DNA of 64,000 nt. Origin: an uncultured delta proteobacterium (lineage in GTDB: Bacteria > Desulfobacterota > Desulfobacteria > Desulfobacterales > SG8-13). The first letter of the stretch is position 1; each line of letters starts with the position of its first letter. The notes beneath the pieces are model-generated. The model had not been told where the DNA came from. It saw only the letters and a list, made by a program, of their open reading frames with translations, and searched no databases. This document shows, one piece after another, positions 1-64,000 of the stretch. Made by a program: the position numbers and the translations under genes. The DNA lies in assembly GCA_963848135.1 (NCBI GenBank), contig CAWKCK010000003.1, positions 1-64,000 of the forward strand, in the 5' to 3' direction.

Positions 1-18
1 GTAGGCGTTTGGCTGCCG

Positions 19-960
19 TTGGTTGTTCAAGAAACGGCGATAATGCTCACAATTGGTTTTGTGCTCGTCATCAACTTTGCCACTGAAGGACGCCAAAAGA
101 GATTTATCAAGAATGCATTCAGGCATTTTCTCAGTCCGGAAGTCATCGAACAACTCATCAAACATCCCGAACGGTTAACTCTGGGGGGGGAGCGTCGGGT
201 TCTTTCAATTTTTTTTTCAGACCTGCAAGGGTTTACATCTATCTCCGAGAATCTCGATCCGGAAGCGCTTGTCGATTTGTTGAACGAATATCTCACGGTA
301 ATGACCGATATCATCCATGAAGAAGGCGGTACCATCGACAAGTATGAGGGGGATGCCATTATTGCTTTCTGGAATGCGCCGCTCGACGTTCCGGACCATG
401 CCGTCAAGGCGGTTCGAGCAGCACTCCGGTGCCAATCGAAACTGGCCGAATTGCGCCCCATATTCAAGAAACGCGTCGGCGCGGAATTGCATATGCGCAT
501 CGGCATCAATACCGGTACTGCCGTCGTCGGCAATCTTGGCTCTCACAAGCGTTTCGACTACACAATGATCGGTGATGCCGTCAATTTGGCCGCCAGGCTG
601 GAAGGGGCAAACAAGCAGTTTGGTACCTTTTGCATGATATCTCAGGCGACAAAAGACCTGGTCGGCCGTCACTTTTTCTTTCGTGAGCTCGCAAGGTTGA
701 CCGTTGTCGGGCGGAAAGAACCGGTAACGGTTTATGAGCCTGCGACCGTCAAGGATTATCAAGTCAGAAAATATGCCTTAGACAAATTTAACCAGGGGTT
801 ACGATTATTTTATAACGGTGAAATGGCAGGTGGACTAAAAATCTTTGAAGAGATTCGTGCGGATGATTCTGCTGCTGCAGCCTATGCTGAAAAATGTCGG
901 ACGCTGCTGGCCACTGAGCTGAATGATTGGAAAGGGGTGTGGACGATGACGACAAAATAG
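19..960 (+). CDS. Class III adenylate/guanylate cyclase, C-terminal part (gene probably starts before the window)
   Basis: Motifs FFSDLQGFTSISE, GGTIDKYEGDAIIAFW, RIGINTG and DYTMIGDAVNLAARLE. The Lys in DKY favours ATP specificity. A TM helix precedes the domain. Confidence 0.92.
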   Translation: MVVQETAIMLTIGFVLVINFATEGRQKRFIKNAFRHFLSPEVIEQLIKHPERLTLGGERRVLSIFFSDLQGFTSISENLDPEALVDLLNEYLTVMTDIIHEEGGTIDKYEGDAIIAFWNAPLDVPDHAVKAVRAALRCQSKLAELRPIFKKRVGAELHMRIGINTGTAVVGNLGSHKRFDYTMIGDAVNLAARLEGANKQFGTFCMISQATKDLVGRHFFFRELARLTVVGRKEPVTVYEPATVKDYQVRKYALDKFNQGLRLFYNGEMAGGLKIFEEIRADDSAAAAYAEKCRTLLATELNDWKGVWTMTTK

Positions 961-1055
961 CCGATGACAGACAAAGGCCACTTGTTGCTGAAACTCGGCC
1001 AGGTTCATGGCTGACCGGAGCTTCGCTTTGATAAAAAAGAATGACTCATTTTCGG

Positions 1056-1226
1056 CTATATTTGATAGGTCCCATCCAAACGTTTCCAGATTTCCGCATG
1101 CTGCCGCTCAAGCTCTTCGATAGCCCTTTTATAGTCTTCCTTTGTCATTTTTCCAGACTTCAACCTGGCCTTTAAATAATTACGCTCAATATCGTACCAT
1201 TTATCTGGATCGAAATTGTATGTCAT
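1056..1226 (-). CDS. Small hypothetical protein
   Basis: MTYNFDPDKWYDIER...WKRLDGTYQI has a protein-like charged helical composition. Start chosen at ATG 1226. Confidence 0.6.
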   Translation of the reverse strand: MTYNFDPDKWYDIERNYLKARLKSGKMTKEDYKRAIEELERQHAEIWKRLDGTYQI

Positions 1227-1424
1227 ATTCTTATTATGCATGTTAAAATTATCTTCAGTCTGCCTCATGCTCAGGCTGAAGTCGCTGATAACCTTTCATA
1301 CCGCTTTTCACAATCAAAATTCAACATCCGAAAGTGTGGTATAAGTGATTGTATAATAAAACGATCGAAGAGCGGTAACAGTTCACAGGATTGCAAAGCC
1401 CTATGTGCATCACGCAACCTATTT

Positions 1425-1532
1425 GTAAGCATTTACAGGGTGACGCAGATGCAAGGCGTCGGGCGCGTAGACGTACTTTTGGACTTCAAGTGGCCGACAA
1501 CAAAGCAGATGCGGTGACCTGTGAATGCTTAC
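1425..1532. repeat. Palindromic intergenic element (family C)
   Basis: Terminal inverted arms gtaagcatttacagg / cctgtgaatgcttac. Internal gcagatgcaaggcg...caacaaagcagatgc. Similar to 25634-25734 in opposite orientation. Confidence 0.75.
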
Positions 1533-1623
1533 GAAGAGCGGAACGTTCTTTTGACAACCACATTAACAAGAAGGTGTCATCAGTTCAACAAATTGGATAT
1601 CCTAAACGTCATCTGACATCTTT

Positions 1624-2143
1624 ATGAACCACGCTACACCACTGATGATACATCCGAAAACGAAAATATGCCTATGCTTGGTGTTCATCACCATGACCAT
1701 GTCATGTTCGGGCCCTTCACTGGAAGAATACGTCTCTGAAAATTCGGCAGAGAAGGAAATTATATTACTATTGCTTGAATACCAGGATGCTAAAATTAAT
1801 TGTGATCTCGACCAATTATTGGCCTGTTTGCACGAAAAGGGTAAATATCATTTTGGAAGAGGCTTTATGATGTCGAAAAGTGAATTAAAAGAATCACTTC
1901 CATCTTTCTGGGCCGGCTTGAAATCTGGAAGCCGAATTGCCTATCCAATGAATCGAGAAATGATAACCGGTAATTACATCCTGACCGGGCGATTCTACGA
2001 CCCACAGATTGTTGTCAAACAGGAGACGGCTGAGGTCATTGTGACTTTTATAAAATGGGGCTGGAGATTGAGGCACTACATTCTTAATGGCGAAGGAAAA
2101 TGAGCAGTGGCTCATAAACCGATTGGACTGGGAAACCAATTAA
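1624..2143 (+). CDS. NTF2-like lipoprotein (apparent frameshift near 2082)
   Basis: Lipobox-like TMSC and an NTF2-like helix/strand pattern. A shifted frame continues MAKENEQWLINRLDWETN* to 2143, a typical NTF2 terminal strand. Confidence 0.6.
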
Positions 2144-2363
2144 CTTCTTTTTTCTGATACGTTGACGAGTTAAAAAGTATGTTTAGGATGGCAGTATCAA
2201 CACTTCGAAAGTGTTCGGCCCCTGGCATCGATAGATTGCCCAGCATCGCCAAATCAAATTGGATGTTCAATGGTCGGTTTAAAAATTCAATTCATCAGCG
2301 TGCTGAAACAACCCCCTGAAAAACAACGTTAACAACGAAAGAGAACATAAAGGAAGGGGTGAA

Positions 2364-2669
2364 ATGATAAACGTCATTGCATCAATACACGTTAAAGACG
2401 GCAGCTTGCCAGAGTTCTTGGTAATATTCAAATCCAACATTCCGAATGTGCTAAAAGAGGAAGGTTGCATAGAGTACATTCCAACCATTGACGTCCCCAC
2501 AGGCCTACCTCCTCAAGAATTGGACAAGAATGTCGTCACAATAATCGAAAAGTGGCGCCGTTTGGAAGACCTTCTGGCACACCTGTCAGCACCACACATG
2601 CTTGCGTATAAGGAACAAGTTAAAGATCTGGTTGATAAAGTGTCTCTTAAAATTCTGGAAAAGGCATAG
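2364..2669 (+). CDS. Antibiotic biosynthesis monooxygenase (putative quinol monooxygenase) family protein
   Basis: MINVIASIHVK...EEGCIEY...IIEKW...LAHLSAPHM, with a good RBS. Confidence 0.9.
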   Translation: MINVIASIHVKDGSLPEFLVIFKSNIPNVLKEEGCIEYIPTIDVPTGLPPQELDKNVVTIIEKWRRLEDLLAHLSAPHMLAYKEQVKDLVDKVSLKILEKA

Positions 2670-2905
2670 ACGGGACACTTCCGAAAATTCAATGACCTCC
2701 GGCAAAGACGACGGAATGAGTTGTGAACCACTCAAAGCGGTCTAATAAAACCATTATTTTGGGCAACCAGCCGGTCATTGAATGAATATTTATTATAGGA
2801 TGCCACTATCCGACCTGACCCGTTGTCTGCGATTTTTGGGCTGTGCTAACCCTGGCCCATGAACAGCAGATCTTTTGTCTGTACGGATACGTGTTTGCAG
2901 TTCAA

Positions 2906-3634
2906 TTACCAGACTAACCTGTTTAAAAATCCCAGTTTGGCCGTTATTAAGGTCATTTTTCCGGTTATCATCAATATTCCTAAAAGCACAAGGATTGCGC
3001 CGCTGATTTTTTGAATGAGATTCATATATTTTTTAATTTTTGAAAAAAACTTGAAAAATCCATTCATAGCCAGTGTGGTTAACAAAAATGGAATTCCCAA
3101 GCCAGCGGAGTAAACAATCAGCAGCATCACGCCCTTGCCCACTGTATCCATGGTGGCCGCATAGGTCAAAATGGCGGCAAGAATCGGCCCAACGCACGGT
3201 GTCCAGCCAAAAGCAAATGCCGCCCCAAGAAGTGGCGCTTTAAATAGACCCAGTTTTTCCGCTGGCAGGTCAATCTGCTTTGTGGACAGCATAAAACCGA
3301 ATTTAAATAGCCCAATCTGCTGAAGTCCGAAGATTATTATGACCACACCGGCGATACTTATCAGTAACGGCAGCCTCTGAACCAAAAATCCGCCCAGCCA
3401 GGTCGCCGATGCGCCCAAAACCACAAATACAAAAGAAAAACCGAGCACGAACATGACGGAACTGAGCATAGCAGATGCCATCTTTCTGCCCGACGGCCCA
3501 CGGCTGGTCATTTCATCAACAGAAAGGCCGGACACAAATGCGATATAACCCGGTATAAGCGGCAGCACGCAGGGAGACAGAAATGACAGAAGCCCGGCTG
3601 CAAATACAATGAGTAATGATAATTCCTGTTCCAT
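2906..3634 (-). CDS. ccdA: Cytochrome c biogenesis protein CcdA
   Basis: AGLLSFLSPCVLPLIP and AFAFGWTPCVGPIL motifs, with about 6 TM segments. Confidence 0.95.
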   Translation of the reverse strand: MEQELSLLIVFAAGLLSFLSPCVLPLIPGYIAFVSGLSVDEMTSRGPSGRKMASAMLSSVMFVLGFSFVFVVLGASATWLGGFLVQRLPLLISIAGVVIIIFGLQQIGLFKFGFMLSTKQIDLPAEKLGLFKAPLLGAAFAFGWTPCVGPILAAILTYAATMDTVGKGVMLLIVYSAGLGIPFLLTTLAMNGFFKFFSKIKKYMNLIQKISGAILVLLGILMITGKMTLITAKLGFLNRLVW

Positions 3635-3636
3635 AA

Positions 3637-4288
3637 TTAATAATTTGAGTTAATTTCCGATTCGACTAGTTCTTGTAATTGTTTGTAACCAAAGCTGAGG
3701 GAGCGGTCTTCCCATTTACAAAAAAACCAGGTGTTTTCCTGACGTTTAGAGTTTTAGCATCTGCATATCCTGCTCGATGATTTTTTCAATTTCAGGATCA
3801 TTCATATCATTTCTAATTTTTTCTAAATCGAGCCCTGCCTTTGGAAGAAACTTCCATATTAATTGAGGCTGTGGATTGTGATGACTGGCCCAGTAGCGCT
3901 GGGTTTTATACATAACCTCCAAAGTCTCCCAATATTTTCCTTGTTTTCTTGAAGCTTCAAGAATTTTGACCATATAATCCGCTCCTTTATGAAAAGGGGC
4001 ATATCTGACGACCAGTTTGATTTTATCCTGGTAAATTGACATCAATTTCTTTACGAAGGGTGGAATCTGCTGCAGGTTTCGCATGCCAGGATCTGTAAAT
4101 TTTACAAGATAGATTTTCGCATCCTCACTGCCAAGCGTTTGCGAATATTCTCTAACAAATGTTGAGGCGTTTTCCTGGGCTAAAAACCCATATTTTTTTA
4201 TTTGCTGGTTTTTATATATATAAGCGCCAAGCACAAACAAAAGAATAAGAAAGCTAATGGATATTAATACTATATATTGTTTTTTCAT
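3637..4288 (-). CDS. DsbA/BdbD-family thiol-disulfide oxidoreductase (multiple frameshifts)
   Basis: Frame-corrected it reads ...FTDPACETCSRFHPFVKK...VVRYAPFHKG...ADAKTLNVRKTPGFFVNGKPLPSFGYKQLQELVESEINSNY*. Confidence 0.85.
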
Positions 4289-4721
4289 TTAGAAAGTCTC
4301 CTCTTTAATATCAGAAGTAATACTACTATAGTCGAAAATGATATCAGTGAAAGCATCGGAATTGTCAAAAAACCAAACAAGTCCAGGTAGGTTTCTGAGC
4401 ATGAAACACCCTGGCTGCAGGGTTGCAGGTTTTCAGGAATGAATCCGGAATACAGAAGGTAATGATAAAATGCGAATCCCCATCCAACTAAAGCTATAGG
4501 AAGGGCATACTTGATAATGCTTTTATCAAACGGAAAAGAGCCCGACAAAAAAAATAAAAACCAGGGGGAACATGAATATTCTTTGATACCAGCATAAAGA
4601 ACAGGGAGGAAATTCCATTATTTCACTGAAAAACAAACTCCCCAGTGTTGAGACACTGGCGATAATCCAGCATATAAAAATGATAGTCCAATTTGAATTG
4701 GTCTTTATCTAAATTGGTCAT
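4285..4721 (-). CDS. Disulfide bond formation protein B (DsbB/BdbC family), frameshifted
   Basis: Upstream of the tracked ORF the minus strand reads [36 protein letters not shown]. Second Cys pair PCSQGVSC. Confidence 0.88.
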
Positions 4722-4775
4722 ATTTGTTATTTTCCAGTAAATTGTGCAGCAAGCGGATAAGTTACATTATTATCG

Positions 4776-5329
4776 TTAATTTTTCTGAATCAGATTTCGA
4801 AAATAATGAATAACATCAGGGGTAGCCCATTCTCTTGGCCCAATGATTTTTTCTACAATAATCCCGTCTTTATCAATGATAAAGCTTTCAGGGACACCGG
4901 TTGTCTGATAAAGATCTTTTATGGTTCCTTGAGTGTCGGTAAGCGCAGGGAAACTCAGCTTGTGTTTTTTCATAAAAGGAGCCACGACTTTGTCTCCCGA
5001 TGCGTCAATACTAACCGCCAAGATTTCAAAATTTTCGTCTTTCAGCTCTTGATAGAGTTTTTCCAGGACGGCAAATCGGCCACACAAGGAGGACACCATG
5101 TTGCCCAAATGTTAAGGAGGACAGTTTTACCTTTGTAATCAGCCAGGCTGACCATTTTGCCGTCAAGTCCAGGCAAGGTGAATACTGGCGCAGCCACACC
5201 TTTCTTAAGTCGGGGGGAGCCTGAGAAATCAAAAGAGGAATCTTTCGTTTGAAGCAGAACTGAGATTCCAACACCGCTAATTATCAGGAAAATTAAAAAT
5301 ATGGATTGAATGTTCACTTTTCGGGTCAT
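4776..5329 (-). CDS. TlpA/ResA-family thiol-disulfide reductase (frameshift near 5065)
   Basis: The N-part (5042-5329) has a TM anchor plus LLNIWATWCPPC. The C-part (4776-5108) has LEKLYQELK...ILAVSID...YQTTGVPESFIIDKDG. Confidence 0.9.
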
Positions 5330-5461
5330 TTATGTTTTCACTTTCATTTATCCAGGCGCATGGTCATCCGGATTTTTCATAACCTCGGCTTCCGACAGCT
5401 GTTCCCTCTGTGCGGGGTCGATTTATAGCCCCTTAGCGGCGGTCTCGCTGGAGGGCTGAAT

Positions 5462-5607
5462 TACAAGGTATCTCAAAATAATCTTTTCGCCCAAACTCGG
5501 CGTTCGGCCCTTCTTTCAAGTCTTCGACATACTTGAGTATGCCTGCGGGTTGAAACTCGGGCCCGCCTTGATTTTGACCAAAATTCTTTATCTTTGAGAT
5601 GCTTGTA
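5462..5607. repeat. Palindromic MITE-like element (family A), TA-flanked
   Basis: ta|caaggtatctcaaa...tttgagatgcttg|ta. Co-linear with 7128-7270, sharing the core cttttcgccc...tcaagtc.tcgacatac.tgagtatgcctgcgg...cgccttga. Confidence 0.85.
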
Positions 5608-6040
5608 GTCTTGATCTCCATCCACGAATAGTGTCTGGCACCTTGGTGTGTCCAATTCATATGCGCATCGCTCTCCTCAACACTTGAACCAATAAACAAA
5701 ATGCATGATGAAAAAGAGGGGGTTGGGGAAAAAGTTACCTATCGCACGACTATTATGACAATTTATATAAGAGTGTGAGAAGGGGCTAACGCTGGCTGAA
5801 TGTTACAATGGACACAATTTCGGCACGAGAATCTGCCAAGTGTGAGCCTATCCAAGGAAGCTATAAATCAACAGATAATCGATTTAGTAAGAATATAAAT
5901 TGAGGTAGGATGAAGGAGAATTAATTGAGATTCTAGGTTTTAGAGCGTTTTTAAGACCATTTGCTACATGAAAGGAACCGAATTCCTTAACCTGTGCAAT
6001 AGGGCATTGTTGCGATGATTTATAATAACAGGTGGTTAGG

Positions 6041-6382
6041 CTAAATCCGCCACAAGGTCAATTTCACAACCACTGGATTCATCGTCAACATCCTTCGGCA
6101 ATATTTCTGATTCAGTGTCCATGGCAGTGTTCGGTTACGTCTATGTGACAGGGATGCACTGCATTTGATGCTCAGCGTTGCATCGGCTTGTATTCTGCCA
6201 ATTGCAGGGATACATCTGTCTGTAAATGCTCCGCAACAAAGTGGTTGCGCAAACACAATACCATAGGTCACGATCCACGATATGAAGAGCGCCAATGTTA
6301 ACTGTGCCGGTTTTGTGTACATTTCTTTCATTTTAATCCTTAAGCAGACAACCCAAAAACCACATTGTGGCACATATGTCAA
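6041..6382 (-). CDS. Hypothetical Cys-containing protein with N-terminal hydrophobic segment (possibly frameshifted)
   Basis: ORF with a hydrophobic helix followed by CC, lying upstream of the Dsb operon. No family recognised. Confidence 0.3.
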   Translation of the reverse strand: MTYVPQCGFWVVCLRIKMKEMYTKPAQLTLALFISWIVTYGIVFAQPLCCGAFTDRCIPAIGRIQADATLSIKCSASLSHRRNRTLPWTLNQKYCRRMLTMNPVVVKLTLWRI

Positions 6383-6439
6383 CGGTTGACTATGGCTAAT
6401 AGAGATTTAATTTGCATTGAAAATGCGAGGTTATCGGTA

Positions 6440-6877
6440 AAAGTTGAAATTAAGCTTAAAAATACCCCCTGTTGCGCAGGGCATAATGGCATTAATATTC
6501 AATTGGTAATTCTCGGTATCTTCCATTTTCCAATTGATATCGTGTTAGAGGCGCTGTTTCTTTGTAATTATTTTATAGGCGTTTTGGTCGGAGTATTTGG
6601 AATTTCAGCAATAAATACATACAAGTGTTGATCCGAGGTGTCCAGTAAAGCGAGTAAGCTCGTAGTGTCGGTATTCTCAAGGACGGGCAACTCAAGTAGC
6701 TCGCCATTGGACGTATTAAGGCATCTCCGACTGACGAGCTCTAACCCGTTTCTTGGCGCTTATTTTTTGTGGCCTACAATTAATCAATTTCAAATAGTGC
6801 CGGAAGAACAAATACTTAAACAAAAATTTGGTGAAAAATATGTACAATATACTAAACAAGTACGGCGTTGGCTGTAA
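6440..6877 (+). pseudogene. Degraded isoprenylcysteine carboxylmethyltransferase/PEMT-family gene
   Basis: Fragments LKIPPVAQGIMAL and INQFQIVPEEQILKQKFGEKYVQYTKQVRRWL*, with stops and a missing middle section. Confidence 0.7.
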
Positions 6878-7127
6878 GTTATTGGAGCTATGCAACGTCT
6901 TCACCTTCAGCACTAAAACTGGCTGTAAGCACAAGAAATTGTCTATGAAAGGTTGAGGTTCGAGATACAAATAGGTTATTCGTAACGAATTTTTTCTGCT
7001 GGAAATTACGATTGTTCCATCCTATACACCGTTTCGATGAATCGATCGCTCAATTCGAGATGGCCAACCAGTTTATACTTCTCTCCCCTGCCCGTGAATA
7101 GAATCCAAATTTGCGGAATCAGTTATT

Positions 7128-7270
7128 AGAAGGCATCTCAAAAAAGTCTTTTCGCCCGATATCGGCGTTGAGCCCTTGTCTCAAGTCCTCGACATACCTG
7201 AGTATGCCTGCGGTTGATCCTCGGTCTCGCCTTGACCTCGACCGAAAATCCTAATTTTGAGATACCTTCT
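7128..7270. repeat. Palindromic MITE-like element (family A), second copy
   Basis: Inverted termini agaaggcatctcaaaa / ttttgagataccttct (15/16 complementary). Core shared with 5462-5607. Confidence 0.85.
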
Positions 7271-7288
7271 GCCGCCCTTTTCCCCCGC

Positions 7289-8546
7289 TTATCTGAACCG
7301 CTCGACTCTCAAAGCGGATAGATTAACATCAGGGCGTTCACCGGCCGCCAACTGGGCAATCAATTTACCCGTTATGGGCGCCAAAGATATACCTTTCATA
7401 GCGTGACCGGCGGCAACAATAAGATTGTCAAAGTGTGTGTGGCCTTCCGATGTACGGTAACCCGTCCGGTGTGCAGGGTCGTAAACCGCGCCAGATTTCA
7501 ACCAACTCAAGCGCGCGCACATCAAAACCCGGCAGATACATTGGAACGCTTTTCAAAATTGCTCTAACCCGGCGCAGGTTAATCGTCAGATCGTGGCCAG
7601 CCAATTCCAGAGTCCCGGCAAATCGCAATACTTCGGCCATGGGCGTGACCGCTACTTTGGCTTCGACCAAAATCATGGGTATCTCAGGATATTTCGCTGG
7701 CCGTTTGTAGCTGATGCTATAGCCTTTGGCCGGCTCAACGAACAATTTGATATTGAGATCCCGAATTATCGATGGAGACCATGTTCCGCCGGCCAGAACA
7801 ATTTCTTTAGCCGAAAAATCACCACGGGTCGTCAGTACCGATGTGACCCTGCGTCCGGATTTCTTCATCCCGACAACTTCGGTATTCGTATGGATGACAG
7901 CCCCATTTTGTTTGGCATGAGCAGCAAGTCCGTAGACAAACCTCTCCGGAACTAAATGGGCATCCTGGGGAAAGAAAACGCCGCCCACGATGTTGGTTTC
8001 AATCGCAGGAAACAAATCGTGAATTTCATTCTTGTCCAAGACCTGATTTTCAAGTCCAGATGTTCTTAGCATCCGGGCCGCATGAATGCCCTTTTCTAAT
8101 TCCCGTCGGTCGCGATAGGCGTCAACAATTCCTTTCTGCTTCAATCCGATATCGAGTTTATCATTGGCAGCCAATTCTTTAAAAAGAGCCATGCTGTGCA
8201 ATTGGAGGTCTCTTAGGATCGGTACCGCTCTGCGAAGATGACCGTCGGTGCAATGACGCGAAAAGTTCCATAGCCACCTCCAAAAATTAATGTCAAACCG
8301 GGGTTTGATATAAAACGGGCTTTCCGGATCAAGCATCCACTTAAGCCCTTTGGCTATCACGCCGGGCGCAGCAAGGGGAATGCTCTGGCCCGGTATGACA
8401 AGACCGGCATTGCCGAGGGAAGCGCCGCAACCGATGTCTCCCTTTTCGACCAAGGTGACTTGCCGTCCCGAACGATTCAGGTAATGCGCACAGCAGACGC
8501 CGATTGCCCCGCCGCCGATAACGAGAATATCAGTGTGTTTTTTCAT
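7289..8546 (-). CDS. dadA: D-amino acid dehydrogenase-family FAD oxidoreductase (frameshift near 7435)
   Basis: ILVIGGGAIG, GASLGNAG, PLAAPGV, AKGYS, WRGLRPCTPDGLPYIG. The C-terminus NLIVAAGHAMKGISLAPITGKL is in the adjacent frame. Confidence 0.88.
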
Positions 8547-8956
8547 AACTTCTCGCAATGAAAGATCAAGATTAAGGTTGGAGCCATTACCAAATGTTGA
8601 ATTATCTCAGCCTTACCCATTTGACAAGAATAAAGCCTTTGACAACTCGACAAAGATCCTTCTGCCGAAATTTCATCAAGTTGAAACTGATTGAGTCGTT
8701 GAGCGCGTTCAATTTGTACTGCTATTGGCATTTTATTATCCCATTGCATATAAGAAACGCGACTTTTGAGGCGGAAATCGAGACATCACTACCGATTTTC
8801 CGATTAAACCTCCTTAACAATAACAATCACTGGCATATTGGAGCGCAATGCGTAAACTGTCCTAAAGTTACACCCCGGCTCAACAGATCAATCTTGACAA
8901 TACAACATGCTTTGACTATTCGGTTATTTACTATTTGTGAGACAATAGACGCTCAA

Positions 8957-9010
8957 CAAGGCTGTTCGAAAAGGTCATGAGCGCCGGAAAAATACGACGA
9001 AAAGATGGAA
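8957..9010 (+). repeat. Truncated left end of a family B element
   Basis: caaggctgttcgaaaaggtcatgagcgccgg...gacgaaaag resembles caatggtgttgaaaaacgtcatgagcagccgg...gacggaaaag at 13533. Confidence 0.5.
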
Positions 9011-9057
9011 TAAAAGAATTCTAATAGAGCTCTTTTAACTTTTTTAGAAAGGAGGAG

Positions 9058-9855
9058 ATGAGACTGAACCCTGCCACTCGAAACAGAAATCAAATTCAAA
9101 AACCATCTTCTTTTGTCCACCTCTCTTTTGTCATTCTGATCCTGCCAGCTGTGGTTATCGTGAGCGCATCTTTAGTTGCAGCGACCCTGGCTTGGAGCGC
9201 GAACGATCAGAAGAAGAGTGCATACTCCCTACAAGTTTTCAACGGCATAAAATCTGAAAAGAAATTGGCTCAAGGAATGTTTCTGGTGGCTGACCGCCAA
9301 ATCATGGATCCGAGTTTTCGTGAAACAGTGGTGCTACTCATTCATTATGGACCGGACGGCGCCATGGGGTTGGTGATTAATCGACCGGTGCAGGTAAAAC
9401 TTTCGACTATACTACCAGATATAAGAGAGCTAGACCAGAGTACAGAGACCCTGTATCTCGGGGGACCAGTCGAACCCTCCACGGTCCTGCTTCTCGTAAG
9501 ATCGGCCAACCTACTAGGATCGTCCAGGCCGGTGTTTGACGATGTCTACCTCAGCTCAAGCCAGGAAATGCTCCAGCGCCTTATTGAAAACCCTTCCAAG
9601 GAAGAGAGGTTCCAAATATACGCCGGTTATACCGGCTGGGCACCCAATCAACTTGAATCTGAATATGACAGAGGGCACTGGCATGTTTTGGAGGCGGATA
9701 CTGAAACACTGTTCGACAAGAAACCCTCTGAAATTTGGCATGAACTGATTCATCGGGTCTCGATACAATGGGTTCGTACCATTAATTCCGGGAAATTGTT
9801 GCAACAAAGCTACCTGAATAATCAGGTGCGTCGGAAGATCATCAAAAGAAACTGA
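9058..9855 (+). CDS. YqgE/AlgH family protein with N-terminal hydrophobic extension
   Basis: FLVA...DPSFRETVVLL...GAMGLVINRP, LYLGGPV, YAGYTGWAPNQLESE...W. Confidence 0.9.
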   Translation: MRLNPATRNRNQIQKPSSFVHLSFVILILPAVVIVSASLVAATLAWSANDQKKSAYSLQVFNGIKSEKKLAQGMFLVADRQIMDPSFRETVVLLIHYGPDGAMGLVINRPVQVKLSTILPDIRELDQSTETLYLGGPVEPSTVLLLVRSANLLGSSRPVFDDVYLSSSQEMLQRLIENPSKEERFQIYAGYTGWAPNQLESEYDRGHWHVLEADTETLFDKKPSEIWHELIHRVSIQWVRTINSGKLLQQSYLNNQVRRKIIKRN

Positions 9856-10138
9856 TACAGGGGAAACCGAAGCCAGATCACTTTCTCCTGAGGTTCTCCA
9901 ACGATGAAATGCACCATGGCTTTATACCACGGTTAGGGTATAGTTGTTTTCGGCTGGAGAAAGAAAAACCCTTTGTTAGAAAGCTTCGATAAAGATACAT
10001 ATCGACCTTATCATAGGTCAGACTAAATTACAGATACGTTGGAGGCATCAACAGGTTTATATGAAGATTTTATATATGATTTTAAAATGTTATCAAACAT
10101 AGAGCGTTGCAGTCGGATATGGCGAATACAAAAACGAA

Positions 10139-10170
10139 AAGACCCCGAAGATCTTAATCCACGGGGTCTT
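10139..10170. terminator. Intrinsic terminator-like hairpin
   Basis: aagaccccg...cggggtctt between convergent genes, preceded by an A-run that is the U-tail for the minus strand. Confidence 0.6.
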
Positions 10171-10210
10171 CTGAATAACCGACACCAGTGTATTTCAAAG
10201 CTCAGAAATA

Positions 10211-11002
10211 CTATGATTGACTATGCTGCATCATAAAGAACACGTAGCCGTAATACCTGGAGTATTTACGGTAGACGTCGATCTCCATCTGGACCGAATC
10301 GATCATCTCAATCCGTTCCGGGTCTGTGGCATACTTTTTTCGAAGGGATTGAAGCCGATCTTCCAGTGGGTTGTAGAATGACTCTTTCCAAGCTGACTCC
10401 GGCAGAGTGAATTTTCCTAAAAGATCATACCCACATTTTTTAATAGTTGCCACGTTGGTATCAATATCCACCATGGCAGGATACTCATTGACAAAGAATT
10501 GGTGGCACTCTACCGGGGGGTCGGGTTGTATCCAGGAAAGCTCAGACACCGCCATAAGCCCTCCTGTTGCCATCAAATTCTGGCATGCTGCCAATCCCTC
10601 GCGAAAGCCAATGTTATAGAGTGCTCCCTCTGACCAAATAAGATCAAAGGAACCCTCGGCCAACCCCAAATCGCACATATCTCTCTGGTACTGTTGTATT
10701 TTATCTGAAACACCTTCGGTTTCAGCACGACGCTGCAGCTCGTCTAAGAACGGCTGATGGTTGTCAACTGCCAATATTGTTCCATCAATATGTTTTGCCA
10801 ATTGAATAGTCTGCGCACCGTTACCGCAACCAATATCCAAGACTCTTAGTCTAACAGGACCTGGTTCATCCGTGATTTTCGGTCTCGTCGAAAGCAGCAT
10901 ATCTAAGGCTTGCATAGTTGAGTGGTCGTCTCCAGGTCCAAGGCGAGGTAAGGAAGCATCAAAAATCTCGTAAAAGATCTCCTTTTGATCTTTATCATTC
11001 AT
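10211..11002 (-). CDS. Class I SAM-dependent methyltransferase
   Basis: LPRLGPG, VLDIGCGNG, FDLIWSEGALYNIGF, YYGYVFF. Confidence 0.9.
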   Translation of the reverse strand: MNDKDQKEIFYEIFDASLPRLGPGDDHSTMQALDMLLSTRPKITDEPGPVRLRVLDIGCGNGAQTIQLAKHIDGTILAVDNHQPFLDELQRRAETEGVSDKIQQYQRDMCDLGLAEGSFDLIWSEGALYNIGFREGLAACQNLMATGGLMAVSELSWIQPDPPVECHQFFVNEYPAMVDIDTNVATIKKCGYDLLGKFTLPESAWKESFYNPLEDRLQSLRKKYATDPERIEMIDSVQMEIDVYRKYSRYYGYVFFMMQHSQS

Positions 11003-11438
11003 CGTCCATATCTCCTTAATTTCTTCAACAATTGTCCTATAATAGTGAGCATGCTCACGCAAGATTCTGGTTTTCTCAGGGATTTCTAACGGAGATAAGA
11101 AGTCGCACCGCTATTATCACACACAGCAGAGGTGGGAGCCGTATGCATTGCGAAATAGTTGATGATGACTTCTATTACAGAACAAGTTCCATATAAAAAT
11201 ATTAGACAGTACCAAACCATTTTTGTCAAGTGTGAATTGGTTTGCTAAAATGTTTTCAACATACTGATATGTTTCGATATATCATTTGGAAAACAAATAT
11301 CAAATAAACACTGATGTATTGAAAATATCCCACCAATCTTGCTGCTGTCAAAATCTTTGATTTCATATCCTGCCCGAACCCCTGTAGGTCACTTGGCAAT
11401 TCGATATTGGGTCATTTTATTCTTGACATCCAATAATA

Positions 11439-11458
11439 TTTGTGATTTTTTTCACAAA
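11439..11458. promoter_or_regulatory. CRP/FNR-type palindrome TTTGTGA-N6-TCACAAA
   Basis: Perfect palindrome 10 bp downstream of TTGACA (11423-11428) and 21 bp before ATG 11480. Confidence 0.65.
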
Positions 11459-11479
11459 AATACTGAAAGCCGGAAGGCC

Positions 11480-12307
11480 ATGTCCCAAAATCACTTGAAC
11501 TCCTTATATGCAGCAGTGATCAAACTCCTGCGACCGCTGGTGCGGATATTGCTCAGAAATGGAGTGTCGTACGGTACTTTTGCAGAACTTGCCAAGTGGG
11601 TGTACGTCGATGTCGCATCCAAGGATTTCGTAATAAAGGGCCGCAAACAGACAACCTCACGGGTTTCGACGATCACGGGACTGTCACGCCGAGAAGTCAT
11701 GCGGGTTCGACAGTTGCCGCAGCCGGAGGTCACTGAAATCACAGAGAGGCACAACCGGGCCGCCCGTGTGATTGCAGCCTGGAGACGCGAGAAAAGATTC
11801 CTGGATGAGGCCGGAAAGCCTATCCCCCTTTCAATGGAAGGCAGTGGAGCGACATTCAGCCAACTGGTAAAGCTTTTCAGCGGCAATGTGCCGACCCGTG
11901 CCATTCTCGATGAACTCTTGCGGGTCGGATCGGTGAAGCGGCTGGAGGACGGTAGAATCTCTTTATGCGCCCGAGCCTATATCCCCAAAAGCAATGACCT
12001 TGGCCGACTCCACCTCCTGGGAACCGATGTGAGGCTCCTTCTTTCGACGATCGACCATAATTTGAACCCACGAGTCTCAGAACCGCTCTTCCAACGCAAA
12101 GTCGCCTATGACAACCTACCCGATGAGGTTTTGTCAAAATTTCGCAAACTGTTCCCTATAAGGGCGCAGGCGCTGTTGGAAAACGCCGATCGGTGGTTGG
12201 CCCGACGCGATCGTGATGTGACACCTGCAGTCAAAGGTTCCGGCCGCAATCGGGCTGGATTCGGCATTTTTTTCTTCGAAGAACCCTATTCAGACGAGGA
12301 TACCTGA
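11480..12307 (+). CDS. DUF6502 family protein (HTH-like N-terminus)
   Basis: LLRPLVRILLRNGVSY..F..LAK..YVDVA, SRVSTITGLSRREV, AILDELLRVG, TIDHNL, FQRKVAYDNL. Confidence 0.85.
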   Translation: MSQNHLNSLYAAVIKLLRPLVRILLRNGVSYGTFAELAKWVYVDVASKDFVIKGRKQTTSRVSTITGLSRREVMRVRQLPQPEVTEITERHNRAARVIAAWRREKRFLDEAGKPIPLSMEGSGATFSQLVKLFSGNVPTRAILDELLRVGSVKRLEDGRISLCARAYIPKSNDLGRLHLLGTDVRLLLSTIDHNLNPRVSEPLFQRKVAYDNLPDEVLSKFRKLFPIRAQALLENADRWLARRDRDVTPAVKGSGRNRAGFGIFFFEEPYSDEDT

Positions 12308-12308
12308 A

Positions 12309-13532
12309 ATGAAGGCCTATCTTTTGAATAGCATCCTGCTCGCCCTAGTCATTCTTATCGCTTTGGTGTCACCCAAATTACTGATATCCTGCTCGGGGGG
12401 TGGCGGCCCGTATTTCGCTAGTGGTGGTATCGACGGTTCGGGAATCATCAGCCGGGGACCGATATCGACATTCGGCAGCGTATTTGTCAACGGCACCGAG
12501 TTCGACACAGAAATTGCCGCCATCATGATCAATGGCGACGAAATAGGCATCGGCGACGATGTCGCCAGGGGCAACCTCGACATCGGCAGGGTGGTAACCG
12601 TGGAAGGGAAAAGGTATGGGGATCCCAACACAGCGGTTGCAGACCTCGTTTCTTTCAGCAACGAGGTCAAAGGTCCGGTGGAGAGCGTTTCCGTTACAGG
12701 CCATCTCACCCAGGAAATTGTCGTTCTGGGTCAGAGGATCATCGTAAATGCAGCCACAATTTTCAAAAATACGGCATTCGGCACCATAGGGGAAAACGAC
12801 GTCGTCGAGGTCAGCGGCTTTTTCGATGACACCGGAGTGATTCGGGCCACCTTCATCGGCAAGATCGGGGAGGTCATTCCAGGATTGGAGGCCGAGGTCA
12901 AGGGATATGTCGTTAATCTCGATCCAATATCGATGACCTTCGAGATCAATGGCCTGACAGTCGATTATTTTTCGGCTGATACCAGTGGCTTACCCGGAGA
13001 TCTCCAGGACGATGGATGGTTCGTCGAAGCGGAAGGCATCCTCGGTGACTCCGGTAACGTGATGCTGGCATCGAAAATACAACTTGGAGACGAACTGGAT
13101 GCCGTCGACATCGATGAGATCGAAGTGACTGGATTTGTCACCGTCTTTGATTCGCTCGGGGAGTTCCGCGTTGGCAACCAGCCGGTGCAAACACTTGCGG
13201 ATACACTTTATGTCGATGGGACACAAATGGATATCGCCCTTGGCCGCAAGCTCGAGGCTGAGGGCACTCTCATCGATGGAATCCTTATTGCCGCAGAAAT
13301 TGAGTTCTGGGATCCAGATCAGATCGAGATTGAGGACTTTGTCACCGAAGTTATTTCGGCCTCCGAGTTCACAGTTGGAAACCAGCGGGTGCAGACCGAT
13401 GTGACCACTGTATTTGAAGGGGGACTACCGGAAAACATCGTGCTTGGTGCTAAGATCGAAGTCAAGGGTGTTCCGGCGGATACCGACCGAACTGTTCTTT
13501 TTGCAGACAAGGTTTCTTTTGAGAATCTTTAG
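12309..13532 (+). CDS. DUF5666 repeat-domain exported protein
   Basis: GGIDGSG..SRGPISTFGSVFVNG followed by repeated OB-like units (VEVSG, VEAEG, IEVKG). Confidence 0.85.
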   Translation: MKAYLLNSILLALVILIALVSPKLLISCSGGGGPYFASGGIDGSGIISRGPISTFGSVFVNGTEFDTEIAAIMINGDEIGIGDDVARGNLDIGRVVTVEGKRYGDPNTAVADLVSFSNEVKGPVESVSVTGHLTQEIVVLGQRIIVNAATIFKNTAFGTIGENDVVEVSGFFDDTGVIRATFIGKIGEVIPGLEAEVKGYVVNLDPISMTFEINGLTVDYFSADTSGLPGDLQDDGWFVEAEGILGDSGNVMLASKIQLGDELDAVDIDEIEVTGFVTVFDSLGEFRVGNQPVQTLADTLYVDGTQMDIALGRKLEAEGTLIDGILIAAEIEFWDPDQIEIEDFVTEVISASEFTVGNQRVQTDVTTVFEGGLPENIVLGAKIEVKGVPADTDRTVLFADKVSFENL

Positions 13533-13654
13533 CAATGGTGTTGAAAAACGTCATGAGCAGCCGGCAAGACAGGGCCAAATCCGACGGAAAAGCGGAGTTG
13601 AGGAAGGTTTTAACGCCGTATTGTCAAGCGCAATAGTTTTTCAACAGCCTGCTG
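13530..13654 (+). repeat. MITE-like element (family B), internally deleted copy
   Basis: tagcaatggtgttgaaaaac...gtttttcaacagcctgctg, a reverse-complement match to 16811-16952. Its first TAG is the DUF5666 stop codon. Confidence 0.85.
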
Positions 13655-13681
13655 GGAAGTAGCGATAGGATATCAATAGAC

Positions 13682-13832
13682 GAGTGTAAAAAGCCAAGCA
13701 CAGGACTTTGGCGGGTCGGTGTGCTTGGCTTGGAAAACCTGAGGGCCTTGCGGCACACTCAAGCGACATGAGTATATCGATTTATCTGTCGAGTGTCAAC
13801 GGGCTCTCCACAACGGGATGGAGGGCTTTTTT
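13682..13832 (+). promoter_or_regulatory. Structured leader ending in an intrinsic terminator (candidate cis-regulatory RNA)
   Basis: Hairpin aagccaagcac/gtgcttggctt; alternative gagtgt/acactc pairings; terminator-like ggctctcca...tggagggc-tttttt upstream of 13976. Confidence 0.45.
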
Positions 13833-13975
13833 TATGATGAAAAGCCGGTCTTCCCGCAGAGAGGAGGTGAGAAAAACGCTCGTAACACCTTCATTGAATC
13901 GCGTGTAATAACTGGCTTGAACAAACTATTGGACATTCACATCAATCAAAAAAACGAGAAGGGAGAAGTGGACCA

Positions 13976-14764
13976 ATGAAAAACACATCAAACATCAAAT
14001 GCAAGACGAATCACAAAAAGTATTGGCCTTTTCTCATGGTGGCAGTGGTTGCTCTCATCTTGGGAGCCGCTGCCGCGAAAAGTTGGGCCAATGATGACGA
14101 GGACGAACTCACGCTTGCAACACTCAAATTCTTTATCGAGTTCAACGAAACCGATGAAGACATTGGTGTACAAGCCGTGCTGGGTGGAGAACCATACACG
14201 AGACTCAGTGCCTACGGGCCAAACGGACGCAGGATCCTCGATCTCAGACCCAGACGCGGGTTGAAGAGACAGGGCATGAGCGATTTTTTCTTCGAGAGCG
14301 CCGAGCCGACGCTCGACGAATTTCCACTCGATAAGTTTCTGAGCCGTTTCCCCGTGGGTGAATACGAGTTCGAAACCATTACGGTCGACGGACTTGAGCA
14401 GGATGGCGAGACGTTGCTTACCCACGTTATTCCGGCCGGACCAGAAATTGCCTCTCCCGAAGAAGCTGAAGTGGTCGACCCTGACAACGTGATTATTTCA
14501 TGGGAGCCTGTTACAATGACCACGGCATTTAATCCGCCGCAGGCGCCGGTCATGATCGTCGGCTACCAGGTCATCGTCACCAGAGAAGACCCTCTGCGCG
14601 TCATTAGCTTCGATGTCTCAGCCGAAACCACAAGTATCACTCTGCCACCCGGGTTGCTCGATCCGGGCATGGAGTACGAACTCGAAATCCTGGCCATCGA
14701 AGAAAGCGATAACCAAACGATCAGTCTGCTGTTTTTTGAAACCGCAGAGCGAGCAGAGCCGTAG
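13976..14764 (+). CDS. Secreted acidic protein with C-terminal fibronectin-III-like domain
   Basis: Signal peptide, FFIEFNETDEDIG, FFESAEP, ISWEPV...GYQVIV...LDPGMEYELEILAIEE. Confidence 0.75.
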   Translation: MKNTSNIKCKTNHKKYWPFLMVAVVALILGAAAAKSWANDDEDELTLATLKFFIEFNETDEDIGVQAVLGGEPYTRLSAYGPNGRRILDLRPRRGLKRQGMSDFFFESAEPTLDEFPLDKFLSRFPVGEYEFETITVDGLEQDGETLLTHVIPAGPEIASPEEAEVVDPDNVIISWEPVTMTTAFNPPQAPVMIVGYQVIVTREDPLRVISFDVSAETTSITLPPGLLDPGMEYELEILAIEESDNQTISLLFFETAERAEP

Positions 14765-14933
14765 GATATGGAGACGCGATATCGCCATTCAGATAGAGTA
14801 TTCGAATCGCGACTGCTACGCGTCACCTCGCTTTCCCAGACGAATGCAGCTCGAACGTTGTGTCTCCCCGTTTTATGCCGTGCTGAGTTGCCTGGGAGAG
14901 TGCATACAGATCGGATCGCAGCTTTTTGTCTGT

Positions 14934-14974
14934 AAATAGAACAGGCCGAGCCCTTGGTTCGGCTTGTTCTATTT
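14934..14974. terminator. Long hairpin (18-bp arms)
   Basis: aaatagaacaggccgagc-ccttg-gttcggcttgttctattt between convergent ORFs. Confidence 0.55.
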
Positions 14975-15218
14975 CAGCCGCGATTGCACATGGTCAGAGT
15001 CTGATTGCGCGCGATTTTCTCCAAAATTCTATGAGTTCAGACTCTTTGTATTCCGTCGACCAAGCTGGAATCGATCCGAAGTTACTCTGTCTGCCACGAA
15101 CTCAAACATATCATATTTCTGGTAGCTTAGAGATTGCCGGACCTCATTTGTACAAACAACACAAGATCGGTTAGTCGGCCTACTGGAAAGCTGTCTTAAT
15201 GTTCAATGCACAAGGATG

Positions 15219-15578
15219 CTATACGTTCAGTAGAGCACCATTTTGCACCCAATATACCACGCTGGCAACAAGAAAATATATGCCGACCATTTCGATGGAT
15301 AAATTTAAAAGGTAAAACCAGAGCTGACCTATAAAACGGAAGTGAAGAATTGTAAGCACCGCCACGAGGGAAAAACATCCAATAGAATAAAAAGTATAAA
15401 AATAGCCTTTCGATACAAGCCCCGAAAGAAAAAACATGCTGATATTTAGAATTATCAACAGGTTGTTGAGTCGGGAGAAATTTGCCCAAAATATCGTCAT
15501 GTAGTTTTCAAAGGATTCATTAAGCCTCTCATACATAACCGGAATTCCTCTTCTACCAAAGTAATTAATTTCATACAA
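15219..15578 (-). CDS. Hypothetical membrane protein (AT-rich)
   Basis: Three hydrophobic segments. Start uncertain. Confidence 0.4.
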   Translation of the reverse strand: MYEINYFGRRGIPVMYERLNESFENYMTIFWANFSRLNNLLIILNISMFFLSGLVSKGYFYTFYSIGCFSLVAVLTILHFRFIGQLWFYLLNLSIEMVGIYFLVASVVYWVQNGALLNV

Positions 15579-15953
15579 TTAGTGACAAAAAATATAAAAA
15601 CCTTACATGCGCTGCGTGTTATGGAATTTATCCTAAATCGAAATTTTCCCGGTGAGATGGTTTTACGAATCTGTAAGTTAACAACTATTGCTCCGACTTA
15701 TTCTACAGAACCTATCACTCGAAAGTCTGAGGTGGATAAAATGAAATACATAAACCGGATTAAACCTCGCCGTGATTAGTTTTGAGAGAAATCACGCAAG
15801 AGCATTTATTACCCGCTATATCACTTCACATGCAAGGGCCTGATTCTCTGTTGGCTGTAGAAAGCCTCAAATCTTAAATCAGATTTGGGGGCAAGGTGCC
15901 GTCTAACGAAAAACTGCCGTTAATTCATGGTATTTTGAATCCGCTTCTAACGA

Positions 15954-16796
15954 ATGTCTATCAACGCAAAATTGATGACACAATCACATGTTAAATCCAT
16001 GAAATCTATATCTGCGCATATAAGACAGATCGTTTTAAATAAACTAGAGCAACCACGAAAAAGTTACGAGCATCGCGTATATAATAATATGCACAAACTT
16101 TATGCGGTAATAAAGCCGGGTGATGTTTTGTTGGTTGAAGGCCGATCTGAGATGAGCCGGATCGTAAAATTACTTACGAACAGTCATTGGAGTCATTCGG
16201 CAATTTATGTCGGCAACGCATTGATACACTCTGATCGTATCGACAGAGATCTATACCTGAATAGATATGGAGATGATGCGGATTGTATGTTGATAGAGGC
16301 TTTCTCCGGTGAGGGTGTCATTGCCTCCTCATTGAAAAAATACAAAGATCATAACATTCGTCTTTGCAGACCCTATGGAATCACTGAATCAGACGTAAAC
16401 CAGGTCTTAGGACAGCTCATAGGCAAATTGGGTATGCACTATGACGACCAAAATATACTCGCCATCGCAATGATGGCGCTAAATTCCGTCTGGAAACCCC
16501 GTAGCAACCACATGATTAGAGCTTGCCTTGGTAATTGCAACGATTACGAAGTCATTTGTTCGGGCATGATCGCTCAGGCTTTTCAGAGCGTCGGTTATCC
16601 CATCGTGCCGGCCCTTGCACCGCGCGCCAACAATGATGGGTTTAGCGGGGAGAATCCCTATGGCGGCGGTTTAATAATGCGACATTATACCCAGATTACA
16701 CCAAAAGATTTTGACCTGAGTCCGAATTTTGAAATTATAAAATTCAATATTATCGGAACGTCCAACTTCGATTACAAATCGCTATGGGTTGAATAA
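15954..16796 (+). CDS. Permuted papain-like NlpC/P60 (YiiX/YebB-like) protein
   Basis: IKPGDVLLVEG, SHWSHSAIYVG (His) precedes ICSGMIAQAF (Cys), then ITPKDFDLSP. Confidence 0.85.
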   Translation: MSINAKLMTQSHVKSMKSISAHIRQIVLNKLEQPRKSYEHRVYNNMHKLYAVIKPGDVLLVEGRSEMSRIVKLLTNSHWSHSAIYVGNALIHSDRIDRDLYLNRYGDDADCMLIEAFSGEGVIASSLKKYKDHNIRLCRPYGITESDVNQVLGQLIGKLGMHYDDQNILAIAMMALNSVWKPRSNHMIRACLGNCNDYEVICSGMIAQAFQSVGYPIVPALAPRANNDGFSGENPYGGGLIMRHYTQITPKDFDLSPNFEIIKFNIIGTSNFDYKSLWVE

Positions 16797-16810
16797 ATAG
16801 GACCGTACAT

Positions 16811-16952
16811 TAGCAGACTGTTGAAAATCGATTGCACTTGACAATATGGTGTTAAAATCTTCATAAAAATGCTCATTTATCACACATAAACTCCGCTTTT
16901 CGTCAGATTTTTCCATGTCTTGCCCGCGCTCATGACGTTTTAACACCCTTTA
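16811..16952 (-). repeat. MITE-like element (family B), full-length copy
   Basis: tagcagactgttgaaaa...ttttaacacccttta. The reverse complement aligns with 13530-13654 plus an extra central hairpin. Confidence 0.85.
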
Positions 16953-16987
16953 GAGATGTGAATCATCGATGCCGCTGCAGATGAACG

Positions 16988-18756
16988 TCAGAGATCATTG
17001 CTGTTCGGTTGGCCCATGCGCAGAGGCCCGCCGCGCCCTGTGGGCCACGGCATGCAATTGGATCCCGATCCCGGGACCGTGAACACATCCATACCATGAT
17101 CAAAGGTTTGGACGAAGATCTCGAGTTGGCCGTCGCCATCGAGATCGTAGATGGCCGGTGCGGCCGGCGCACCATTGCCGTTACCGTTATAGCCGGGATT
17201 GGGAAGCGTGATGTCATGCAAGAGACTGCCGTCGGCGCCCAATATCACCAAATAGCCGGAGTCGGCCACATTCGGATCCCCGTATGTTGAAAACACGATC
17301 TCCGGGGAGCCGTCCTGGTTGAGATCGGCTACGGTGGATTCGGAGGCATACATGACCGTCTTTCCATGCATGAAGTTGTACCGCCAGATCTCAATCGCAT
17401 CGGAAGAATAAGCGCGGACAAAACCATCGTTCAAGGAAACGACGATCTCCGGGAGGTTGTCGCCCTGGATATTGACCGTGGCCGGTGCCGGAATGCCATT
17501 CGGTGGATACCATCCGGCGACCGCTATGGGCGATGCCCCTCGGGGTAGGGTTTCCCACCCCATTTTACGCATGGCCGACCGGCTTCCATCGCCATGGGCG
17601 CCCTCCAGAACCATGATGGCATAGGCCTGGGTCTGTAAGGTACGTACTTTTCAATATTGGGGACACCGACAACCTCATTCTGACCGTCGCCGTCCAGGTC
17701 GACGATATTCGGCGGCGATGCCGTCCACTGAAGCCATTCCTGAACGCTGGGATGCGGCCAATCGCCGGTGTGCAGGTGGTAGTGATTCTCCTCCACCTGG
17801 GGATCGGCCCAGCGGATAAACTGCCCCCAGGTGAGGCGGTTGTTCAAATACTGGTTTGAGCGGTTGGTGAACCATGGGGAGGCATCGATGGCGACACCGT
17901 CGTGGTCAAAAGCCTGGATGTGGTGGTTGTCATAGGTAACGAGAATCTCCAGGTCATCATCATCGTCGATATTACCGATTGCCACGTTGAGTCCATAGCA
18001 ACCGAAACCAGAATGCCCCTGTCCGTTACGGTCTGCGTCGCCGCCCACGCCGCTAAAATTATTGTAACGCGGCCAGGCTGGAAAACTCAGCCCAAAGGGC
18101 TGATAGAGACTGCCGTTACTGGCAAACACGAAGACCTGGGCGCCGCCGTCAGCCGTGCTCTGTGTTTGAGTGGTCGTGGCGACGATTTCGATAAGCCCGT
18201 CACCGTCCAGATCGGCAGCGGCCAGCCCCCGCACTTCCGGAGATTCTCCCGCCGTCGTCGTGTCTGCCGGCCAGCCGGCTTTGATAACCAGACGACTGTT
18301 TCGCCATTCATAAGCATAGACTTCTTGACTATTGCCACAAACGATTTCGGTGATACCATCGCCTTCGAGGTCAACCACGACATGAGGCGCGTATACACGG
18401 CCGCTACCCTCGTCGGCACGGTCAAGGAGCGTTCCATCACTGCCAAAGACATATATTGAATAATAAGCGGCGATGAGCTCTTTTTCCCCATCACCGTCCA
18501 GATCAGCGACAATCGGAGACGCATACCAACTGGTTTGACCCGTAAGGTTCATTATAAACTGTGGCCGGACGACTTCCCCTGTGCTCGTGCCAGAAAGGCA
18601 GACCGCGTTGCGTTCCCCGCCGGTGGCATTGCCATCTACGGGGGGGAATCCGCCAATACTCTCACCCGACCCGCCACCACCACCTCCGCAGCCAATAAGA
18701 TTCACACACAAGACCACCAGGAAAAGGACGAAACCAACTCGAGTTATATTTAACAT
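16988..18756 (-). CDS. FG-GAP/VCBS repeat lipoprotein (frameshift near 17635)
   Basis: Lipobox LIGC, Gly linker, repeated D-L-D-G-D-G-x-x-E-I/L units. The two ORFs join as YVPY-xTQAYAIMVLEG. Confidence 0.85.
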
Positions 18757-18928
18757 AATCGATAAGTTCCATAGTTTTTGTATCCACTACTCAATTCACC
18801 CTTTATTCATGATATGCCCATTATACCACAATGAGATACAAATCATAGGAATACAGCATCCCGAATACGAACATGCAAGTGCCGGATTCCATGCGGGAAA
18901 AAGGAACCATAAATTGCGGTATGATTAT

Positions 18929-19255
18929 CTAAAGAAAATCTTTTATGGTACACAGATCCTGAAACAAATGCCCAGAGCGCCTTCGTTTACGATTAAAATA
19001 CACAGCATATCTAACATTGATCCATTCTATTGCCAGGCTCAGGTTCGGATGCGGGGTTTCGAACAAAAGGTGATAGTGATTGGTCATCAGGCAATAGGTA
19101 AGCACCTTGATCGCTTATCGCTGCACTGCCTGCCATGAATATTCTAAGAATTTTCCCCGATCTCTTACGATTTTGAATAGATTCGATCCCGCATTTCCGC
19201 GATGCACCACAGGCTAAAAAGCACCCGGATACTGATTTCTTAATGGCCTTGCCAT
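18929..19255 (-). pseudogene. REP-associated tyrosine transposase (RAYT, Y1 HUH) pseudogene
   Basis: MARPLRNQYPGAF*PVVHRGN...R*AIKVLTYCLMTNHYHLLFETPHPNLS...YFNRKRRRSGHLFQ. Two in-frame stops (19214-19216, 19115-19117); truncated after GHLFQ. Confidence 0.9.
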
Positions 19256-19565
19256 CTGAGCAACACCTGTTCGTCTGATTACGAAGATAACGTTTTTTGC
19301 AGAAAGTCGCAAAAGCCCCTATAAAGCGACTTTAATGAAAAAGCTCATTATCAATAGTTAATAATTAAGGTGCGACCCCTTTCTTCCCGGGAAATTATTA
19401 TACAAATGTGGCGTGCGCGCATATGAAATCTGAAATCTCGCAAAATAACATTCACTAATTTGAATATACCGACGATACTTGGTATGTATTATTGGGTAGC
19501 GTGTTATTTGATTTTGCGATGGAATTAATCCTTGCTTGTAAATACGATCCAGTTTTGCTGAAATT

Positions 19566-20879
19566 ATGATCATTGACCTGTCCCCCTTATCTAATAGGCT
19601 TCATCTTACAATTCTTTTGATGTTCATCTTATCTTTGCAAGGTTGCGCTGATATGAGGGATTTTCTGGTTAAATCTCCGCCTCTTCCAAGCCACCTGGAG
19701 GAAAAGATCGAACGAAACGACTTTATTGTTGAAAAAGAAGATGACGTCCTTGGCCGTTTGGCGATCATCAGACTTGAAAAGGAGGACACGCTGCCGGATA
19801 TTGCGAGACACTTTAGCTTGGGAATCAATACAGTCAGTGCAGCTAATCCGGGGATAGATATATGGGTGCCTGAGGCCGGAGAGCGTATCCTGTTGCCTCT
19901 GAGCTTTATACTGCCAGACACCCTTAGAAAAGGTATCGTGATTAATTTAGCCGCTATGAGGCTCTTTTATTTTAAAGGAAATGGTAAACTATTGGCCGTG
20001 TCGACCTACCCGGTCGGTGTCGGTACCACAAGGCGGCCCACTCCCATGGGCCAAATGTATGTAAATCGCAAGAAGTTCCGGCCGACCTGGTATGTGCCCG
20101 CCTCGATTGCTGAAGACCATAGGAAAAACGGAGATCCTCTGCCGGCTAAAGTACCACCGGGGCCTTTAAATCCATTGGGAGAATACGCCCTCTATTTAAG
20201 TAAGTCAGGTTATTTGGTCCATGGTACTAATAAACCAGCCAGTATCGGCCTTAGGGCAACCGCTGGCTGCATAAGACTATTTCCGGAAGACATAAAGAGA
20301 CTTTTCGAAAACACCCCGGTAAAAACACCTGTAAACATTGTTAACCAACCTTATCTCGTTGGCCAACGTGATGGAATAGTTTACATAGAAGTTCATACGC
20401 CCTTTGAAGAATCAGGCACCACTGAATTGAAGAAAGCATATGTAAAATTGAGAAATATTGAAAAAAAGTCAGGACACGCGCTTGACTGGAAAAAGGTTAA
20501 AAAAGCGGTGGCCGAGTCCCGCGGGATCCCTGTACCCATATTCGAGATCCGTTATGGAAGAGAAACGGTTGTTACAGAAACCATAGAACTCAAGCACCCG
20601 GACAAGTTGTATGGCAAACCGGAAATACCGGAACTCAAAACGGACGGATGGTATGTTCTGGCGGCCATTTTGCGTGACAAGGTTGACGCTCTGAGGCTTG
20701 CCGCAATTATTAACCATCAGGGTCCACAAATTCCCGCAAGGGTGTTGTCAAAGAGCGATAGGCATCGTGTTCTCGCCGGCCCTTTCAATAATATGAGCGA
20801 GGCCAAAGACGCGGGAAAACGCTTGAAAATCGATTTGGAAATAGACGGTATATTGGTTGAGCCTATCAAGGAAAGATAA
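19566..20879 (+). CDS. L,D-transpeptidase (ErfK/YbiS-like) with LysM-like, YkuD and SPOR domains; lipoprotein
   Basis: Lipobox LQGC, DTLPDIARHF...ANPGID, IVINLAAMRLFY, PPGPLNPLG, YLVHGTN...ATAGCIRL, and a C-terminal SPOR-like HRVLAGPF. Confidence 0.92.
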   Translation: MIIDLSPLSNRLHLTILLMFILSLQGCADMRDFLVKSPPLPSHLEEKIERNDFIVEKEDDVLGRLAIIRLEKEDTLPDIARHFSLGINTVSAANPGIDIWVPEAGERILLPLSFILPDTLRKGIVINLAAMRLFYFKGNGKLLAVSTYPVGVGTTRRPTPMGQMYVNRKKFRPTWYVPASIAEDHRKNGDPLPAKVPPGPLNPLGEYALYLSKSGYLVHGTNKPASIGLRATAGCIRLFPEDIKRLFENTPVKTPVNIVNQPYLVGQRDGIVYIEVHTPFEESGTTELKKAYVKLRNIEKKSGHALDWKKVKKAVAESRGIPVPIFEIRYGRETVVTETIELKHPDKLYGKPEIPELKTDGWYVLAAILRDKVDALRLAAIINHQGPQIPARVLSKSDRHRVLAGPFNNMSEAKDAGKRLKIDLEIDGILVEPIKER

Positions 20880-21113
20880 CCAATTGCTCCTTTTCTTGCA
20901 GTTTCAAGCCTCATAAATTGTTGAATTATCGCCCTCCATCGCCAGAGGCGACCCTGCATTAAGAAATCAAGAAATGGTTGTACTTCAACTCGAAAAGAGT
21001 TGCATTTTTTCAACAAGTTAGTGACCAACGTGAATATTTTTTGTGAAGTGACGCGGAATTTTACAGTCGCTATTATTGTAAGGCAAACTGAAAAGAAAGG
21101 AGGTGACTATATT

Positions 21114-21437
21114 ATGAAGAAGAGTCTTTTGGTGATCTCAATGATGCTTGCTCTCGCTATTGCTGTAGTGGGTTGCGCAACAAAGGGTGACCTTGAGCAG
21201 GTGCAGGCTCGGGAAAAAGCGATTGGCGCGAAAGCTGATCAGGCGGCTCAAGATGCGCAGACTGCCAAGGCAACAGCCGATGAGGCCATGTTAAAAGCGA
21301 ATGAAGCAGTGGCCCGAGCTGAGGAAGCTGAAAAGAGGGCAAAGGAGAGAGAGAGAATCGCTGCTGAAAAGGAAAGAATCGCAGAAGAAAAAGCAAAACA
21401 AGCTGATGCAGTTTTTAAGAAGTCAATGAATAAGTAA
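21114..21437 (+). CDS. Lpp/OprI-like alanine-zipper lipoprotein with C-terminal Lys
   Basis: RBS ggagg, signal peptide ending VVGC, Ala-rich coiled coil, ends FKKSMNK. Confidence 0.85.
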   Translation: MKKSLLVISMMLALAIAVVGCATKGDLEQVQAREKAIGAKADQAAQDAQTAKATADEAMLKANEAVARAEEAEKRAKERERIAAEKERIAEEKAKQADAVFKKSMNK

Positions 21438-21441
21438 ATCG

Positions 21442-21482
21442 AAAGGAAGTGGCAAGGTTTTAAGACCCTCCACTTCCTTTTA
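21442..21482 (+). terminator. Intrinsic terminator
   Basis: aaaggaagtgg...ccacttccttt followed by T-rich sequence directly after the lipoprotein gene. Confidence 0.75.
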
Positions 21483-21603
21483 TTTCCACCGTTTAACATG
21501 GTAAATTTCTCGGATATACTAATGGGGCTGTAAGCCACCCGACATGTAGTAATTCTAAATCCTTAATCAACGCTCTCGGAAGAGATATCGTGTCGGGTAG
21601 GAA

Positions 21604-22623
21604 ATGACTTCCTTAGTAACTGGAAGAGGACTGGCTTTGCGATCATCAAGCACATTATTAACAATCACAAAGACGTATACGGATAGAAGGCAGAGCGGGA
21701 GAAGCGAGTATCTTCGCTTTTTCTTCGTCTGTATAATGATAACACCAATTCTTATATACGGATGCAGTTACATTGATGAAAAACATCAGGCCAGACCAAT
21801 CTTCCAGGAGGCAAATGATTTTTTCAACCAGGAAAAATACGAGGCTTCTCTGATAAAATACGAACAAATTATTGATAAATATCCCGCGGTAGCGGACAGA
21901 GTTCTCTTCGAGATGGGTATTATTTATACCCATCCCAGGAACGGACAAAAAGACTATCAGAAATCTCTGGAATGTTTTCAGAAACTCGTAAGGGATTACC
22001 CGGATAGTGAATACAGGCGGGACAGCCAGATGATGATATTTCAAATCCATAATGTCATCATCAAGGATAAAATAATTGCTACGCAGCAAACACAGATTGA
22101 GACTTCCCGGCAAGAGGCTAAAAGCAAAGAGAATGAGATAATTATACTGCAAGAAAAGATTGAAACGCGCGAACAAAAGATTTTTGCACTCCGGACGGAA
22201 CCGGCAGATAAAGTTCTGATAGAAAAGAAAGAGCGACAATTGACGTTGCTCTCAAAGGGCGAAGTGATCAAATCCTACAAAATAGCCCTGGGGGGTAACC
22301 CGGTTGGTCCAAAAGAAAGGCAGGGCGATAACAAAACCCCGGAGGGAACCTACATCATCGATTCAAGAAACAGGGACAGCGGTTATCACCTGTCTCTTCA
22401 TATCTCCTATCCAAACGAGAAAGACAATATGCGGGCAAAGGAACTTGGTGTTTCTCCGGGCGGAGATATAATGATCCATGGCATCAAAAATGGATTCTCG
22501 TGGGTTGGTGCTTCTCAAGCAGAGGTTGACTGGACGAAAGGGTGTATTGCAGTTACAGACCAAGAAATGGAGGAGATCTTCAGATTAGTGCCAAATGGTA
22601 CGGTTGTTGAGATAAGGCCATAG
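21604..22623 (+). CDS. YkuD-family protein of YafK/DpaA type with TPR/BamD-like N-terminus
   Basis: Lipobox-like IYGC, TPR-like helices, coiled coil, GPKERQGDNKTPEGTY, HLSLHISYPN..D, GGDIMIHG, WTKGCIAV. Confidence 0.85.
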   Translation: MTSLVTGRGLALRSSSTLLTITKTYTDRRQSGRSEYLRFFFVCIMITPILIYGCSYIDEKHQARPIFQEANDFFNQEKYEASLIKYEQIIDKYPAVADRVLFEMGIIYTHPRNGQKDYQKSLECFQKLVRDYPDSEYRRDSQMMIFQIHNVIIKDKIIATQQTQIETSRQEAKSKENEIIILQEKIETREQKIFALRTEPADKVLIEKKERQLTLLSKGEVIKSYKIALGGNPVGPKERQGDNKTPEGTYIIDSRNRDSGYHLSLHISYPNEKDNMRAKELGVSPGGDIMIHGIKNGFSWVGASQAEVDWTKGCIAVTDQEMEEIFRLVPNGTVVEIRP

Positions 22624-22869
22624 AAAAACCGCACAACTTATCGTTCGACCGAATCGCGTAACACTCCTGGTGAAGTTTTCATTATGCTATTCCTTATCAA
22701 CTACCAACTTTGAAACATTGTATAAACCGGTTATGTATACGCAATAGCTGATTTGTGTGAATAGCATTTGGCAATCTTAAACAAATCGTCCTTCCTGGAA
22801 GTATGGATATCTTTTTGTGTACGGGGAAAAAATAACGACAGCTGTCTATCCATAGTAATATACCTAACC

Positions 22870-23064
22870 TGATCGGTTGCAGGTTCAGGGTTCAAGGTCT
22901 AAGGGTTAGAACCAATAGATACAGCATACACTATCGAGCAAGATCCGGAATATTCGACATACCCCTTTGGATAGAACGGTTTTATAAACACTATGAAGCC
23001 AGTATTATTTTGATGAAAGCTGTTTAAGGCTTTTAACCCAGAATGTTGAACCCAGAACCGATCA
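22870..23064. repeat. Element bounded by inverted arrays of ~7-bp units
   Basis: Left tgatcggttgcaggttcagggttcaaggtctaagggttag; right ttaacccagaatgttgaacccagaaccgatca, whose reverse complement matches the left. Confidence 0.6.
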
Positions 23065-23077
23065 ACCTGAGATATAA

Positions 23078-23116
23078 AAAAGCAACGCGTGGGCTAAGTT
23101 TTTCACGCGCTGCTTT
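23078..23116 (-). terminator. Intrinsic terminator
   Basis: aaagcaacgcgtg...cacgcgctgcttt with an upstream A-run, 3' of the 23133-23543 gene. Confidence 0.65.
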
Positions 23117-23132
23117 ACGGACTCGTTTTACC

Positions 23133-23543
23133 CTACTTTAACCCAACATCTTTCAGGGCTTGCTTGCAACGCGAGCTCACCTTGGCGTCATTTTTATCTA
23201 TACACTCGAGGAGCCTACCTTCACCCATTTCTACACCACTGCAGTACTTGTCCAGATCATCTTCGCACTCGTTAGCGGCATAACTCAAAGCGGCGACAGC
23301 GCGCTCAAGCCGGACAGCCGCATCGTAAAGGGCGAATTCGCACTTACCTGACAGCTTATCCTGCCGGGCGTAAAGGCAGGCAAGTATTCGCCCCTCTCCA
23401 GGAGTAACATCTTTGCAATACGAATCAATTTCCGTTTTACAGCCGTTAGCAACAGTTTCGATAAGTGTATCTTCTGCCGATGCACCAATGACAATTCCAA
23501 AGCTGAAAACCAGTATTCCAATGAAAACCAAACCCTTTCTCAT
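23133..23543 (-). CDS. Secreted cysteine-rich repeat protein (Cys-rich FGFR-like repeats)
   Basis: Signal peptide plus two repeats of C..E/D...YC..V..GEGR.L.C...S..C. Confidence 0.85.
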   Translation of the reverse strand: MRKGLVFIGILVFSFGIVIGASAEDTLIETVANGCKTEIDSYCKDVTPGEGRILACLYARQDKLSGKCEFALYDAAVRLERAVAALSYAANECEDDLDKYCSGVEMGEGRLLECIDKNDAKVSSRCKQALKDVGLK

Positions 23544-23630
23544 CTTGAACTCCTCCTTTAGTGATTGTTGTTCTTATTGTACCTGCCAGGCCGGGCATTA
23601 CCCTATTTCGACTATTGCCATAGCCTACGC

Positions 23631-25259
23631 TTATCCCAAAATCGCCTGCAGATCTTCATCCGCGGTAGAAATGGGTTTAATGTCAAAGTTCTTTACGAGC
23701 GTGTCCAGTACATTCGGTGTCAGAAACGCGGGTAGAGAGGGCCCCAGGCGGATCCCTTTGATTCCCAGATGAAGGAGGGCCAGGAGCACGCAGACCGCTT
23801 TCTGTTCATACCACGAGATAATTAGGGAAAGCGGCAATTCATTCACACCAACATTGAATGCCTTACCGAGCGCCGATGCGATCTGAACGGCCGAATAAGC
23901 ATCATTGCACTGACCTGCATCCAGCAGTCGCGGAATACCGCCGATGTCTCCCAAGTTTTTATCAAAAAAACGATATTTGCCGCAGGCCAGCGTAAGGACG
24001 ATGCAGTCATTAGGAACTTTTTCAACAAATTCGGTATAGTAATTTCTCCCTGGCTTGGCGCCATCGCAACCGGCCACCAGGAAGAAATGCCGAATGTCTC
24101 CGGCTTTTGTCGCCGCAATCACCTTGTCCGCCACTTCTAATACGGCATTTCTTGCGAAACCGACCGTGACCTCCTGCCCGTTTTTATCCTCCTGAAAGCC
24201 GCCAAGAGCCAGAGCCCTGTCGATAACGGGTGTAAAGTTCATGTCTGCAATATGCGGAATTCCGGGCCAACCGACCATGCCGCTGGTGAAGATGTTGGCG
24301 GTGTAATCGGACTTCGGCCGTTGTATACAGTTGGTCGTCATCAGGATGGCACCCGGGAAATTGGGAAACTCCTTGATCTGGTTTTGCCAGCCTGTGCCGT
24401 AATGGCCATAGAAATGACTGTATTTTTTCAGCTTGGGATAGCCGTGGGTTGGAAGCATCTCGCCGTGGGTGTATACGTAAATGTCCTTTCCCTCAGTCTG
24501 CTTGAGAAGCTCTTCAAGATCCTTTAAATCATGCCCGGATACCAGGATCGCTTTTCCCTTCTTGTGACCCAGCGGTACCTTGGTTGGAACGGGGTGGCCG
24601 TAAATACCCGTATTCCCAGCGTCCAGAAGCTCCATGGCCCGTAAAGCAGCCTCTCCGCACCTAAGGGTCATGGCGACCCATTCCTGTAACCCCATGTCAT
24701 TTCTCTGAATAGCCGCCAGTCCTTCGTGAACAAAAGCATACACCTTGTCATCTGACTGGCCCAGCAACTGCGCGTGTTCTGCGTAGGCAGAGACGCCCTT
24801 TATTCCGAAAAGCACAGTATGTTTGAGGGACAGGATATCGGGGTCATCGGCAGGGTATGAATGTAACCCTAACGGCTCTCCCTGCTTGACCAAATCATCT
24901 AAGGAAGAAGCAGGGGTGAACGTTGCCGCCCCTGCGGCAAACTCGACATTTCCGCCGGCCGCGTTGACCTTGCTTTTGAGTTTGTCGCGTTTTTCCACAG
25001 CCCGATGGATCAAGTCGATAAATCTGGCCGGGTCGAAATCGACATTGGTGAGGGTTGAGAATGCGGCCTTTACCGTAAAAAGATTGGCATCGGGATCGGA
25101 TACCCCCACCTTGCGGCCTTCAACGGCGACCTGGGACAGCCCCATAAGGGTATAGAGAAGCAGGTCCTGAAGAGTGGCCACCTCAGGACTTTTGCCGCAA
25201 ACGCCCTGGATGGTGCATCCAGTGCCCTTGGCGGTCTGTTCACACTGATAACAGAACAT
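23631..25259 (-). CDS. hcp: Hybrid cluster protein (hydroxylamine reductase)
   Basis: MFCYQCEQTAKGTGCT..GVCGK, SGHDL, YTHGEMLP, TTNC, GCDG, LTLACGK, GQCND, SWYEQKA. Confidence 0.98.
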   Translation of the reverse strand: MFCYQCEQTAKGTGCTIQGVCGKSPEVATLQDLLLYTLMGLSQVAVEGRKVGVSDPDANLFTVKAAFSTLTNVDFDPARFIDLIHRAVEKRDKLKSKVNAAGGNVEFAAGAATFTPASSLDDLVKQGEPLGLHSYPADDPDILSLKHTVLFGIKGVSAYAEHAQLLGQSDDKVYAFVHEGLAAIQRNDMGLQEWVAMTLRCGEAALRAMELLDAGNTGIYGHPVPTKVPLGHKKGKAILVSGHDLKDLEELLKQTEGKDIYVYTHGEMLPTHGYPKLKKYSHFYGHYGTGWQNQIKEFPNFPGAILMTTNCIQRPKSDYTANIFTSGMVGWPGIPHIADMNFTPVIDRALALGGFQEDKNGQEVTVGFARNAVLEVADKVIAATKAGDIRHFFLVAGCDGAKPGRNYYTEFVEKVPNDCIVLTLACGKYRFFDKNLGDIGGIPRLLDAGQCNDAYSAVQIASALGKAFNVGVNELPLSLIISWYEQKAVCVLLALLHLGIKGIRLGPSLPAFLTPNVLDTLVKNFDIKPISTADEDLQAILG

Positions 25260-25633
25260 GGGTTTCCTCCTTTAAATTTGGGTGAATATTGACGATCATG
25301 TTTTAAGAAACATCGGAAACACAATGATGAAATAGTGGGGGACCCGCTCCGGATGGTTAAACCAATCCCTGAAAATATTTTGAACATTATCTAATCGGGC
25401 CATACATCTTGATGTCGTTGAATCGATAGGAAAAGATAAGTCGGATTCGATGACAGGTCAATGGAGGAAATATAGGTATGGGAATCGTCAAGACCTGAAA
25501 AATTACGATAAGAAATATTTGGGTCAGGTATTTGACCCTAAAGTGAGCGTTTCAAATTTTAAATGAAGTGGTAACTGCCTTATTTATAAAGGAATTCTAT
25601 TAAAGTTCGATTATGAAATTTGAAACCCGTCGG

Positions 25634-25734
25634 GATTGCCGATCTTACCGCATCTACGGCGTCATATGCCGTCCCGCATAGCCTGACTATAGCGGAACGA
25701 CATCTTCCTTGTATCTGTGGCAACCTCGACAATC
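25634..25734. repeat. Palindromic intergenic element (family C-like)
   Basis: Arms gattgccga / tcgacaatc. Internal gcatctacggcgt...ccttgtatctg corresponds to the reverse complement of the 1425-1532 core. Confidence 0.6.
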
Positions 25735-25741
25735 GCTCAAA

Positions 25742-26140
25742 TTAAGTTGACCTCAGTTGCTGGAGCAAATCAAGCAGTCTAAGGGCGTCTTTTTTTCCCG
25801 GATGAATCGGGAGCTTGGTGAGAATACCCAAGCCTTCACTGCAGCGATGAAAATCTTTTTCGGTTAAGGCGCTCAAAACAGCCGTGTTGGCGAAGGCATT
25901 CACTTCGATAAGGCGCCGAACCAAATCCAACCCTGCAAAACCTTCCACCTGCTCATCCACTATTATAAGTGCCGGCGCATGGAAGTCTACCAAGTGGATG
26001 GCATCCTCGAGCGTTGTGGCTGCCAGCAAATCCACGTCGCTGTCTTTTTGGAGCGCCCCGGTAAAACCGGACAGTTTTTCCTGCCGCTCAGATATCAATA
26101 GGATTGACAACGATTTTAGCATCTCATGTCCATTTTTCAT
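25742..26140 (-). CDS. Stand-alone receiver-like (response regulator) domain protein, atypical
   Basis: Receiver fold pattern ILLIS...PALIIVDEQ..GFAGLDLVRRL..VN. The acidic pocket is degenerate. Confidence 0.7.
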   Translation of the reverse strand: MKNGHEMLKSLSILLISERQEKLSGFTGALQKDSDVDLLAATTLEDAIHLVDFHAPALIIVDEQVEGFAGLDLVRRLIEVNAFANTAVLSALTEKDFHRCSEGLGILTKLPIHPGKKDALRLLDLLQQLRST

Positions 26141-26167
26141 TGAATAAGTGATTGCGCATGACAATCT

Positions 26168-26183
26168 ATGTGCATATGCTCTC
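26168..26183. promoter_or_regulatory. ATGAGCATATGCTCAT-type operator, copy 1
   Basis: atgtgcatatgctctc upstream of the receiver gene. Confidence 0.5.
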
Positions 26184-26218
26184 TATCCCTTCAAGCCCAT
26201 CGTTCCCCGGTCTTTATC

Positions 26219-26470
26219 TCATCCTGTCTTACCGCAACAAGAACCGGGCCCACGGCAGGAAGCCTCGAGCGGATTCCTGCCGCAGCATCCGGTATCTCCG
26301 GCACCGGGCAAAGACGGTGCGGTTCGCCCGGTAAGACTGCTGGGCGTCGACATCAATTTTCGCGCGCCACGGCTTCCACAGGCGGGGCACACCAATGGAT
26401 CATCGGGCTTCAAAACAAGTAATTCTCCGCTAAAACGGCATTCATGGCATATAACCTCATATATCGGCAT
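26219..26470 (-). CDS. FmdB-family zinc ribbon protein
   Basis: MPIYEVICHEC...CPACGS...KLMS with a Cys-rich tail. Confidence 0.88.
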   Translation of the reverse strand: MPIYEVICHECRFSGELLVLKPDDPLVCPACGSRGARKLMSTPSSLTGRTAPSLPGAGDTGCCGRNPLEASCRGPGSCCGKTG

Positions 26471-26549
26471 CGATTCGATCCTCTATTTTTCTATTCGCAA
26501 AGGTGCCCATGGTGTCTACGGAGACTATTGGGGCCGACACTTGTCTGGG

Positions 26550-26930
26550 TCAGTGCCCACCACCACCGCAGGTATGTTCCTGTCGGAACTGCGTGAGTTT
26601 ACCATCGATAATGGATTGGATGGCCTCTCCAACCGTCATCATATTCCCCCCATAGTAAACATCGATGCCAACCTGGTTGAAGCCCATCAACGGCCTCAGA
26701 CCCATACCTCCGGCAATGAGTTGGTTGACCCCTTTTTCGACCAGGTATTGAACAGGTGCCATGCATCCCCCCTGCTGGTGCGGTACATTGGGCACGACAT
26801 CCACTTTACGGATCTGCCCGTCTTCAACCGAAACCAGCGTGTACATGTCACAGTGTCCGAAATGAGCACCAAGGGCGGATTCAAGCCCCCCGGGCTGCTC
26901 TGATGGTACGGCGATTAAAGCTGAGTTCAT
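26550..26930 (-). CDS. NifB/NifX family (MTH1175-like) protein
   Basis: IAVPS...AHFGHCD..T...GGCMAPV..L...GV..LIAGGMG. Confidence 0.9.
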   Translation of the reverse strand: MNSALIAVPSEQPGGLESALGAHFGHCDMYTLVSVEDGQIRKVDVVPNVPHQQGGCMAPVQYLVEKGVNQLIAGGMGLRPLMGFNQVGIDVYYGGNMMTVGEAIQSIIDGKLTQFRQEHTCGGGGH

Positions 26931-27035
26931 TTTTCCTCCTGCAGGTTTGCCCCGCGTGTAATGATCATTCTTCCGAAGTATTTACAATGACCTGCGTCCA
27001 GGGCGTTAAGAAAATTGATATGATTCGACTTGCAC

Positions 27036-27920
27036 TCAGGCGGCTTCTGGAAGCGCCAAAAGGTTCAGGATTTTTGACCAGGCCGTTCGAAGCTGCTGTG
27101 ATGCATGGCCATTGGAAAATTCAGTAATGGCGAGGCCCTTAACCAGAGCATCGACAAACATGGTATCGTGAGGCAGTTCGGCCACTAGCGGCAGGCCCCT
27201 ATCTTCGCAGAACGAGTGAATTTCATCTGCCTTTATTGAGTTAAGATCACTCTTGTTGATGATAACGGCCATCGGAACATTGAAATGCTGACACAATTCC
27301 ACCACGCGGCGAAGATCATGGATCCCTGATGGCGTCGGTTCTGTAACAATAACCGCCAGGCCGGTACCGGTAACAGCACTGATCACCGGGCAGCCGATCC
27401 CTGGCGGTCCATCCGAAAGTATCAGCGAAATCCCATTCGATTCCGCCATTTTTTTAGCCTCTTGGCGTAATTGAGCAACGAGTTTTCCGGAGTTCTCTTC
27501 ACCGGGATAGAGCTGCGCGTGGGCCAAGGGACCGAACCGGGTTTCCGATAGAGACCAATGCCCGCATTTCTTGGGGACAAAATCTATGGCATCGCCTGGA
27601 CAAAAACGAACACAGACACGACACCCCTCACACCGGATCGGATCCACTTTAAAAAGGTTACCATCGGCGTGTATGGCCTGAAAACGGCACCTGTCGGCAC
27701 AGGTCCCACAACCATCACATTGATCTATCCGGATGCGGGCTTCGGCGCCAGAGATGAACGGCACCTGATCCGACAGTTCGGGCCGCAGAATGAGATGAAG
27801 ATCCGGCGCATCCACATCGAGATCACACAAGACGGCGTCCCTGCTAATGTGGGCAAAGGCTGCGGTGAGGGATGTTTTTCCGGTACCGCCTTTTCCGCTG
27901 ATAACCAGGATTTCATGCAT
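27036..27920 (-). CDS. MinD/CbiA-like P-loop ATPase with 2x[4Fe-4S] ferredoxin insert
   Basis: ISGKGGTGKT, DLDVDAPDLHL, CDGCGTCADRC, CEGCRVCVRFCP, GEENSGKLV, DGPPGIGCPV, VTEPT. Confidence 0.92.
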   Translation of the reverse strand: MHEILVISGKGGTGKTSLTAAFAHISRDAVLCDLDVDAPDLHLILRPELSDQVPFISGAEARIRIDQCDGCGTCADRCRFQAIHADGNLFKVDPIRCEGCRVCVRFCPGDAIDFVPKKCGHWSLSETRFGPLAHAQLYPGEENSGKLVAQLRQEAKKMAESNGISLILSDGPPGIGCPVISAVTGTGLAVIVTEPTPSGIHDLRRVVELCQHFNVPMAVIINKSDLNSIKADEIHSFCEDRGLPLVAELPHDTMFVDALVKGLAITEFSNGHASQQLRTAWSKILNLLALPEAA

Positions 27921-28791
27921 AATTGATCTCCGGGTCCCGGTGAACGGCTTGCTGAAGCGTATTGGCCAGCTGAGCGAAAAGTGCTCCCAATTCTTTAGAG
28001 GATTCGGCGATAACCTTACCGTCAGAATAGGCTTCGGCAATAGCCCGATCATAAGGGATTTCAGCAAATACGGGCAGTCCGACCTCTCGACAGAAGTGAT
28101 AGACCCGGTCATCACCGATCCCGGCACGGTTGACGAGCACTCCCATCGGTTTTCCCAGCGATTTGAAAGCATGATACGCCAATCGCAGATCAAAAGCCCC
28201 GAAAGGGGTGGGTTCGGTGACCAAAAGGATAAGGTCGCTTTCGATAACAGCACTGACCGCCGGGCAGCTCACGCCTGGCGGTGCATCGATCAACACATCG
28301 GCCGAGCCATGGAAACCCGCCGTTTTTTGCAGGCAATCCAGAACCTGCTTCATCAGCGGCGGACTCATGGCTTCACCCACACGCAGTTTTCCCATGAGAA
28401 AACCAATCGTCCCGGCCTTGCCCCAGGAAATTTTCCCAAGAGTTCGCGATCCCGACGAGATGGCACCCTCCGGGCAAACGGCCATACAACCGCCGCAACC
28501 GTGGCACATCTCCGGAAATAACAGGACGAGGTTGTTTAGTACTGAAATCGCCTTGAATTGGCACATTTCAGCGCATTCGCGGCAGTAGGTGCACTGGCTT
28601 TCATCGACTTCCGGCACTTCCATAAACGCTTGCCGAGAGCCCGACAATTCCGGCTGCAGAAACAGATGCAGGTTCGGTTCTTCGACATCGAGGTCTACGG
28701 CGGTAACAGGTGAATTCCAACTGACCGCCAGGGAAGCGGTAACCATCGTTTTCCCTGTGCCGCCCTTGCCGCTGGCAACCGCAACCTTCAT
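27913..28791 (-). CDS. MinD/CbiA-like P-loop ATPase with 2x[4Fe-4S] ferredoxin insert (paralog)
   Basis: ASGKGGTGKT, DLDVEEPNLHLF, CTYCRECAEMC, CHGCGGCMAVCP, DAPPGVSCP, VTEPTPFG. Confidence 0.92.
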   Translation of the reverse strand: MKVAVASGKGGTGKTMVTASLAVSWNSPVTAVDLDVEEPNLHLFLQPELSGSRQAFMEVPEVDESQCTYCRECAEMCQFKAISVLNNLVLLFPEMCHGCGGCMAVCPEGAISSGSRTLGKISWGKAGTIGFLMGKLRVGEAMSPPLMKQVLDCLQKTAGFHGSADVLIDAPPGVSCPAVSAVIESDLILLVTEPTPFGAFDLRLAYHAFKSLGKPMGVLVNRAGIGDDRVYHFCREVGLPVFAEIPYDRAIAEAYSDGKVIAESSKELGALFAQLANTLQQAVHRDPEINYA

Positions 28792-29162
28792 CTGCCCCGC
28801 CCCCTTCCCTTGGCCTGAGATGCCTGGGCCCACGTGAGTTCTCCGCTGTTGTACCGTTCAACGGCTTCACGGACGCTGATGTTCTCCAAGTTCTGGGCCA
28901 CACGGATCCCTGCAGCAGCCAGAGCCCGAAAGGCTTTGGGACCGACATAGCCGGTCAACACCGCTGCGACCCCGGCACGGGCAACCGTCTCGGCGGCTTG
29001 AATTCCCGCACCCTGGGCCCGTACTTGCCCATCACCGTTATCGAGATATTTGGATTCCAGGGACGCGGGATTGACGATGACAAAACCGGCCGCACGTCCG
29101 AATCGCGGATCGACGCGATCTTCGAGGCCAGGGCCTTCACTGCTGATGGCAATTTTATCCAT
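28788..29162 (-). CDS. NifB/NifX family (Orange-protein/MTH1175-like) protein
   Basis: KIAISSEG...VDPRFGRA..F...GAGIQAAE.V...GV.AVLTGYVGPKAF. Confidence 0.92.
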   Translation of the reverse strand: MDKIAISSEGPGLEDRVDPRFGRAAGFVIVNPASLESKYLDNGDGQVRAQGAGIQAAETVARAGVAAVLTGYVGPKAFRALAAAGIRVAQNLENISVREAVERYNSGELTWAQASQAKGRGRGR

Positions 29163-29215
29163 GTTCCAACTTGCCTTTCCAGGAGTGCCGCCGAGAGGAC
29201 AACACTCCCTTTTTT

Positions 29216-29276
29216 GTGAACATATGCCCATTATTATATCCAGCACGGCCTGTCAAGATAAAGAGTATATGCTCAT
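29216..29276. promoter_or_regulatory. Two ATGAGCATATGCTCAT-type operators flanking a minus-strand TTGACA
   Basis: gtgaacatatgcccat (29216-29231) and aagagtatatgctcat (29261-29276), with tgtcaa at 29251-29256. Confidence 0.6.
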
Positions 29277-29378
29277 TAATTTTAGACAACTCTCTCGCCC
29301 CGAACATTTCGCCAAACAGGGGCCATAAAAGCCGTTGCCTGGCCAGTACAACGAGATTCAGTGGGGAAAATGGAACCA

Positions 29379-29681
29379 CTACCAGCGACGTCCTCGACGA
29401 TTTTTTGATTCGGTGCCCCCTCCAGGCTGCGGGATATCTTCTCCCTCTGGCAGCAGTTCCGATTGACTATAATTGTGGGTCTGTTTCTGCCCACGGTTTT
29501 CATCTCCACCGCGTCCCGAGCCATCACGGCGGCAGGCCCGGCTGCGATCACGCTTTTGCTGTGTTTTTCCCCTTGGTTTACCACCAGAACGCGCTCCTTG
29601 GTCTGATCCGCCACATTGACCCAAACCCTGTCCGCTTTTGGCCCCCTGTCCCTTTGGACCGGTCCGATTGAAATTTGGCAT
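29379..29681 (-). CDS. DUF5320-like Gly/Arg-rich small protein
   Basis: MPNFNRTGPKGQGAKSGQGLGQC N-terminus, RBS aaggaggt. Confidence 0.7.
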   Translation of the reverse strand: MPNFNRTGPKGQGAKSGQGLGQCGGSDQGARSGGKPRGKTQQKRDRSRACRRDGSGRGGDENRGQKQTHNYSQSELLPEGEDIPQPGGGTESKNRRGRRW

Positions 29682-29761
29682 GGTATTACCTCCTTCGCTT
29701 CGTTGACATTTCAAACTAGGCTTTTTCGGTTAACCCAATACAGGATTACTAATTTTTGCTG

Positions 29762-29806
29762 TTATGAGCTTATGCTCATAATATTTACCGTCTGACTTTT
29801 TGTCAA
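29762..29806 (-). promoter_or_regulatory. Sigma-70 promoter overlapped by a palindromic operator
   Basis: Minus strand TTGACA-N17-TATTAT. Palindrome ttatgagc-ttat-gctcataa (29762-29781) overlaps the -10/+1 region. Confidence 0.75.
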
Positions 29807-29855
29807 GAAAGTTTTTAGCGTTTTCTCTTAATTTTAGTGGGAAAATTTATTGATG

Positions 29856-30470
29856 TCAGAATGAAGCGTTGGGAATCCCGGCCACCCTTCTGCAAACAAT
29901 ATCAGCCAGAGAAAAGACGATATCGAGGGTCAGGTGTTCTGTGATGCTCCGGTCGAAGAGCACCTTTGATTCAGCAGAAAAATCCTCATCGCCATCCCAG
30001 AGCAGAACGGCAACGGGAATTCGGGGGGTGATTGAAAAAAAATAGGCGCCATCAGCCATTTCGAGGGGAATGCCATGCAGCTGTCGGCATCTTTCCCCGA
30101 ATCCGCCAAGGTCACGGTTATATTTACTTGAAATTAGTCCCGTCGGTATGGCATGCGGCCCCCGAAAAAAGGTGACACCGCCTGGAAGGTCTTTTTCGGA
30201 GATCCATTCGTTTGACACCTTCAGGTCTTTGCATTTGAGGAGACAATAGACAATGAAAAGCCCGAGAAGGTTATCGATCTCAGCCGGTTTGTCACCACAT
30301 TGCATTATTTTATTGTCAAAAGGGCAGACCGTGAATTCGTCTCCCCAAACGGACAAGGTGTAGGATTTTGTCGCATCGTCGTATCGGCACGGGGCCCTCC
30401 GACACACGTCCCGAGAGTCGGCACCAGCCAATTCTTGAAAATAGCTCCTGTCAATTACACTGCCCATCAT
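29856..30470 (-). CDS. DUF3786 domain protein
   Basis: EWISEKDLPGGVTFFRGPH, PRIPVAVLLWDGDEDFSAESKVLFD. Confidence 0.88.
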   Translation of the reverse strand: MMGSVIDRSYFQELAGADSRDVCRRAPCRYDDATKSYTLSVWGDEFTVCPFDNKIMQCGDKPAEIDNLLGLFIVYCLLKCKDLKVSNEWISEKDLPGGVTFFRGPHAIPTGLISSKYNRDLGGFGERCRQLHGIPLEMADGAYFFSITPRIPVAVLLWDGDEDFSAESKVLFDRSITEHLTLDIVFSLADIVCRRVAGIPNASF

Positions 30471-30507
30471 ATCACCATGATTATCCCATAAATTTCATGA
30501 CATCTAT

Positions 30508-31464
30508 TCATCGTCCTTGAATCTTCTTTTTTTCCTCCCTGCGTTTGATTCTGTTCTGATCCTTGATCTTTTTGTAATTGATCTTAATCAATTGTTTTTC
30601 TTTGTTGATTTCCGCCATTCTGGATACGAACTCCTGCTGGCCGGTTCCCCCGCTCTGGGCCGTTTGCATGAGTAACGCATTGTAAAATATCTGTTCCGTG
30701 CCGAGCGCATGATCCTCCTTTTTTTCACGCCACTCCAGCTCGAAATCTTCGTTCATATTCTGCATTTCCCATTCCCGCAGCCTGGCGCCATACGCGAACT
30801 CGCTGATCGTATATTGATTCCTCTCTTTGATCTTTACGACCTCTTTTTTCTCCTGATCGTTCCACTGCTCCTCCTGTTTGGTAAGTCCGTCTCCGATGGG
30901 GTTTGCGAGGATGGGCGCATAATCTTTTGTCAGGCCGAGTGAAGCGGCCTTGTCCAATGCGATCTGATCCCGTTCCGACAAAATTTCGTTTTTTCGCTTC
31001 TCGGTCTCAACCTTCTCCTTGTGGAGCACTTCTGCTGATGCTTTCCGTAAAGCAAAAAGTTCATCCGCGTACGCCTTTCCTTCAGCCTGCATCTTACTTA
31101 AGGCCTCCTCATCGGATTGAAGGCCAGGGTTGATGAACATGCTTGTCACCGTCTTCTGGTATTCAGCCTCGGCAACGGTCACTTTTTCATCCGCATCCGC
31201 CTTGAGTTCCACACGTTTGAGTTCAAATTCGACATCCAGTTCTTTCACTTTTTCCTGGTATTCCACCTTGAGCTCACGGGCAAACTCTCTGAAGGATTTT
31301 GTGGCCTCGTTGATTTCAGTGGTGCGCTCTTTCTTGCTTGCTTGGCGTTCTTTCTGGGCGTCCTGGCGCTGTTTGCGCAATTCCTTGCTTTCCGCGGCGA
31401 CAGCCTCATGCGAATGAAAAACAAGTGTAAGAATAATCAATGACATACAGGCATGTTTCAGCAT
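30508..31464 (-). CDS. Secreted coiled-coil hypothetical protein
   Basis: Signal peptide, E/K/Q/R-rich helical sequence, RBS aaggagg. Confidence 0.75.
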   Translation of the reverse strand: MLKHACMSLIILTLVFHSHEAVAAESKELRKQRQDAQKERQASKKERTTEINEATKSFREFARELKVEYQEKVKELDVEFELKRVELKADADEKVTVAEAEYQKTVTSMFINPGLQSDEEALSKMQAEGKAYADELFALRKASAEVLHKEKVETEKRKNEILSERDQIALDKAASLGLTKDYAPILANPIGDGLTKQEEQWNDQEKKEVVKIKERNQYTISEFAYGARLREWEMQNMNEDFELEWREKKEDHALGTEQIFYNALLMQTAQSGGTGQQEFVSRMAEINKEKQLIKINYKKIKDQNRIKRREEKKKIQGR

Positions 31465-31875
31465 TTCGCCTCCTTTTCTCGCTGGCTGGTGTACCATAGG
31501 TACCAAACCTAACCCGGAATTTTCATCAATTGGGGGCTATTATGACTTAGGCATTTCGAGGTGATGCTGCCGTCAGTCTACCGCGATACTCGAATAACGC
31601 CGGCCATGAGAGCCTCCGGTTGACCCGAAGGGTGCAATCTTTTCAGCTCTTTCATTAGATCTTGAGGAGATACAAAGTGTCCCTGGGTTATACGGTTTAT
31701 GTTTTTGACCAACGCTCCGATATAGCTTACTTTTGGTCGCTCGGTGAAAAGATTTCATGAAATGGTCGGGCTAATGGACGAACTGTATGCATACTATAGG
31801 CGTTGGTTCTCTCCAATTCAACGTCCTAATTTAAGTTGATAAAATTATTGGGCTCCCGTGAGCAATCAAAAACTA

Positions 31876-31902
31876 TGTAACCTTTTTTATCTTGATTCGT
31901 TA
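31876..31902 (+). promoter_or_regulatory. Putative ECF sigma promoter
   Basis: tgtaac-N16-cgtta (AAC / CGT cores) upstream of the DUF2202 gene. Confidence 0.45.
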
Positions 31903-31957
31903 CAGAAATTAAACGTGGGCAACAATCATAATATTAACAAGGGAGGATAAGCTGAAC

Positions 31958-32485
31958 ATGAAAAAAATCATTTCCGCGATGGCCATTTTATTGGTTTTCA
32001 CATTCGTCGTTACCGCTCCGGTAACGGCCGGAGGGAAGGGCAAAAAAACCGGCAGCGAAATACTTTCTCAAGAGGAAGTCGACGGCTTGTTGTTTATGCG
32101 TGAAGAAGAAAAACTCGCCCGTGACGTCTATAACCTATTGTTTGACGAATGGGGACTCCAGATTTTCGCCAACATCGCCGCAAGCGAGCAGCGCCATACG
32201 GATGCGGTTTTGTACCTCCTGGGGAAATTCGGTCTCGATGATCCGGCATTGGGTCTGGGGGAATTTGCCAATCCTGAGCTACAGGAACTATACGATAATC
32301 TGGTGGCAAAAGGCCTGACATCAGTCAACGATGCGATTGATGTCGGCGTAATAATAGAAAGAACAGATATTTCTGATATACAGCATCTGTTAGATCAAAC
32401 GAACAACGACAATATCATCCAAGTCTACACAAACCTGCTGGACGGCTCATATTCGCATCTCGACGCCTTTGAGAGCCAACTTTGA
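31958..32485 (+). CDS. DUF2202 ferritin-like exported protein
   Basis: LLFMREEEKLARDVY, IFANIAASEQRH, IERTDISDI, VYTNLLDGSYSHLDAF. Confidence 0.9.
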   Translation: MKKIISAMAILLVFTFVVTAPVTAGGKGKKTGSEILSQEEVDGLLFMREEEKLARDVYNLLFDEWGLQIFANIAASEQRHTDAVLYLLGKFGLDDPALGLGEFANPELQELYDNLVAKGLTSVNDAIDVGVIIERTDISDIQHLLDQTNNDNIIQVYTNLLDGSYSHLDAFESQL

Positions 32486-32566
32486 ATCGTGCTAAATAAA
32501 TAATGGTGTCCAGAAGTTGATGATCGTTACTTTGCGAATGCTGTCGATGACGGACACGCCTTTGGG

Positions 32567-33916
32567 TTAAAACCGCAGGGTAAATACCGTCGATACACCC
32601 GGCGTTGAATCCGCACTCAGGGTTCCCTTGTGGAGACGCATAATCTGTCGCGATAGACTGAGGCCGATTCCCGACCCTCTCTGCTTGGTCGTGAAAAAGG
32701 GTATGAATATCCGCTCCAATACTTCGGTGGGAATACCCTTTCCGTTATCGATTACCTTTATGAGTGGAGTTCCCTTGTCACCGGTGCCGGCCACCAAGTC
32801 GATCCGCGGGTGTTCAACAGTATTCAACGCCTCCACAGCATTCTTGCATAGATTGATCAACACCTGTTCTATCAGGGCCGGATCGGCTGTTATCTCGAGG
32901 GTTACAGGGTCGATGCGGGTGCCGAATGCGATCGATTGCCTTTCCATCTGGTCAATCATCAAGTTCTTCACCCGTTCGACCAAATCACCGACCCTGACGA
33001 TTTGAAACTGCGGCTGGGGGATACGGGTCAGTTCGCGGTATTTTTCAATAAATGCGATAAGCCCCTTGCTGCGTTTTTCGATGGTTTCCACCGCATCGCA
33101 GACATCCTTCAATCTTTCATTTCGATTCTCGGCGGGTTCCACAGTGCAATCACTCGATAGCAGCCCGTTTGCTGTTGACGCCAACGAAGCAATTGGCGCT
33201 ATTGAATTCATGATCTCGTGGGTCAACACCCGAATCAGGTTCTGCCAAGCCTTCATTTCCTTTTCTTCGAGTTCATTCTGAATGTTCTGCATGGCAACTA
33301 AAAGCAGTTGCCGTTGTTTCGAAACAAAACCAGTGGCATATAGGGAGAGCTGTAAAAGATCGTCATCTTGTTGGAGTTTGACGAGGCGGTTTTCTCCCGG
33401 CGAAAGTTTGTGCAGCGTTTCCACCAGCTTTGGATCGTTAGGGCTCAAGTTTCGGATGTTTCTCAAGGTCGGGACTTTGAGCAATCGTTTGGCGGCATTG
33501 TTAAAAAGCTCGACCGTGCCGTCCGGCTGGTAGGCCACCAGACCGATTCCCACGTGGTCTATGATCGTCTGTAAAAATCGAAAATGCTCCTCTTTTTCAA
33601 GCTTCGTGCGTTGGAATTCACGGATCACCTCATTCAACGAAGCTGTCAGTTCCTCGAAGCCGGACCCTTTCAGACTGTTTGTAAATGACTGGGAAAAGTC
33701 CGAATACTTGATCGAAACAAGAAGCCGATTCAAATCGTGGTTCGTTCGGGCCACATATCGAACGAGAGAGATCACCTGAACGGCGGCAACCAGGCTGGCA
33801 ATAATCCCGACCACCAAAAATCCCGTTTGCAAGAAAAAGTAGAAAATAAGACCAATCGTGATTGTGAGAAGGACGACACGGAGGGAACAATTTATGATAA
33901 AATTCTTGATAATCAT
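32567..33916 (-). CDS. Sensor histidine kinase (2 TM, PAS-like, HATPase)
   Basis: LIRVLTHEIMNSIAPI, EQVLINLCKNA, DNGKGI, IFIPFFTTK..GSGIGLS. Confidence 0.93.
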   Translation of the reverse strand: MIIKNFIINCSLRVVLLTITIGLIFYFFLQTGFLVVGIIASLVAAVQVISLVRYVARTNHDLNRLLVSIKYSDFSQSFTNSLKGSGFEELTASLNEVIREFQRTKLEKEEHFRFLQTIIDHVGIGLVAYQPDGTVELFNNAAKRLLKVPTLRNIRNLSPNDPKLVETLHKLSPGENRLVKLQQDDDLLQLSLYATGFVSKQRQLLLVAMQNIQNELEEKEMKAWQNLIRVLTHEIMNSIAPIASLASTANGLLSSDCTVEPAENRNERLKDVCDAVETIEKRSKGLIAFIEKYRELTRIPQPQFQIVRVGDLVERVKNLMIDQMERQSIAFGTRIDPVTLEITADPALIEQVLINLCKNAVEALNTVEHPRIDLVAGTGDKGTPLIKVIDNGKGIPTEVLERIFIPFFTTKQRGSGIGLSLSRQIMRLHKGTLSADSTPGVSTVFTLRF

Positions 33917-33961
33917 TGAGCCCTACCAAATTGCAGGTGATATCGCGACCCGATCTGATTC

Positions 33962-35338
33962 CTACAAGCCGTATTTTTCCATCCTGCGGTAAAGCGATGT
34001 TCTCGTGATCCCCAGTTCTCTGGCAGTTTGTGAGATATTACCCTCACGCTTCTTGAGGGCTTTGCGGATGATGGTCTTCTCCACATCGTCTAGATTGTAA
34101 TTTTCAAATACAACGCCCTCGGTCTTGGTATCCATTTCAGGGAAGAGGAAATCGGACGGCTGCAGCATGGTTGCCTCCGACAGGATAACGGCACGTTCCA
34201 GCGTGTGGCGCAATTCCCGGATATTTCCGGGCCAACGGTAACGCTCAAGTTTCTTTATGGCTGCCAGACCGATCCCCACGACCGGCTTTTTGTACTTTCT
34301 GGCATAGCGCCCTAAAAAGTACTCTGCCAGGAGCGGTATATCTTCGCGTCGCTCGCGCAGAAGCGGTAAGTAAATCTCCACCGTGTTCATCCGGTAAAGC
34401 AGGTCCTGCCTGAATTCGTTGTTAACCACCATATCGTAGATGGGCATGTTAGTGGCGCATATGAGCCGAATGTCAATGTTGCGCGGTGCATTAGATCCCA
34501 GCCGGATGACCTTGCGAGTTTCGAGAACACTCAACAGTTTGGCCTGCATCGGTAGTGATAGGTTGGTAATTTCGTCCAGAAACAGAGTCCCGCCTGAGGC
34601 CAGTTCGAAGCGTCCGGCGCGATCCTCCCTTGCATCGGTGAAAGCGCCTTTCACATGGCCGAATAGCTCACTCTCGAAAAGGCTCTCAGCCACAGCCCCC
34701 ATGTCGACACTGATGAAAACATCATTTCTCCTCAAGGACTGTCGGTGGAGCGCCCTGGCCACAAGCTCCTTACCGGTGCCGTTTTCCCCTAATATAAGGA
34801 CATTGGCATCGGTGGCGGCCACTTTTTCAATGGTTTTAAACACGCCTTGCATGGCCGGACTGGTACCGATCATATCGTGAAATTTTTGATCAATGTCCGC
34901 ACTCATCTGTTTCTGTCGGGATCGGAGTCGGTCGATCTCAAGACGCGATAAACGCAAAGTCAAGGCCGTATTGATAGTGGTCAGGAGTTTTTCGTTCTGC
35001 CAGGGTTTAAGCACGAAATCGGTGGCACCGGCTTTGACGGCCCTGACTGCGGTTTCGACGTCACCGTAAGCCGTGATCAAGATAACCACGGCAGCAGGAT
35101 CGATCTTTAGGATTCTTTCCAGCCACATGAAACCCTCGGTGCCACTGGTGGCGTCCACCGTAAAGTTCATGTCAAGCAGGATCACATCATAATTTTCATT
35201 CTGCAGTAAAAAGGGTATTTTATCGGGGTTCTTCTCGGTGTGAACCAGAACGGAGTGCTGCTTCAATAAAAGACGGGCAGCCAGCAGCAAATCTTCATTG
35301 TCGTCAACTACCAGTATTCTGCCTGTTTTGCGAGCCAT
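33962..35338 (-). CDS. Sigma-54-dependent response regulator (NtrC family)
   Basis: ILVVDD, LLDMNF, GENGTGKE, ESELFGHVKGAFTDA, Fis HTH. Confidence 0.96.
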   Translation of the reverse strand: MARKTGRILVVDDNEDLLLAARLLLKQHSVLVHTEKNPDKIPFLLQNENYDVILLDMNFTVDATSGTEGFMWLERILKIDPAAVVILITAYGDVETAVRAVKAGATDFVLKPWQNEKLLTTINTALTLRLSRLEIDRLRSRQKQMSADIDQKFHDMIGTSPAMQGVFKTIEKVAATDANVLILGENGTGKELVARALHRQSLRRNDVFISVDMGAVAESLFESELFGHVKGAFTDAREDRAGRFELASGGTLFLDEITNLSLPMQAKLLSVLETRKVIRLGSNAPRNIDIRLICATNMPIYDMVVNNEFRQDLLYRMNTVEIYLPLLRERREDIPLLAEYFLGRYARKYKKPVVGIGLAAIKKLERYRWPGNIRELRHTLERAVILSEATMLQPSDFLFPEMDTKTEGVVFENYNLDDVEKTIIRKALKKREGNISQTARELGITRTSLYRRMEKYGL

Positions 35339-35522
35339 CGAATAACCCTTTATTTTCAAAATACGTGGCTAACGGAGACAACCCAACGATACTGTTCAGG
35401 AGAATTTAGAATATGGTGACTGCTAAATCCGTGCCGATCTACGAATAGTTGACGGGATTATCACGCGCCCGAATCATAGATAGTGAAATTTTGGTAGTCA
35501 GGGCGATCTTAATGATTGGGGG

Positions 35523-35560
35523 TGTACGATATCGGACATTCACTGTATCATTTGTATACA
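35523..35560. promoter_or_regulatory. Putative enhancer (UAS) pair for the NtrC-like activator
   Basis: Tandem palindromes tgtacgatatcggaca and tgtatcatttgtataca about 130-165 bp upstream of the -24 element. Confidence 0.55.
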
Positions 35561-35686
35561 CACACTTCAGCCAGCAAGAGTTTTTTTAAGAACATATAGC
35601 ACTTTCCCAGCAAGCTTGAAATACCTGACAATCATTATCAAAAAATCACCACTAAAATCAACTACCGTATAGGGAAAAATGATCAA

Positions 35687-35703
35687 CTGGCATACCTGTT
35701 GCT
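35687..35703 (+). promoter_or_regulatory. Sigma-54 promoter (-24/-12)
   Basis: cTGGCAtacctgTTGCt with exact GG-N10-GC spacing, upstream of the ABC genes. Confidence 0.8.
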
Positions 35704-35823
35704 CAAGATCTCGATGATAAAGTGTTAAACCTATGTCCAGTGTGTGCCTTTAGCACATGTTAAAAGCCTCTCTATCGAAGGGGCGACCAGCTGCCACTCA
35801 TTTAAAAGAATCCCGCTTACGCC

Positions 35824-36558
35824 ATGATTGAAACCAACAATTTGACAAAGGTGTTTAGAACAGCAGATATAGAAACTACCGCTTTGAACAACGTCAACGT
35901 CGAGATTCATGAGGGAGAGTTTGTCGCTATCATGGGTCCTTCCGGTTGCGGTAAGTCGACTTTTCTTCATCTGGCCGGTATGCTGGACATTCCGACCGCT
36001 GGCAAATACTTCTTTATGAATCAAGAGGTATCTCACTTTACTGAAAGTAAAAGAGCCACTCTGCGAAAAGGAAATATCGGTTTTGTATTCCAGAGCTTTA
36101 ACCTCATCAATGAATTAACCGTGTACGAAAACGTGGAACTGCCGCTTCTCTACCTGAAAATACCATCGCCCGAGCGTAAAAAACGGGTCAATGACGTTTT
36201 GGAGAGAATGGCACTCATTCCCCGCAAAAAACATTATCCCCAACAAGTGTCCGGCGGTCAGCAGCAGCGCGTCGCTGTCGCTCGCGCCATCGTCGCCGAA
36301 CCCAAACTCATGCTGGCGGATGAACCCACCGGTAACCTGGATTCGACCCACGGAGACGACGTCATGAAATTACTCGTCGACCAGAACGAGAAGGGCACGA
36401 CGGTGGTTATGGTGACTCATTCTCCGACCTACGCCGACTATGCTCACCGTGTCATTCATCTGTTCGATGGCCACATTGTTACCGAAAACTTAAAGGACAC
36501 TTACAAACAGCGCGGTCATTCCACCACGGCCACAACCCGTGGATCAGCATATGATTAA
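35824..36558 (+). CDS. ABC transporter ATP-binding protein (LolD/MacB type)
   Basis: GPSGCGKST, VSGGQQQRVAVAR, LADEPTGNLD, VTH. Confidence 0.95.
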   Translation: MIETNNLTKVFRTADIETTALNNVNVEIHEGEFVAIMGPSGCGKSTFLHLAGMLDIPTAGKYFFMNQEVSHFTESKRATLRKGNIGFVFQSFNLINELTVYENVELPLLYLKIPSPERKKRVNDVLERMALIPRKKHYPQQVSGGQQQRVAVARAIVAEPKLMLADEPTGNLDSTHGDDVMKLLVDQNEKGTTVVMVTHSPTYADYAHRVIHLFDGHIVTENLKDTYKQRGHSTTATTRGSAYD

Positions 36559-36586
36559 TCGGGATTAATTACCAAAATGTGAAGGG

Positions 36587-38938
36587 ATGATGATCGCAAA
36601 CACCTTCAAAACAGCTTTACGGAATATTTTCAGAAACAGATTTCATGCGCTGATCAACATCGCAGGTCTATCGGTCGGCATGACCGCAAGTATCATGATT
36701 CTGATGTTTGTCTGGGACGATCTGCGATTCGATCGATTCCATGAGAATGCCGACCGAATATACAGGGTTATCAGAGAGGTACCGGCTTGGAATATGTCCT
36801 TGGCTCTGAATCCGTTGCCGATGGCGAACGCTTTAAAGGTCGATCTGTCGGAGGTGGAAGAAGCCGCCAGTTTCACCCGTTTTGTGAAATCATTCATCCG
36901 CTACGGGGACCGGTGGACCAAGGAAGGACCCATCTGTTTTGCCGATCCCTCCTTTTTCAAAATGTTTTCGTTTGAATTTATTCGCGGCTCGCCCGATTCC
37001 GCCATAGTGGATCCTCGATCTATTGTTATTACTCAAAAAGTGGCCCTTCAAATCTTCGGCAATGAAGATCCCATAGGGAAATCCATCTTCGTCCATTCCG
37101 TTGGTAATGTCACAGTTCAGGCCCTTATCAGGGCTCCCAAACGGTCGCATATCCCACTGGGGGTGATTTTGCCAATGTCCCTTTACCCCCGTCCGGGATA
37201 TGTTGATAACTGGAATAACAGTAATTTTACAACCTACGTTCTGCTCCGAAAGGGCGTCACGCAAACAGAATTTCAACAAAAGTATTCATCGTATCTGGAC
37301 AAAATTATCGGGCCGGAGGCGAAGAATACGCTTTATTTTCAACCGTTACGACACGTCTTCCTGCAATCGAATTTTGCATATGATTTCATGTGCGCCCCAT
37401 ACAATGTGCATCTCCATTATTTGTTGGTACTGGTTGCCATCAGCATATTGGCCATTGCCTGTTTCAATTACGTCAACATCGAAACCGCACGGGGGGCAAA
37501 AAGGGCACTTGAGGTGACCGTGAGAAAAACCTTTGGCGGCACCAGATTTCACATGATTGTTCAATTCTTAGGCGAAGCCGTGTTTCTGAGTATACTCGCG
37601 TTCATTATCGCCATCGCTCTTGTTGAAGCATTTTTGCCGGCCTTTAATCGCTGGACGGAAATTAAAGACCTCGTCCTCTATGATCAGTCCCATTGGGGCC
37701 TTTTAACTGCAATGGCCTTTACGGCGATTTTAGCCGGAGTGGCCGCAGGCAGCTATCCGGCGTACCTGTTAGCTTCAATGAGACCGATTGAGACCCTGGG
37801 GCAGATGCACTACGGTATACCAACTCAACCGCTACTGCGTAAAATTCTCGTCTCCTTTCAATTTTTTGCATCGATTGTTCTGATCATAGCCTCTTTGACG
37901 ATTCTGAGCCAAAGGGACTATTTGATCAGCAAGAATCCCGGTTATTCGCCCGAGAATATCGTATTTACCGACCTTACCGGCAGAGTGCAGGATAAATACG
38001 ATGCTTTTAAGAGCCTACTTTTGCGGCACCCGAACATATCGGGTGTGACGGCTGCGAGAGATCTGCTCACCTGGGAAGGCCCATCGACCCTCCTCACCCA
38101 TTGGGAGGGAAAATCGGAACCGGGCGATTTTTTAATACATTACGCAAAAGTCGATCCCGATTTTATCGAAACAATGGGAATCCAGTTGGTCGCAGGAAAA
38201 AGCTTCGCGATGGAATCCTCCGGGAAGGGCATGATCGTAAATCAAGAGGCGGTCAACCAGATGGGGCTGGATGAACCGATCGGCACAAAAGTTTCAGGAT
38301 GGCAGCATAACGGCCTTATTATTGGGGTCGTACAAGATTTTAATTACAATAACCTGCGCGAGAAAGTTGCGCCCCTGATGTTGACAGTCGACAGGAAACA
38401 GCTTCGGGTGGCATACATCCGAATTTCAGATGACAATACCGGCCAGTCGATGAAGGTCATAGAAAAGGCATGGAAAGAAATCGAACCCGATTACCCGATT
38501 GCCACCCATTTTCTATCTGACAAGTTGAAAAAAATGTATACACTCGAGGAAAAGATCGGTGAGCTTTTCTTTGCTGCATCCGGTTTTGCGCTGTTGCTCT
38601 CATGTTTGGGGCTGTATGGTTTGACGTCTTTCATTTGCGAACAACGGACCAAGGAAATTGCTATCCGCAAAGCTTGCGGAGCCTCTTCAGCAGATATCAT
38701 GCGCCTGATGCTACTGGGATTTTTCAAACTGACCATTTTCGCCAATGTGATCGCTTGGTCAGTCGCCTACGTGGCTCTGAGCAAATGGCTGCAAGACTTT
38801 GCCCATCACATAGAGTTGGAAATTGTTCCATTTATCTTTGCAACAATCGTGTCCCTGCTGGCCGTCGTAATGGCTGTAGGAATAAAAACGTTGCGCAGTG
38901 CAACAGCAAATCCGGCAAAGGCCCTGCGGTACGAATAA
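36587..38938 (+). CDS. ABC transporter permease (duplicated MacB-PCD/FtsX domains)
   Basis: INIAGLSVG, FDRFHENADRIYRV, IACFNYVN, LSCLGLYGL...QRTKEIAIRK..GAS, ANPAKALRYE. Confidence 0.93.
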   Translation: MMIANTFKTALRNIFRNRFHALINIAGLSVGMTASIMILMFVWDDLRFDRFHENADRIYRVIREVPAWNMSLALNPLPMANALKVDLSEVEEAASFTRFVKSFIRYGDRWTKEGPICFADPSFFKMFSFEFIRGSPDSAIVDPRSIVITQKVALQIFGNEDPIGKSIFVHSVGNVTVQALIRAPKRSHIPLGVILPMSLYPRPGYVDNWNNSNFTTYVLLRKGVTQTEFQQKYSSYLDKIIGPEAKNTLYFQPLRHVFLQSNFAYDFMCAPYNVHLHYLLVLVAISILAIACFNYVNIETARGAKRALEVTVRKTFGGTRFHMIVQFLGEAVFLSILAFIIAIALVEAFLPAFNRWTEIKDLVLYDQSHWGLLTAMAFTAILAGVAAGSYPAYLLASMRPIETLGQMHYGIPTQPLLRKILVSFQFFASIVLIIASLTILSQRDYLISKNPGYSPENIVFTDLTGRVQDKYDAFKSLLLRHPNISGVTAARDLLTWEGPSTLLTHWEGKSEPGDFLIHYAKVDPDFIETMGIQLVAGKSFAMESSGKGMIVNQEAVNQMGLDEPIGTKVSGWQHNGLIIGVVQDFNYNNLREKVAPLMLTVDRKQLRVAYIRISDDNTGQSMKVIEKAWKEIEPDYPIATHFLSDKLKKMYTLEEKIGELFFAASGFALLLSCLGLYGLTSFICEQRTKEIAIRKACGASSADIMRLMLLGFFKLTIFANVIAWSVAYVALSKWLQDFAHHIELEIVPFIFATIVSLLAVVMAVGIKTLRSATANPAKALRYE

Positions 38939-39330
38939 GAGAAAGTAGCCGACGTTACGAAATGTACTGCACGCCAGCGAACACCGGCTGTCTCACAATC
39001 GAACACTACACATCCACTTTCTTCTCGAAGACGGTACTTTATTCATCCTCTTCCATGGTAGATGATTGACTGGCCTTTGAATGCCCTGTTTGACCGTAAA
39101 CATTCCAGAAAAACACTTATATCAATCGTAAACATTGCCTCTTAACTTTTCTGAGCCCGGCGAGATTGCGTTAATTCTGTATCGGCAAGGATTAAAGAGG
39201 AGGTTTTGACCCAAGAAATATTTAAACTACTCTTTATTGTATTTTCCACAATAGCAAATCACGCCTGATTGTCAAATGTCGAACATTATCTTTTCTTCCG
39301 TTACATTAAAATTATCAAGGTATCCGTCGA

Positions 39331-39346
39331 TGGCATAAAGTTTGCT
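39331..39346 (+). promoter_or_regulatory. Sigma-54 promoter (-24/-12)
   Basis: TGGCAtaaagtTTGCt with GG-N10-GC spacing. Confidence 0.7.
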
Positions 39347-39407
39347 CTATAGTATATAAAAATGACCAAGAAGAAAACGAAAAGAAGTAAAACTAAAGAG
39401 GCCGAAT

Positions 39408-39614
39408 ATGCATACTTCCGTTCGATCAGCAACCAAACAAATAGATTATCGCGCCAAGGCCCGTCTCAATTTATCGATTGCTAAGGACCTGTCTTGTTGT
39501 TTTGGCGGCAGAGAGGCCGACTACCTGAAACGGCTCAATCGCAAACTGAAAAAAGAGATTTATCTCTATCGTCAAGAATATCCTCCGGGCCCAAAAAGCA
39601 ATTCACAAAATTGA
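39408..39614 (+). CDS. Small hypothetical protein
   Basis: 68-aa ORF with RBS gagg, between the sigma-54 promoter and the GIN-domain gene. Confidence 0.45.
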   Translation: MHTSVRSATKQIDYRAKARLNLSIAKDLSCCFGGREADYLKRLNRKLKKEIYLYRQEYPPGPKSNSQN

Positions 39615-39642
39615 ACATCGAAAAGATTGCAAGGAGGGAAAG

Positions 39643-40386
39643 ATGAATAAAAAAGTAATCTGCCTCATACTGGCAATGGCCGCCTTTTTTACCGGACTGC
39701 TTTCAGGCTGCATTATTTGCGTTCCTTACAGTTGCAGCATAGGAAGTGTCGCCGGATCTGGCACTGTTGTGACACTTACCAGGGCAGTGTCGGGCTTCGA
39801 CCGCATACACCTCAAGGGAGCGGGACGCGTTCTTGTAACACGGGGCAACAGAACAGCCGTCACCATAAAGACCGATGACAACATCCAATCGCTGATTAAA
39901 ACGACGGTCAATGGCAACACCCTCGCGATTTCCAACGAAACCGTGAACCTAAAACCGACGACACTTGAGTATCATGTGCACATGCCCAAATTGAAAGGTG
40001 TATCCATATCTGGGTCTGGTGACATTATCGTAGAAGGTCGTATAGAGGCGGATATTTTTGAAGCTGTCATCAAAGGCTCGGGTGACATGACAATGACCAT
40101 CATGGCCTCGCGCATGACCACCGGAATTAGCGGGTCCGGGTCCATGGATTTGATAGGCGAGGTAGATGAATTCCAAGCATCGGTCAAAGGCTCGGGAGAT
40201 ATCCGCGCCCATAATTTGAAGGCGAGGCATGCCACAGTCTCTATTGCCGGCTCCGGAGATTGTCATCTGTCCGTGTCCGAATCTCTTCGTGCAGAAATAT
40301 CCGGTAGCGGTGACATTATTTATACCGGCCGACCAAGGGTCGACAGTCTTATCAAGGGATCTGGCTCTGTCAAGGGCAAGAATTAG
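39643..40386 (+). CDS. Head GIN domain (DUF2807) lipoprotein
   Basis: Lipobox LSGC, GSG.V....R.VSGFD.I, repeated ISGSGD units. Confidence 0.92.
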   Translation: MNKKVICLILAMAAFFTGLLSGCIICVPYSCSIGSVAGSGTVVTLTRAVSGFDRIHLKGAGRVLVTRGNRTAVTIKTDDNIQSLIKTTVNGNTLAISNETVNLKPTTLEYHVHMPKLKGVSISGSGDIIVEGRIEADIFEAVIKGSGDMTMTIMASRMTTGISGSGSMDLIGEVDEFQASVKGSGDIRAHNLKARHATVSIAGSGDCHLSVSESLRAEISGSGDIIYTGRPRVDSLIKGSGSVKGKN

Positions 40387-40422
40387 GTCGCACTGTTGTC
40401 AAATGCATCAGAGGAGGCTCCA

Positions 40423-41880
40423 ATGGCAGGAAGAAATCATATCAGTTCATGGATATTCATATTTAAGCGTTTCTCCACATGCCTTCTAGTGGTTGCACTG
40501 GTATCCGGCTGTCAAACCACACCCAAATGGGTGCCGCATGATGGTACTCCAATGTCTCTTTATCCAGGTGAAAACTGGTCCAAAGCAACCCGGCCTGAAT
40601 TACTGGGGTGGTCACCGCAGAAGCTTGCTGAAGCCAAAGCCTATACGGATTCGATCGATACGTCCGCAGTTATGATAGTAGATGACGGTGTGGTGGTGGA
40701 TGCCTGGGGAGACATTACGCGCAGGTTTCAATGCCATTCCATGCGCAAGAGCCTTTTGAGTGCGATGCTCGGCATCCAGGTAGAACGGGAGAAGATTGAT
40801 CTGGCCAAAACACTGGGTGAGCTTGCTATCGATGATAACCCCCCATCGCTGACACCAGAGGAAAAACGGGCCACCGTCGGGGACCTGATCAAGGCCCGCT
40901 CCGGAATCTATCACCCGGCACTGGGCGAAAGCCCTGGAATGAAAGCCATGCGCCCGAAGCGTGGTAGCCACGCCCCCGGTACCTATTGGTACTACAACAA
41001 TTGGGACTTTAATGCCCTGGGTACCATATTCGAGCAGGAAACCCATACAGGAATCTTTGAAGCATTCGAACGTGATTTTGCCAACCCACTAAATATGGAA
41101 GATTTTAACCCCAGAGACTGCCGCTACCTCACCAGCGAAAATTACGAGCCGCCCGGCTTATCCAACCATCGCTATTATCTTTTCAGGATGAGCGCCCGCG
41201 ACTTGGCCCGTTTCGGTTTGTTGTTCCTAAAGGACGGCCGCTGGAAAGATCACCAGATCGTTTCCAAAGCCTGGGTTCAGGAGAGCACCAGCGCCCATTC
41301 GAAGGTCGGGCGGGACAGTTGGTACGGCTACATGTGGTGGTCAGGCACCCGGGGAGGGTTGTATCCCGGGGTGAAGGTCAAAGGACACTGCTATAGTGCG
41401 GCCGGCTGGGGCGGGCATCGTGTCATCATTTTGCCTTTCCGAAAACTGGTGGTCGTTCACCGGGTCAATACTGATCGCCGGTTCAACTATGTATCCAATG
41501 GCCAAATCGGTCGGCTCTTGTGGCACATCCTCGACGCCGCCGGTGAAAAGAACATCGGCGAGAAACCGGTCCTGGAGGCCGCCAAAGGCATCCGGCTCAC
41601 CGGAAACAGTCTCAAAAACGCGCTTGCAGGATGTATGATTCAAACGGTCCGTTATACGGTGAAAATTCCGAGCGACTCCCGCATGGAGTTCTGGGCCGGT
41701 GGCAAAAGGATCGATACAGCCAAATGGGGCACCGCCGGTGACAAAGGCTGGCTGAAGAGCAAAATCATAACCGGTGGGAAAAAAATATATCTTTATTTTG
41801 TTCTAGAAAATGACACTTTGAAATGGTACGACCGTGATGGGACCCTCGAAGGTAAAGGACACTATATTAAAGGTACCTAA
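40423..41880 (+). CDS. Serine hydrolase, beta-lactamase family (lipoprotein)
   Basis: SMRK (SxxK), YYNNWDFNALG (YxN), MSARDLARFG, YGYMWW, AAGWGG. Confidence 0.9.
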   Translation: MAGRNHISSWIFIFKRFSTCLLVVALVSGCQTTPKWVPHDGTPMSLYPGENWSKATRPELLGWSPQKLAEAKAYTDSIDTSAVMIVDDGVVVDAWGDITRRFQCHSMRKSLLSAMLGIQVEREKIDLAKTLGELAIDDNPPSLTPEEKRATVGDLIKARSGIYHPALGESPGMKAMRPKRGSHAPGTYWYYNNWDFNALGTIFEQETHTGIFEAFERDFANPLNMEDFNPRDCRYLTSENYEPPGLSNHRYYLFRMSARDLARFGLLFLKDGRWKDHQIVSKAWVQESTSAHSKVGRDSWYGYMWWSGTRGGLYPGVKVKGHCYSAAGWGGHRVIILPFRKLVVVHRVNTDRRFNYVSNGQIGRLLWHILDAAGEKNIGEKPVLEAAKGIRLTGNSLKNALAGCMIQTVRYTVKIPSDSRMEFWAGGKRIDTAKWGTAGDKGWLKSKIITGGKKIYLYFVLENDTLKWYDRDGTLEGKGHYIKGT

Positions 41881-41930
41881 CCCGCTTTTATATTAACTCG
41901 CATTTATTCATTTGCAAGGAGGTATCCCCC

Positions 41931-42140
41931 ATGAGAAAAGCCATTTTAATAATCACATTAGGGCTCTTTCTTTCGACGGTGATCGGCTGCATCGGGATCC
42001 AGGGAGGAAGCGATCAGGATCGGACCGAACCAACCCTTGGGCAACAGCTGATCGACCTTAAAAAGGCCAAAGATGAGGAAGCGATTACCCACGATGAATA
42101 CACCGCGTTAAAAAAGAAGCTCGTATTTTATTACGAGTGA
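41931..42140 (+). CDS. SHOCT-domain lipoprotein
   Basis: VIGC lipobox, PTLGQQLIDLKKAKDEEAIT..EY..LKKKL. Confidence 0.85.
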   Translation: MRKAILIITLGLFLSTVIGCIGIQGGSDQDRTEPTLGQQLIDLKKAKDEEAITHDEYTALKKKLVFYYE

Positions 42141-42320
42141 GGCCTCGATCACTATCGAGGCGCCTGATTGGATATCGATTTGTGAATTACCTTAAGCAAT
42201 ACCTAATAGCCAACTCCTTATCTGGCGAAAAATCGATAGCTTCGCGTCTCTGCGGGCGAAATGATAACCTCGCAGCCAAGATAAACACGGGAGGGATATC
42301 CTGCCACGTCGATTTATCAC

Positions 42321-42947
42321 TCAATTGGGTTTGAGCAGAGTAAGGATATATAGCTTCGGTTCATCGACATACGCCTTAACTTTGAAACCATAAGGGCTAA
42401 ACAAGTGCGTCGCATCGGACTTTGACGGAAAGTCATCCAACGGATATGAGGCACCACGTTTTAGCGTTTCGACGAAGGCTTTTCCCAGCGGATGGCTGAT
42501 AATTACCCTTCCCGCCGGTCTCAGTATTCGTGCCATATTGGTAAAGGTTCCAGCCTTGTCGGCAATGTTAGGGTAGCAGGCATTTATGAAAACCACATCA
42601 ATGACGCCGTTCTGCAAAGTTAAATCCCGCACATCAGCCTGAATCGTCTCCACACCAGAATAATTTGTCTCGAGCTGCTTCAGCATCGCCTCGGAAAGAT
42701 CACAAGCAATGACTCTTCCGGGGCGATAGTTTTTAATCAACGGTATCAGGATTCCGGTGCCGGTCCCGACATCCAAAACTGTGTCGCCTTCCCTGATCGT
42801 GGCCGCGGCCACGATCTTCTCGAGCCGTTCGGGAACGCCTTTCGGCAAGGGCGGTTCGAACAATTGGTAACTTTGGTCAAAGCGCTTTTGCTGGATTCGG
42901 TTGATTCGATCGATTTCATCTTGAGGTGGCCTTCTAAAATCTTTCAT
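42321..42947 (-). CDS. Class I SAM-dependent methyltransferase
   Basis: VLDVGTGTG, ACDLSEAML, RILRPAG. Confidence 0.9.
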   Translation of the reverse strand: MKDFRRPPQDEIDRINRIQQKRFDQSYQLFEPPLPKGVPERLEKIVAAATIREGDTVLDVGTGTGILIPLIKNYRPGRVIACDLSEAMLKQLETNYSGVETIQADVRDLTLQNGVIDVVFINACYPNIADKAGTFTNMARILRPAGRVIISHPLGKAFVETLKRGASYPLDDFPSKSDATHLFSPYGFKVKAYVDEPKLYILTLLKPN

Positions 42948-43129
42948 TATCGTTCCTCCTGGCCGGGGGTAAATCATATATCATTTTACATCACCGGTCA
43001 GGGCATGCGCAATATGTACAATGATATTTAAGAAACTGAATACAATGCAGATACCAAAGTATCCGGGTTTTAAAAAATCTTGACACAGATAATTGTCCCA
43101 TCATATGAATTCAGAAGAGGGTTTAAATC

Positions 43130-44416
43130 ATGGCCCACATCGCCGCCCAATCTGCATATCGCCGCCTCACCGAACGTCTTAATCACTTTCCCCAGGGGGC
43201 ATCCCCCTCCGTGCTGCTCACCAAAATTCTGAAGATTCTCTTCGATGAAAAAGAGGCCGAGTTGGTCTCGCTGTTACCCATAAAACCATTTACGGCAAAG
43301 CGTGCGGCGCGCATCTGGCAGGTACCCGAAAGCAGGGCGCGAAGACAACTGGACCGGCTGGCCGACAAAGCCTTGTTGGTGGACTTCGATGTGGCCGGCG
43401 AAACCCGTTACGTGCTGCCGCCGCCCATGGCCGGGTTTTTCGAGTTTTCGATGATGCGCGTCCGCGAGGACATCGATCAGAAACTACTCGGAGAACTTTT
43501 CTATCAATATCTGAATGTCGAAGAAGACTTTATTCGAGAATTGTTTACCAAGGGCCAAACCCAGCTCGGGCGCGCCTTTGTCCATGAACCGGCCCTACCA
43601 GAGGAAAATGCCCTGCACGTACTCGACTATGAACGCGCCAGTGAAGTCGTCAAAACGGCATCCTCCCGTGGAATCAGCATGTGCTACTGCCGCCACAAAA
43701 TGATGCACGTGGGCCGGGCCTGCGCAGCCCCCATGAATATCTGCATGACCTTCAACACCACGGCCGCATCCCTTATACGCCATGGTCACGCCCGGGCGGT
43801 GGATGTCTCCGAAGCGATGGATCTTTTGACCGAAGCGCATGAAAATAACCTGGTTCAGTTCGGTGAAAATATCCGCCATAAGGTAAACTTCATCTGCAAC
43901 TGCTGCGGGTGCTGCTGTGAAGCGATGATCGCCGCGCGGCGTTTTGCGGTAATGCACCCGATCCACACCACAAATTTTTTACCGGCAGTGAACGAACATA
44001 CCTGCAATGGCTGCGGCAAGTGCGTCGCGGCATGCCCGGTGGAAGCCATGGCGCTGGTTTCGGCCAATGACCCAACGCGCCCCCGGAAAAAGTTGGCCCG
44101 CCTCGACGAATCGCGATGCCTGGGTTGCGGGGTATGCGTCCGGTCCTGCACGAAAAACAGCAGCATCACACTGGTATCGCGGCCTCAACGGGTCATTACG
44201 CCCCTGAATGGTACCCACCGGGCGGTTCTGATGGCCATCGAACGGGGCAAGCTGCAGAACTTGATCTTCGACAACCAGGTCCTTTGGCACCACCGGGCGC
44301 TGGCCGCCCTACTCGGCGCTATCCTTCGTTTGCCCCCTGTCGAAAAAGCCCTGGCCCTTAAGCAGTTCAGGTCGCGCTATCTTGAAGCCATGGTATCGTG
44401 GTTTTCCGAATCGTGA
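43130..44416 (+). CDS. 4Fe-4S dicluster domain protein
   Basis: CYCRH, ICNCCGCCC, CNGCGKCVAACP, CLGCGVCVRSC. Confidence 0.92.
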   Translation: MAHIAAQSAYRRLTERLNHFPQGASPSVLLTKILKILFDEKEAELVSLLPIKPFTAKRAARIWQVPESRARRQLDRLADKALLVDFDVAGETRYVLPPPMAGFFEFSMMRVREDIDQKLLGELFYQYLNVEEDFIRELFTKGQTQLGRAFVHEPALPEENALHVLDYERASEVVKTASSRGISMCYCRHKMMHVGRACAAPMNICMTFNTTAASLIRHGHARAVDVSEAMDLLTEAHENNLVQFGENIRHKVNFICNCCGCCCEAMIAARRFAVMHPIHTTNFLPAVNEHTCNGCGKCVAACPVEAMALVSANDPTRPRKKLARLDESRCLGCGVCVRSCTKNSSITLVSRPQRVITPLNGTHRAVLMAIERGKLQNLIFDNQVLWHHRALAALLGAILRLPPVEKALALKQFRSRYLEAMVSWFSES

Positions 44417-44704
44417 ATGGTTATCGACGAAACGGCAGTTTTTGCGATGGACTTCGCGTTCTTGGCCGTGTTTATCTCTCTGGCGGTATCGCTGTGGCGT
44501 GGGAAGAAAGATGTTTTGCCCTGGCTTGTTGCCGTAGTCGCATCGATACTGGCAGAAAAATTTCTGCCCGGTAAATGGTATATTGCCATCGGAGGTATTA
44601 GCGGTGCAATGTCATCGGTTTGGGTGTCGGGGTCAAAAAAGAAGGAGAACAATTATGATACTGACTGATGCAGCCGTTATTTTGACAACCACTATAACCG
44701 AACC
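44417..44704 (+). pseudogene. C-terminal fragment of an AzlC-family permease, plus a possible truncated start of the next gene
   Basis: FAMDFAFLAVFISLAVSLW...LPWLVA...LPGKWYIAIGG matches the AzlC C-terminus only. RBS aaggag and ATG at 44655 run into the 3' end of the MutS-like gene. Confidence 0.65.
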
Positions 44705-46342
44705 TCAAAGGTATCCCTTTTCTTGCATGTATTGATGCCTGTCTTCTTGAGAAAAATTGATTTTCCTGGTTATTCTATCGGCATGGGACACCCTCGAGAT
44801 ACCCGGAATAACTCTGTATGTTGGACTATCTCCATTAAACTCAGCCATTAAACATTGCCCTTTTTTTTCTGCCATAAAACGATCCACTAATGAATGATTG
44901 TGTGTGACAAGAACCGTGTTGTTGCCAATGGTGTTGAAGTCATCTAGAATCCCAAAAGATTCGTGCAACCGCTCTTCATATGTGGTTCCTTCTGCCAGTT
45001 CATCCAGGATAACTAAGCTCCTGGGGCTGGTGGAGTAGAAGATGTCTCGGGTCCTGCTGAGTTCGGTACCGAAGCGTCCTTCATCATCCTGCAATCCATC
45101 AAATTTCGGCGCTTGATAACTGATCATATCCGCTATGTTAATCGCGGCTTTTTCAGCCACTACATAGGATCCCATCTGAGCCAGCAATTGATTTTGGACA
45201 ATGCTCTTGCATATGGTTGTTTTTCCGCCGCTATTAGGCCCGGTGATGAAACTCAACCGGGTCCCATTCATCTGTAAATCGTTTGGCACACATTCGGGTT
45301 TTTCTTTTGCCAGGATGGGGTTATTCAGACCCGTTGCATTGAAAGAATGATGGTCATCGTCCGTGACCAGAGGTAATGTTGTGGGGTGTGACAATTCACT
45401 GGCAAAGCGATGAAGTGATAGAAGCTCATCAATCATTCCCACCGTATCAACGGCTCGACTGAATGACTGGTCACTAATACACTTCTTTCTTAAAGGTTCA
45501 ATAAAGTTTCCCGTGTCTTTTACGGGTTTAACAATAAGGCTGTAGAATCCATACAGTCCCGTCCATACAAATCCTATGGTTGACATCAGGGGTGATATGG
45601 ATGGCCCCAGTTTAAATTTATTGTAAATATAGGGTACCAAGGCCACCGCAGGGCCAGCAAAAAGCCACCTTGAGAAACGATGCGGTATAAACTTAAGCTT
45701 TGGCGTAAAGATACCAACTTCGTTAGCTGCTTTCAGTCCGTTAAAGGTTTTGTAGATCGAACCCGTCATCATTTGATCAATCGGCGAGCCTTTATACCGC
45801 TGAAGGTTGGCTATCAATCCTCTTAAATACGGTGACTCCGCTTTGGGAACCGTTTGCATAACCCTGGTAATATTGGCCGCCGAGGTTTTAGCCTTTTTCA
45901 AATCGCGATATGGAAAGATGGCGTAGAGCTCTTTATTGAAAAATTTATAAAGCGCGCTTTCTCCTTTGCTGTATTCGTGAGCACAATCTTGCAGCGCCTG
46001 GCGCAGTTTCTCATTGGAACTAATTTCCTTTAGTGCTTCCTGTTTGGATTGAATGTAATCCAGATCTGTGCTTGGTTGGACCAGCGACCTTAACAGCACA
46101 GCAGAACCAGTAAAACTAACGGTATGATCAATCGCCTTGTGCAGTCGCAGCACCTGAATCAGTTCGAGCGTTTCTTTGTCGATGACCGGCAGTGGACATA
46201 GCTGCAAGAATAATTTCCGTGAGAATTTTGCTGGTTCCTGGTGTCCACTCAGTCTAATAAAATTCTTTTGGTCATTGGTCTGGATCAATGGCTCAAAGAT
46301 TTCGTTCTTCTCGACAAATACTTGCTCACGAGTATTTTTCAT
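44705..46342 (-). CDS. MutS-related protein (ATPase domain V, with hydrophobic segments)
   Basis: ITGPNSGGKTT, LLAQMGSYV.A, GRFGTEL, LVILDELAEGT, LVTHNH. No mismatch-recognition domain evident. Confidence 0.85.
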   Translation of the reverse strand: MKNTREQVFVEKNEIFEPLIQTNDQKNFIRLSGHQEPAKFSRKLFLQLCPLPVIDKETLELIQVLRLHKAIDHTVSFTGSAVLLRSLVQPSTDLDYIQSKQEALKEISSNEKLRQALQDCAHEYSKGESALYKFFNKELYAIFPYRDLKKAKTSAANITRVMQTVPKAESPYLRGLIANLQRYKGSPIDQMMTGSIYKTFNGLKAANEVGIFTPKLKFIPHRFSRWLFAGPAVALVPYIYNKFKLGPSISPLMSTIGFVWTGLYGFYSLIVKPVKDTGNFIEPLRKKCISDQSFSRAVDTVGMIDELLSLHRFASELSHPTTLPLVTDDDHHSFNATGLNNPILAKEKPECVPNDLQMNGTRLSFITGPNSGGKTTICKSIVQNQLLAQMGSYVVAEKAAINIADMISYQAPKFDGLQDDEGRFGTELSRTRDIFYSTSPRSLVILDELAEGTTYEERLHESFGILDDFNTIGNNTVLVTHNHSLVDRFMAEKKGQCLMAEFNGDSPTYRVIPGISRVSHADRITRKINFSQEDRHQYMQEKGYL

Positions 46343-46614
46343 CTCCCAGCTTTCTGTTTTTCTACCAATGTCATTAACTCAACGATATCAAGTAGATTAA
46401 AATGCCAAGACAGCCCGGACTGAGCGCAGCAGGCATACCCTTACACATTATCCGGTGCGGTATCAACCACAGCGCCGGCTGTTTTACCGTTCAACTCAAT
46501 GAAATAATTGGCTATTACTTTATTCTGAAGGGGCCATTTTATTAAATTTAATGGAAATTGGACAGATACTATTGATTTTGATATAGTATGAAAATACTAA
46601 AATAGAAATACAAT

Positions 46615-46695
46615 CAAAGATAAAGCCAAATCTGTCGCGAGGCAGAGACGGAAAGCCACGGACCTGTTCGCAGGCAGCCGGGTTGCCAAGGAACA
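46615..46695 (+). ncRNA. Cyclic di-GMP-I (GEMM-I) riboswitch
   Basis: aaagccaaa-tctgtc-GCGA-ggcaga-gacggaaagccacggacc...ggcagccgggttgcc matches the GEMM consensus. Confidence 0.92.
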
Positions 46696-46704
46696 ATAAT
46701 GGAA

Positions 46705-46740
46705 GCCGAGTTGCCACAGGAGCAGCTCGGTTTTTGTTTT
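46705..46740 (+). terminator. Riboswitch expression-platform terminator
   Basis: gccgagttgc-cacagga-gcagctcggt-ttttgtttt. Confidence 0.85.
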
Positions 46741-46812
46741 ATAGAGGCAAGGATAGGAAGGAATCGCGCCGATACAGTATATTAACCTCGGAAACTTATG
46801 AAAGGTAAAGTC

Positions 46813-47790
46813 ATGAAAACAAAAATATCTACTGTTCATTTCTTGCTGGCTCTTGGAATTCTTAGTTTGGCTGCATGCGGTGGCGGTGGTGGTAATGGAG
46901 TTCCCTTCATTGAACCCCCTAGCTTAAGCTATACGGGTGTATCCTCGCAGGCAACAATTGATTCAAACAACGCAGCTGGGCTGGCAAGCGATGCTTTCCT
47001 CGGGGGCGAATCAGCCACTGATTTAAGTATATTCAGTTCATTCTCAGGCCCTCAGTCAATGTTCGTGAGAGAAATAAAACTGTATGAAGTTGTGCAAATT
47101 TTTAAGGGAGAACTTTACGAAATCGATTTCAACGCCCAAAGAAGGGATTCGCTTGCGATACGATCGGAGCAAGAGACTTTATTCGGAGACTGCGGTGGCT
47201 CGGCAATTTATGCGGTAGAATTGGATGATGCCATTGGTTCATTCACAGGTTCAATGACATTCAGTGACTTTTGCAACGGTGGAACAACCATTGCCGGGTC
47301 TGTTGGACTTTCTGGCCGGCTCGATGTGAGCACCCGCGACTTTCTTAATTTTAATTTCTCCATCAACATGGTCAGCTTATCCTCGGCCAATCAATCTTAT
47401 GTCATGGATGGTGATGTGTCCTTTAACGTGTCCGGAACCACATCCACAGCATCAATCGGAATGTTTATGAGGGACAACTCTGGCGAAGTCTTCTGGGTAA
47501 AGGACTATGTTCTCGATATTTCAGAAGGGGCCGATTATGTTGATATAAATATGTCAGGAAGATTTTTTCATCCGACCCATGGATACGTCGATTTGTCTAC
47601 CATCACACCCGCTCGCATCTACCACGTATACGAATGGCCGTCCTCTGGTGTATTGCAGATCGTTGGTGCAGACGGCACGAAAGCGCGACTGACAGCCCTT
47701 GATCAAAACTTTTGCGAGATTCTTGCCGATACAAATGGGGACGATAATTACGACTACGGTCCCGTTCAGATGAGCTGGCAAGACATTTAA
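46813..47790 (+). CDS. Hypothetical beta-rich lipoprotein under riboswitch control
   Basis: Lipobox LAAC plus a Gly linker and S/T/G/D-rich sequence. Confidence 0.8.
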   Translation: MKTKISTVHFLLALGILSLAACGGGGGNGVPFIEPPSLSYTGVSSQATIDSNNAAGLASDAFLGGESATDLSIFSSFSGPQSMFVREIKLYEVVQIFKGELYEIDFNAQRRDSLAIRSEQETLFGDCGGSAIYAVELDDAIGSFTGSMTFSDFCNGGTTIAGSVGLSGRLDVSTRDFLNFNFSINMVSLSSANQSYVMDGDVSFNVSGTTSTASIGMFMRDNSGEVFWVKDYVLDISEGADYVDINMSGRFFHPTHGYVDLSTITPARIYHVYEWPSSGVLQIVGADGTKARLTALDQNFCEILADTNGDDNYDYGPVQMSWQDI

Positions 47791-47912
47791 ATGGATTTAT
47801 TAATCCAATCAAGTAGATTGAATACAAGATCACCGGGTGGCTCATAAATGGGGCCACCCAATTCACTTTAATCTTTCCCGTCCATCCTTTATTGGCAATT
47901 ATAGGAGACGCG

Positions 47913-48593
47913 ATGAAAAGGTTTAAATCAGAAGGTTTCCTGCAAAGCGGACACAAGCTATTGGTTATTATCATAGAAATGACTGCTGTCATCTTACTTC
48001 TTTTTGGATGTTCGCATACTGAAAAAGTTCTGATGCCACCCCGGGTACTATTGAACTCCTATTACACTATTGGTGTGATCGAATTTTCCACCAATGCTGA
48101 AGATACGCTCAAGCCTTATATGACTCAGAATTTCATTCAATATATCCAGTCGGCACAGCCAGGAACGCTTATCCTCGAGTTAGGAGACGAAGATCAAATA
48201 TTGCGATCACTGGGACAAAACAGCCTCAATCCGCAAACAATTCAATCGATCGGTAAAAAGTACAATGTCGATGCACTCATATTGGGGCACCTGGAAGTTT
48301 CGGAAATAAAGCCGAAAATTGATGTATACACGGCGGCCAAGGCCATTAGCGCAAAAGCCTATATCGAAGCGGCGCTTAGCACCCGGATTTTAGAAACTCG
48401 TAACGGCGCCACTTTCTGGACCCGAGTAACATCAAGCAAAACTCAGGTGGCCAAAATAAAAGTGCTGGAAGCCGGTTCAGTCAGCTTTGGTATCAGTGAT
48501 CCCAAAGAAAAATACGGAAAGCTGGTTCCAGAGTTAGCATATGCGAACACTTCGGATTTTCGGTCGTATTATGAGTATCGAACCATAAAATGA
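47913..48593 (+). CDS. Hypothetical lipoprotein (CsgG/TolB-N-like pattern)
   Basis: LFGC lipobox, IGVIEF, IGKKYNVDALILG, ILETRNGATFW. Confidence 0.7.
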   Translation: MKRFKSEGFLQSGHKLLVIIIEMTAVILLLFGCSHTEKVLMPPRVLLNSYYTIGVIEFSTNAEDTLKPYMTQNFIQYIQSAQPGTLILELGDEDQILRSLGQNSLNPQTIQSIGKKYNVDALILGHLEVSEIKPKIDVYTAAKAISAKAYIEAALSTRILETRNGATFWTRVTSSKTQVAKIKVLEAGSVSFGISDPKEKYGKLVPELAYANTSDFRSYYEYRTIK

Positions 48594-48685
48594 TATAAAT
48601 TATCCTAAGAATTCTAAATAGTAGAAGAGGGGGAGAGAACTTTCCAATAGAAATTGTATACGTACAAAGTTAACGACAGGCCTAT

Positions 48686-49126
48686 CTATGACTGTTTTTT
48701 TCGCTGTAGCTTAAGTTTAGACGAGCTACTCGAAAGCACCTGAAACGTTACACCGCCCAGCCGAATACCATCTTTGCCCTGATGAATTGGAATTTGGTGT
48801 AAATATTCCATTTTTGAGTCCAAAGAATTAATTATCACGCCGATTTTAAGAATCCCATCAGAGCGGCCACGGTAAATCAGCTTAATTTTTCCAACGGATA
48901 CCCAATCATCCTTGTAAAGGATGACATTTTCACTAATATCGGTCCTGAGTTTTGGTGAATCGATTGCTTTCGATTCTTTTGCCCGCTGCTTGAAATATGC
49001 CCAGTAGGAATCCTCCTTCTGCGTGAAAAATACCGAGTAGACGAATCCGGCAAAAAAAACCGAAATAACAAGAATAAAGCCGGTAATTGTCAGACGCCGT
49101 TTTCTGGCTTCTTCCATGATATTCAA
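48686..49126 (-). CDS. Hypothetical single-TM protein
   Basis: N-terminal TM helix followed by a soluble domain. Confidence 0.65.
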   Translation of the reverse strand: MNIMEEARKRRLTITGFILVISVFFAGFVYSVFFTQKEDSYWAYFKQRAKESKAIDSPKLRTDISENVILYKDDWVSVGKIKLIYRGRSDGILKIGVIINSLDSKMEYLHQIPIHQGKDGIRLGGVTFQVLSSSSSKLKLQRKKQS

Positions 49127-49227
49127 CCCTTGATAAAAGGCCGCTGATTGGGACTGACATCAGGCAGTGCCGGAAGATACCTGATCAACCGGCCCGCCTG
49201 AAAATTTATTAATGTTCAAATTATCAA

Positions 49228-49317
49228 TTAACCCCATAATCCCCAGCCGAATGACGCCATGAACAGTAGGGTAAAGGATACTATACCCAACAGCCATTTG
49301 TCTTCTTTTTTCATCAT
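49228..49317 (-). CDS. Small membrane protein downstream of the symporter
   Basis: RBS ggag/aagga, then MMKKEDKWLLGIVSFTLLFMASFGWGLWG* (29 aa, not in the ORF track). Confidence 0.55.
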   Translation of the reverse strand: MMKKEDKWLLGIVSFTLLFMASFGWGLWG

Positions 49318-49344
49318 TCCTTACTCCAATCATATCATATTCAT

Positions 49345-51127
49345 TTAGGTTTCTTTTACAACGATCATCGTATCCGTATCAGCTCTTTCAATTTGTTCGT
49401 CGGTTGTCGTGGCCATTTCCGCTTTGAAACAAAGCGCCCACATCATGACGATACCCAAAATCCACCAGAAAATCTGCCAGGCCCAGAGGGGCATAAATCC
49501 AGCAAATGAAAAAGCGCTGTTGCCTAATATGCAGGCCGGTCCAATGGCAAAAAAGTACCACAAAGGTACGATTATTTTCATAGCCTTGCGCCATTTGCGG
49601 CCCGACTCGCTGGGGCCATCGATATCGTTGAGAAAATTGCGCACCTCGGCTTGCCTCTCAATAGTTTCCTCTTTGTCTTTCATGCCCAGCCCCCGGCAGA
49701 GATATGCGATCACCACTGCTGCAAATAATCCCCAAAAGGCGGTATGCATCGAGAGGGGATAGCGCCAGACGTAATACGTCAGAAAGCAAGCCACTATACC
49801 ACCGGCGGTCCCCAAAGCCGCACCGACACCCGGAAAACGCCAACCCCAATGGACACCTAAAAGCATCAGATACATAACAAAGCCAAAGGCTGTGGCAAAT
49901 CCACCGATAAGAACAATGGCATCTCTGGCCGTCAGGCTAACCACCACCGCAGCGACCGTGACAACCGTAGCTAACAATCTGTTAACCCATATCTGCTCCG
50001 CATGACCGGCTTCCTGTTTGTCGGACGTAGCGCCAGTAAACATCTCTTAGTAAAATCGTACCTCCAGTACCGATGTAGGGAGCTGCCGTTGAGTGGATAG
50101 CCGCTATTGCTCCCAGAAATACCAGGCCGAGAACCGGCCCCGGCAAAAATTTTGTCATCAATATCGGCACGACATCTGCATTTGAGGGAATATCCACGAC
50201 GCCCTGTAAATGAAGGATTCTGGCCCCCATTCCCTGAAACGCTGTAAAAAAGAACAGGGCAACCCCCACCACGAATGTGGACATGAAGACTTGCTGCCAG
50301 GCCAGTGGTTTGGGCGATTTCATGCCGAAGTTCCACAGTATGAACGCGGGGGAAGACTGAATTCCCATCAGAGCAAACATGTACGTCAGCACCATCACCG
50401 CCGTCCAGGGTGGCCCACCGCCTATTCCCCAGTTGATCAGGCTCGGCACAGCCAGGTATTGCTTCTCGAGCCCAGCCACCTTTTGGGTGAAAGCACCCCA
50501 TCCGCCGATGGCATCTGATGTAATAACGAAGTACCCCAGAAGCACAATGCCCCCCACAAGCAGCAAAAACTGCAGCACTCCGACCCAGGTGCTGGCGCGC
50601 AGACCGCCGGATACCACGTAAAACCAGACGATAAACGCCATGAAAATCAGGCCGAAGGTATGCGGCACCCCGGCCACCCAGTGAAACAGGGATGCCGCAG
50701 CAATAAGCTGCAGGCCTGAATAGAACATGGAATAGAGAAAGGCAGTCAGCACCACCAGCCAGCGTACCGCCTCATTGTTGTAATAATAAGCGAACATGTC
50801 TCCCGGAGTGATAAAACCGTAGCGCTTGCCCAAAAGCCAATTGCGCTTGGCAAAAAATGCGCCAGTGATCGGAATGGTCAACACGTAAAAAGACGCGAAA
50901 GCATAGGCCAGGCCATCTCGCCAGATTAACCCCGGATGGCCGATGAAGGTCCAGCCCGAAAAGGATGCAGCGGTGGCCGCCATCAAAAAGGCGATGAAGG
51001 GAATCGACCGGCCGGCAACGGCATATCCGGCCGCCGTTTTCTCCGTAAAATACCCTTTCAGGCCCCAGTAGAAACAATACACAATGTACAAACCAAGCAT
51101 GACATAGACCCAGGTTGTTCCGCTCAT
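49345..51127 (-). CDS. Sodium:solute symporter (SSS) family protein (frameshift near 50020)
   Basis: YAVAGRS, AASFSGWTFIGHPG, YGFITPGD, SGGLRA, AAIHST. The two ORFs join at YWRYVR/KQEAGHAEQ. Confidence 0.9.
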
Positions 51128-51318
51128 TTGACACCTCCTTGGAAAGAAGTCGTTCGTGTTCGACACTCTTCATCACTAACGAATCAGCACCACCCCCTTT
51201 CGCAATGCAATCGTTCCACTGGTTAAACCGCACGATCTGTGGAAACAGACATCGCCAATAGCATTCTCAATCAATTCCACACCTGCGCCCGATACTCGTG
51301 TACAGGAAGAACACCGAA

Positions 51319-51377
51319 ACAATTATACCCAATTGTACTTTTAGTCAAGCATAAAATGTACAATTGGGTATAATTGT
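51319..51377. promoter_or_regulatory. Perfect 20-bp inverted repeat operator pair over the symporter promoter
   Basis: acaattatacccaattgtac-N19-gtacaattgggtataattgt. The minus strand contains TTGACT-N15-TATAAT. Confidence 0.8.
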
Positions 51378-51546
51378 CAGGGTTTTCGCCTGGGGAATAA
51401 GTAGCCCCGCCATTCTAAAAGGGCCGGTATTTAAAGATAATAAGTAATAATCTATGATTTTAGTAATTACAGGAATAATATGTCGAGGATATGGAGAAGG
51501 GACAATCGAACGATGGAAATGCCCAAAAGAGTAAACACTGAGGCAA

Positions 51547-51849
51547 TTATTGCCATATCGAGTGGGTGATTATCAACAACAGGTAGGCAATCAGAATGAT
51601 CACGATCTGGATGTGATCGAATTTAGGCCAAAATGGTCGATCTTGCGGGGGATCGATCGGAAGGGCCATTGCACCCGGGAAAGTAATGATCTCGCAACCG
51701 CTGCTGGTGAAACAGGAAACGTTGCCTATGCTCTTCAACCGCTGCTGAATGATTCGGATGAGTTTTTTGTCCTCTATGCGCTGGGCTTCTCGCAAGATCT
51801 CCTTATAGAGATCGGTGGTTTCGTTGTATGTTTCCATTGGCTCATTCAA
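51547..51849 (-). CDS. Hypothetical protein with C-terminal TM helix
   Basis: 100-aa ORF with RBS gaggt. Confidence 0.55.
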   Translation of the reverse strand: MNEPMETYNETTDLYKEILREAQRIEDKKLIRIIQQRLKSIGNVSCFTSSGCEIITFPGAMALPIDPPQDRPFWPKFDHIQIVIILIAYLLLIITHSIWQ

Positions 51850-51866
51850 TTTAACACCTCACCATA

Positions 51867-52001
51867 TAGCAAGGGTGTTGAAAACGTTATGAGTGCCGCC
51901 AAGACGAGGAAGAATTCGATGCAAATGCTCAAATTATCAATTAGATAGTGAGGTGGTTGCGTCTAATTTTAAGGTCGATCCAACCCAAGCGTTTTTCAAC
52001 A
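51867..52001 (+). repeat. MITE-like element (family B), diverged copy
   Basis: tagcaagggtgttgaaaacgttatgagtgccgccaagac...gtttttcaaca. Confidence 0.7.
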
Positions 52002-52005
52002 ATAA

Positions 52006-52464
52006 TCAGGCGTTCTGCTGAACAAGTTCTTTTTCTGTATCTGCAACGCTAATGCGTGAAAATATATCGGACAGCTTCTCAGCGATATGCTGGAGCAGTT
52101 CCTTGTCTTCTATCATGACGGCCTTGTTGAGCATGTCAATGTAGACTCCCAGATCAGGAACCAACGCTATAATCTTCTTGTGTATAACAATTCCCTCAGG
52201 GGCGGTTTCGGAAGTCTGTCTGGCCAGACTCGACAGGCTCTTCTTTGGTTTAAGAATTTCCGGTGACACCCCGAGAACCCGGGCCATCTTTTTCAAATCA
52301 TCCGTGGTTGGCGTTTGTTTGCCCAGTTCAATATTTTTGATTTTGGTCCGACCGGATTCAAAACTTGTGTCAAACGCTTTGGCACCAAACGTGCCCTGAT
52401 TCATATCTGCACGGCGTCTCAGAATCTGGATGATTTCAGGCTGGTATAATTCCACGGTGACCAT
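52006..52464 (-). CDS. XRE-family HTH transcriptional regulator
   Basis: ILRRRADMNQ...IKNIELGKQTPT..DLKKMARVLGV. Confidence 0.85.
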   Translation of the reverse strand: MVTVELYQPEIIQILRRRADMNQGTFGAKAFDTSFESGRTKIKNIELGKQTPTTDDLKKMARVLGVSPEILKPKKSLSSLARQTSETAPEGIVIHKKIIALVPDLGVYIDMLNKAVMIEDKELLQHIAEKLSDIFSRISVADTEKELVQQNA

Positions 52465-52596
52465 TCCAATCGTTTCATTTTCAGAGGGCGGTACGGGATA
52501 TCCGAGTTGAAGTGCGTAATTAATAGGAAATTAATCGAAATTCGTTGCCAGAAAAGTTGCCCATTTGGTAAAAATTTACACCTTTATGAGGAAATG

Positions 52597-53760
52597 TCAA
52601 TAGATTTTTGGGGAATCATATTTTTTCAGTAATTCTCTGAAAATGACCAGTTTCTGAATGTCCTGGGTTCCTTCACCGAGAGAAGATGCCCAGGCGTCCA
52701 TCGGGAATTTGTGGATCGGGTGTTCGAAAACAACCGATGCAGCCCCGAACAGGTCGGCGGCCCAAGGGGTGACCTCTTTTGCAATCTGCACAGCGAGGTA
52801 TTTGGCCAGAGAGGACTCCTGCCGGAAATCCTGTCCGGCATCCATGAGGCTGCAGGTTTTCCAGAGCATCAGGCGTACGGCCTCCATACGGGCATAAAAA
52901 TCGGCAAATTCAAAAGCCTTGGCCTGAAACTCGATAATTTTCTTACCAAATATTTTCCGTGTAGCGGCACGATTCAAGGCCATCTCGAATGCGCCCAAAG
53001 CGGTACCCAAGGTCAGAGCGCTGATCGGCACCCGGCAGCGTGTAAATATAGCCAGAACCTGTTGAAGTCCCCGACCGCGCTCTCCGAGCAGATGATCGTC
53101 AGGCACATAAACGTTGTCGAATTGGAGCCGTGTAAGGTCCGAGGGTATCCACACCTGTTTGTTAAGTTTTGTGCGTTTGACACCCGGGGCGTTCAAGTCG
53201 ATCAGGAACATTGAGATACGGCGGTTGCGGACGGCGTCAGGATCGGATACAGCCGTAATAACCCCCATATCGGCAATGTAACCATTGGTGACATACGCCT
53301 TGGTTCCGTTAAGCAACCAGCCGTCGTCGGTTTTCTCCGCTTGCATGGCAATACCGGCCACATCACTGCCCGCCAGATTCTCGGTGTTCCCGAGGCACAT
53401 GACGGTTTCGCCCCGGGCTGCTGTTCGGCCGTACTGACTTTTAAGAAACTCCGAACCGAAGAGATACAGGCCAGCAAAACCAAGATTGACGTGGGCCAAC
53501 AGGGCAATGGCCACACCGGGCGACACCTTTGCCAGCTCTTCCTGAAGCAATGCTTCCTTTAGCGCTGATGTTTTCTCCAGTTCTCCATTTTTCCACTGAA
53601 TACCCAGCCAGCCACCGGCCGCAAAGCGGCGGAAAAAATCAACCGGGATTTCACCTTTTTTGTACCACGATGACAGTTGGGGCTTCAGGTTGGTGCTGAG
53701 AAACGTTTTAAAGTCGTCAGCGGCTCTTTTGACATGTGCTGGTATTGAAAAGTCCATCAT
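52597..53760 (-). CDS. Acyl-CoA dehydrogenase family protein
   Basis: TE..AGSDV, WLLNGTKAYVTNG, LGERGRGL, R..FGKKI..FQ, GEGTQDIQKLVI. Confidence 0.93.
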   Translation of the reverse strand: MMDFSIPAHVKRAADDFKTFLSTNLKPQLSSWYKKGEIPVDFFRRFAAGGWLGIQWKNGELEKTSALKEALLQEELAKVSPGVAIALLAHVNLGFAGLYLFGSEFLKSQYGRTAARGETVMCLGNTENLAGSDVAGIAMQAEKTDDGWLLNGTKAYVTNGYIADMGVITAVSDPDAVRNRRISMFLIDLNAPGVKRTKLNKQVWIPSDLTRLQFDNVYVPDDHLLGERGRGLQQVLAIFTRCRVPISALTLGTALGAFEMALNRAATRKIFGKKIIEFQAKAFEFADFYARMEAVRLMLWKTCSLMDAGQDFRQESSLAKYLAVQIAKEVTPWAADLFGAASVVFEHPIHKFPMDAWASSLGEGTQDIQKLVIFRELLKKYDSPKIY

Positions 53761-54233
53761 ACCTCTTTCACTGCAGGAACGAACCGAATGGGGGAGGAGA
53801 ATATGTTTGACCATATTTATGTAATATAGCCATCCGTTGAAAACAAGTAAACACGTGAATACCGTGATGGTACCAACATGTGATTCGGGACCGGAATTCG
53901 GCCCGCATGTTTCGTAAAACTATTGTAGCAAGCAACAAAGCAGAAATGGTGCAGCATAATTATAGAATGATATAAGCATGTTAAAAGATTAGCGTAATCT
54001 CGCTATCAAGAATTTGCGGGCACCTTGAAAAGATCTTGTTTAATTTTCGGGTGAACCGTCCCCCCTTGACTCGGGGCAAATAGGCTACATTATAAACAAT
54101 AATGTAAGGTTTCCGCTCTTACTTTAACTATTTTACAGACCGTTATGTATACTGAAACCAGTTATGAATACTGTGAAGATCGTAGTCCTTTCATCTATAT
54201 TTTTCGCAGCCAGAATAACCAAGGAGTAAGGCC

Positions 54234-55328
54234 ATGCCAAGAACCAAAATTGATCTTCCCTACCATATCGACTACCTTTCCATTCTCGATGAGGAAGGGA
54301 ACCTCGACCAATCTTTGGCGCCGCAAATCTCAGACGATGTTCTGAACCGGCTTTATAGCGGCATGCTTCTCGGACGGCGGTTCGATGAACGACTCCTTAA
54401 CCTCCAACGCCAGGGACGTATCGGCACCTTCCCACCCATCTCGGGGCAAGAGGCATCACAGTTGGGCGCCGTTGCCACGTTGAGGGACACGGACTGGATG
54501 GTTCCGGCGTTCAGAGAAACAACTGCCGAAATCTGGCGCGGCCGAACCCTTGAAAGCGTCATCCTTTCTAATAACGGATACAGCGAGGGTGCCCAGGCCT
54601 CTGAGAAGAGTTTCACTCTGCCGGTTTCAATACCGGTTGGCTCCCAAATGCTTCATGCTGTCGGTATAGGATGGAGTCTTCGATACCGTAAAAAAGACGA
54701 TGTGGCCATGACCTTTTTTGGGGATGGGGCCACATCTGAAGGCGACTTTCACGAGGCTGCCAATTTCGCTGGGGTCTTTCAGGTACCTGTCATTTTTATT
54801 TGCCAAAACAATCAGTGGGCTATTTCATTGCCGCGCAGCAAGCAGACACGATCGCAGACCCTGGCGCAAAAGGCCCTTGCCTATGGATTCCCGGGAATTC
54901 AGGTTGACGGAAACGATGTGCTGGCCGTCTATGCTGCTGCTGCCGAAGCGGTTGAAAGGGCCAGAAAGGGAGAGGGACCGACGCTTATAGAATGTGTCAC
55001 CTACCGGATCTCGGCCCACACCACAGCGGATGATCCCAAACGTTACCGCTCGGAAGAAGAAGTCGAAAGCTGGCGCCAGCGCGACCCATTGCCCCGATTT
55101 CAAAAATACCTTGTCGATAAAGGCCTGCTCAACGATTCAAAAATCGAAGCCCTCGAGGAAGAGATCAAGGTAAAAATCCAGGCGGCTGTCGATGAGGCTG
55201 AGAAGCAAATGAAAGAATTCGGCGATCCGTTAGACATGTTCGATCACCTGTATGCCGATATGCCGCCGCACCTGGCAGGACAGAAGAAATATTTGTCAAA
55301 GGTGCTGTCAGGGGGCAACGAGGAGTAA
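54234..55328 (+). CDS. pdhA: 2-oxoacid (pyruvate/branched-chain) dehydrogenase E1 alpha
   Basis: LQRQGRIG, FGDGATSEGDFHEA..FA...NNQWAIS (TPP motif), YR..AHTTADDP. Confidence 0.9.
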   Translation: MPRTKIDLPYHIDYLSILDEEGNLDQSLAPQISDDVLNRLYSGMLLGRRFDERLLNLQRQGRIGTFPPISGQEASQLGAVATLRDTDWMVPAFRETTAEIWRGRTLESVILSNNGYSEGAQASEKSFTLPVSIPVGSQMLHAVGIGWSLRYRKKDDVAMTFFGDGATSEGDFHEAANFAGVFQVPVIFICQNNQWAISLPRSKQTRSQTLAQKALAYGFPGIQVDGNDVLAVYAAAAEAVERARKGEGPTLIECVTYRISAHTTADDPKRYRSEEEVESWRQRDPLPRFQKYLVDKGLLNDSKIEALEEEIKVKIQAAVDEAEKQMKEFGDPLDMFDHLYADMPPHLAGQKKYLSKVLSGGNEE

Positions 55329-55332
55329 TTCT

Positions 55333-56334
55333 ATGGCCAAAATGACAATGGTTCAGGCCCTCAACCTGGCTCTCAAACAGGAAATGGGAAAAGACGACCG
55401 CGTGATCCTCCTCGGTGAGGATATCGGCCGTGACGGCGGTGTCTTCAGAGTCACAGATGGCCTGATCGATCAGTTTGGGGAAGAAAGAGTTTTGGATACC
55501 CCTTTGGCAGAGGCTGGCATTGTCGGCATGTCGATCGGCATGGCCGTCTACGGTCTCCGACCGGTATGTGAAATTCAGTTCTCTGGGTTCAGCTATGAAG
55601 CCTTCCACCAAATCGAAAACCATGCCGCCCGTATGCGTTGGCGCTCCCAGGGTCGTTTCAGTGTACCGATGGTTCTCCGTACACCTTACAGCGCGGGGGT
55701 CAGGGCGCTCGAACACCACTCCGAGAGTCGTGAAGCCTATTATGCCCATACACCGGGCCTGAAGATGGTCATTCCTTCCGGCCCCCGAATCGCCCGGGCG
55801 CTTTTGGTCAGCGCGATTCGCGACCCGGATCCGGTCATCTTCTATGAATCAAAGGCCCTCTACAGAGCTTTCAGGGAAGAGGTCCCGGAAGAGGAAGAGG
55901 TTTTTCCGATTGGAAAATCTCGAATCGTCCGTGAGGGAAAAAACGTCACACTGATATCCTATGGTACAATGATGCGACCGACTCTCGAGGCAGCCACAAT
56001 ATTAAAGGAAAAGGACGGCGTCGAAGCCGAGGTCATCGACCTATTGACCCTGTCACCCCTGGATGACAGCCTGTTTACCGAATCTGTACGCAAAACCGGA
56101 CGGGCGGTCATCGTCCATGAAGCCCCGCGCAGCTATGGCCCGGGAGCAGAAATACTCAGCAAGCTGGTCGACAGATCTTTTTACTACCTGGAGGCACCGA
56201 TCGCCCGGGTCACCGGCTTTGATGTGATCACCCCGCTGTTCAGCCGGGAGAACGATTACATTCCGAGCGCCGATCGAATCGTGCTCGAAACTGAGAAGGA
56301 CGCTCAAGACACATTGATGGGTTTTGCGGCATAA
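55333..56334 (+). CDS. pdhB: 2-oxoacid dehydrogenase E1 beta
   Basis: GEDIG.DGGVFRVT, DTPLAE, EIQF, EHHSES, VIVHEA. Confidence 0.9.
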   Translation: MAKMTMVQALNLALKQEMGKDDRVILLGEDIGRDGGVFRVTDGLIDQFGEERVLDTPLAEAGIVGMSIGMAVYGLRPVCEIQFSGFSYEAFHQIENHAARMRWRSQGRFSVPMVLRTPYSAGVRALEHHSESREAYYAHTPGLKMVIPSGPRIARALLVSAIRDPDPVIFYESKALYRAFREEVPEEEEVFPIGKSRIVREGKNVTLISYGTMMRPTLEAATILKEKDGVEAEVIDLLTLSPLDDSLFTESVRKTGRAVIVHEAPRSYGPGAEILSKLVDRSFYYLEAPIARVTGFDVITPLFSRENDYIPSADRIVLETEKDAQDTLMGFAA

Positions 56335-56356
56335 ATCTCATGTGAGGAGACAATCT

Positions 56357-57679
56357 ATGGCCAGATCTTTCAAACTGCCTGATCTCGGTGAGGGCATTCA
56401 CGAGGGGGAAGTCATTGCGGTGCTTGTCGCGGTCGGTGATGCGGTCAATGAAGGTGACCCGATCCTCGAAGTCGAAACCGACAAGGCCTCCGTCGAAATC
56501 CCCTCGCCCTACAGCGGTAAAGTTAATGAAATTCTGGTCAAGGCCGGGGATGTCGTTAAGGTTGGTGATGTACTCATAACTTTCAGTGATGGCGAGGATG
56601 AGGATCAAGATGAGAGAGCCGAAACCCAACCCCTGCCCGCTGAAAAAGCCATTGAAAGAGAAGCCGAATCGATCGAAAAGAAAGATGAAAAGGTGACGAG
56701 GCCCGAAACTCCCGCACGTGCCGATGGTCCGCTCCCGGCCTCACCGGCCACCCGCCGACTGGCACGCGAGCTTGAAGTTGAATTGCATGATGTCCCACCG
56801 ACCGGTCCCGGCGGGTTGGTCACTGCCGAGGATGTTCGCACGTTTGCTAAACAGGGAGGCGTAACGACAACAGATGGAGCGGATGCAGAAAGCAATGCAA
56901 TTTCAGGCGGCTTGCCCATTGCGACTCCGTCACCGGTGCTGCCTGATTTCTCTAAATGGGGGCCAATCGACCTCTTGCCCCTGCGATCGATCCGAAAGGC
57001 CACCGCCCGACAAATGGCTTTGGCCTGGTCCCAGATCCCACACGTGTCGAGTCAGGATGATGTCGACGTCACCCGGTTGGAACATCTCCGTCGCCGCCAC
57101 AAGGAAGCCGTCGAAAAGCTCGACGGTCGCCTCACGTTAACCGTTTTTGCCGTAAAGGCCGCTGCTGCCGCGTTGAAAAAATTTCCGCAATTCAACGTAT
57201 CCCTCGACGTGGAAAACGGCCGGATTATACGAAAAAAGTATATCCATATTGGCGTTGCAACCGACACGGGCGATGGACTTGTGGTTCCCGTCCTTCGCAA
57301 TGCCGATCAGAAGAACATGGTCGACATTGCGGTTGAACTCAGTGAGTTGGTCGGAAAGGCCCGGGCCCGTAAAATCGGCCTTGAAGAACTTCAAGGCGGC
57401 ACTTTTACAATTACCAACATGGGCGCCGCCGGGGGTAGGGGGCACTTTTCCCCGATCATAAATTTTCCGGAGGCCGCCATACTGGGGATGGGTGCTGCCC
57501 GCCTGAAACCGGTATTCAAGGAAACGGATGACGATGCCCCAAAAATCGCCGCGCGGTTGATCCTTCCGGTGGTACTGACCATCGACCACCGGGTCCTGGA
57601 TGGTGTCGATGCCGCACGATTCCTCGAATACCTCCGTAACGCACTCGAAGATCCCGGGAATATGCTGCTGTCGATCTAA
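56357..57679 (+). CDS. pdhC: Dihydrolipoamide acyltransferase E2
   Basis: Lipoyl motif VETDKA, E3-binding ASPATRRLARE, catalytic DHRVLDG. Confidence 0.9.
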   Translation: MARSFKLPDLGEGIHEGEVIAVLVAVGDAVNEGDPILEVETDKASVEIPSPYSGKVNEILVKAGDVVKVGDVLITFSDGEDEDQDERAETQPLPAEKAIEREAESIEKKDEKVTRPETPARADGPLPASPATRRLARELEVELHDVPPTGPGGLVTAEDVRTFAKQGGVTTTDGADAESNAISGGLPIATPSPVLPDFSKWGPIDLLPLRSIRKATARQMALAWSQIPHVSSQDDVDVTRLEHLRRRHKEAVEKLDGRLTLTVFAVKAAAAALKKFPQFNVSLDVENGRIIRKKYIHIGVATDTGDGLVVPVLRNADQKNMVDIAVELSELVGKARARKIGLEELQGGTFTITNMGAAGGRGHFSPIINFPEAAILGMGAARLKPVFKETDDDAPKIAARLILPVVLTIDHRVLDGVDAARFLEYLRNALEDPGNMLLSI

Positions 57680-57716
57680 CCCGTAAATTACATGAGAATA
57701 AGGAGAATACCCTGGT

Positions 57717-59138
57717 ATGGTCATGGGTGAACTGGCACAGGAGGCCGATCTGCTCGTCATCGGGGGTGGCCCCGGCGGTTATGCCGCAGCCTTTCGGGCG
57801 GCCGATCTCGGAATGGATGTCACTCTTGTTGACATCTCCGATCGCCCCGGTGGGGTGTGCCTGTTCCGAGGGTGCATACCTTCCAAAACCTATCTCCACC
57901 TTTCGGAACTGATTCACGACGCCGCCCATGCGGCGGAGATCGGCCTGAAATTCGGTCCACCCGAAATCGATCTTGACACTATTCGTGCCCACAAAGGCAA
58001 AGTGGTCGACAAACTGGCTAACGGCCTGGTCAGTCTGAGTGAGAGCCGGGGCGTCCAGCGAATCAGAGGCCGGGTCGTTTTCGAAGGGTCGGACAGCGTC
58101 CGCATCCACGAATCGGAAATCAGCCACATCAAATACCGCCATGCGATACTCGCCACCGGTTCCCGCCCGATCCCTTTTCCGGGCACCCCATTCAAAAAAA
58201 ACGGTCGAATCATGAATTCGACCGGTGCGTTGGAATTGGCGGATATACCCTCCACTCTGCTGGTTGTCGGCGGTGGGTATGTCGGCCTGGAGCTCGGTTC
58301 GGTCTATGCCGCTTTAGGTTCGAAAGTCAGTGTGGTCGAACTCGGAGACCGGTTGCTGCCGGGTGTCGACTCGGATCTGGTGGAACCACTTAAACGGCGC
58401 CTGGAGGGCAGCTTTGCGTCCATCACGCTAAATACCCAGGTTGACGCTCTGGAAGAAAACGACGAGCGCGTGATGGTAAGTTTCGACGGTGGCCACCAGC
58501 AAAGTTTCGATCGCGTGCTCGTGGCGATCGGGCGCCACCCAAACACCAAGAACTTGGGGCTGGAACATACCGGCGTCAAACTGGATGAACGCGGATTTGT
58601 CATCGCGGACGAACACATGCGCACGGCCGACGAAAGAATCTTTGCCGTCGGCGATGTCATCGGCGGAATGATGCTGGCCCATAAAGCCACGTACGAAGGT
58701 AAAATTGCTGCTGAAGTGATCGGGGGCGAGCCATCGGCGTTCGATGCCAGGGCCATGCCGGCCGTCGTCTACACTGATCCTCAAATTGCCTACTGCGGTC
58801 TTACTGAAGAAGACGCCCGGCGCCAGAAAATAAAAGTGCAAGTGAATCGATTCCCTTGGAAATTTTCCGGGCGTGCAACGACAATGGATGCACCGGAAGG
58901 TTTGACGAAAATGATCGTCGCGGCCGATACCGGACGCATTTTAGGCGTCGGCTTTACAGGTAGAGGTGCAGAGGGACTCATCTCGGAAGGCGTCTTGGCG
59001 GTGGAGATGGGTGCATTGGCACAGGATTTGGCTCTGAGCATTCACCCGCATCCCACACTATCGGAAACCGCGATGGAGGCGGCCGAGATTTACATGGGCT
59101 CGTCAACGCACATCATTACTCGTAAAAATCGCCGTTAG
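57717..59138 (+). CDS. lpdA: Dihydrolipoyl dehydrogenase E3
   Basis: GGGPGGY, GGVCLFRGCIPSK, GGGYVGLE, HPHPTLSE. Confidence 0.96.
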   Translation: MVMGELAQEADLLVIGGGPGGYAAAFRAADLGMDVTLVDISDRPGGVCLFRGCIPSKTYLHLSELIHDAAHAAEIGLKFGPPEIDLDTIRAHKGKVVDKLANGLVSLSESRGVQRIRGRVVFEGSDSVRIHESEISHIKYRHAILATGSRPIPFPGTPFKKNGRIMNSTGALELADIPSTLLVVGGGYVGLELGSVYAALGSKVSVVELGDRLLPGVDSDLVEPLKRRLEGSFASITLNTQVDALEENDERVMVSFDGGHQQSFDRVLVAIGRHPNTKNLGLEHTGVKLDERGFVIADEHMRTADERIFAVGDVIGGMMLAHKATYEGKIAAEVIGGEPSAFDARAMPAVVYTDPQIAYCGLTEEDARRQKIKVQVNRFPWKFSGRATTMDAPEGLTKMIVAADTGRILGVGFTGRGAEGLISEGVLAVEMGALAQDLALSIHPHPTLSETAMEAAEIYMGSSTHIITRKNRR

Positions 59139-59158
59139 AAAGCAAAATTAAATATTTT

Positions 59159-59650
59159 TCATTCGAGCTGCTTCAGCTGATTCAAGAAATCCTCATTGTT
59201 AGGAACGCCTTTTTGAACGAACCGGATGACGCCGCTCTTGTCAATAAGATAGGTAATCCTTCCCCTACCGTAGAGCTTCTTGATCGCTTTGTCATCATCG
59301 GATATAAGCGGAAACCCGATGCCGTTCTTTGCCGTAAATTCTTGATGCGTTTCTATACTGTCACCGCTGACACCGATAATCTGTGCATCCCATTTTTTAA
59401 ATTCTTCCAGATCACGCTGGAAAGCAATAATTTCATCAGTTCAGACCGGTGTGAATATGGCGAAATAGAGCGCCAGAACGACGTTTTGCTTTCCAATAAA
59501 ATCTGTCAGTTGAATCTGCCCTTCCGTGGAATTACCGCCAAATAACGGGGCCTTATCGCCGACATCGAGTGCGAATGACACTGCAGGGGCCAGCAATGTA
59601 TTCATTGCGATAAACCATGCTAAAATAACAATTTTTGATTTCTTCATCAT
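59159..59650 (-). CDS. Selenocysteine-containing peroxiredoxin (AhpC/BCP-like) with signal peptide
   Basis: In-frame TGA (59441-59443) at the peroxidatic position LYFAIFTPV-U-TDE. The frame continues ...QIIGVSGDSIETHQEF...FPLISD...RITYLIDKSGVIRF...LE*, giving 163 aa. Confidence 0.88.
59404..59423 (-). promoter_or_regulatory. Putative bacterial SECIS hairpin
   Basis: UUCCAG-CGUGAU-CUGGAA stem-loop starting 18 nt 3' of the UGA, with G in the apical loop. Confidence 0.65.
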
Positions 59651-59684
59651 TCCCTCCTTTACGATTCCTTTTAAGATAAGAATA

Positions 59685-59714
59685 ACCGGGCGCCGGGATT
59701 TCTGACGCCCGGTT
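59685..59714. terminator. Hairpin between sod and the peroxiredoxin gene
   Basis: aaccgggcg...cgcccggtt. Confidence 0.6.
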
Positions 59715-59771
59715 GTACCTTTTTTTGAGAATAATTTCTCAAGTACGGAAGAATAATATTAGAAAGCGCGC

Positions 59772-60374
59772 TTAACGCGCATTCTTGAAATGCTCGTTGA
59801 CTTTTTCCCAGTTTATCACCTTAAAGAACGCCTCGATGTATTCCGGCCGTCGGTTTTGATATTTCAGATAGTAGGCGTGCTCCCAAACATCCAGTCCCAA
59901 AACCGGTACTTTGCCCTGGCTCAATGGGCTGTCCTGATTTGGGGTGGTGACAATTTCCAAGCGGCCATTTTCCACGACCAACCAGGCCCAACCACTGCCG
60001 AACAGCAAAGCCGCCGCGTTTGAAAACTCCTTTTTAAAGAATTCGAAATCGCCGAACTTTTTCTTGACGGCATCAGCCACATCCCCGCTAAAGGCGACAT
60101 CTTTTTTAAGTATCGGCCAAAAAAACGAGTGGTTGGCATGACCGCCACCGTGATTCCGAACAGCCGTTCTAATTTTTTCTGGAACCTTATCCAGGCTTTT
60201 AATCAAATCCTCAGCGCTGTAGTCTTTCAAATCCGGGTAGTCACTGACCGCAGCGTTCAGCTTGTCGATATACGTCTGGTGATGCTTGGTATGATGTATT
60301 TCCATCGTCCGTGCATCGATGTAAGGCTCCAGAGCGTCGTATGCATACGTAAGATTGGGTAGTGAGTAAGTCAT
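59772..60374 (-). CDS. Fe/Mn superoxide dismutase (Mn-type GGG signature)
   Basis: [44 protein letters not shown]. Confidence 0.96.
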
Positions 60375-60883
60375 TTTTATCTCCTTATGTTCAATCAGCC
60401 CTGCGAGGGACTGCGTATTGTCATCGATCGATCCCCGAAAACGAACCCCAGGTAGAATCGACTTCGTATCTGATTCCATGAAGGGTTCTGGTTATCCCGG
60501 GAGCATGTTATCCAATTTTAAAGATAAGTCTGATTGATAGGCTCTCAAGCCTGCCCGCTTGTTTCATGAAAATTCTTCAACTGAGCTTTGAACGAGCATA
60601 TCAACAATTTATAAAGGAAATATAAGCACTCTGTGGGCGCGTCGCCTGCAACCAGTTGCTAAATTTAACGGCAGATTGAAGGCCGGCAAATGCTATCGCT
60701 TGCAGTGTACAAGCACAGCAGCGCGTTCTGGGTTCCTTGCCGCTGAAGTTTGGGAAAATGTGTGGTTTCAATTATTGGAGGTTGCATTCGGGAGGGTGAA
60801 ACTGATACAGGAATGTGTACGACGCAGCGTTTTTTAGAAACTTTTCGCAGAAGAGACCACTCGCCTGATTATTCAATAAGCTT

Positions 60884-61522
60884 ATGCTTGCCTTAACCAC
60901 CATTTTTGTCACTTCGTTTATTGTTGCTCTGTCCGGGGCGATCATGCCTGGCCCCCTTTTGAGCGTGACGATCAGCGAAAGCCCGCGCCGCGGCTATCTG
61001 ACCGGACCGTTGCTGATTGCCGGACATGGCATCCTCGAAGCCGCATTGATCATTGCCCTCATGCTCGGCATGGCTCCGATCCTGCAGCGCGAGGAGGTGT
61101 TTATCGCAACGGCGATTGGGGGATCGGCCATTCTGCTGTGGATGGCCTACGGCATGTTCCGAATGCTGCCGTCCCTGACGCTGCGATCCGACCCCGAAAA
61201 AACGCACAGCAAGAGCCTGCTTTTTGCGGGCATATTCATGAGCCTGGCGAACCCTTATTGGACGATCTGGTGGGTATCCATCGGCCTCGGATATATCCTG
61301 CAAAGTTCAGCCCTCGGAAACTGGGGCGTTTTTTCGTTCTTCAGCGGCCACATTCTGGCCGATCTTGTCTGGTATACCGCCATCTCGACCGCCGTGTCTA
61401 AAGGCAAGGATTTTCTTAGTGATCGTTCTTACAGGGTCCTCATCGGTGCCTGTGCAATCTTTTTGATCGTTTTTTCGTGTCTGTTTGCGTATTCAGGAAT
61501 CGCAAAAGCGTTCACGACGTAA
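60884..61522 (+). CDS. LysE-family translocator
   Basis: SGAIMPGP, GHGILE, ANPYWTIWW, GHILAD. Confidence 0.9.
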   Translation: MLALTTIFVTSFIVALSGAIMPGPLLSVTISESPRRGYLTGPLLIAGHGILEAALIIALMLGMAPILQREEVFIATAIGGSAILLWMAYGMFRMLPSLTLRSDPEKTHSKSLLFAGIFMSLANPYWTIWWVSIGLGYILQSSALGNWGVFSFFSGHILADLVWYTAISTAVSKGKDFLSDRSYRVLIGACAIFLIVFSCLFAYSGIAKAFTT

Positions 61523-61742
61523 GCATTACCATTTTCCAGTTTCCTTTCCCCACAATTGAAACACCTCAGAATATCTGAATGTATTTCGCGCTGTTCTATT
61601 GCGTATCAGGGAATATAAACATAGCAACCAGCCTGAATTTAGCATGATACAAACCGTGAATGAGGCTGGTCCGGCGACCAGCGAGGATCCATAAATTTAC
61701 AGGGCCGTATTCGACTTATTAAACACAGGAAGGCCTATATAT

Positions 61743-61840
61743 ATGCCATCAGCTTTCGTCACTGGGGGAACAGGATTTGTAGGGTTTAACTTGAATGAAG
61801 ACTAAAAATTATTGGGAAATAAGATTAGAGAATTGTAAGG
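61743..61840 (+). pseudogene. N-terminal fragment of an NAD-dependent epimerase/dehydratase
   Basis: RBS aggaagg, then MPSAFVTGGTGFVGFNL followed by stop and decay. Confidence 0.6.
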
Positions 61841-61898
61841 ACGAGCGTTGGAAAAAAAAAATAAAAGCAAAACGAATTAACATTTTCAGGAGTATTGA

Positions 61899-62480
61899 AT
61901 GATGCCAAAATTCCTTTATATTGCTTCCTTCTTTCTTGTCGTCTGCATTGCCAGTTGTTCGGATTCAAATTCTAAAATTGAAATAAAGAAATCGGATATC
62001 CACTACGAAAAGCCGGCGACCTCAAACCAGGCCATCGAAGGAAATGAGGTAGCGTATAAATTGTGGTATAACGATAAAATATGGAAACTCCATGGAAAGA
62101 AAGGTCCCAATTTTAAAACCACAGATCAAGAGTCAAAATATAGAAACAGGTTGTTATCTAATACTTCAAGTGATGTATTTGTTTCAATAGAAGAAACTCA
62201 TGAAATACTGTCATATGGAGAATCTTTTAAACACTATTCAAAATGGATAAAACGTCAAGGGGGCCAAATAGTAGACAAGGAGATAAGAAATGTTAATGGA
62301 AAAGATATTCTATTTATCAAATCGATTGTAGAATCTGAATCTAAACCACTGGTAAGTATAAATTATGTCTTAACTAACAAATCCGGCGGTGTGAGTATTA
62401 CTGCGGGGGTATCGGAGAAATTATTTGAACTTCATAAAACAGAAATATTTGACATATTGAATGGCCTCGTTGATCAATAA
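61899..62480 (+). CDS. Hypothetical lipoprotein (AT-rich)
   Basis: IASC lipobox and RBS aggag. Confidence 0.7.
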   Translation: MMPKFLYIASFFLVVCIASCSDSNSKIEIKKSDIHYEKPATSNQAIEGNEVAYKLWYNDKIWKLHGKKGPNFKTTDQESKYRNRLLSNTSSDVFVSIEETHEILSYGESFKHYSKWIKRQGGQIVDKEIRNVNGKDILFIKSIVESESKPLVSINYVLTNKSGGVSITAGVSEKLFELHKTEIFDILNGLVDQ

Positions 62481-62679
62481 CGTATAGAACGTTTCGCACA
62501 TTTTGAAAGAGTAACTCTCAATCTGGTATGGTTTGTGTTGACAATAATCCATATAGATCCGCCGTCCTGGCATTGGATTGCACCCGTAACGTATCATTTG
62601 CCCTGCTAAGATATACGCCTCCTTCAATCTGCTCCTCGTATGGCGTTTACCACACCGAAATGTGCTGCCATACTCATTC

Positions 62680-62704
62680 GTTACAATTTGTTACACATTG
62701 ATAC
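62680..62704 (+). promoter_or_regulatory. OmpR-family-type direct repeats
   Basis: gttaca-attt-gttaca-catt-gatac with a 10-bp period, upstream of the Spy/CpxP gene. Confidence 0.6.
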
Positions 62705-62808
62705 GTCCATGAAAAGCATTGAGCGCAGGACTGCCATATAGTGGGTTCAAACAATCGCGGTTACCGCACATTGCAGCCGCTAAACCCACAATGTAACAGG
62801 AGGCAGTC

Positions 62809-63264
62809 ATGAAGAAGCGCTATGCTATTTTGACCACCGTTTTCTCTTTTCTACTCATCGCCGGCCTTGGCGCTTGCAGGCACGGTCACGCTCGCGGCGG
62901 TTTCGATGAATTCGATATGGAGGCCGCCACCAACCGGATCGCAGCGCGGCTGGATTTGTCTGAATCTCAAAAAACGGAATTGAAGGATATCATCACCGAA
63001 ATTGTGACAAGGGCAAAAGAGATGCGCGCCGATCGTGAAACCCGCCACAGTGAACTGGCGAACCTGGTTCGCCAGAACGCAATCGATCCCGAAACCGTTG
63101 ACCTGAAGATAACCGAGAAAGTTGACCAGATGAAGGACCTGGCGGACTTAGCCACTTCTCGATTGATCGCTTTTCACGCCACTCTAACCCCGGAGCAGCG
63201 TGAGAAGATCGCCGCGCACATCGAGGAACATACCGCTACCGATCGCTGCTTTTTTCGACGATAA
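62809..63264 (+). CDS. Spy/CpxP-family (LTXXQ) periplasmic protein
   Basis: LGAC lipobox, LDLSESQK, TLTPEQREK. Confidence 0.88.
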   Translation: MKKRYAILTTVFSFLLIAGLGACRHGHARGGFDEFDMEAATNRIAARLDLSESQKTELKDIITEIVTRAKEMRADRETRHSELANLVRQNAIDPETVDLKITEKVDQMKDLADLATSRLIAFHATLTPEQREKIAAHIEEHTATDRCFFRR

Positions 63265-63275
63265 CGGCTGTCAAC

Positions 63276-63313
63276 CCGTGGACCGCCGCCGCTTTCATGG
63301 TCGGCGGTCCGCG
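63276..63313 (+). terminator. GC-rich hairpin after the Spy/CpxP gene
   Basis: ccgtggaccgccg...cggcggtccgcgg. Confidence 0.6.
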
Positions 63314-63387
63314 GTTCCGTGCAACCTTTTCGCTTTAATTCCCATAGACATCTAATTATTTCAGGAGAGTTTTTCCCGCAAATGCCG

Positions 63388-63502
63388 AACCAAGGCGGAG
63401 GGAGTATCAGCCGCGAAAGCGGGCGCTGACTGAATGTGTAAGGCAGCCTTATGTATGAGTTTGCGCGCTGTAGTTCGCTGATTATTCCCTCCGCTCCCGG
63501 TT
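63388..63502. repeat. Long imperfect palindrome (115 nt)
   Basis: aaccaaggcggagggagtatcagc...tgtgtaagg-cag-ccttatgta...gctgattattccctccgctcccggtt. Confidence 0.7.
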
Positions 63503-63619
63503 AATGAAAACGCCCCGAGGGCTCAATTGTTTATCCCTGGTCATGGGTTTATTTTGTGAAAAAAAACTGTTACTGAGCAGTTTAGGTCAATCTTGGTCAG
63601 AAAAAGCTCAAAAGAGGCG

Positions 63620-64000
63620 ATGTCAATGCCCTGGAAAATCCTCGTCATCGACGACGATGAAAAACTCAACAAACTATTGAAACGATTTCTCGGTGAGTTT
63701 GATTTTACGGTTTACTCAGCAACCAATGCCCGGGAAGGCCTAAAAAAGATCCGAACCGTTTCACCGGATTTGATTATCCTCGATTTGATGCTGCCCGGGA
63801 TGAGCGGATTTGACGTTTGTAAACGCATCCGGCAGACCAGTTCGTTACCTATTATAATGCTCACCGCTCGGGGTGATTTGATGGATAAAGTCGTGGGACT
63901 CGAACTGGGGGCCGACGACTATTTACCCAAGCCATTCGAGCCGCGCGAACTTGTCGCCAGGATTCAGGCGGTGCTCCGCCGGGTAAAGGACACCGGAACG
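63620..64000 (+). CDS. OmpR-family response regulator (partial, runs off the window)
   Basis: MSMPWKILVIDDD...PDLIILDLMLPGMSGFDVC...PIIMLTARG...GLELGADDYLPKPFEPRELVARIQAVLRR. Confidence 0.95.
   Translation, partial: MSMPWKILVIDDDEKLNKLLKRFLGEFDFTVYSATNAREGLKKIRTVSPDLIILDLMLPGMSGFDVCKRIRQTSSLPIIMLTARGDLMDKVVGLELGADDYLPKPFEPRELVARIQAVLRRVKDTGT

Follow-up and report, generated by a model that had tools for sequence, protein, structure and literature searches.

The CRP consensus is TGTGA-N6-TCACA, and sites of the HcpR type are known from sulfate reducers. A perfect copy of this string lies at the promoter of a two-gene operon in the window (the term used here for the whole stretch of DNA that was analysed, 64,000 nucleotides long), and the first gene of this operon encodes a protein of the DUF6502 family. 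The question raised by the locus is which protein reads the box: a CRP-like factor of the host, or DUF6502 itself. Our main finding is that DUF6502 probably represses its own operon through the palindrome. The features concerned are the following, with positions in the window.

11423-11428, forward strand: -35-like hexamer TTGACA, read directly from the sequence.
11439-11458, no strand: 20-bp palindrome TTTGTGA-TTTTTT-TCACAAA, candidate operator of DUF6502, from direct reading and conservation.
11446-11451, forward strand: TTTTTT, presumed position of the -10 hexamer, 17 nt past TTGACA, from the geometry of relatives.
11472-11477, forward strand: Shine-Dalgarno-like GGAAGG, of presumed function, 2 nt ahead of the ATG at 11480.
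11480-12307, forward strand: DUF6502 gene (275 amino acids, pI 10.2), product a probable autorepressor.
11570-11713, forward strand: codons 31-78 of DUF6502, predicted tri-helical helix-turn-helix (HTH) domain, with helices 31-49 and 59-66 and recognition helix 70-78.
11735-11974, forward strand: codons 86-165 of DUF6502, predicted winged-helix domain, with helices 126-133 and 139-148 and strands 152-154 and 160-162.
12309-13532, forward strand: gene of the DUF5666 repeat lipoprotein (PF18914; 407 amino acids, pI 4.05).
13976-14764, forward strand: gene of an acidic exported FN3-like protein (fn3 match weak and under the cut-off, E 0.0025).

The TTGACA hexamer, the palindrome, the DUF6502 gene, the 1-nt gap and the gene of an exported repeat protein were all found where an earlier examination of the letters alone (the sequence-only reading) had placed them. 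The exact core TGTGA-N6-TCACA occupies 11441-11456, and the stop codon TGA of the DUF6502 gene (12305-12307) is separated by a single nucleotide from the ATG of the DUF5666 gene (12309). At the -10 position, TTTTTT is a poor match, and it is preceded by a TG at 11443-11444. A promoter scan of the window did not call the operon promoter because this -10 hexamer has no A at position 2; it listed another promoter-like site at 11223-11251. One run of a sediment metatranscriptome gave a single contig of 188 nt, corresponding to 12823-13010 of the DUF5666 gene; no contig of the same run lay on the promoter or on DUF6502, and since such contigs cannot show a transcription start they are uninformative on the promoter.

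By itself, the palindromic string would not be convincing. The window contains one exact TGTGA-N6-TCACA for 0.07 expected, and at least one occurred in 7 of 100 shuffles; with one mismatch allowed, the single match compares with 1.62 expected, which is not unusual. Exact copies number three in the 6.03 Mb genome, about the random expectation, and the other two are intragenic. Chance was rejected as the origin of the palindrome for a reason other than the window count, namely that the palindrome is kept upstream of homologous DUF6502 genes. The exact string precedes all seven of the seven close homologues on genome contigs and is also found at further metagenome loci, and at these seven loci the flanks and the distance from palindrome to start codon vary. 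In promoter footprints made of unique 90-mers (17 of the TGTGA class and 57 of the TGGGA class), the only conserved blocks are the -35 hexamer and the palindrome; a T-rich tract lies upstream of the -35. The sequence-only reading had suggested a motif search upstream of DUF6502 homologues, and the palindrome is there at the same promoter position across four classes: the DUF6502 genes of Desulfobacterota and of Beta-, Gamma- and Alphaproteobacteria have an exact or near-exact copy ahead of them, those on alphaproteobacterial plasmids having the form GTGGGA-N5-TCCCAC. On this comparative ground, we take the palindrome to be a conserved operator rather than a chance CRP box, and it appears to travel with the DUF6502 gene, not with the host.

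A matrix made from 16 related sites was also run over the genome; the window site scored 35.9 bits and the next best 25.3 bits. This second match (C17:620429), which is a half-site where a lepA-like gene starts, was set aside as chance, as was TGAGA-N6-TCTCA at 59722 of the window, which stands behind a terminator-like hairpin between convergent open reading frames.

Promoter geometry was examined on 78 operator-bearing loci, defined by a site with at most one mismatch, the -35 and -10 elements being consensus matches and not mapped transcription starts. A hexamer matching TTGACA at five or more of its six positions precedes the operator at 66 of the 78, and the start of the -35-like hexamer is 24.5 nt from the dyad centre at 43 loci and 25.5 nt at 17 (60 of 78 together). 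This fixed distance from a -35-like TTGAC centres the palindrome on the -10 position. Indeed, TATAAT-like hexamers occupy in relatives the place of the window's TTTTTT: the best TATAAT match inside the operator is 6/6 at 14 loci, 5/6 at 25 and 4/6 at 32, and an A/T spacer with a 5/6 or 6/6 match is present at 39 of the 78. The 'repressor-like position' remarked on earlier is therefore borne out, and can be stated more sharply, as the dyad centre coincides with the -10 position and does not merely fall in the interval between the -35 and the start codon.

The palindrome is accompanied by a constant pair of genes. The product of the second matches PF18914 (DUF5666) in four stretches (122.6 bits for a cut-off of 27), and starts with a lipoprotein-type signal whose lipobox is LISC (Cys28). 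A DUF5666 homologue lies directly 3' of DUF6502 at 19 of 19 genome loci with downstream DNA, and the two are the only genes common to the loci, no third gene being conserved. From this gene order, the lipoprotein would be the co-transcribed cargo of the operon. RefSeq annotates the same pair in Methylocystis, Azospirillum, Variovorax and Rhizobium, and it also resides on plasmids of cultured carriers (Azospirillum lipoferum 4B, Rhizobium, Methylocystis and Variovorax). DUF6502 is patchy in distribution (3 of 41 genomes of relatives, 21 of 401 in the phylum), and the family comprises 6381 clusters at 50% identity in a representative library (E up to 0.001). Literature searched by DUF6502 and PF20112 returned no publication, and for DUF5666 incidental mentions only. 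Homologues of the FN3-like gene lie downstream of the pair at two other loci, L004 (two copies) and L007; in the window's clade, this gene may belong to the module as an accessory.

What kind of protein is DUF6502? Its residues 8-268 align with positions 3-263 of the 268 positions of PF20112 (309.8 bits for a cut-off of 27, E 1.4e-92). An AlphaFold model of the monomer, made with 142 sequences, reached a pLDDT of 91.1 and a pTM of 0.78, and superseded a mediocre one made with 29 sequences (pLDDT 73.6, pTM 0.42); the block-mean pLDDT is 87-98 over residues 21-80. In this model, an HTH is present and is followed by a winged helix. The segment SRVSTITGLSRREV, previously described as HTH-like, is indeed predicted to form a helix-turn-helix with helices 59-66 and 70-78. 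Residues 30-85 superpose on the HTH of TetR-type proteins (FadR, TetR) and of sigma region 4 with Z 6.5-7.2 and rmsd 1.7-2.9 Å over 49-54 residues. The recognition helix 70-78 reads RREVMRVRQ, and includes R70, R71, E72 and R75; G67 is invariant, and R70 is found in 141 of 142 diverse relatives. Codons 86-165 resemble winged-helix domains with Z 7.2-7.3 and rmsd 2.0-2.4 Å over 60-67 residues, and C-terminal to them come a long helical hairpin and a conserved tail, G-x-G-I-F/Y-F/Y-F-E. Sequence-specific DNA binding is the most likely function of DUF6502.

Sequence searches gave little beyond the family itself. A profile search of PDB sequences with DUF6502 returned designed (helical) repeat proteins only, NCBIfam had no match for the three proteins, and the protein atlas had no usable match for DUF6502. 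Among 29 DUF6502 members searched against Pfam at E up to 10, matches other than PF20112 were weak and scattered. Three of the 29 matched HTH_Crp_2 weakly (best E 0.028), which favours an HTH inside DUF6502 and not a separate factor, and Pfam detected no cNMP-binding domain in DUF6502.

The core of the operator varies together with one residue of the recognition helix. Among 119 loci, K71 is associated with a TGGG core at 70 and R71 with a TGTG core at 22, an association beyond statistical testing because the tree needs only two transitions (one or two independent pairs, too few for a test); the crossed combinations, K71 with TGTG and R71 with TGGG, were found at none of the 119. Of 112 loci whose upstream DNA is long enough, 20 (12 of the K71 type, 8 of the R71 type) lack an exact TG[TG]G-N7-9-C[AC]CA site, and part of these 20 have a one-mismatch or variant form instead. 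Nothing recognisable was found upstream at L032, L078, L079, L097, L110, L121, L123 and L124, and one exception, L009, combines R71 with a degenerate TGGAA...TCCCA. Two distinct clades have R71 with TGTG: that of the window (24 rows, SH-aLRT 99) and a deep TATGTGC clade (L014, L018 and L122). Residue 71 would probably read the third base of TG[T/G]GA, K going with G and R with T.

With TGGG/CCCA cores at 70 of 92 scored loci, the TGTG core of the window is in the minority, and its TGTGA form appears to derive from the commoner, apparently older TGGGA form. A single symmetric G-to-T change leads from TGGGA to TGTGA, so that the likeness to a CRP box would be a by-product, most likely late and coincidental.

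We propose the following mechanism. DUF6502 would act as a dimer, the N-terminal HTH of which reads both half-sites of TTTGTGA-N6-TCACAAA with helix 70-78. The dimer, sitting over the -10 on which the palindrome is centred, would keep RNA polymerase off the TTGACA-N17 promoter, and thereby repress both genes of the operon, its own and that of the acidic DUF5666 lipoprotein. Binding by DUF6502, its dimerisation, repression over activation and the residue-base contacts are what we infer here. Conservation of the site, its geometry, co-inheritance of the genes, the R/K association, the predicted folds and the uniqueness in the genome are computed. The suggestion of the sequence-only reading that DUF6502 binds this box and regulates itself thus gains support from both sides: the box follows the gene across four classes, sits on the -10 and has a core that covaries with a recognition-helix residue, while the protein is modelled with an HTH and a winged helix and has a pI of 10.2.

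Could DUF6502 bind the site, and activate the operon or play a dual role? The poor -10 of the window could mean that its promoter needs help, but a dyad on the -10 with a -35/-10 spacer of 16-17 nt is the classical geometry of occlusion, and MerR-type activators centre on an over-long spacer. Furthermore, 14 of the 78 loci have a perfect TATAAT within the operator, and these promoters should therefore be strong when the site is free. The regulator HetR is the only full-length structural match of DUF6502, and HetR activates its target promoters according to PMC4649674, which speaks for this reading; we consider it improbable.

It is likewise improbable that some other, unlinked protein, such as a special sigma factor or a nucleoid protein, reads the block, the palindrome being then part of an extended promoter element. 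The block does overlap the core promoter, and a T-rich tract lies ahead of the -35. However, the two-fold symmetry and the joint changes of the arms point to a dimeric regulator and not to a sigma factor, the site tracks a patchy gene pair across phyla, and its core varies with a residue of the protein encoded alongside, at loci that have no third conserved gene.

That a CRP- or HcpR-like factor of the CRP/FNR family controls the pair, with DUF6502 as cargo, was the other proposal of the sequence-only reading, and we find it unsupported and very unlikely. Its description of the box as the CRP-family consensus is right for the core letters, but misleading as biology, the relatives having mostly TGGGA-N6-TCCCA. 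This form is not the CRP consensus, and with it or GTGGGA-N5-TCCCAC in most relatives, a matching factor would be needed in four classes. The genome does encode one clear Crp/Fnr protein (HTH_Crp_2, 66.3 bits, above the cut-off; one further match is weak). The helix of this protein is PETLSRIF, an E..SR type that looks FNR-like, with a presumed specificity for TTGAT and not TGTGA. A CRP regulon was dismissed, as neither exact nor matrix searches of the genome gave further promoter sites: the exact boxes are only three in 6.03 Mb, with two inside genes, and no other strong matrix match exists genome-wide. Moreover, CRP-type activator sites are centred at -41.5 or -61.5, and this dyad is on the -10.

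A nucleic-acid hairpin (RNA or single-stranded DNA) is scarcely credible: both arms changed together from TGGGA/TCCCA to TGTGA/TCACA, and the RNA folds at -6.7 kcal/mol (z -2.28, equalled in 7 of 200 shuffles), but the stem is short and A/T-rich, the -10 is in the loop position with the predicted transcript starting after or inside the right arm, the arm sequence is constant across phyla when pairing alone needs no such constancy, and within classes there are 30 one-sided arm deviations for 1 compensatory change (336 pair cells). We rejected it on the weak fold and on this within-class variation, which does not preserve pairing; selection appears to act on the operator sequence rather than on pairing.

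The proposed autorepression by DUF6502 invites comparison with HetR. Foldseek aligned the DUF6502 model with HetR over 306 columns (E 6.7e-4, probability 1.00, TM 0.38), and the VIA structure search ranked HetR first of 48,161 chains (Z 8.0-8.1, 214-224 residues, rmsd 10.2-10.8 Å), a Z near 8 that may reflect only a common arrangement. The HetR structures concerned are PDB 4J00, 4IZZ, 4YRV, 4HRI and 3QOD (filamentous cyanobacteria, hetP operator). Neither search gave another match over the full length, and this one is weak: with an rmsd of 10-11 Å and a TM of 0.38, the two proteins either differ in how their domains are arranged or resemble each other only as an arrangement of common parts. 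The two proteins are similar in size (about 299 residues for HetR, 275 for DUF6502) and have the same order of parts, those of HetR being a DNA-binding domain, a flap and a hood. In structural alignments their identity is 11-16%, and no sequence similarity was found; the HetR profile of Pfam, Peptidase_S48, was absent from 29 DUF6502 members at E up to 10. For the HetR flap a novel fold has been described; the middle domain of DUF6502, in contrast, is a winged helix of the ordinary kind. HetR forms an intertwined homodimer. According to PMC4649674, HetR binds an inverted repeat with GGG/CCC cores, with Lys73 on the G bases, and a title cited in PMC12669612 reports HetR to be autoregulated. The DUF6502 operator is GGG-N8-CCC and lies on the -10, while that of HetR is GGG-N5-CCC.

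It is conceivable, although we hold it to be doubtful, that DUF6502 is a remote relative of HetR, and that HetR-type factors form a very large family reaching beyond cyanobacteria, each member guarding its own envelope-lipoprotein operon. This tentative reading includes the rule at residue 71 (K with G, R with T) and operators over the -10. The C-terminal part of DUF6502 might, like the HetR hood, receive a peptide or envelope-derived signal. A recent study dates the origin of hetR within cyanobacteria (PMC12669612). If the link were true, the master regulator of heterocysts would have relatives outside cyanobacteria, and HetR-type factors, spread over Proteobacteria, Desulfobacterota and beyond, would not be a cyanobacterial invention. 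As for DUF6502, a very large and unstudied family is given a function that can be tested, a defined DNA target and a candidate for the residue that sets specificity, and its role is approachable experimentally in the cultured carriers. The locus also calls for caution in regulon prediction: a perfect CRP box ahead of a gene may belong to an unrelated regulator that uses it as an operator of its own.

The palindrome shares its ten core letters and its 6-nt spacer with a CRP/HcpR site, which is likewise a two-fold symmetric target, read by an HTH dimer. It differs in being unique in the genome, centred on the -10 and apparently derived from TGGGA-N6-TCCCA. There is also a parallel in layout with classical autorepressors (LexA, TetR-type and MarR-type): there too, the regulator gene comes first in its own operon, and one palindromic operator lies across the -10. 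The likeness extends to the folds, as the TetR-type HTH superposes on that of DUF6502 (Z 6.5, rmsd 1.7 Å, 49 residues) and the winged helices of MarR and IclR resemble its own (Z 5.8-6.2). DUF6502 is a member of none of the LexA, TetR and MarR families of Pfam and, unlike the classical autorepressors, would carry an HTH and a winged helix on the same chain, ahead of its long helical hairpin and conserved tail. Its cargo is an envelope lipoprotein, where theirs is an efflux or repair gene.

Comparison of homologous loci suggests that DUF6502 is probably an autorepressor of its own operon, working through a palindromic operator that lies over the -10. Autoregulation of the box by DUF6502 was one of two alternatives raised by the sequence-only reading, and it is supported by a conserved site, an operator core that tracks the protein, the -10 geometry and a predicted helix-turn-helix (HTH). 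The features concerned are as follows.

10211-11062 (-): methyltransferase gene, divergent upstream neighbour of DUF6502
11423-11428 (+): TTGACA, -35-like, read from the sequence
11439-11458: palindrome TTTGTGA-TTTTTT-TCACAAA, read from the sequence
11472-11477 (+): GGAAGG, read from the sequence, ahead of the ATG at 11480
11480-12307 (+): DUF6502 ORF, 275 aa, stop TGA at 12305-12307
12309-13532 (+): DUF5666 ORF, 407 aa, its ATG at 12309 one base after the DUF6502 stop
13976-14764 (+): exported acidic protein (pI 4.27), weak fibronectin type III (FN3) match

The palindrome between TTGACA and ATG and the 1-nt gap between the genes were all found in the sequence, so the initial description of the layout was accurate. 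Profile searches identify the first product as full-length PF20112 (E 1.4e-92, 309.8 bits) and find four DUF5666 stretches in the second (PF18914, 122.6 bits), the "exported repeat protein" first described, whose N-terminus is a lipoprotein-type signal with LISC at its end. The two products contrast in charge, the DUF5666 protein being very acidic (pI 4.05) and DUF6502 basic (pI 10.2). The database representative P0001, listed as 100% identical, differs at one residue from the translation of 11480-12304 (E instead of G in ...LLRVGSV...). The intergenic region between the methyltransferase and DUF6502 genes measures 417 bp. On the other side, 443 nt separate the DUF5666 gene from the FN3-like gene, and this gap contains, on the minus strand, a promoter-like site close to consensus (13799..13771, TTGACA-17-TATACT, 11/12 matches) and, on the plus strand, a hairpin resembling a terminator, T run included (13801-13828). 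Two homologous loci, L004 (two copies) and L007, have FN3-like homologues downstream of the pair, and the gene is a possible third module member in the window's clade. A proteomics study of Dissulfuribacter thermophilus under thiosulfate disproportionation places one DUF5666 protein and one FN3 protein among its 20 most abundant (PMC13490349, Table 1), which is a lead only as regards this module. Metatranscriptome data yielded one contig, 188 nt long, within the DUF5666 gene, which carries no information on the promoter.

Counts alone give only a weak separation of the palindrome from chance: the window has one exact core where 0.07 would be expected, one is also found when a mismatch is allowed (1.62 expected), which is unremarkable, and just 3 exact copies exist in the 6.03 Mb genome. 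We regard as decisive against chance the conservation seen across homologous loci, which were taken from genome contigs (19), metagenome contigs (80, the best 80 of 285 confirmed), whole-genome searches of relatives (L002 and L003) and of the phylum (23), and plasmids of cultured bacteria (5). The palindrome does recur upstream of homologous operons, one of the two points by which the sequence-only reading had proposed to judge its idea: exact TGTGA-N6-TCACA is present in 7/7 close genome loci (67-74% identity), 51-77 nt upstream of the start codon and preceded each time by TTGACA, in otherwise unrelated DNA. When loci are grouped by operator core, promoter footprints of both the TGTGA class (17 unique 90-mers) and the TGGGA class (57) show conservation only of the -35 block and the palindrome. 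A different palindrome, TGAGA-N6-TCTCA (window 59718-59741), is the third-best genome match (18.5 bits) to an operator matrix built from 16 related sites; it lies between convergent ORFs, just past a GC-rich terminator-like hairpin, and is probably due to chance.

DUF6502 is patchily distributed, being found in 3/41 genomes of relatives, the window's own included, and in 21/401 genomes of the phylum; it is abundant overall, one search at E up to 1e-5 counting 4715 proteins and another at E up to 0.001 giving 6381 clusters (50% identity). Distant homologues carry a palindrome at the same place in other letters: TTTGGGA-N6-TCCCAAA in most Desulfobacterota and metagenome loci, the one-mismatch form TTTGGG-N8-CCCAAA in Betaproteobacteria, TATGTGC-N7-GCACATA or its variant TATGGT-N9-CACATA in Alpha- and Gammaproteobacterial MAGs, TATGTGC-N5-GCACATA in one deep Desulfobacterota copy (L122), and GTGGGA-N5-TCCCAC in plasmid copies of Methylocystis, Microvirga and Azospirillum. 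Only the DUF6502-DUF5666 pair is common to these loci; a DUF5666 homologue directly follows DUF6502 in 19/19 genome loci having downstream DNA, and four cultured genera have this pair in their RefSeq annotation. Because the site follows this horizontally scattered pair through four bacterial classes, diverging along the protein tree, it would most simply be the site of DUF6502, the sole cytoplasmic protein of the two. In Methylocystis, Azospirillum lipoferum 4B, Variovorax WDL1, Rhizobium and Microvirga (L126-L130) the pair resides on large plasmids or chromids, and 74 plasmid records match, 65 of them from Rhizobium. An outer-membrane beta-barrel gene comes after the pair in Methylocystis. 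The Azospirillum operator lies 124 nt upstream of the annotated GTG start, which may be placed too far downstream, or else the leader may be long. One Desulfobacterota genome (G115) has four DUF6502 matches (L121, L123, L124, L125), with no recognisable operator within 100 nt upstream of any of them; some sit in long open frames (518 and 1089 aa), possibly fusions.

The "repressor-like position" first noted is borne out by promoter geometry. A TTGACA-like hexamer (at least 5/6) is present in 66 of the 78 operator-bearing loci (operator with at most 1 mismatch), its start lying 24.5 nt before the dyad centre in 43 loci, 25.5 nt in 17 and 23.5-27.5 nt in the other 6; the resulting 16-17 nt spacer therefore places the -10 hexamer mid-palindrome. 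Within the A/T spacer of the operator, the match to TATAAT is 6/6 in 14 of the 78 loci, 5/6 in 25, 4/6 in 32 and lower in 7. To judge from these spacings, the position is that expected of repression by occlusion. The window itself is a weakness of this reading, its central hexamer being the poor TTTTTT and a promoter scan of the window having failed to call the DUF6502 promoter at 11423; the TG at 11443-11444 may act as an extended -10. In 37 TGGGA-class loci (for example L058, L061, L067 and L071) the start codon falls 3-4 nt past the operator core, about 8 nt after the internal TATAAT, which suggests leaderless DUF6502 mRNAs; in the window's class the start codon is instead preceded by a leader of 23-61 nt that includes a ribosome-binding site. 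A second promoter-like site (11223-11251, plus strand, TTGTCA-17-TAAAAT with an upstream TG, 10/12 matches) is found some 230 nt ahead of the DUF6502 start codon and, if it is active, the operator would be a roadblock for its transcription.

Within the conserved DUF6502 segment ITGLSRREVMRVR, one position, residue 71, varies in step with the operator. Residue and core were tabulated for 119 proteins of at least 200 aa from 125 loci, leaving out truncated (L012, L013), frameshifted (L021, L022), startless (L076, no start found) and partial (L125) copies; a site was an exact TG[TG]G-N7-9-C[AC]CA within -150 to +3 of the start codon. K71 accompanies TGGG in 70 loci and R71 accompanies TGTG in 22, with 0 cases each of K71 with TGTG and R71 with TGGG; the exact site was not found in 12 K71 and 8 R71 loci, and 7 loci (K or R) had too little upstream DNA to score. 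The truncated copies agree with the rule (L012, R with TGTGA; L013, K with TGGGA...GCCCA), L009 departs from it (R with a degenerate TGGAA...TCCCA), and several loci have no recognisable operator at all. The R/TGTGA group to which the window belongs, 24 rows in a tree calculated with the helix columns removed, forms a single clade there (SH-aLRT 99) and branches from within K/TGGGA lineages. The full set requires only 2 changes per character, which coincide, giving 1-2 independent pairs, so that tests allowing for relatedness are powerless for the R/K association. In a wider set of 142 diverse relatives, 112 have K and 23 have R at position 71, R70 is kept in 141 and G67 in every one; K with TGGGA is therefore the commoner combination, from which the CRP-like TGTGA of the window is apparently derived.

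A change in both arms of the palindrome would also fit a hairpin rather than a protein site, since it is compatible with pairing, and the RNA fold (-6.7 kcal/mol, z -2.28) points the same way. However, among 336 arm-pair cells from 48 unique 20-mers within the two classes, 304 are consensus, 30 differ on one side only and lose complementarity, 1 has a compensatory change and 1 is changed on both sides without complementarity. With one-sided changes far outnumbering compensatory ones (30 versus 1), selection acts on half-site letters and not on pairing.

Control of the pair by a host CRP/HcpR-like factor through the box, the other alternative first raised, is very improbable: the other two exact boxes in the genome are intragenic, the DUF6502 promoter scores 35.9 bits with the operator matrix against 25.3 for the next genome match (a half-site at a lepA-like start), and the operator changes with the protein and not the host, residue 71 tracking the core and the dyad lying on the -10. 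Only one genome protein exceeds the Crp-type HTH cut-off, and its helix, PETLSRIF, we take to be of FNR rather than CRP type; the unique site, this helix and the comparative evidence therefore leave little room for such a factor. This only clear Crp/Fnr regulator of the window's genome (G000:C12:21960-22649, minus strand, 229 aa, HTH_Crp_2 66.3 bits) adjoins an ORF that looks rubrerythrin-like or ferritin-like, judged from its sequence by eye.

For DUF6502 as the binding protein, structure prediction also supplies the HTH that had been suspected. A model from 29 sequences was mediocre, and one from 142 diverse relatives reached pLDDT 91.1 and pTM 0.78. In the latter, residues 30-85 are predicted to form a tri-helical HTH (helices 31-49, 59-66 and 70-78) that can be overlaid on the corresponding domains of FadR, TetR and sigma region 4 (Z 6.5-7.2, rmsd 1.7-2.9 A, 49-54 residues), followed by a putative winged helix at 86-165 (Z 7.2-7.3, rmsd 2.0-2.4 A), a long modelled helical hairpin (173-241) and a conserved tail. 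The covarying residue 71 would be the second of the third HTH helix, the usual reading helix. Since residue 71 covaries from there, and since RAILDELLRV, the helix of the winged-helix domain, is acidic and shows no variation in step with the operator, we infer that the site is read by the N-terminal HTH.

The only full-length structural match to the model is HetR. Foldseek aligns the two with E 6.7e-4, probability 1.00 and TM 0.38 over 306 columns (best other match, E 0.099), and VIA-align ranks HetR first of 48,161 chains (Z 8.0-8.1, rmsd 10.2-10.8 A, 214-224 residues), with the tool's own caution that a Z of about 8 can arise from a common arrangement. As described in PMC4649674, HetR comprises a DNA-binding domain (1-98, HTH alpha4-alpha5), a flap (99-216) and a hood (217-299), and its target is an inverted repeat with GGG/CCC cores whose G bases are touched by Lys73. 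The order of parts is the same in the DUF6502 model; against homology, searches gave no sequence signal and the superposition rmsd is large, and a true relationship is plausible, though we would put it at somewhat less than an even chance. A literature search by the names DUF6502 and PF20112 found no paper on the family; to that extent the family itself, the operator, residue 71 as a candidate for specificity and a possible ancestry shared with HetR are new to the literature. The proposed mechanism is of a classical type, autorepression through a palindromic operator that covers the regulator's own -10.
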